A DNA stretch of 63,998 nucleotides, counting the filler, from Anaeromyces robustus (Eukaryota), in assembly GCA_002104895.1 (NCBI GenBank). It is 3 parts of 3 records of this genome, joined end to end, with 100 filler letters (N's around TTAATTAATTAA, not from the genome) between each part and the next. Parts side by side here need not be neighbours in the genome. Positions count along the whole stretch, not along the records: positions 24,963 to 49,512 come from MCFG01000601.1; 2 more parts are not named here. One strand, given 5' to 3'. Positions 1 to 63,998 of this stretch are shown here, in pieces; the stretch's first letter is position 1, and every line of letters starts with the position of its first letter. The notes beneath the pieces are model-generated. The model searched no databases. It saw only the letters and a program-made list of their open reading frames with translations, and had not been told where the DNA came from. Made by a program: the position numbers and the translations under genes.

Positions 1-5
1 TTATT

Positions 6-36
<31 letters not shown>

Positions 37-1359
37 TTTGTTTATTTATCTATAATTATACATATTAAATTTATTTTATGTAGTTTATATTATATTTTTC
101 TATTATTATTTATCCTATCTTTTTAATATAAACTAATTTTAATTAGGAAATAACATTTATAATTAAATTTTTTAAACTTTTTTATTATTAAAAAAAAATA
201 TATTTGAAAAAAATAAAATTAAAATTATAAAATTATTTTTTCTTTGTCTCTTTCTTTCTTAAAAAAAAATAATATAAATAGAAAAATAGTAGTAATGAAT
301 ATTGAAAAATAGAAAAAATAAAAGTAGTAATAAAAATAATAGAAATTAAATTATTCATTTGGTTATAACAATTGTTAAAAAAAAAAAAAGTAATTTATTA
401 TATTAAAAGTTTGAAACAAAAATCTTTTTATAATTATACTTTTTTTATACCTACAATTAAAATTCTATGAAAGTCGTTTTTCCTATTTATTTAAAAAAAA
501 GGTAATTAAAATTGATTAAACTATAAATTTTAATAATTATAATCATTTAATTCTTTTTCAATTCATTAAATTATGACATTTATAAAATATTTTATTAATT
601 TTTTTATTATTATGTTATTATATAATTCATATAGTTATTAAAAATATTGAAATAATACCAATAAAAAAGTTTTAATAAACCATAATAATAGCATTAATTA
701 AAAATTTAAAAAGTATAATTCAACAAAAAAATAATAATTTATTAACAATTAAAATTAACAACTACTTAAATATAAAAAAAATATAACATATCAAATATCA
801 TAAAAAGAACAAAAAAAAAGGATAAAAAAAAAGCAATATATTATATTAGTAATACAATACTATATATATTTATATATTTCAGTTATACTAATGTACTCAA
901 AATTATTTTGTTATAATTCTAATATTTTAAAGCATAGTAGTTTTAATTCAATAGAGGTATTTTTTTTTTTTTTTTTTTATTTTCATATACATATATTTTA
1001 TTATATAAAAAAATTTTTTATAATAATTATATATTAAAAATTGATTTTTATTTTTACCCATATAAATATAACCTTTGAAAATTATTTAATAAAAAAATTT
1101 TTAATATTATTTTTTTTTCATATAAAAACATATAATATATAATATATATATATAAATTTGACTGTTTTTTTTTTTTTTTTTTTATCAATTATAAATATAT
1201 ATTATATTTATTTATATTTATTATTATAAATTATATAAATAAAATATAAAAAAGACGTTGTTCAATTTATATTCAACAATAAATAAAAATAAATTATCTA
1301 CATTTAGTCATTTTTCATTAAACAAGCAATTAAATAGAAATCAAATTAATAATCAAATA

Positions 1360-2635
1360 ATGACAAAAAATATATGTTTATCTTGTTTTCCTTGTATTAA
1401 AATACAAAAAGAACATTATTCAAATTCAAATGAAAATTTAATAAATGCTGAAGGTCAACCTATTAATCAAGAAGATCCACATAAAAAATGTATATTTTGT
1501 CATTTAGATAAAAATAGAATTATATATGAAGTAAATGTCATATGTATATATTGTATTTTTAATAAATAAATAATAATTAATATTGATTTATACTAAATAA
1601 AAAATCTTTAATTTTAATATTACCATATTAATTATATATAAAAGGATGATATGATTATTGCTTTTCATGATATTCGTCCAGCTGCCAAAGTTCATATTTT
1701 AATCATTCCTCGTGAACATATTGGTAAATAAAATAATAAATTATATATAATAAAAATTTATAAAAATATAATTAATTAATGAAAAAAATATAAAAAAAAA
1801 TTCAAAAATTAATTTTTAAATATATGTTTATAATATATATATTTATATATTATATTTTTATTATGATTATTTATAATAGCTAACGTAAAAGATTTAACTT
1901 ATAAAGATCATAAAGAAATATGTAAGTAATATAATATTATGTATAACCATTATAAAATTTATTATATATTTTAATATTTTAATATCAAATATATATATAT
2001 ATATTAGTTTTATATAAATAATAAATAATAATAATAATAATATATTTATTTTTCTTTTATATTTTTTATTTATTTATATAATATTTCTATAACATACAGT
2101 GGAACGTATGAAAGTTGCAGGTGTCAAAATACTAAAAGAACAAGGTTATAATAAACCATGTCTAAAAAATGAAAATCATAAAATTTCAGACCAAATTTAT
2201 GATGGTAGTGAAACAGAAGATGGTAAAGAAGTACCAATTCCAAATACTTTATTAATTTCAAATAAAGAATATGATAGTATACTTGGATTTCATATACCAC
2301 CATTTACTAGTGTTAGTCATTTACACCTTCATTTATTAGGACTTCCATTTAAAAATTGGGTTAAATCTTGTAAATATAAATCAATTCGTTTCCCACATTA
2401 TTTTGAATCTATTGATAATATTATTGAAGAATTAAAAAAGAAGGATAAAGCAGCTTCAGAACAAAAAGCAAATAAAGAAAATGCTACAACTACAACTACA
2501 AGTAAACCACAACAAAAAACAAACAATAAAGAACATATTATTGATGTAGATAATAATACTAATTCAAATTCATCACCATCCCCAGTTGAAACTACACCTA
2601 TTTATCAAAAACAACCTGAAATGAAAATTCCATAA
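1360..2635 (+). CDS. HIT-family nucleotide hydrolase, HINT3-like; 4 exons (1360-1530, 1645-1723, 1880-1921, 2100-2635)
   Basis: GT-AG introns join in frame to give CIFC...AFHDIRPAAKVHILIIPREHI...GFHIPPFTSVSHLHLHLL (HxHxH triad in a HINT3-type context). Confidence 0.88.
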
Positions 2636-2678
2636 ATAAATAAATAAATAAATAAATAGTATTTAATTTATTATATTT

Positions 2679-2726
<48 letters not shown>

Positions 2727-3040
2727 GAACGAAAAAAAATTCTTTTTTTTTTTCTTCTTTTTTACTATTCTATCATTTTTTTTTTCTTTAATTATTTATT
2801 TTCTTTTTTTTTTATTTTTCATAATAATAATTAATATTCTCAACAGTCAGTAATAATAATAGTAATAATAAGAATATTTTTAGAATATGAAAATAAAAAA
2901 TAATTATAATAAAAATAAAAATAAAAAATAAAATTATATAAGTACATAAATATAATGAAATATATTTATTCATATTATATTAATAATAAATCAATAAAAA
3001 AAAAAAAAAAAAAAAAAGAATGATGATTTGATTATTTAAT

Positions 3041-3072
<32 letters not shown>

Positions 3073-5118
3073 TATTATATACACAAGATAAAAATATTAT
3101 TACATTATCGTATAACTGATATAATTAATAGAATTAATTATATAATATTTATTGTCTTTTTTTTTTTATCTTTATCTTTTTTTTATATTTTATACAAATT
3201 AAGGAATTAAAAATAAAATAAAAAAAGTTTTAAGTTTAATAACAATATAATAATTACAATAATAAAATAACAATAATACACAATTTAATAAAATATAAAT
3301 TCATGAAAAAAAAAAAAAAAAATTTAAAAAATTCATATCGGTATTGTAGCCTTCGGGTATCACAATGATTTCCGATATATAGGCACACCCGAGTAATAAA
3401 ATAATTTCATTCATTCATAAAAAAAAGGAAAGAAAGAAAAAAAAAAAAAAAAGTTTTTTTTTTTTCTTTTTTCTTTTATATATATAATAAAAATAATAAA
3501 TAATTAATAAATAAATATATATCTATATATATATATAAATTTATATAATTTATAAATGAATGGATATAAAAAACAAAAGTAATAATTAATTAATAAATTA
3601 AAAAAATAAAAAATAAATAATAAAAAAAAATAAAGAATAAGAATAAAAAAAATAAAAATAAAAAAAAGTTAAAGAGAATTTAAAATAATGAAAAAAGATC
3701 CTATTTAATTATTTTAACCATTTTTAAATGAACTTTTTAATTAATTTAAAAATATTCTTTTTTAATATTGAATAAGTTATTTAAAAAAAAAATGAAGTAT
3801 CATTTTTTTTTAATGTTAAAATGAAGTTAAATATAATAACTTAAATGATTTCTTATAATATTTTTTAAATTTTTTTTTTCCCTGTTTTTTGTCTTCTTAA
3901 GATTTTATAATCCCCGGTGTTAATTGGGTAATTATTTGTGGGTTAGAAATTTTAATATTTAAGCCTTTTTTTTTTATTTTATTTTATTTTTAATTAAAAA
4001 CAAAAAAAATTCTTTAATTAACAGAATTTTTATAATTGATGTCAACCAATAATTATTATAAATAATAATAAATACAATTTCATTTATAGTTCATAGTAAT
4101 AAATTGAAATGTCTAAATATATTATAATATTTTTTTTTCGTTTTGAATCTTTTATTAATTTGATTAATTAATGTTTATTATTTATTATTTTATCAATTAA
4201 TATTTTTTTATTATATTTTCATTATTATATTAACTTGTATAATTTTAAAAAAAAAAGTTTGCCTTTTTTTATTTTCTTTATCTTCAATATTATTATCTAT
4301 TACTTCAAATTCAATTAAAAAATTTTTTTCTCTATTTTTATAGCCTTGCTGAAGTATATATTTTAAAAAATCATTTCCCATTATTATTATTTTGTTTAAT
4401 ATATATTTGCTACTAATTATATATATGAAGTTAAAATTTAACATCATCTAAACTTTATTTATTTATTTATTTATTATTTACGCCATATTTAATTAAATAT
4501 TTAATTATAATAATATTTTCATATCCACTGCTATAGGTATATATGAGGATAGATATATCTATCTTAATTTACATTATACAACATTTTTTTTTTAATTAAA
4601 TATTATAATACATTTTCATTTTTAAATTAAAAAGTTATTATTAAGTACTTCAATATTATTTTTATTATTAATAGTTATTAATTTGGACACTTTCCCTTCC
4701 TCAGTTTTTTTTTTTTTTTTATTTAGGATTTTTGTTTAGGACTAATTTATATTTCCCATGTAACATTCTAAGTATTAAAATTCAATATATGTAACTGTCT
4801 GCAATAAAAAAAATAATGTAATATATATAAATTTTTTTAAAAAAATTTTCAAAAATTTTCAAAAAATTTTCATTGTATAATATTATAATTTTTTTTTAAA
4901 AACCATAACCCATATATTTAATATTAAAATGATATTAATTCAATAATTGTTAATATTTATACATATATAAATAAATATATATAAATAGATATATGTGTAT
5001 ATGTTTTTATTCTTATTTTTTAAAATAAAAAGAATATTTAAATATATAATATTATTATAAAATAAATTTTATTTAATTAATTATATTATTTTTTATTTTA
5101 TTTTATTTTATTTTTATT

Positions 5119-5149
<31 letters not shown>

Positions 5150-5744
5150 TTAAATATTTATTTTAATATTTTATTTATTTATTTATTTATTTATTATTAT
5201 TATATATATATATATATTACTTTTTCTTTTTCTTTAAATTTTTCTTTTATTAAATTTTTTGTAGGAAATGAAAAAGATAATTATATATATATATATATTG
5301 ATTTAGTATTATTATTATGTTAATTATATAATAATATTGAAATATTTAGAAAAAAAAAATTTTTTTTTTTCAAAACAAACAAAAAAAAAAAAAAAAAAAA
5401 AGAACTATTGTATGAAAATAATAAAAAAAAATAAATAATAAAAAGATAAAAATAAAATAAAGAAAAAAAAATTTTTTTTAATTTAAAAAAAAAATTATTA
5501 TTATTATTATTATTATTTTATTATTATTATTATTATTTTTTTTTTATACTAGTAATAAAATTATCTATTTCTATTATTATTTTATTATATTTTATTTTAT
5601 TTTATTTTATTTCTTATAAATATAAATATAAATATAAATATAATTATTAATTATTTATTTATGATATATATATATATTTTTAGTTTATTTATTTTTTATT
5701 TTATTTTATTTTAAATTATGATTTTTGAGTTTAATCGTTAATCG

Positions 5745-5775
<31 letters not shown>

Positions 5776-6070
5776 TTAATTAGATTTTATTTTATTTTAT
5801 TTTAATTATTTTTTTTTGTTGTTTGATTTTTTATTATTATTATTTTTTTTTTGTTTTAATTTTTAATTTTTTTTATTTTTTTATTATATTTTGTTTTATT
5901 TTGTTTTTTAATTAATATGATTAATTGTATATATATTTTATGAATATTTTGAATAAAGAGAGTTAATATTTATTTATTTATTTATTTATTAATTTATTAA
6001 GTTATTAAGTTATTTAATTTATATTATTATTATTTATTATTTATTATTATTCTTTTGCTTTATTTTATTA

Positions 6071-9000
6071 TTAATTAAAACTTCCCCATCCATTACTACT
6101 ACTATTATTATTATTATTTGATGTACTACCAAAAGATCCCCATCCATTGGATGTTGAACTATTATTATTATTATTATTATTATTATTTGTAGTACTTGTA
6201 CTAAAACTACCCCAACCAGAATTATTATTATTTGAAGTTGATGAGGTATTAGTAGCACCAAAACTTCCCCAACCATTATTATTATTATTTGAGGAAGATG
6301 AGGTAGTCGTAGCACCAAAACTACCCCAACCATTATTATTATTATTATTTGAAGAAGAAGAAGTTGTAGTAGCACCGAAACTACCCCAACCTGAATTATT
6401 ATTAGTTGTAGAAGAGGAAGTATTTGGTGACATTACACTCCAATCATTACTTTTATTATTATTATTATTGGTAGTTGAAGTGGTAGAAGTGGTGTTTGGT
6501 GACATAACACCCCAACCACTTGAACCCCAACCATTATTATTATTATTATTGGAAGTAGTCGTAGTTGTAGTAGAAGATGAAGTAGTATTTGGTTTCATAA
6601 CTCCCCAACCATTAGAAGAAGATGAAGTAGTTGTTACTGGTGTAGACCATGCTGAGAAAGAATTAGAAGAAGTAGAAGTAGATATATTATTAAGATTATT
6701 ATTATTCTTTTTATTATTATCATTATTTGTTTTCTTATTCATAATATTTGAAAAGTCATCCCAACCATTAGAATTAGAGGAGGATTTATTATTAGCGGTA
6801 TTAAAGGAAGCATATTTATCTGTAGAATTTTTATTTGATGATGAATTAAGAGAAAGTGAACCAAATGAAGAAACCGCTGGATCGATAGAACTTGGTTTAG
6901 ATGGTGATTTAGCAATTGGATTAGAAGGTGCTGGTGGAGCAGGAATATCCCAACCATCATCAATTTCATTATCTAATTTAAAGTCATCCCAACCACTAAA
7001 ACTATTTTTAGATTCGGATGGATGATTAGAAGAAGTTTCAAGAGAATCAGTAATACTGAAAAGATCGATAGAATTTTTCTTATTTACTTGTGAATTTAAT
7101 ACCATTGGTTTTGATTTTTCTGGTTTAAGTAAACCAATAGTATTATCAGAAGGTGATAATAAATCATTAGTTTTATTTTTATTGGTAGATTCTCCTGTAC
7201 TTCCAAATCCACCAGTACTACCAAATCCACCAGTGCTTCCAAATCCTCCTGTACTTCCAAATCCTCCTGTACTACCAAATCCACTATTATTAGATGATGA
7301 ATGTGAAATTGAATTCTTTGAACTAGAATCAAATGATTTTCTACCAGTATTAGCTGAAAGTTTATTACCACTAGTGGAATCATTTGTATTAATAATATTT
7401 TCCATAGTACCTTGAATCTATTTTAAATATATTCAATATTAAAATTTATTAGTTATAGAATAATATTATTTATTATTTTTATTATTTATTATTAATTACT
7501 AAAAAAAATATATTATATTTATTTAAAAAATTTAAAATAATTAATTTTAATTATAGTTAAAATTACCTTTTTAGAAATAGATGAAGTCCAACCAGACCAT
7601 GCTTTTTCTTGATTATTATTATTATTATTAAGAGAATTATTCATAGCAATGTTAGAAACTGAATTTGGATCAGTTGGTGGTTGATACTATTAAAAAATAT
7701 GAAAAAAAAAATAATAATAATAATCATGATATTAATATATGATTAATAAATCAATTAATTAATTAATTAATTAATTAATTAATTATATATATAAATATAC
7801 ATATATAAATATATATAAATTACCATTTGTTCAGAATTATGTTCAAGTTTCTTAATATAAGTGTTAAGTACTTTAAAAGCATTTTGTCTAACAGTTCTAT
7901 ATTTTATATAAATTTACAAGTTTATTAGAATAAATATTTAATCAATTTATCTAATATAATATATATATTAATTATTATAATAATTTTTTTTTTATGTTGA
8001 AACAAACAAACAAATAAACAAGCTTACTTATCAGGATCAATTAAACATGGACTAGCACATGGAATAATCTTAGAAGCCATTTCTTCAACATCAAACAAGT
8101 CAGCAGAAGCTAATAATTATAATTATAATATAATAATTATAATAATTATAATAATAATAATTATAATAATAGTAATTAGAATAATAATAATAATAATATA
8201 TTAATAAAATAAATAAATAAATAAATCAATAATTAATTAATTTAAAATATAAAGAAAATAATAATTATATAAATAACATTAAATATAATAATAATTACCA
8301 TTAAAAGCTAATAAACCAGCATTTCTTGCTGGAACAAATGGATCCTTTAAACTTCTAGCAAAGGCTGGAATTAATATACGTTTTCTTGTCTATAATAATA
8401 ATAATATTATTAGTATATATATTAATTTTATATATTTATATTTTTATAAGTTATTATTTATTAATTTTATTATAATATTTATTTATTTATTAAAAATTAA
8501 AATTATAAACATATGAATATAATAATAAAACGCAAACTTACAGATGGATTAAGATTTTTAGCTAATTTTCCAATTAAAATTGTTGTATTAGTACGAATAC
8601 CTGGTTCTTCATCAACTTGTAATCTAGCCAAGTATCTTAATAAATCATTATTAATAATTCTATCACTTAACTATTAATATATAAAAAAAAAAAAAAATAA
8701 ATATATTTAAGTTATTAGTAATCATTTAATTATAAAAATTATAAACATAAATAATAGATGAAAAAATAAATTGATATTTTAAATAAAAACAAGATAAAAT
8801 AAAATGAAAAGTAAAAATTAATATATATATATTATACCTTTGGACCAAGTAATAAAATAGATTTAATAGTAGCTTCACGAATAATTGACTATTAAAATTA
8901 AAACAAACAAATATATATATATATGAAAGTTAAAAATATATGTATTAATATATATTATATTTTTTATTATAATTTTGTTTCATTTAAAATAAATTTATAT

Positions 9001-11105
9001 TTAAAAATATTTTATATATATAAAAAAAAGGAAAATAATTGCAACTTACACTTGTATCATTAAAACCAGTTACCTAAAAATTTTTAAAATAATAAATAAA
9101 TAAATAAATAATAATTAATAAAAACAATTTTTAAATTAATAATTATAACTGCTATAATAATAGTATAATAGTATAATATATAATATATAATATATATTTT
9201 ATTTATATATTATATAAATTTTATTGGTATTTACAATTTGTGGGAAAATTTTATCATTAATAATTTTAGAATTATCTCCAATCTTATCAATATATTTATC
9301 CATATTTTCTAAAAGCATTAAACGCATTTGACGATCAGGTGAACCATACATTTTTACAATACTTCCTAAAATAACTTTATCATATTCTTCTTTGGATAAG
9401 GAAGCACCTAATTTTAAAATTGGTAATAATACTCTTGAACCACCTAATAATATTTATAATATTAACGTTTATGATAAATATAATTTCATTAATATATATA
9501 TATAGTTTTTTAATAATTTTTTTTTTAATTATTAATAGTTTTATACATATACATATACATATATATATATTGTTTTGAAAAGAAAGAAATATATATATAT
9601 AATATTATTTATTTTATTTTATTTTACCTGCACCATATTCTAAAGCTTTAATTAATTCTGGTAATATTTTATGTTTTGAAAATTCAGTTGGGAATGAATC
9701 AATGGAATTAGATAAGTTTCTAATAAATTGTTCCTTTTCAGTTTTTTCTTTAACACTAATATTTTCTAAAAACAGACATGCCTTAACAAATGGTGTATCA
9801 AAGAAACTACCTTTTTGCATACAACTATCTAAAAATTGAGCAACACTTGATCTGAAATTTGGATTTTCATGTAATAAAGTTTTATAATATGGTTGAACAA
9901 CCTATAATAATAATAATAATAATTATATTAGTATTATTATTAATTATTATTAATTATTCATTATTATCAGTATTATTATCATTATTAATTATCATAATTA
10001 TTGTTATCACTATTATTGTTATTATTATTAGTTATTATAATTATTGTTGTTAAATATATAATTTATTACTATTATTTATTATAATTTATTACTATTATTT
10101 ATTATTATATAAGATAAATAAAAAAAAATTGAAATTTTTTTTTTCTTTAAATTTTAATTATTATTTTTTTTTTTAAAAAAATTCTTACTTGTGGAATTTT
10201 ACTAATATTTCTAACTTCTGATGGATCAGTTATTTCAGTATCATTGAAAAGTTCTTTAAAAAAAATATATTTATAATAATATATCATATATTATTAGTAA
10301 TTATTATAGAATATATGTCATATATTATTTTTATTATTACTATTATTTATTATTATTTCATTAATATTAGTAATATTTAATATATGTATATATACCATAT
10401 ATTAAGCAACCAAAATTATAAGCATCTAATACATGACTTGGATATTTTTGTAATACGCTCCATGATTCTTTTCTTACCTTTTATATTATATATATATATA
10501 CATACATTAATTATTAATATTACTATTTTTTTTTTTTTTTTTATTTTTCTTTATCTGATTATTATAATAATTTTTTTTTGTTTAATATAATAATAATTAT
10601 CAATATTTACTTCTGGTGGAGAATATTTTGATGGATTATAAAAATTTGTTGAATTTGAAAGAATAATTGGATAATTATCTTTAAGTGAACAACATAATTC
10701 TAAACCACTTAATCTATTAATAATAAATCAATATCAATAGTTAATTATATATAGATATGTAGATATAGATGGATATATACAATTTTTGGTAAATATATTA
10801 TTAATATGTATATTCAAAATAAATTATTAATTAACTAATAAAATAATATATATATATATAGTAACTTACTTCCATTCACCAGCAAGAGTAGAGAAAATAG
10901 CTGATTTTCTGAGACTACCATGAATAAGTTGACAATCTGAATTTAAAAATTTAAGAGCAACCTAATTTTTTTTTTAGATTTATTATTAAAAAAAAAAAAA
11001 AAAAATTAACATATTATCTTAAATTATATTTTTATATTATCCTTATATATTGTTATAAATATCAATATAACAAAATATCAAAATTAATTATTTATCTAAA
11101 TGGTT

Positions 11106-11136
<31 letters not shown>

Positions 11137-11356
11137 ATTTTTAATTTTTTATTTTTATTCTTTCAACTTACAGCTATTTTATATAAACCCCAAGTAATAA
11201 GGTTGTCATCTTTTTCTTTAGCTAATTGTCTTGTTAATGGTATAACTTTTTCAGTTGCAATAATAATATTTTTTTCATTCTTTAAAAATTATATATAAAT
11301 TATATATAAATATATATATAAATAATATTATTTATTTATTAATAATTATTATGATG

Positions 11357-11387
<31 letters not shown>

Positions 11388-12044
11388 AATTTAATATATA
11401 TAATAAATTTTCATAAAAATATTTATTCTTTTAAAAAAAATATTCTTGAATAAAATGATGATATCATTATTTAATTAAATATGCATTTTTATATATATAT
11501 ATAAAAGAAAAAAGCATTTACTTCAACACCATCAATAAATGTTAATAAAGCTGGATGTCTTATAGTTCTTGCACGTTTAAATGCATTTCTTGCTAATTCT
11601 ATTTTATCATAATTTCTTTCAACATCAAAAACAAAAACTGATATTGGTGTATCATCATCCTTTTTATTATTATTATTGTTATTATTAAAAAAAAAAAAAG
11701 AAAAAAGAAAAAAGGATATTAATTAATTATTATTTTATTAATAAACAAAAGTATATATATTAAATGGATAATAAATAATTTATTAATTAAATGGAATTTA
11801 AGTATAAAAAATTATTATATATTATTTATATTATAATTATTATTAATGATTTAAATTATATGTATAATCATTATTGATTTTTATTTTTTTCCTTTAATAA
11901 AAGTACCTTCTTTTTTCCATCATGAAGTGTCCATAGAGATGAAGAATTAAAATTATCTACTTGTGCTCCTATAGTAAATGGTAATGATATATCTTTTCCA
12001 AATGTTGCTACCGCACGGGTAATTTGTGATTTCAAAAAATCCAT
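6071..12044 (-). CDS. SCY1-like pseudokinase / HEAT-repeat protein (SCYL1/Cex1 family), multi-exon
   Basis: Exons translate to MDFLKSQITRAVATFGKDISLPF, AFKRARTIRHPALL, FPTEFSKHKILPELIKALEYG, LQVDEEPGIRTNTTILIGKL, DPFVPARNAGL. Last exon (6071-~7418) is a disordered GW/FG-rich tail. Confidence 0.88.
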
Positions 12045-13402
12045 TTATTATTTTAATAATTTATGTAATTTTCCTCGATATTATATTATTTAATTACTAT
12101 TATATGCTATATTTATGATGAAAAATACATATTATATATATATTATATATATTATATATTTTAAAGATGTTTTTATTTTTAATCAGATTTTTTATATAAT
12201 ATATATATATATAAATAACAAATTATAATATTAGTTAATAATTTATATAAAAATTGTATATGTAAAACATATATAAATGTTTAATAATAAACATTTAATC
12301 CATTTATAAAATTTATTATTAATAATAATACTTTGTATTATATTATATTTATTAATAAAAAACTTTAATAATTATTCAATTTTTTATTTATTTTTTTATA
12401 TTATTTATTATTACATTTTTATAAAATGATTTTAATTTTTATATATATATACTTATTTACTTATTTATATTTATTCTTTTTTTTTTTTTATTTGTATTTT
12501 ATCAACATTATTTTTTATGAATTATAATATGATAAACATTATTATATATAAATTTAGTTTATGTGATTATAACGTATATATAATAATAGAATTATTTATT
12601 TATGGTTTCTCCGGTAAATTTTAAAAATAAAAAATATAAATATGATATTTTTAAATATTGTATACTTACAAAAAAAATATATATATATATATTTAGATTA
12701 ATTATTATTTGATTTTTATTGATTTTATTTAAAATGTTTAAATTATTTTATAATAAATAAATAAATAAATAAATAAAATTAAAAGATTATTGTTAATCTA
12801 TTTTTTTCTTTTTCTTTTTTTTTTTTAATATTATTATAAAGATTATATTATTTTTGATATATTTTTATGTTTTATTCTTTTTATTAAATTATTATATATA
12901 TATTTTTATTATCCATATAATTTAAATAATTAATTATTATTATAATATAAATTTTTGTAGTAATATATATTTTTATTAATCCTTAATATTATGACCATAT
13001 CAAATAAAATAAATATATGTATTATTTATTTATTTATTTAAATTTTTATTTATTTATTATTTATTATTACTATATTATTTATTTATATTATTTATTTACT
13101 AATTAATTACTAATTAAGATATAATATTAATAATATTTTAATTGTATATTTTATATAATAATATACAAAACTTATATTTTCTAAAACAAAATTAAATTGA
13201 ATTTTGAATTTTATTAATAATATAATAAAGTTAATAAAATAAAAAAATTTAAATAAATTTAATAATTATAAAATAAATAAATTAATAATTAAATTAAATA
13301 AATAAATAAAAAAGTTAAATAAATGGAAAAAATAAATAATTAAATGAATGAATAATTAAATTTTTAAATAAAATATTAATAAATATATATTTTTTAATAC
13401 AA

Positions 13403-13434
<32 letters not shown>

Positions 13435-13759
13435 TTAAAAATTGCAAATTTTTTTGATTTTAAATTATTTAAAAAAATTTTAATTATTTTTTAAAAATTA
13501 TGAAAAATTTCTTAAATTTTTTTTATTGGTTAATCTTATTTTTTTTTTATATAATTAAAAAGACAGAAGAAAAGTAATAAAATAAAAGAAAAATAATAAA
13601 AAAAATGTGAAAAAAATAATAAAAAATAAAAATATATAGAAAAATGAAATAAGAAAAAAAAATTTTTTTGTTTCTTCACTCTTTTTTTTTTTTATTAGAA
13701 TTATAAAGTAATAGTTTATTTTTTTTTTAAGTATTAATGATAATATTTTTAGTAATATA

Positions 13760-14930
13760 ATGGAATTAGATGGTAAGTTTCTTTTTATTAATGGTAATAA
13801 TAAATAATACTTATATATTTAATTAATATTATAATGATGCATATAAATATAAATTTTTATAAAAATTTTAGCTGCCTTTGATTCCTCTTCTTCTACATTT
13901 TTCAGTTTAAGTCATAAAGAATTAAGTAATAAAGTCTATAATAGTTTATTAAAATATTTAAAAACATATTAATATAAAATTCATTAATATTTTATTTATT
14001 TTATTTTTTTTTATTTTCATTTTCTATATATATTTATATTTTATAATAAAAAAAAATTAAAAATACTAATGATAATAAAAAAAAAAAGCAGACTCTTATG
14101 ATTTAATTAATAAACATTTAAGAAAAAATCAAATATATGTTACACCAATTTCAACAGACAATGATGATAATATAAATGATAAAATAAAAAAATATTTTAA
14201 TAATGAACCTAACAATGGTTTAGAACAAAGCATTAATCAAAATAAAAATAATAACAATAAAAATGATAGACATGATAATGAACGTAATAATGAAATTAAA
14301 GATTATGATACTACTGTTACTGGACAAAAAAATTATGAACAGAATAATGAATATAATAATAATGATGATGAACGTAATAATAATAATAATGACAAAAAAT
14401 ATAAACAAGATAAAAATAAAGATGAAAATATATTAAATTATAATAATATAAATAGCAACAACAACAACAACAACAACAATAATAATAATGGTACATTAGA
14501 TAATAACAATATATCAAAAAATAAAAAAGATGATAATAATAATGATAAAAACTGTAATAATATATCAATTCATCATGTTAATGAAGAAGATGAATTTTTT
14601 ACTTTAGATGAAAAATATATTACACAATATAATAATGATTCCCAATTTTTTGAAAATTATGTTCTTTCTCAAACACAACAAACCACAAATTATAGTATGA
14701 ATAACAATATAAAAAGAAATAGTAATAGTAATAATAATTATTATAATAATACTAATAATATTAATAACAATAATTACATCAATAATAACAATACCAATAT
14801 CAATACCAATAGTTACATCAATAATAATAATAATACCAATATCAATACCAATACCAATAATAATAATAACAATATCAATACCAATAGCAATAATAATAAT
14901 AATAATAATAACAATAACAATATCAATAGC

Positions 14931-14975
<45 letters not shown>

Positions 14976-15688
14976 TACAATAATAATAATGACAAAAATA
15001 ATAAATCCAACATTTTACAAAATTCAAATCTTTCACAGGACTTACAAAATATAACAAATTTAAATTCACCTAAAAGAAAAAGTGAAGAATTAAAAACGAC
15101 AGATATTGATATTAAAAATACTTTTGATATGATAAGTGAACAATTAAAAATGCTTAATGAAAAATTAAATAATGATAATGAAATCTCAATAACAAAAGAT
15201 GATACTAACAATAATAATAAGAATAAATATAATGATAAAGAAACAAAGCAAAATGTAAAAGATATATATATTATTATTATTATTATTATATTTTTGAAAA
15301 TTAAATAAATAAAATATTAATTTATTTTTTTTATATTATTTTTTATTTTATTTTCTTTTCTTTTTTTTCTCAGATTATAAACGATGACAAAAATAGCATG
15401 TTATATAAGCAAAATGATAAAAAAAATGATACTAATACTAATATAAATGTAAGAAGAGAAATAAAATATTTATATAAATATATTTATTTTAATTTTGTTT
15501 AAAAAAAAAAATTATTTTTTCATTAATATGAATAATTATACAAAATAAATAATTATTTTATATAATTATTTATTTTTTATATATAACATATTTATTTCTA
15601 ATATAATGTAGAATGAAAAAGACAAATCACAATTGGAAAATGGTAAGTATATAAATTAGTTAAATTATTATTTGATCAAATAAAATAG

Positions 15689-15728
<40 letters not shown>

Positions 15729-15984
15729 TAATATATAAAAAATTAATAAATTTTGTTGTATATAATTAATTCAATAAATATTAAAAAAAAATTTTTATAA
15801 TTATTATTATTACTATTATTACTATTATTATTATTATTATTAATATTATATATCTATTATTATTATTATTATTATTAATATTATATATTATTACTTTATA
15901 ACTTTATTATAGATATAATTAATATATCCAGTGGATCAATAAATGTAATAGATATTAATAAAAATGAAGATATTCTGAATAAAG

Positions 15985-16016
<32 letters not shown>

Positions 16017-28203: not shown

Positions 28204-28835
28204 TAAGGAGAATCATTCTGAGGATCCTTATTTTTATACTGTCTTTTTTCTTTTATAATTAAATTTCGAGTTTCACATTGGCCCTCGCTGGTAGGCTCAG
28301 ACGTAAGTCCTACATTCAGCTCGAGTAAGTTGATAAACTGAAAGAACAGCAGTGTGAAATAGAAAAAATTATTAAAAGAAAAACATCTTTGTAAAATTCT
28401 GTGTAATTAAATACTTATTAAATTCTTAAGGTAAATTAATTATAAAATATACTAGGAGCGTTTAGAGCTCATATACAGAGTGTTTGGCGTAAGTAACTAG
28501 TTTCTAGTAGGTTAAGAAACTATAGTCAATTAGTTACTTAGGTATTGATAAAAGTGGGTAGTGTGAAAAGCACGCTTTCTTGGGGGAAGGAATTGTTGTG
28601 TGATAAAAAGACTGCAATATCGGACGTTCAAGTTCAATACCTTCGTAAGCTCTGGCAAATAAGGAACTTCAGTCACCGAAGGCTGGAGGTTGGTCGTGAA
28701 GGTGAAGCGACTTTAATTATATAGTTTTAATATTTATTTCGAGGTCTAGTATATACCTCTAGTTAGTAGCTTTTGCCGGTTTATTTTTGAGTTGTAAGGC
28801 ATAAAAAGCGAAATTAAAATTTAAATTTACCTTAA
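28204..28835 (+). ncRNA. Candidate large structured cis-RNA in the 5' leader of C
   Basis: Near-identical to 36146-36763(-) of A; many nested complementary segments and GNRA loops. Confidence 0.6.
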
Positions 28836-28886
28836 TAAACAATTTGAATCCCTAGTCGAGACCAATAATAAATTAATCAAATAAAA

Positions 28887-30764
28887 ATGAACGATGATAA
28901 CTTTCTCAATCTAAACGTTATGTACAAAGATGGATTCGCTGGAGACCGTCGTTTCTTTAAAGGCTTTCTTGCAAAAATGAACCTTGTCTTTATGTTGCAA
29001 CCAGAAAAGTTTTCTGAAGATCCAATCAAGGTTGCATACATCATTTCCAGACTTTACGGTTCTGCTATGAATTGGGCCGCAACTTTAATTGAAAATGTGG
29101 ACCCATGTTTAGATGACTATGAAGCGTTTATATCCAAGTTTAAAGCTACCTTTGGAAATTATGATTCAACCTTCATAGCAAACCAAAAGCTCAGAACCAT
29201 TAAACAGAGACGTCTTGGAGATGTAAGAAGCTACATCCTGGAGTTCAATAAATACGCAGATGACTCTTCTTGGAATGAAGCTGCTAAAATGGATGCTTTT
29301 CTCGCAGGATTAAACGACAATATTGCAACTAGAATCTTAGAAATGTTTCCTGGACCACAATCCTTATTCTCTCTTCAAACCATAGCTTCTCGTATAGATT
29401 TAAGACTTTCTACTCATAATCAATACTTTAAATCGAATAATTCAAGTAATCATTCTTTTGGTCGTCATGCTAACTCTTTTCAATTTGCTTCGAATAAATC
29501 TAATGAAACAATAACTCGTGAAGAAAAAGAAAGAAGAAGAAAAGAACATCTTTGTTTCTACTGTGGATCAAAAAATCATCAAGTTAATAATTGCCCTTTA
29601 AAGAATAAAGTGAATGAAGATGACAATAAACCCTCTTCCAGCAATGCTTTTATTTCCAATCCAGAATCCAAACCAAAACCAAGACCTAGACTTTCTGATG
29701 ATCCATCTTTGAATGCTCCAGTTGCCGAATTCAATCTACAAACTTTAAACTCTTCTTGCAATGCTAAACTACTCATCGATTCAGGTTCTCAATTAAATCT
29801 TATGGATATACACTTTGCTAAAGAAAACAATATTCCTTTTGATTCTGATTCTACTTTTCCTGCCGTTTCTGGAGTAGCCGGAAATCAAACAATTTTTGGT
29901 AAAACGTTTCCCATCTCGTTGAAATATAAAAATCACCTTTGTAAAACAGAATTCTATATTGTGGATCTACCTTCGTATTGTGGTATTCTTGGAATAGATT
30001 GGCTCGTAACTCACAATCCCACTATCAATTTTACAACTAAAGAAATAACTTTCAATTCAAATTACTGTCTTTCAAATTGTTTAATACTCCCAAATTCATT
30101 CGTGACGAATTCTCAAAATACAAAATCTGATAAATCTTGTAAACCTCATTCTAAAAATAATAATAATCTTGATAATCACTCTGGCAATAAATCTTTCTGT
30201 AATACTTCTTGTTTCCACTCAGAACGTACAAAATCAAGTAATTCTCAACCTTTGAAAAATAATAATAAACCAATTCATGTTTCTAACTCTTGTGTACTTC
30301 CTAGTAAAAATTCTTGTAATCCTGTTAACCTTGGTACAAATTCTTGTAATACTGTTAATCTTAGTAATAATTCCTGTAATCCTAGTAATCAATCTTTTTC
30401 CTCTGATAATCCTAATTCTTGTTTGAAATCCTATACTCAAAATCAACCTATTCAAAATATTAATCTTTCAAAACCCAATAATCCAATCTTTTCGAAGGAG
30501 AGTGTGAATGATAAAAATAAATCAAATTCAAATTTTTATTCAAAATCAAATAAATATTCTACATGTCAAAATTTTTTCTTAGCAAATTCAAAAGAAATTA
30601 TTAACAACTCTTCATACTTTGTAATCTGTAATTCAAAATCAATTAAATACAAAAGAAAACAAAACAACAAATTTAAAGAATTTAAAGTTGATGCATACCT
30701 CCCTTATGAAGATAAACCACCTGAAAATTTACTTTGTTACTTTGTTAAAAATAAATCAAAATGA
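28887..30764 (+). CDS. Gag (capsid, CCHC knuckle) - aspartic protease - Asn/Ser-rich tail
   Basis: CFYCGSKNHQVNNC, LLIDSGSQ, ILGIDWL; clearly homologous to the N-terminal ~400 aa of the A polyprotein. Confidence 0.9.
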   Translation: MNDDNFLNLNVMYKDGFAGDRRFFKGFLAKMNLVFMLQPEKFSEDPIKVAYIISRLYGSAMNWAATLIENVDPCLDDYEAFISKFKATFGNYDSTFIANQKLRTIKQRRLGDVRSYILEFNKYADDSSWNEAAKMDAFLAGLNDNIATRILEMFPGPQSLFSLQTIASRIDLRLSTHNQYFKSNNSSNHSFGRHANSFQFASNKSNETITREEKERRRKEHLCFYCGSKNHQVNNCPLKNKVNEDDNKPSSSNAFISNPESKPKPRPRLSDDPSLNAPVAEFNLQTLNSSCNAKLLIDSGSQLNLMDIHFAKENNIPFDSDSTFPAVSGVAGNQTIFGKTFPISLKYKNHLCKTEFYIVDLPSYCGILGIDWLVTHNPTINFTTKEITFNSNYCLSNCLILPNSFVTNSQNTKSDKSCKPHSKNNNNLDNHSGNKSFCNTSCFHSERTKSSNSQPLKNNNKPIHVSNSCVLPSKNSCNPVNLGTNSCNTVNLSNNSCNPSNQSFSSDNPNSCLKSYTQNQPIQNINLSKPNNPIFSKESVNDKNKSNSNFYSKSNKYSTCQNFFLANSKEIINNSSYFVICNSKSIKYKRKQNNKFKEFKVDAYLPYEDKPPENLLCYFVKNKSK

Positions 30765-31792
30765 AAAGAAAAACTTAAATAATGAATCTCAATTATTAAA
30801 TATATTTTATCAATATTTTATTCTTTATTAATATCAAACTTATTGTTATTATTATTAGTTTAAAATCTTAGCTTAGTTTAGTTTAGTCATAATATTATCA
30901 ATATCATGTAAACTTTATTAATATTCATGTATTTTAATTAATATTCATGTATTTTTATTAATATCAAATTATATTATTTTTACACCTATATAGTATAGTT
31001 TTAGTATAGTTTAAAAATTTAGTTAAAATTTTTCTTAGTATAGTTTAGCCTAGTTTTAAGATTCGTCTGGTATCCGAATCCTGAAGGAGGACCATGTAAC
31101 GAATCTCTCAATTAGTAAAATAGTAACCATGGTCTAGTGGTTAGTAACTATGACCATCTGGGCGAACACTCTGGGTTCGACTCACACCTTGTTCCAAATT
31201 TTATAAAAATTTTATTTTAAATTTATTTATTATAAATTTCTGTATTTTATTCTGTATTTGTTTCTGTATTTTATTTCTGTATTTCTTTATAGAATTACAT
31301 GGAATAAAATTAGAAACTTTAAGAAAAAATTATATAATATTTCTTTATTTTTCTATGAGATTCATTTTATATCAAAATATCTTAGTTTCTAGTAATTTTT
31401 ATTATTTTTTATGAACTTTTATTTTTAAAACTATTTTTCCGCAAAAAGTATAAATAGGTGTAAAATCTTTAGTTAAAATATTTTTCTTTGTGCTTTTATT
31501 CTTTATAACTTTATATATATTAGTAATAATTAATTCATAAGTAGTTTGAAATACTACAAAGATTAGTTATTATTAATTTTTAATAATTAATAAAACTAAA
31601 TTCTAATAAAACATATTTTAAATAAAAATAAAATAAAACTTAAAACTAAATCTTACTAATATATATATCTCGACACCGACCTTTCAGGTTAACAAAGGAA
31701 AGGTGTTCTGATATTGCAATAAGTATCTTTTATTTTAAATTTTATTTTGTTTGTGTTTACTTCAGATTTTGGTGTCAATTGTAATATTGGAA

Positions 31793-34700
31793 CTACCGTT
31801 CCGTTACAGTTTTATTGAAATTTTTAAGTAATTCTGGACAATTCAAATTTGTTTCTGGCTCCCAAGAAGCTTCTGATAAAGGATAACCTTTCCATTTTAT
31901 TAAGTATTGTATTTTTCCGTAATGCTTTCTTTTGTCCAGAATTTCTTCGACTTCATATTCCTCTTCTTCATTCACAATTATTGGTGGTGGGGGTGCTTGC
32001 TTCCTTTTGAATTTGTCTTCGAAGTAAGGTTCAAGTTCAGATACATGAATAATTGGATGAATTCTAAGGGTTTTTGGTAGTTCAATTTTATAAGAAACTG
32101 GGGATACTTTTTCAATAATCCTAAACGGTCCCAATTTTCTTGGTTTAAGCTTTTTATTTTTGTTTCGAATTATTAATGAACTATTAATCCAAACTTTGTC
32201 ATTAATTTTATATTCTGGAGCCTTTATACGATGTTTATTCGCAAAAATTTCTTGTTTTTTAACTGCTTGTTTTAGATTTTCTTTTAATTTCTTGAATAAT
32301 TCAGACAAATCTTTTGTAAATTGGTCTGCACGCGGAACATCTGAAGTACTGGGGATTGCTGGAGAAAATCTTGGGTTATATCCATAATTGGCATAGAATG
32401 GGGATTCTTTTAAGGATTCTTGTATTGTGTTGTTATAACAAAATTCTGCGAGATATAAATAGTTACTCCAATCGGTTCCTTTGAAATTTGAATAGCATCT
32501 AAGGTACTGTTCGATAACGGAGTTCACCCTCTCCGTTAGGCCATTAGTCTGGTGGTGAAATGGTGAAGAGAGTTTCATCGAAATGTTAAGGGAGTTGCAA
32601 ACTGAAGTCCAAAATTTTGAAGTAAACTGGGCACCTCTGTCAGAAAGGATATCAATTGGAAGACCATGAAGTCGAAAAACAGTGTTCATAAAAGCATTTG
32701 CAGTGTCTTCAGCGGAGGGAACATTGGGAAAGGGAATAAAGTGACCCATTTTTGAAAATCTATCCAAAATAACAAAAATGCAAGTGAAGTTGTTTGAAGA
32801 AGGAAGGTCAGTAATGAAGTCCATTGAGAGGGAAGTCCAAGGGCGATCAGGAATTTCGAGAGGGTTTAAAAATCCGTAAGGTTTATGTCTAAGATCTTTA
32901 GCTCGGCAACAAACTTCGCAGGAGCGTACGTATTCTTTTATATCAGTGTTCATGGAAGGCCACCAGAAATCACGATTGGTTAAAGAGAGAGTTTTCTTGA
33001 TGCCAAAGTGTCCAGCAGAGGGAGAATCGTGGCAAATATTAAGAACAAGGGAACGGCAACTAGTTGGCACGTATATTTTACCTTTGAATAGTAAAAAGTT
33101 ATTTATTAACGAGAAGTCATTTTGTCCAGAAGAATTATTTGAGATAAGTTTATTATAGGTTTCTTGATAAAATTTATCTTTGGAGTATTCTTTGATAATT
33201 TTTTCGTTCAAGGATGAAACTATGGAAGCTACTGCACAAAAGTTTTCGGGTCTAAGTACCGAAAAAGGAGTGTCAATGGAAGAAAGTTCTTCATCGTTGG
33301 TAGCATAATCAGGTCTACGAGAAAGTGCATCAGCTTTGCCATTAGCGGAACCAGCACGATAAACAATTTTGAAGTTAAATTCAGAGAGAAATAAAGCCCA
33401 ACGTACTAATCTTTGTGACATCTTTTCGGGTTTCTTTTGATATAAAAGATTACGGTGGTCAGAAAAAATGGTAAATGGGATCGATGTGCCTTTTAATAAG
33501 TGTCTCCAATGTTCCAGAGATTCAACAATAGCTAGAAGTTCTTTGTCGTATATCGGGTAGTTCTTTTCTGCAGAGGTAAGAGATCTAGAAAAGAAAGCAA
33601 CTGGATGAATTTTGTTATCCTTTAAAGAGTTTTGCGAGAGAATAGCCCCGATGGCAAAATTGCTGCTATCAGTTTCCACTAAGAAGGGTAGATCACGATT
33701 AGGATAAGCAAGAACTGGAGCAGAAGAGAACTTGTACTTTATTTCTTCAAAGGCATCTTGAGTTTTCGAGGTCCAACTGAATTTTATATGTTTCTTTAAT
33801 AGAGAATTAAGAGGATGAGTGATTGCTGCAAATCCAGGAATAAAGCGTCGGTAGTAGTTTGCCAAACCCAAGAATGATTGTAATTGTTTAACGTTTGCAG
33901 GGATAGGCCATTCTAAAATCGAGGAAACCTTTTTTGGGTCCATGAGAATACCATCAGAAGATATTCTGTGACCAAGAAAATCCAAGAAGGGAACACAAAA
34001 TTCGCATTTTTCAAGTTTTGCGAATAGATGGGCTTTTCTTAATCTGTTAAGTACTTCAGATAAATGAACAAAGTGAGTGTCTAAGTCAGGAGAGAAGATT
34101 ATTATGTCATCAATATAACAGAAGGCGAATTTACCCAAGACATCTTCTAAAATGTCATTTATAAAGTGTTGAAAAACGGCAGGAGCATTCTTGAGACCGA
34201 AAGGCATTACTAGATATTCAAAGTGTCCGTATTTACAAGTAAATGCCGTCTTGAATTCGTCACCTTCTTTGATCCTAACTAGGTTGTATGCCGAACGAAG
34301 ATCTAATTTTGAGAAGACTCTTCCTTTGGATAAATGTTCTAACATGTCGTTAATCAAAGGTAAAGGATAAGAGTCACGGATCGTAATATCGTTCAAATGT
34401 CGGTAGTCTACTACCATTCTTAGTTCACCATTCTTTTTTAACACAAAAAATACAGGAGCGCCAGCGGGGGATTTAGATTTTCGGATAAATCCTTTTGCTA
34501 AGTTTTCCTCGATGTATTCCTTAAGTGTGGCCGATTCCTTTTCTGTTAAAGGGTAGATTGGCCCATAATATAGCTGAGTGCCAGGAAGAAGGTTTATCTC
34601 ACAATCGTAGGGTCTATGAGGAGGTAGCTCGTTGGCATATATTTCACTGAATACATCTTTAAAAGGCCGAAGTTTAGCAGGTAATAAAGTTTGTATTTTG

Positions 34701-35965
34701 GATTCATTTTCCTTTTTTGTTTCCTTTGGAGGAATGAAGGCAGCAAAAGAACTGGGGAGCATTAGGCAATTTGAAACGCAATGATTTGATTTGAATGAAA
34801 GTTCTTTGGTTCCAAAATTAATAGTAGGATTATGTATTGAAAGCCAGTCAGTTCCTAATATGGCGCAATAGGAGGGTAAGTCAAGAACGTAAAATTTCAC
34901 TTTGCAATTATGATTTTTATAAGTCATTGAAATGGGAAAGGTTTCACCAAGTATAGTTTGATTTCCTCCAATTCCAGATATCTTGGGAAGATCTGTTTTA
35001 GTCGAGAAGGGTATATTATGTTGTTTAGCATAATATACATCCATAAGGCTAAGTTGAGAGCCGGAATCTAAAAGAATTTTTGTGTTGATGGAGGTATTTG
35101 AGACTTTGAGAATGAATTCGAAAATTGGTAACTTTAAGTCTGGTTGATCAGAAATTCTTGGCCTTGAACTAAAGTTTGCTTCGGGATTGGTGATATGGGA
35201 GGTAGTAGAAGCTTTATTCTTTTTTCTAAGTGGACATTTTTCCCACGAATGTTCAGAGGAAGCACAGTATGGGCAAAGATTTTCTCTTCTTCTTCTTTCC
35301 TTTTCTTCGTTCGATAATGGTCCGCGAGGTTTTTGATTTTGTGTTTTCTTGGAAAAACTTGATTTTCTATTGTTGTTGTTTTTGTTGTGATTATTATTGT
35401 TATTTGATTTATTTTGTGAGGTGAAAAATTGTCTCTGGGTTGAAATTCTGGAGTCAATTCTAGAAGCAATGGTTTGCATGGAGAGAAGTGTTCTAGGTCC
35501 TGGGAACATCTCAAGGATTCTGGTTGCAATTTGATCATTTAATCCAGCGAGAAAGGCATCCATTTTTGCCTCTTCATTCCACGAAGATTCGTCAGAATAC
35601 TTATTAAATTCTATAATATAATTTCGGACATCCCCAAGACGTTTTTGCCTTATGGTTCTTAATTTTTGGTTGGCGATAAATGTTGAATCGTAATCGCCAA
35701 AAGTAGCCTTGAATCTTGAAATAAAGGCTTCGTAATCGTTTAAACATGGGTCCACATTTTCTATTAAGGTTGCGGCCCAGTTCATAGCAGAACCATATAA
35801 TCTGGAGATAATGTATGCGACTTTAATGGGATCTTCGGCGAATCTTTCGGGTTGCAACATAAATATGAGATTCATCTTGGCGAGGAATCCTTTGAAGTAG
35901 CGGCGGTCTCCAGCAAAACCATCTTTGTTGTTGACACTAGCATTAAAAAATGAATCTTCTTCCAT
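31793..35965 (-). CDS. Single-ORF Gag-Pol of A: Gag, PR, RT, RNase H, integrase, chromodomain
   Basis: LLDSG, YIDD, ETDSS..DKELLAI, HHCC zinc finger, SMDF/SDRG/TER integrase core, EYEVEEILD..YLIKWKGY chromodomain. The original end (NKTN*) lies at 26558-26569, split off by C. Confidence 0.96.
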   Translation of the reverse strand: MEEDSFFNASVNNKDGFAGDRRYFKGFLAKMNLIFMLQPERFAEDPIKVAYIISRLYGSAMNWAATLIENVDPCLNDYEAFISRFKATFGDYDSTFIANQKLRTIRQKRLGDVRNYIIEFNKYSDESSWNEEAKMDAFLAGLNDQIATRILEMFPGPRTLLSMQTIASRIDSRISTQRQFFTSQNKSNNNNNHNKNNNNRKSSFSKKTQNQKPRGPLSNEEKERRRRENLCPYCASSEHSWEKCPLRKKNKASTTSHITNPEANFSSRPRISDQPDLKLPIFEFILKVSNTSINTKILLDSGSQLSLMDVYYAKQHNIPFSTKTDLPKISGIGGNQTILGETFPISMTYKNHNCKVKFYVLDLPSYCAILGTDWLSIHNPTINFGTKELSFKSNHCVSNCLMLPSSFAAFIPPKETKKENESKIQTLLPAKLRPFKDVFSEIYANELPPHRPYDCEINLLPGTQLYYGPIYPLTEKESATLKEYIEENLAKGFIRKSKSPAGAPVFFVLKKNGELRMVVDYRHLNDITIRDSYPLPLINDMLEHLSKGRVFSKLDLRSAYNLVRIKEGDEFKTAFTCKYGHFEYLVMPFGLKNAPAVFQHFINDILEDVLGKFAFCYIDDIIIFSPDLDTHFVHLSEVLNRLRKAHLFAKLEKCEFCVPFLDFLGHRISSDGILMDPKKVSSILEWPIPANVKQLQSFLGLANYYRRFIPGFAAITHPLNSLLKKHIKFSWTSKTQDAFEEIKYKFSSAPVLAYPNRDLPFLVETDSSNFAIGAILSQNSLKDNKIHPVAFFSRSLTSAEKNYPIYDKELLAIVESLEHWRHLLKGTSIPFTIFSDHRNLLYQKKPEKMSQRLVRWALFLSEFNFKIVYRAGSANGKADALSRRPDYATNDEELSSIDTPFSVLRPENFCAVASIVSSLNEKIIKEYSKDKFYQETYNKLISNNSSGQNDFSLINNFLLFKGKIYVPTSCRSLVLNICHDSPSAGHFGIKKTLSLTNRDFWWPSMNTDIKEYVRSCEVCCRAKDLRHKPYGFLNPLEIPDRPWTSLSMDFITDLPSSNNFTCIFVILDRFSKMGHFIPFPNVPSAEDTANAFMNTVFRLHGLPIDILSDRGAQFTSKFWTSVCNSLNISMKLSSPFHHQTNGLTERVNSVIEQYLRCYSNFKGTDWSNYLYLAEFCYNNTIQESLKESPFYANYGYNPRFSPAIPSTSDVPRADQFTKDLSELFKKLKENLKQAVKKQEIFANKHRIKAPEYKINDKVWINSSLIIRNKNKKLKPRKLGPFRIIEKVSPVSYKIELPKTLRIHPIIHVSELEPYFEDKFKRKQAPPPPIIVNEEEEYEVEEILDKRKHYGKIQYLIKWKGYPLSEASWEPETNLNCPELLKNFNKTVTER

Positions 35966-36145
35966 CTTCTAATTTTCGTTCTTATTGTTAAAGTTGTTTA
36001 TTGTTCTAAGTGCTTTGAGTAAAATTGCCACAGTGAGTAGTTCTATTTCTAAGATTATTAATTTTATGATTACGAGTAGAATGTTGAAGTTCATAAGACA
36101 GAATAAAATTTAAATTTTTGGAAATTTTAAGTAGGACAAATTTAT

Positions 36146-36763
36146 TTAAGGTAATTTGGAATTTCGCTTTTATGCCTTACAACAAAAAAATAACCGGCAA
36201 AAGCTACTAACTAGAGGTATATACTAGACCTCGAAGTAAAATATTAAAACTATATAATTAAAGTCGCTTCACCTTCACGACCAACCTCCAGCCTTCGGTG
36301 ACTGAAGTTCCTTGTTTGCCAGAGCTTACGAAGGTATTGAACTTGAACGTCCGATATTGCAGTGCTTTTTATCACACAACAATTCCTTCCCCCAAGAAAG
36401 CGTGCTTCTCACACTACCCACTTTTATCAATACCTAAGTAACTAATTGACTATAGTTTCTTAACCTACTAGAAACTAGTTACTTACGCCAAACACTCTGT
36501 ATATGAGCTCTAAACGCTCCTAGTATATTAAAAAAAAAAATTACCTTAAAATTTAAACAACAGAAAAAGTTTTATGGACTTATTTAACCTTTTAGTAATT
36601 TTTTTTTCTATTTCACACTGCTGTTCTTTCAGTTTATCAACTTACTCGAGCTGAATGTAGGACTTACGTCTGAGCCTACCAGCGAGGGCCAATGTGAAAC
36701 TCGAAAAATTAATTAGAAAAAGGAAGAATATTTTATAAGGATCCTCTATAACGATTCTCCTTA
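36146..36763 (-). ncRNA. Second copy of the candidate structured leader RNA (element A)
   Basis: Reverse-complement match to 28204-28835, with variable linkers. Confidence 0.6.
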
Positions 36764-36894
36764 TGACAAAATTAAAAAAAAAAAAAAAAAAACACAAAAA
36801 TTTTATTACAACACGTTATTTTCTTACCACTATTTCAGGTAAGTAATTTATTATAAATAAAAAATAATTAATTTTTTTTTTTTTTTTTTTTTTT

Positions 36895-36973
36895 TCCGTA
36901 GGGTAGTCTATTGTACGTAGGGTAGTCTTTTACTATTTTTAAGGCAGTTCAGTAGTGGTTTAGGAGTAAAAAA

Positions 36974-37017
<44 letters not shown>

Positions 37018-37580
37018 ACAGTATTTTCCGTAGGGTAGTTTTCAACAATATTATATTCCGTAGGGTAGTCTAACACTATATTTAAAATAGTTCAGGTGTA
37101 ATTTAAAGGTAATTTATGATTTCGATTAGGGACAATATTTTCCGTAGGGTAGTCTTCGATAATATAATTTATTCCGTAGGGTAGTCTTGTGCTAAGTAAG
37201 AAATTACGGAGGTTATAAAAAGAATTATTACAGAGGGTAGTTTGTAGTGGTCCGGAAGATAGTCTAAAAAGAAATTACGGAGGGTAGTCTAAATGATTTA
37301 CGTAGGATGGCTAGAAATAATCCGGAGGGTAGTCTAAAGAAATTTATAAAGGATAGTTTATAATTGTCCGGAGGGTAGTCTAAAGAAATTTATAAAGGAT
37401 AGTTTATAATTGTCCGGAGGGTAGTCTAAAGAAATTTATAAAGGATAGTTTATAATTGTCCGGAGGGTAGTCCCAAATATAAGTAGAGTAGTCTAAGATT
37501 TAATGTAGGATAGTCTAAGATAGTCCGTAGGGTGGTCCCAGAAAGTAGGGTAGTTTCTATGTATTCCGGAGGGTAGTTTG
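36895..37580 (-). repeat. Array of ACTACCCT(A/C)CGG motifs including ~3x 46-bp tandem units in the leader of A
   Basis: Repeated ccgtagggtagt / ccggagggtagt on the + strand. Confidence 0.85.
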
Positions 37581-37638
37581 GAAAATTTTTTCTGTGTAAA
37601 GGTATTGGGTTTGATTACTAACTTTAGGGCGATTTTAT

Positions 37639-38202
37639 TGTAATAAATTGTAAAAAATAAGTAAATTATTTTACACAATTATTTTGATAGACCCAACAGG
37701 TCTACACAGAAAGTAAATCAGAAAAGAAGATTGGTTTTATAAGAACTTGTTTTATTAGATTTATTAAAAGTAAAAATTTATTTATTTATTAATTAATTTT
37801 GTAATATTCTGAATTACTTATAATTAATTAATAAAATCGCGAAGAATTAATCATTTAAAAATTTTACACCTATTTATACTTTTTACGGAAAAATAGTTTT
37901 CTTCGTAAAAAGTTGTTTAAAATTTCTAGAAACTTTTGATTAAAATCTTATGGAAAAATTTAGAAAAATTTAATATAAAAGTTGTCTTAAAATTTTTGAT
38001 TGTATTCTATTAATTTCTACGTAAAATACAGAAATAAAAATACAGAAATAAAATACAGAAATTCATAATAAAAATTTAAAAAATAAAATTTTTATAAAGT
38101 TTGTAACAAGTGTGAGTCGAACCCAGAGTGTTCGCCCAGATGGTCATAGTGACTAACCACTAGACCATGGTTACTATTTTATTAATTGTGAGATTCGTTA
38201 CA
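37639..38202 (-). repeat. 5' LTR of element A
   Basis: TGTAAC...TTACA; followed by a self-complementary PBS at 37629-37639. Confidence 0.93.
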
Positions 38203-39600
38203 TCATCGATATAAGCGAAGGCGAATACATCAAGATAATCGCTAAGAACATCATTAATAAAGTGTTGGAAAGTGGCGGGGGCGTTCTTCAAACCAAAAGG
38301 CATAACGAGGTATTCAAAATGACCGAATCTAGTATTAAAAGCTGTTTTAAATTCATCGCCTTCCCTGATGCGAACAAGATTATATGCGGACCGCAGATCG
38401 AGTTTGGTAAAGTACTTAGCACCTCTAACTTTTTCTAAAAGGTCGTTGATGAGAGGGAGAGGGTAGGAATTCCGAATAGTGATATCGTTAAGCTTTCTGT
38501 AATCAATACATAATCGAAGTGTGCCATCTTTTTTTCGAACAAAGAGAATAGAAGCACCGGCAGGGGAAATTGATTTACGAATGAAATTCTTTTCTAGGTT
38601 TTCTCTAATGTAGTCACGGAGTGCTTGAGTTTCCTCAACTGTTAAAGGATATATAGGACCATAAGGTAGAGAAGAGTCGGGTTTTAAGTCGATTCTACAA
38701 TCGTAAGGCCGATGAGGAGGAAGTTCATTAGCACCATTTTCGGAGAATACATCAAGTAGATCCAAATAAACATCAGGAAGGGATTGATTTGCTTTAGGTT
38801 CATTGACAGAAGGACAAGATACATAAATAGCGAATTTCATGGTGAAGTTTCTAGGAGGAACATTACGGGGTGGGGAATTAGTCGATGTATCATCATTATT
38901 TTCATGAGTTTCATTAAAATTTTGAGGATTAATATTTGAAGAAATAGACGAAGATGATTGATCAATGTGAGATGATGTAGATACTGTAGCATTACTTGGG
39001 ATTTCAATATTAGACGAAACACAGGAATTAGAACACGAATTACTATACTTTTTATTTTCATTTTTATTATTAACTTTATTATCTTTATTAAAATCATGTT
39101 GTACTACATTTATTACATCCTTTTGTTTAAAATACAAAGTTTCACAGTCGAAATCAATGACAGCTCCGTTTGATTTGAGCCAAGGAGTACCAATAATAGG
39201 GGGAAGAGAGTCGTCATCTGTTACTATAAATTGTATAGAGAACGAGTCATCCTTGTAAAGAATCTGGAGAGGTTTAGTAATACCTATGATATTGGAAGTT
39301 TTTCCACCACAATCAACTGTTCCAGAGACTTCAGAACTAGACAGAGGGATAGAATATTTATTAACAAAGGAATTAGAAATAGTATTTTCTATAGCCCCTG
39401 AATCGACCAAAATGGATGTGGAAACTAAGTCATCATTATCAAAAGAAAGAGTGAAAGGAAAAACTAGGTAGTTACTATTTGGGTAGAAGGGGTTGTTTAC
39501 AAAGGATTTAGGACTATTATTGGTAGAAGTCTTAGCTTCAAAAGGGTGTATACTAGAGTGAGATTTAGGCTCAGAATCTACTCTAGAAGTTAGTTTTTTG
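38203..39600 (-). pseudogene. Gypsy B pol (protease plus N-terminal RT), interrupted at YIDD
   Basis: [41 protein letters not shown]. Frame is -1 relative to gag and open back to the gag stop. Confidence 0.9.
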
Positions 39601-40402
39601 GAACTTTTGGGCAGGTAGCAACCATATGGCCTTCAACACCACAATACATGCAAAGTCCTTTAGCACGTCTTTGTTGTTTTTCTTCTGGAGTTAAAGGTCC
39701 ACGTTTTTTGCGTTCGTTCGAGGTCTTACGGGAAAAAGGATTGGTATCTTCTTCTCTCATCTTTCGCACAAATGGATTATATAAGGAAGCACCCTGATAA
39801 CCTTTGGAAACTTGATACTTTTTAAGTAAGTTTGAATCAATTATCATAGCCCTATGGAAAGCAGAAAGAAGAGTAGGAATACTATCTCCACGCATTAGTA
39901 ATTCGCATTTGACTTCTTCGTGAAGCCCATCTATAAACTTAGCTACTAATGCAGATTGATTCCATCCAAGGTGTACAGCGGCTTGTTCAAAGTCCTTAAT
40001 ATATTGGCTGACTTCACCGATACGTTCTTGCTTGAGGGCCATAATGATTTGAGTACTATTGAAAACGATGTCTATATTCCCAAACACTCTCCTCATTAAC
40101 GAAACAAAGGCATCGTAGTTGTTTAGAACAGGATTACCAGCTTGGATCAGGTGTGCTACAAAGAGTTTAGCATCACCTTCCATGAAGGAGAACATATAGG
40201 CAACCTTGTACAAGTCGTTTCGGAATAACAAGCTTTTCATGCGAAAATTGATTTCGCAATGCTGGATAAAACCTTCGAGGTCTAAACTGTTTCCAGAAAA
40301 CTTGGGCGGCTTTCCAAGGGGGAACATGAAATCTAACATGGCAGCATCGGCGGCAGATTGCTGAGAGGAGGCGGCGGCAGCGTGAAAAGGGTTGTATGAC
40401 AT
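39590..40402 (-). CDS. Gypsy B Gag
   Basis: PPKFSG, retrotransposon capsid region, [14 protein letters not shown] knuckle; ends A AAA AAC TAA. Confidence 0.9.
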
Positions 40403-40498
40403 ATTAAAAATGTTTTATTAGAAAATAGTTTTATTAATCAGAAAAAATTAAAAAAAAATTGTGTTAAGGTAAGTCTATTTTTCAATGAGAATTAGTAT

Positions 40499-40938
40499 TG
40501 TAACAACGCTAACGACTTAGGTTAACACAATACTAATTATACTTTTTATGTTATAAGATTAATGAGTTTTAATAACAATTTTATTTATTATTAATATTTA
40601 TTTTAACCTTAATACTAATTCTAGAGATTAATTTTACATGAAATTACAAGAATATATATTTATAAGTTAGAAATATACATAAACAATACTTTATGAGTGA
40701 AATTCACTCATAACGATTGGTTGATTTCATGGTTTGTGAAGAAAAAGAGTGGAAGAGTTATGGATCAAAATATAACTATTTATTAGTTATATTTTGATCC
40801 ATAACTGAGGGTGATACCCGGAGTCGAACTCATGACAGGTAGGTCAGAGTCCAACAACCTGACGACTACGTCAGTCGGGGAACCCCCGGTAGGAATAACT
40901 CTTTCAATGTATTTAGCTAATAGTAATACATTGTTACA
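40499..40938 (-). repeat. 5' LTR of Gypsy B (440 bp)
   Basis: TGTAAC start interrupts the Copia RT at SPTLNSD; ends GTTACA; followed by a self-complementary PBS. Its partner LTR is absent. Confidence 0.82.
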
Positions 40939-43911
40939 GTCAGAATTAAGGGTAGGTGAATAGGTTAGGTCAAAGTCGATTCCGAATTCTTGTGTAAATC
41001 CCCTAGCAACGAGTCTAGCCTTGAACTTAACGATTTGGTTATTTTCATCTCTTTTAATGGAAAATACCCATTTTGTTGAAATAATTTTCCTTCCCTTTGG
41101 AATTTTTCTGACAAAAGTCACTACATTGTTGTTGTATAAATTATCTAATTCGTCTGATATGGATTTGATCCATTTTTCGCTATTTTCGCTGTTAATAGCC
41201 TGTTTAAAGCTGAATGGGATATCAGATGAGATTGAGTTAATATAGTGAAAAGAAGAATTTTGAATAATTGAATAAATTTTATTATTATCAGTTTGATTAT
41301 CTAAATTATTATCTTTATTTGGGATTTCTTTGTTGTTTGTTTGATTTCTTGGTTCAGTGTTGATTGGATTTGAATCGAAACAGTTATTTTTAATTATATT
41401 TGAATCAATATTGTGATGGTCATTTTCGTATTTAAATGAGTATTCTCCGGGAGTATTTTCAAGAAATTTTGCCTCTCTAACTAGGTGAAGATTTTGGTTA
41501 TTGATATCCATAATAATATAGCAATCTGTATTGAATTGAATACCCAAGAAAATCCCTTCTGCAGAATTGATATCGAATTTTGATTTTTTATTTTGGATGT
41601 TATTATAAAATGATTTACAACCGAAAACTTTGATTTTAGATAGATCGACTTTTTTGTTATAAAATATCTCGTTCGGAATTAGGTTTGATATGCTACTTCT
41701 GGGAGTAATATTGTATAGATGGTTGGCATAGATAATAGCGAAAGACCAGAAGTCTAAACTGAGTTTTGCCCAATATAACAGTGTCTTGACGGAGTTGACT
41801 ATTGTCTGGTTGAATCTTTCGGCTATCCCATTATTTTCTGGATTGTAGGGTGGAGAGAATATTTTCTTGATCCCATTTCTCCTACAATACTTCTTGATTT
41901 TTGAGTTGTTGAACTCTCTACCATTGTCGCTTTTGAAAAATTTCACTTTATTGTTGTAGTGGTTATCTAAGTACTTGAGAAAATATAAAATAGTATTAGT
42001 GGCTTCTGATTTTTCCTTTAATAAAAAGACCCATGATTTTCTGCTAAACTCATCAATAAATGTAATGATATATTTCATTCCATCTATTGAGGCTGGTTTA
42101 ATTGGTCCCATGATATCTGAGTGAATGGTTTCTAGGACTCTAGATGCCTTCGGGGTGGTTTTGTTATGTGGATGTCTCTTCATTTTGGAAATATCACATT
42201 CCTTGCAATTTGTTTCTTTATCTTCATGTAATTCTAGGTAATTATTGATATCCTTAAAATAGAAATGTCCTAATCGGTTGTGCCAGATCTTTAGGTTGTC
42301 ACCGGTCTCTGTAGAATTAATGTTGGAGTTTGAACTAGTGAGTTTTATTCTGGCTATATTGTAATTGTCTGGTACAATTTGGGCAATGATGGTGTTATTT
42401 TCATTGGTTAAATTTAGGTAAGTCTTATTGTTGACACTTTTAATATTTGAAAATATGCCCATTTTTGCCAGTTTAATACCGCTGATTAAGTTTTTATTAA
42501 TGTCCTTTGAGTAGAGGACTTTATCCAGGACTATCTCGTAACCGTTAATTTTCCCACGAAATGTACCATAACCTTCAAAGACGCAGGTAGAATTGTTGGC
42601 ACAACTCATAGTGATTTTTTTTTCCTTAAAATTTTCTAAAAGGCCCCTCTCGTTGGTGATATGTTCACTTGCACCAGTATCGAAGGTCCAGGTTGACTCA
42701 TTTTGGTCACGTGATATTTTAGAAAATAAATTTGACAAAACTTCTTCGTTTTGATCGGGAGACACGTTTTCTACTGGTTTGGAACCATCTTCAAAATTCA
42801 CGTGATAATTTTTTGATTGGTTATCGTTAATGTCTACAGTACATAAATCTATGTTGTGTTCATCTTCTTTATTTTGGTCATGTGATCCATACTCAATATT
42901 TCCAATGGGTTCTCCAAACATTTCTTTTATTTCTTCATAACAAGGCGTGAATTCTCTTCTGTTGCTTGGTTCAATGTTGTATGTTCCACGTTTGTAGTGG
43001 TTTGTTTCCTTCTTATTGTCGTTTTTATGTTTCTTGTAGTGGTTGCTAAATTTTGAACGGTGATTAGGTCTGTTGGTTCCGCGTGGATTAAAGTAACAAT
43101 CCTTTGCAATATGGCCTTTATTAAAACAGATAATGCAGTATTTGTCGTTTTTATTTAAATTCCTATCATTTGTTTGTTTTTTGTTTTTACCGGTTTCCAC
43201 GTTGTCTATGTCCATTGGGTCATAGCAATCCTTGAAATCCGGAGTGTTTGTATTTTGGCTATAATTTGAAGAGGAAGGTCTTCTGCTTCGGATTTGGTTA
43301 GTTCCTCTGTCAAACTTGTACATATAAATCATGTATTTATTTTTAATTTCTTTATAAAAATCTTCCACAGTTAATTCTGAGCTGAAATTAACCCTTTGTT
43401 GTAATGATGCTGGTAAAGCATCATACATGATACTTAATTTCTCCATATCGGAAGGGTTCATCAAGGAATTGCTCAGAAGTCGAAAAAGTTCTTTGATTTC
43501 ATTGATCACATCCATTGTTTCTTGGATGTGTTTTGCGCGGATGCTATATAATCTGTTCATCCACATACCATGAAAGGCAGATTCGTCTCTTTGGTAAAGA
43601 GCCTTAAGTTTATCCATTTTACTTTTAGCACATGGGCAGTCTTTAATGTACATCTTTACCATGTCAGAGACATTTGAGAATATGACAGTACATGCGGCGG
43701 CGTCGTTTGCGATAGTATCTTGGTTTCTTGCAACTTCTTCCTTGGTTAGTTTACTACCCCTTTCCGGAGTGATCATTAGCTCATTTAATTCATATTTAAT
43801 ATACTTATGAAGTTTTTTGGACTTAAGATAGTCTTCAATAGTAGCAAACCATATTGGAAAGTTGGTGGCTCCTTGTAACTTTTCTTTTTCAGAAAGACGA
43901 AATTCGAACAT
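40939..43911 (-). pseudogene. Ty1/Copia Gag-PR-IN-RT polyprotein, interrupted in RT
   Basis: CIICFNKGHIAKDC, WTFDTGASEH, WHNRLGH..C..C, HSDIMGP, SDNGREF, NGIAER, KARLVARGFTQ; integrase precedes RT. Confidence 0.93.
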
Positions 43912-43971
43912 GTCAATTGTTTTAAAGTGATTACTAGTAATTTGAAAATGCTCAGAATGAGACTCTTAATC

Positions 43972-44169
43972 TGTTATGTTTTATTAAAAGTTTATTTATT
44001 AAAAATAATAAAAAGGTAATTACAATGAATAAAATGTATCAAGCCATAAAGTATTTATACAAAAATTTGTGGCTAATATGTATTATTAATATACATTTAC
44101 ATGAATATTCTTAGAATGTAAATTACTAATGTATTACTAATTAAAAATAAACTATTACTAATGTTAACA
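43972..44169 (-). repeat. Probable 5' LTR of the Copia element (~198 bp)
   Basis: TGTT...AACA termini, adjacent PBS-like sequence at 43957-43972, flanked by a (TTTA)n microsatellite. Confidence 0.7.
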
Positions 44170-44171
44170 AT

Positions 44172-44218
<47 letters not shown>

Positions 44219-44440
44219 TATATTTATTTATTTATTTTTTAATGGAAACAAAAAAAAAAATTAAGAATAATTGTTTTACGATTAATAAAAAAAAAAAAAG
44301 AAAGAAAAAGAAAGAGAAAAAGAAAAAAATTTATTTTAAAAAAAATAATATTAAGATATTTATATATATATTATTTTTGTCTTTTTCTTTTTTTATTTTG
44401 TTATTTTTTATTTGTAATGTTAAAATGAATGCATATTTTG

Positions 44441-44475
<35 letters not shown>

Positions 44476-47400
44476 AAGAAAGAAAGGATGCCTATTTTAA
44501 AATAATTTTTTTAAAAAAAAAAAAAAAACCAATAAAGTTTATATTATCGTTTATAATTTGTTGATGAAAGATATTTAATACAATACATAAAAAAAAAGAA
44601 AAAATGATAATTATAATTATATATAATTATAAATTAATATAAATAATATAAATATAAATATAAATATAATAAATATAGATAAAAAAAATACTTTGAATAG
44701 TAAAAAAATATATATATTATCATTATTTTTTTTTATTTATTTTTATTTATGGTTAAATAAAGTGATTTTTTTTATACTATACATGTATATATATATATAT
44801 ATATATTCATTATAATAATAAATATAAAAAGAAAATTTAAAAAAGAAAAAAAAATTAAATATATATATATATATATAGAATATTTTAATATACACTTTTA
44901 TACCATTTTATAAAAAAACAATTGAATGAAAAAAAATAAAAATAAGAATAAGAATAAAATGAAAACTATTTTTATTTTTATTATTATTATTTATTATTAA
45001 ATAATATTAATATTTTCTAAAATTTTGTCATAATTATATATATATATATTATTATTATTATTATTACTATTATTATAGGTAATTTTTTTTTTTTTTTACT
45101 TTTTAAAAAAGTTCAAGTCTATTATATTTCGTTAATTAAATAAAAATAAATTATAAAAAAAAAAAGATAAATAGTCTCTCAATATAACATATATAATTGT
45201 TTATATTGTTAAATAAAAAAAAAAAGATAAAATATAAAAATCCTATTTTGAAGAAGAAGAAGAAGAAGAAGAAAGAAAATTAAAAAATTTTAAAAGTTCT
45301 ATAAATAATTTTTAAATATAATTTTTTCTTTTATTATTATTCTTTACTTTTTGTTTTTTTTTTTTTTTTTCATTTTTTCATTTTTTTTATTTGAAGAAAA
45401 ATGTTTAAAAAAAATTTTATAAATATTATTTTTTGATAGATATAATTTTTTCTTTATTTTTCTTTTATTATTATTTTTTTTATTTTTTTTATTTCGTTTT
45501 TTTTTTTTATTTATTTATTTTAATTCTAAATTTATGAATGAGTTTTCCTATATTTATAGAATATATATATTTTCCAACAACAATATAATAATTAACTTTT
45601 TTGTTATCTATCATTAAATATATATATGAAGGCAAGGGTTAGAAAGAGAAAATAAAAAATAATAAAAAAAAAATTTTTTTTTTTTTATATTGATTACTTT
45701 AACAGATATTATTTATTGAATAATTTTTTTTTATGTTATTTTATACTATTATGTTGATTAAAAAAAAAATAATACTAATAATACTAATACTAATAATAAT
45801 AAATACTAATAATTATTATTATTATTAGTATTTATTATTAATTGATTTGCTTTTCCATGATAATACTACTGAAATAAAGGATTTCATATATACATATATA
45901 TACGTTTTTCATATGAAATAATTTTAATTATTTTGTAATATAGTTTATTTTTTTATTTGATTTTTTATATTTTTTTTTTTTTTTGGTTATTTTTAATTAA
46001 TATTATTAAATGAATTATATTATAACCATTAAATATTCAAAAAATTAGTTATATATTAATATTAATCTTTTATCAATATATAAAAAAAAATAGTTTATAT
46101 TGATTCTTTACGATGTATATATATAATATAAAAGAATTGTATTATTTTTTTTCTTTTTAACTTTGTATTTTATAAAGGTAGTTTTAAAATTATATTATAG
46201 TATAAATTAATAATTATATTTATATATATATATATATATATTTTTTTTTCTATTTTTTTTTTTTTAATTTTAAATAATTTTTATCGAATCCCATTTATGT
46301 ATGTATGGATTTTTATTTTTAATTAAATAAATAAATATAAAAAAAAATTACAGGATAAACATTGCATTAATTAATAATAATAAAAGTTAAAATAATTACA
46401 TAAAAAAAAAAAAAAGATAGAAAGATAGAGAGAGAAAAAGAAAAAGATAGAGAGAGATAATAAAATTTAAATTATAATGATTTTTTTAAAACATTCTTAA
46501 CCTATTTTTTTTTTTATTTTTCTTTTTAATTTAAAAAAAAAAAAAAAATATTTTTATCTTGATATTTTAATATTTTATTTATATTTATTATTTATTTATT
46601 TTTTTTTCATTCTCAAAGAAAATTTTTTTAAACCCATATTAATTTCTGCAGCAACAGTATAATAAAAAAAATTTGAAATATAAAAAATTAAAAAAATTAA
46701 AAAAATTGAATATGAATGTTAGTTGAGAAAAAGAAAATTAATAAATTAATTAATGAATTAATGAATTATTTAATGAATGAATAATGTTAAGTAAATAAAA
46801 ATAATATTTGGAATATTGGAGAAAAAATGAAAAAAAGAGAAAAAATGAAAAAAAGAGAAAAAATGAAAAAAAAAGAGAAAAAATGAAAAAATGACAATGA
46901 AAAATAAAAAATAATTATAAAAAATTAAATTATTAATAAAATAAATAAATAAAAAATTCTGTAATTAACGGAATAAATAAATAATTAAATAAATAATTAA
47001 ATAAATAATATATTATAATACATTATAATATATAAATATTATATTTTATATCTAATAAACTTTATATATATTTTATATATATTTTATATATAATTTATAA
47101 TATAATTTAAATATAATTATAATAAATAAAAATTATTCCGGATAATTTATTCTCATTTAATTTGATTTAAATTTATGATTTATTCCGGGAATAAAAAATT
47201 TTTAAATTTTAATAATTATTATTAATAATTATTAATTATTATATAAAAAAAATATTTTGATTTATTTTAGATGAGATTAAACTATTAATAAAAATTATAA
47301 TTTATTATAATATATTGTAATATATGGATAAAGTATTAAAAAATAAAAAATAAAATTTTTGATATAAAAAAAAAAATAATAAAAAATAATTCAAAATTCA

Positions 47401-48093
47401 AAATTTAAAATGGGTAAAAAATAAAAAATAAAAATAAAAGTAATTTTTAATAAACTTTTTTTTTTTTTTTTAAAAAAAATATTAAAAGAGAAAGAGAGAA
47501 AAGAAAAAGAAAAGAAAAAGTTCTTATATATACTTACATATAAAATTATAATGATAATCTTTTTTTTTTATATTTATTATTTATTTATATATTTATATTT
47601 ATAATATTTATATTTTATCATTTCTTATTAAATATCTTTTTATTTATTTTTATTTTTTTTTTATTTTATATTGTAATTTTTTTTTTTAAAATTTAAAAGA
47701 AAGTAATTAATTATTTAATAATGAAAAATAATTAATAAAAATAAAAGTCTTTTTATGTTAGTTTTATTTTTCATTTTAATTATTATTTAAAAATAATTAA
47801 AATGAAAAAGAAGAATAACAAAAAGTTTTTTTATTTTAATACTTTTAATATTACTTTTCTCATTCCACATTTGAAAATAATAAAATTAAATTAAATTCAA
47901 CTTTTTTTTTTATCATTCAATATTATTCAATATTATTAATTAACTATTATTTATTATTATTATTATAATTATCAATGTTGTTATTATCAATGTTATTTAT
48001 TTATTATTATATAAATCCTTTTCTTTTTTTACCTTTTTATTATTTATTTATTATTATTTATTCATTAATTATTATTTATTATTTATTATTAAG

Positions 48094-48140
<47 letters not shown>

Positions 48141-48411
48141 ATTATTAATTATTTTCTCCCTTTTTTTATTGGGATAAATTAATGAAAAAAATGAAAAATA
48201 AAAAAAAAATGGATAATTTTTATTTTCATTATCATTATCATTCTATTAATAATAATATTAATAATAATAAAAAATTAATAATAATAATCATAATATTGAT
48301 AATAATAATAATATTAATATTATTATTACTATTAATGTTGATATTAATAATAACAATAACAATAGACGGACAAAGAAATTAACAAACACCCTAAGTAATT
48401 TTATTTTTTTT

Positions 48412-48451
<40 letters not shown>

Positions 48452-49512
48452 TTCATTCCTTCATGGATTTAAAAATACCTAACCCTTATAGACATCATCA
48501 TAAAAAGAAAAAAAAATTTTTTTTTTTAAGAAAAAGTGATAAAAACGAAAAAAAAAAAAAAAAAAAAAAAAAAACCCAAAAGCATGTGGTTTTTTTTTTC
48601 GTTTTTATCACTTTTTTTTTTTTTAAAAAAAAAAATTTAAATTAAATTAAATTAAATTAAATTAACAAATAATAATTAAGAATTACAAAAAAATAATTAA
48701 AAATTACAAATTACAAAATAATAATTACAAATTAAATTAAAAAAAGAAAAAACAAAGGCATAAAAATTTTATTACTTTTTTTGAAAGTGAAAAACAAAAA
48801 AATTCATTCATTAATTAATTAATTTATTCATTAATTAATCAATTCATTTAGAATAGAATAATTTATAATAAAATAAATAAATAAATAAATAGAACAAATA
48901 GAATTAAAAGAATTAAATAGTTAATTATATTATGTATATATTAGGAATATATTATTTATATATTATAACTTTTTTAATTATTTAATTATTTTAATTTTTA
49001 TAAAAAAGAAAAATTCTTTTGACTTACTTAGACATATATTACAATATTACAAGTGTAATAATACAACAACAACATACCCAAAATATATTTCATATTTAAT
49101 ATTTCTTTTCTATATTTAAATATAAAGAGGTTCATACAATGTTTTTAAATAAACATATTTAATAACACTTTTGATTGCCACAGTAAACTAAACTAAACTA
49201 TTTTATTAATGATATATGATACTGTTATTTATTTATTTATTTATTTAAATACATTCCTATTCTTTCTCTTTTCTATTTTCTCTCTTTTTTTAATACATAT
49301 TATTAAAAATATTAAAAATAGAATATGAAATAAAATAATTAAATAAAATAATATCAATTTATTCATTTTTTCTTTTTTCTTTTTTTGTTTTTTGTTTAAA
49401 TTTAAACATTTTAATAATTAAATAATTAAATAATTAAATAATTAAATAATTAATAATTAATTTAATATTTTTAATATTATGAATTGTATTCTTTTTCCCT
49501 TTTTTTTCTTTC

Positions 49513-49612
49513 NNNNNNNNNNNNNNNNNNNNNNNNNNNNNNNNNNNNNNNNNNNNTTAATTAATTAANNNNNNNNNNNNNNNNNNNNNNNNNNNNNNNN
49601 NNNNNNNNNNNN
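49513..49612. other. Assembly gap / contig linker
   Basis: N runs flanking TTAATTAATTAA. Confidence 0.97.
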
Positions 49613-50080
49613 ATGTAGCTTTTTCCCAGAGCTTCTTATTAAAGTTAGTTTGAACACAGTGTAATGAATGTGATGTAAAGTAGATTTTGTGAGATATGTT
49701 CATTTTTGATCATGAAATATTTTTATTGTGGGTTAAAGGTTTTATATATTAAATTGGGGGTATTTCATTTAATATATAAAATAGGATACCTATTAAGAAA
49801 TGTAAATTTTTGTTTTTAACTTGGTGAAATGGGGTCACATCCATTAAATTAATTTAGTCTCGTAACCCTTAATAATATTTTAACTAAAAATTACTTCAAA
49901 ATTAAATAATAAAAAGCTAGTAAAAATTAATATTTTGAAAATTCATTCAATTTAAATTTTAATGTTACATATAAAAATATTTTTAAATATTATAATCTAC
50001 TTATTTTCTCGACATTTTTCCAGCATTGTTATTTTATATTTATATTTTAGGTCTAAGTGTAAACTTAAGCCAACAAGCAA

Positions 50081-50152
50081 GGAGGGTTGGCGCAACGGTA
50101 GCGCGTCCGCCTCCAGAGCGGAAGGTTGGGCGTTCGAATCGCTCACTCTCCA
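50081..50152 (+). tRNA. tRNA-Trp (CCA)
   Basis: Cloverleaf; anticodon arm TCCGC-CTCCAGA-GCGGA; T-loop TTCGAAT; T-run downstream. Confidence 0.95.
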
Positions 50153-50259
50153 TAAATCCTTGTCTTTTTTCTTTTTTTTATTATTAAATTATTAGTTTTA
50201 AATAGTATCATTAGAAATTAATTTGTTCTTTAAAACACCTAAAGAAAAGAAAAGAAAAG

Positions 50260-50303
<44 letters not shown>

Positions 50304-50339
50304 ATTTTATTATTAGAAACACAATTCAAATATTAGAAT

Positions 50340-50715
50340 AATAATAATAATTTGACTAATATTATGTATTAATAATAGTTAAGAAATAATTTAACTAACA
50401 TTAAAATTAAAGTAATAATAATATTTAACTAACATTAAAATTAAAGTAATAATAATATTTAACTAATATTATGTATTAAAAATAGTTAAGAAATAATTTA
50501 ACTAACATTAAAAATTGAAATAATAATAATAATTTGACTAATATTATGTATTAAAAATAGTTAAGAAATAATTTAACTAACATTAAAAATTGAAATAATA
50601 ATAATAATTTGACTAATATTATGTATTAAAAATAGTTAAGAAATAATTTAACTAACATTAAAAATTGAAATAATAATAATAATTTGACTAATATTATGTA
50701 TTAATAATAGTTAAA
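50340..50715. repeat. 75-bp AT-rich minisatellite
   Basis: aatttgacta recurs at 50531, 50606 and 50681. Confidence 0.85.
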
Positions 50716-50959
50716 AAAAATTTAAAAGGAAATATTTATATGCATTTATATTTTTTTTTAAAGTTAAATTATTTACAATTTAAATATAAAATAATAATTA
50801 TTTACAATAATAAAAGTAATGATAAAATAATTAAAAAATTAGTAATAAAAATAATTAAATTTTTAATGATTTAAAAAAAAATAATGATATGATATATAAA
50901 ATATCTAAATATTTTAACTGTAGCTTTATATTATATATAAATAAATTTAATTATAAATA

Positions 50960-51470
50960 TTTAATAAATTATTTTGACCAAATAGGTCAACACAAGATTA
51001 AGTAATTAGAATAAAAAAATGGTTTATTAGGAATTGGTTTTTATAAGATTTTTATTAAAATTAAAAGTTAAAAAAAAGTATTAATCAATTGTTGTAATAT
51101 TCTAAATTACTTATGAATTAATTAATGAAGTCGCGAAGAAAAATATCTTCTTAATAAAATTTTACGGAGGAAAAATAGTTTCTTTTGTAAAAAGTTATTA
51201 AGATTACTAGAAACTTATATTAATTTTCTTTTCTTTTCTTTTTTTTTTCGATAAGATTCATTTTAAATCAAAAAAATCTAAGATTTTCTAAAGGTTTCTG
51301 ATTTTATTCTATTAATTTCTATAATAAAATACAGAAATAAAATATAGAAATAAAATACAAAAATTTATAATAAATACTTTTTTAAAAATAAAAATGTTTT
51401 ATAAAAGTAGAAAAAATGTGAGTCAAACCTAGATGGTTCAACCTGATGATCGTAGTGACTAACCACTAGT
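50960..51470 (-). mobile_element. Degenerate solo LTR of the A/C family
   Basis: Colinear with 25650-26140 (aggtc..caca, tcgcgaagaa, aaaatacagaaat repeats, gtgagtc..gtgactaaccactag). Confidence 0.75.

Positions 51471-63998: not shown

Follow-up and report, generated by a model that had tools for sequence, protein, structure and literature searches.

Two copies of a long terminal repeat (LTR) retrotransposon, here termed A and C, lie nested and inverted with respect to each other in a 63,998-nt stretch of DNA from Anaeromyces robustus (GCA_002104895.1; three parts joined by filler, analysed as a whole and referred to hereafter as the window). In the leaders of both copies, upstream of gag, some 600 nt of sequence are kept in a nearly identical form. 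The question raised by this locus is whether this leader domain operates as RNA or as DNA, and which step in the life of the element could impose such conservation. A first-pass annotation had read it as a single large structured RNA and had proposed an internal ribosome entry site (IRES), a packaging or dimerisation domain, or a ribozyme-like RNA.

The two copies belong to a pile of nested retroelements at ~25.6-44 kb of the window, in which GC content is 9-17% outside mobile elements and 24-36% inside them. The 1390-aa reading frame of A is intact, with Pfam domains in the order gag, RVP_2, RVT_1, RNase H, Integrase_H2C2, rve, SH3_Tf2-1 and Chromo, and its last codons extend into the LTR of C (Table 1). 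This is the domain order of Ty3/gypsy elements, with a chromodomain at the C-terminus of the integrase, and the assignment of the domain to a retrotransposon leader in the first-pass annotation hence stands, the element being of Ty3/gypsy type. Relatives of the A polyprotein form at least 32 clusters, 50-100% identical over gag and drawn from metagenomic, metatranscriptomic and genome sources; the source name of one of these relatives points to an anaerobic gut fungus. A Pfam domain search of the C reading frame identified neither a reverse transcriptase nor an integrase. Copy A is autonomous, and copy C is a non-autonomous, recently mobilised element, given its identical LTRs, its 5-bp target-site duplication and a coding capacity limited to gag and protease. 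Lacking both enzymes, C has to borrow reverse transcriptase and integrase from another element.

Both copies present a primer-binding site (PBS) directly after the 5' LTR that is complementary to the putative 5' end of their own transcript, as in Tf1-like elements. The complementary 10-mer follows a conserved TATAAATA at a distance of 41 nt in C and of 38 nt in A, and the PBS 10-mers of A and C differ at two positions, both of which are compensated in the partner. On the basis of this complementarity, we infer that transcription starts at the 10-mer itself, which would yield a 5'UTR of 1922 nt with three ATG in C and of 1871 nt with one ATG in A. The elements are thus apparently Tf1-like, self-priming chromoviruses of anaerobic gut fungi.

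Outside gag, exact words of at least 10 nt common to A and C map to the first ~93 nt of U3, the TATA region, the poly(A)-signal word, the junction between the LTR end and the PBS start, the polypurine-tract region and the leader domain, with all others being short, scattered and A/T-rich. None of the other shared segments approaches the leader domain in size, and each of those named has an established cis-acting role in reverse transcription, integration or expression. A tRNA-like look of the initial ~90 nt of U3 is an impression only, with no Rfam match at E <=1 and no significant similarity to the tRNAs of the window. Priming by a tRNA, or pairing of a tRNA with the blocks described below, was also considered and discarded, the longest complement to the six tRNAs in the window being only 7-8 nt.

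Table 1. Positions in the window of the features of copies A and C and of their leader domain.
Feature	Position	Strand	Description
A gag-pol frame	31793..35965	-	1390 aa: gag, protease, RT, RNase H, integrase, chromodomain
A LTRs	38202..37639 and 26174..25611	-	aligned at 99.8%
A primer-binding site	37638-37629	-	complementary to 37840-37831
Leader domain in copy A	36153..36773	-	ends ~190 nt before A gag ATG at 35965
C element	26570-31808	+	inside last codons of the A reading frame
C target-site duplication	26565-26569 and 31809-31813		GTTTT, 5 bp
C 5' LTR	26570..27283	+	TG...CA ends; TATAAATA at 26924; AATAAA-containing word at 27077-27088
C 3' LTR	31095..31808	+	714/714 identical to 5' LTR
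Inferred self-primer and transcription start of C	26965-26974	+
C primer-binding site	27284..27293	+	complementary to 26965-26974
Upstream leader	27294..28202	+	not conserved with A; CTACC-type repeats; only three ATGs, within A/T-rich stretch
5'-edge hairpin	28203..28231	+	arms ATAAGGA / TCCTTAT; kept in A at 36764-36735 (-)
Block 1	28264..28368	+	105/105 nt exact match to A 36706-36602
Variable linker between blocks	28372..28425	+	46.6% identity, 13 gap columns
5' strand of closing helix, domain 2	28426..28437	+	12 bp; pairs with 28824-28835
Block 2 core	28447..28781	+	331/337 columns identical to A ~36528-36192
Block 2 tail, then variable spacer	28782..28823	+	tail 88.5% identical up to 28807
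3' strand of closing helix	28824..28835	+	51 nt upstream of C gag ATG (28887)
C ORF	28887..30764	+	gag (capsid, CCHC knuckle) and protease, then low-complexity tail

A BLASTN comparison of the window with itself aligned 28195-28821 (+) to 36773-36153 (-) at 90.3% identity over 637 columns, against only 78.5% for gag (28924-29390 versus 35928-35462). Identity between the two copies is unevenly distributed, and concentrates in two blocks set among short conserved helix strands and linkers that are 31-47% identical. The six differences in the core of block 2 comprise three substitutions and three one-base indels, with exact runs of 121, 43, 49, 75 and 44 nt, and the spacers around the blocks are 31-44% identical. 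At the 5' edge, a hairpin differs between C and A in the sequence and length of its loop, and exact 12-mers common to both copies are found at 28203-28214 and 28220-28231. Over the first 200 codons of gag, synonymous sites are saturated (pS 0.84) and pN is 0.134, so that the blocks surpass even the most conserved protein sequence of the element about 10-fold in conservation. The domain is therefore common to an autonomous element and to a gag-protease-only element at 98-100% identity, on a background of gag pS of 0.84. The blocks also stand out as GC-rich islands (~0.37-0.43) in DNA of 8-25% GC, and contain four instances of GTAAG in 452 nt, three of them as CGTAAG.

These results bear out most of what had been read from the sequence alone. 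The coordinates proposed for the domain are right, flanks, linkers and synonymous sites of gag diverge as claimed, the distance from the end of the domain to the gag ATG of C is 51 nt where ~50 nt had been given, and the leader of C, described as well over 1.5 kb, reaches the length given above when counted from the putative transcription start. The near-identity over ~600 nt is likewise real and strong, but it resides in two separate blocks and not in one unit.

The pattern extends beyond this locus. At least half of the words of 28195-28900 were found in 20 of the 24 public sequencing runs listed, from 17 studies, with nine on record as RNA. Contigs from all four runs examined, belonging to four studies, cover 28443-28781 (28443-28770 in run X6), and present in block 2 no substitutions with respect to C among the variants listed, together with the extra C of copy A at 28610, which makes them a third variant. 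In run X1, one contig enters block 2 from a third linker (before 28445) and carries the helix strand in the form seen in A. A third variant of block 2 and a third linker thus indicate that the pattern is not private to this locus, in contig data that are silent on strand, on transcript ends and on whether the RNA is real, and in RNA libraries where DNA may be present. Zero depth at 27990-28131 corresponds to a repeat skipped in alignment and is uninformative. Two of the four runs examined (X1 and X17) also yielded one contig each with a 168-nt GT..AG skip (28481 to 28650), and the removal of 28482-28649, with borders no more than 2-3 nt from the ends of two predicted helices, would take out roughly the three hairpins situated between them. 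The labels of the public runs holding the stretch include 'fungus metagenome'.

A metagenome scan with a 20-protein gag-pol alignment retained 80 loci, of which only three are close relatives, sharing 70% (L001) and 50% (L002 and L003) amino acid identity. BLASTN searches with both copies of the blocks against the 80 loci (word size 7, E 1e-3) returned no matches, and local alignments of the block with the leaders of the three close relatives scored no better than shuffled sequences (167, 47 and 19 of 300 shuffles at least as high for L001, L002 and L003, respectively). Exact 24-nt patterns likewise returned no matches, either for block 2 in viral and prokaryote contig collections or for block 1 in prokaryote genome contigs, and a protein scan of viral contigs detected only caulimo-like relatives, by reverse transcriptase, of 26-33% identity. 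Each of the three close relatives nonetheless has, just upstream of gag, a folded GC-rich block of its own that is unrelated in sequence to those of A and C. The one in L001 spans ~200 nt and has a long-range closing helix (z -4.8, mononucleotide shuffles). A small hairpin is common to L002 and L003 and shows a compensatory change, from C-G to U-A. Their leaders contain one, zero and zero ATG in ~400 nt. These relatives have their general design in common with A and C, consisting of an AUG-free leader that contains CTACC-type repeats and places a folded GC-rich module ahead of gag, whereas the sequence of the module is family-specific.

Searches against Rfam identified only six tRNAs at gathering score in the whole window, and at E <=10 returned for 28100-28900 two noise matches only, at E 5.9 and 7.7 (mir-7950, with 15.5 bits against a gathering score of 82, and drum, with 14 bits against 43), in agreement with the first-pass annotation, in which no known family had been recognised. 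The 12-bp strands that flank domain 2 and the adjoining TTAA resemble the terminal inverted repeats and target-site duplication of a MITE or other DNA transposon nested in the leader, a reading that was rejected on three counts: block 1 lies outside the putative insertion and is equally conserved, the strands co-vary, and no copy is present in the window outside the two leaders.

The blocks do not encode protein. No reading frame runs through them, and the longest open stretch in the region, of ~60 codons, contains no ATG and is interrupted at 28610 by the 1-nt indel, which upholds their description as non-coding. Of the 64 trinucleotides, none is as strongly depleted as ATG in the leaders downstream of the LTR, where four instances were observed against 29.3 expected for both copies together. 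Compared with dinucleotide shuffles (n=500), the sense strand of the post-LTR leader contains three ATG against 17.2 expected in C and one against 12.2 in A, and the block region contains none against 7.4 (C) and 5.9 (A), with no shuffle as low (0/500) in any of the four comparisons. On the antisense strand of the post-LTR leader, observed and expected counts are practically the same in C (10 against 10.6; 248/500 shuffles as low) and in A (13 against 12.3; 337/500). This depletion, restricted to the sense strand, shows a constraint on the sense RNA and ribosome scanning. Since the nearly AUG-free leader includes the domain, the domain is part of the mRNA leader that ribosomes scan.

The predicted folding of the domain is moderately better than that of shuffled sequences (z -2.3 to -2.7). 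Block 1 is predicted to form a multi-branch domain closed by a helix between 28271-28280 and 28350-28359 (z -2.25; 6/200 shuffles fold as well), and contains the sequence GAC-GTAA-GTC, a proper GNRA hairpin. Domain 2 (28420-28840) has a predicted minimum free energy (MFE) of -100.7 kcal/mol (z -2.65; 1/100 shuffles as good), with several predicted hairpins in the core of block 2. In a sliding 150-nt scan, the strongest structure in the post-LTR leader came from segment 28240-28389, over block 1 (z -3.45), block 2 reached at best z-scores of only -1.5 to -1.8, with two segments positive (up to +0.8), and segments in the upstream leader (27415-28014) folded worse than shuffles (z +1.5 to +2.1). 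The antisense strand of domain 2 folds at -69.7 kcal/mol, and the asymmetry between strands was dropped as evidence, because a similar antisense z-score (-2.52) indicates that the lower energy of the sense strand is mostly due to base composition.

Comparison of the two copies adds to this picture. The predicted 12-bp helix that closes domain 2 is made up of GGTAAATT/AATTTACC in C and of GGTAATTT/AAATTACC in A, with one compensatory A-U to U-A change, and a two-sequence consensus comprises 144 pairs, all of them unbroken in both copies, with one compensatory and two changed on one side only, so that covariation amounts to a single compensatory pair between two genomic copies. All eight A/C differences in block 2 fall at unpaired positions of the MFE fold of C, in which 56% of positions are paired, but only five of the eight do so in the MFE fold of A itself. 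A 9-nt loop, CTAGTATAT (~28748-28756), is complementary to ATATACTAG at ~28447-28455, and the MFE fold uses this complementarity as a long-range helix; it is invariant between the two copies, as is the 8-nt palindrome GTATATAC at 28749. This 9-nt complementarity could represent a pseudoknot or an intermolecular contact. All the pairings listed in the first-pass annotation were recovered in place, including the outer helix in its variant form in A, which carries one change on both sides, and the match between the 9-nt loop and 28447. The exception is a loop reported as GNRA in both copies (GAAA in C, GAGA in A), for which the A/G difference at 28567 is real but belongs to a five-base loop (AAAAG in C, AGAAG in A) in the predicted helix. 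The fold of the domain is plausible, if unproven, and an identity of ~99% over 440 nt exceeds what structure by itself usually demands, suggesting that some other constraint may act on the blocks.

It is rather probable that the domain is a functional cis-acting element of the 5'UTR, acting as sense RNA. More specifically, we consider that the two blocks may constitute a packaging/dimerisation-type leader domain of the genomic RNA, a tentative assignment to which we give a probability of roughly 0.45. The domain (28203-28835) is non-coding, lies on the sense strand between the PBS (27284-27293) and the gag ATG (28887), and would be the recognition, packaging or dimerisation signal read by Gag or its nucleocapsid. 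Under this model, ribosomes would scan the full-length RNA from the cap through an AUG-free 5'UTR of ~1.9 kb, in which the first kilobase after the PBS would be repeat-rich and poorly structured and the last ~600 nt would fold into two closed domains. Since C has just transposed without a reverse transcriptase or integrase of its own, its RNA must carry features that the shared particle recognises; it would present those features to the particle, with both enzymes supplied by another element. The LTR ends, TATA region, poly(A) word, polypurine tract and leader domain kept by both A and C would then be the signals required by a shared replication machinery. The presence of unrelated, family-specific blocks in the close relatives is also what would be expected of a particle-specific recognition signal. 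In this model, the fold, its binding by Gag and a dimer contact through the 9-nt loop complementarity are all putative. Among the functions offered in the first-pass annotation, packaging or dimerisation is hence the one that fits best, being compatible with a domain common to autonomous and gag-protease-only elements, and the IRES and ribozyme proposals fare worse, as discussed below.

The most credible alternative, although an unlikely one, is that the domain controls translation, whether as an IRES, a landing structure for ribosome shunting, an enhancer or a switch between translation and packaging. Its end shortly before the gag AUG of C, after a very long 5'UTR, would suit such a role, and the 12-bp closing helix would bring 28426 beside 28835, in the geometry of a shunt. 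The 35S leader of caulimoviruses, which are related reverse-transcribing elements, is likewise long, with a large folded domain and a stable closing helix shortly before the first long ORF, but the caulimovirus shunt depends on a short upstream ORF, in a leader that carries several short ORFs, whereas the leader analysed here is AUG-free. An IRES would be anticipated in a leader that upstream AUGs prevent ribosomes from scanning, or where translation is cap-independent. The few ATG found in the post-LTR leaders are instead as predicted by scanning from the cap over the whole 5'UTR, which argues against a classic IRES, and AUGs have been purged also from ~900-1000 nt upstream of the domain, which internal entry would not require. 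Moreover, the spacing to the start codon is not conserved, since in A the domain and gag are separated by ~190 nt and by a 42-codon upstream ORF opened by an ATG at 36094, and a ligand of host ribosomes might be expected to be shared by the relatives, which carry unrelated blocks.

A role in nuclear export or in the stability of the unspliced full-length RNA is improbable. A large, conserved, non-coding sense-strand domain of a full-length retroelement RNA, common to an autonomous and a non-autonomous lineage, would be compatible with it. Constitutive transport elements occur in simple retroviruses and in some mouse LTR elements, but mostly near the 3' end, and a ligand of a host factor need not be family-specific. 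No splicing of the leader was seen in the contigs, in which the sole GT..AG joint is the 168-nt skip inside block 2, detected in two of the four runs.

It is equally improbable that the conserved unit is a module working at the DNA level, for example as an enhancer in downstream position, as a promoter (internal or antisense) or as a signal for chromatin or targeting, with the RNA fold being incidental. The similar folding z-scores of both strands, the GC-rich composition of the blocks and the presence of several 8-nt palindromes would agree with such a module. However, ~440 nt at 98-100% identity far exceed what protein-binding sites need, helix strands co-vary, A/C differences are located in the loops of the predicted fold of C, and the avoidance of ATG places the stretch in a translated mRNA.

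There is a similarly slim chance that the packaging/dimerisation reading is too narrow, and that the domain represents a new class of large retroelement RNA, ~600 nt in size with two closed domains, that for example switches between scanning or translation and dimerisation or packaging, or that is catalytic or self-processing. A role so demanding on sequence would explain ~99% identity across lineages whose synonymous sites are saturated, and the 168-nt GT..AG skip might be a hint of catalytic or self-processing activity.

The identity of the blocks could also be devoid of special function and result from recent exchange between A and C, through template switching in co-packaged RNAs or gene conversion. 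C lies inside A, the blocks are 7.3 kb apart and inverted, and the comparison is based on two genomic copies; with A and C some 7 kb apart in inverted orientation, local sequence exchange is to be kept as a minor possibility. Exchange would nevertheless have had to produce two identical blocks split by a divergent linker (46.6% identity with 13 gap columns) and bounded by unalignable flanks, that is, four crossovers in sequence without homology, and it would explain neither the third variant of block 2 in contigs from all four runs and studies, and the third linker in one of them, nor the avoidance of ATG in the blocks, which needs selection. Finally, it is very improbable that the domain is a ribozyme or intron, with catalytic or self-splicing activity, or a non-coding RNA gene captured from the host, for the GNRA-type hairpin GAC-GUAA-GUC, the recurrent GTAAG and the GT..AG skip of runs X1 and X17 are outweighed by the lack of an Rfam family beyond noise at E up to 10, by a skip that has a donor (GTTTGG) unlike the expected GTAAGT-type consensus and that may instead represent a diverged copy, and by the absence of a stand-alone copy from the window.

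A packaging/dimerisation-type domain would have counterparts in well-characterised systems. Like the Psi and DIS regions of HIV-1 and MLV and the 5' cis-acting region of Ty1, whose RNA structure is the subject of PMC3592414, the domain is located on the sense strand between the PBS and gag, with a predicted fold of multiple hairpins and loop complementarity, and it is in addition AUG-free and the most conserved part of the element. It differs from these leader domains in having no sequence or Rfam relation to them, in its larger size (~600 nt in two putatively closed domains), in lying ~900 nt downstream of the PBS and not adjoining it, and in a role that is predicted only.

The closest described parallel to the A/C pair is found in barley, where BARE2, a parasite of BARE1, retains the signals for dimerisation and packaging of that element and enters its particles (PMC3735527). 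In both cases, an autonomous and a defective lineage present the same leader signals. BARE is however a plant Copia element in which BARE2 lacks Gag, whereas C keeps gag and protease and lacks reverse transcriptase and integrase. In this respect C is closer to the plant TR-GAG type (PMC4350172) than to BARE2.

With regard to the host element, Tf1/Tj1-type elements of fission yeast have short leaders. Copy A resembles them in its single gag-pol frame and in an integrase with a Tf2-type SH3 domain and a chromodomain, and a PBS complementary to the 5' end of the mRNA has been described for Tf1 and proposed for Tj1 (PMC4600332); the passages of that paper on these elements that were consulted mention neither a comparable 1.9-kb 5'UTR nor a conserved leader domain.

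The leader domain is hence real, strongly constrained and undescribed, and of an expected kind, as a cis-acting leader RNA of a reverse-transcribing element. In the titles and abstract openings of the papers listed for LTR retrotransposons of the Neocallimastigomycota, we found no description of retrotransposon leaders or cis-acting RNAs from anaerobic gut fungi. The finding opens no new kind of biology, and it is not expected to surprise specialists. Its value lies in a natural experiment, in which all similarity between an autonomous element and a recently mobilised one limited to gag and protease has been lost, except in the signals of a shared machinery. It provides a well-defined candidate for the signal by which the genomic RNA of a Tf1-like, apparently self-priming chromovirus is recognised, and a clean example of a 5'UTR of ~1.9 kb kept scannable through the purging of AUGs. 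The size of the domain, its location ~900 nt beyond the PBS, its near-perfect conservation and its occurrence in an autonomous/non-autonomous pair qualify it as a good candidate for a new RNA family, which, if the fold is confirmed, would be an addition to Rfam and a handle for the annotation of these very AT-rich genomes.

In both copy A (the minus-strand Tf1-like Ty3/gypsy element with a full gag-pol frame) and copy C (the plus-strand element inserted in it), the 5' LTR is followed directly by 10 nt complementary to a 10-mer within the LTR, located 38-41 nt 3' of the conserved TATAAATA. The complementary 10-mers of the two copies differ at two positions, and both changes are compensated in the pairing partner. 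Judged from the sequence, this complementarity is apparently a self-priming signature. The LTRs of A and C are also nearly identical over the first ~93 nt of U3. Words resembling the A and B boxes of tRNA genes were observed within this segment; it returned no Rfam tRNA match at E values up to 1, and its similarity to the tRNAs of the window was not significant.

Copy C presents identical LTRs (714/714) and a GTTTT target duplication, and lies within the last codons of the A gag-pol frame, in the opposite orientation. C-type contigs with indels in its low-complexity tail (30316-30384) were detected in three of the four sequencing runs examined. The LTR of A truncates a third Ty3/gypsy fragment, which is adjoined by a Copia-type fragment. 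Since A is flanked by GATGA and ATCAA instead of a matched target duplication, rearrangement may have affected its two ends. Elsewhere in the window, the tRNA cluster sits in repeated units that are 80-99% identical, and no Pfam match was obtained for the 1455-aa frame.

Features located in the window and in the metagenome loci (L001-L003) that carry related elements
Feature	Location	Strand	Remarks
10-nt complementary pair, C	26965-26974 with 27284-27293	+	
10-nt complementary pair, A	37840-37831 with 37638-37629	-	
First ~93 nt of U3, C LTRs	26570-26662	+	
First ~93 nt of U3, A LTRs	38202-38110	-	
Copy C	26570-31808	+	gag-protease-only LTR element
Third Ty3/gypsy fragment	38160-40402	-	gag, protease, partial RT
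Copia-type fragment	40783-43911	-	gag, integrase, start of RT
Upstream leader, C	27300-28014	+	CTACC-type words
Upstream leader, A	37600-36900	-	CTACC-type words
Tandem repeats, A upstream leader	37216-37472	-	~46 nt
Upstream ORF, A leader	36094-35968	-	42 codons, hydrophobic product
Folded module 5' of gag	L001:160-385		GC-rich
Folded module 5' of gag	L003:1270-1335		GC-rich
Folded module 5' of gag	L002:215-285		GC-rich
tRNA cluster	49600-63998		five tRNA-Trp(CCA), one tRNA-Cys(GCA)
Open frame	18824-23191	-	1455 aa
Open frame	24349-24813	-	154 aa, DUF4258 (Pfam)

The related elements have GC-rich folded modules of their own directly 5' of gag, distinct from the A/C leader blocks. The L001 module yields a z of -4.8 for folding energy against shuffled sequences, and L002 and L003 share a TCGAYC/GRTCGA hairpin with a compensatory change. 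The only ATG in the A leader (36094) opens an upstream ORF that is in frame with gag and ends one codon short of its ATG; in L001, an upstream ATG is in frame with gag with no intervening stop.

Within block 2, one of the near-identical A/C leader segments, a 168-nt skip with GT..AG ends (28481 to 28650) was identified in one contig each from runs X1 and X17. Both contigs also omit the linker between blocks 1 and 2 (28359 to 28443), and the skip could reflect splicing or a variant with a deletion, or the contigs could come from a diverged member of the family.

Further upstream, CTACC recurs at short intervals in the C leader, the A leader is composed of GACTACCCTACGGA-like units, and those of L002 and L003 carry GAACTACCGCC as their CTACC-type word. 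This upstream leader is nearly AUG-free and folds more poorly than shuffled sequences (z up to +2.1), and may serve as a single-stranded binding platform.
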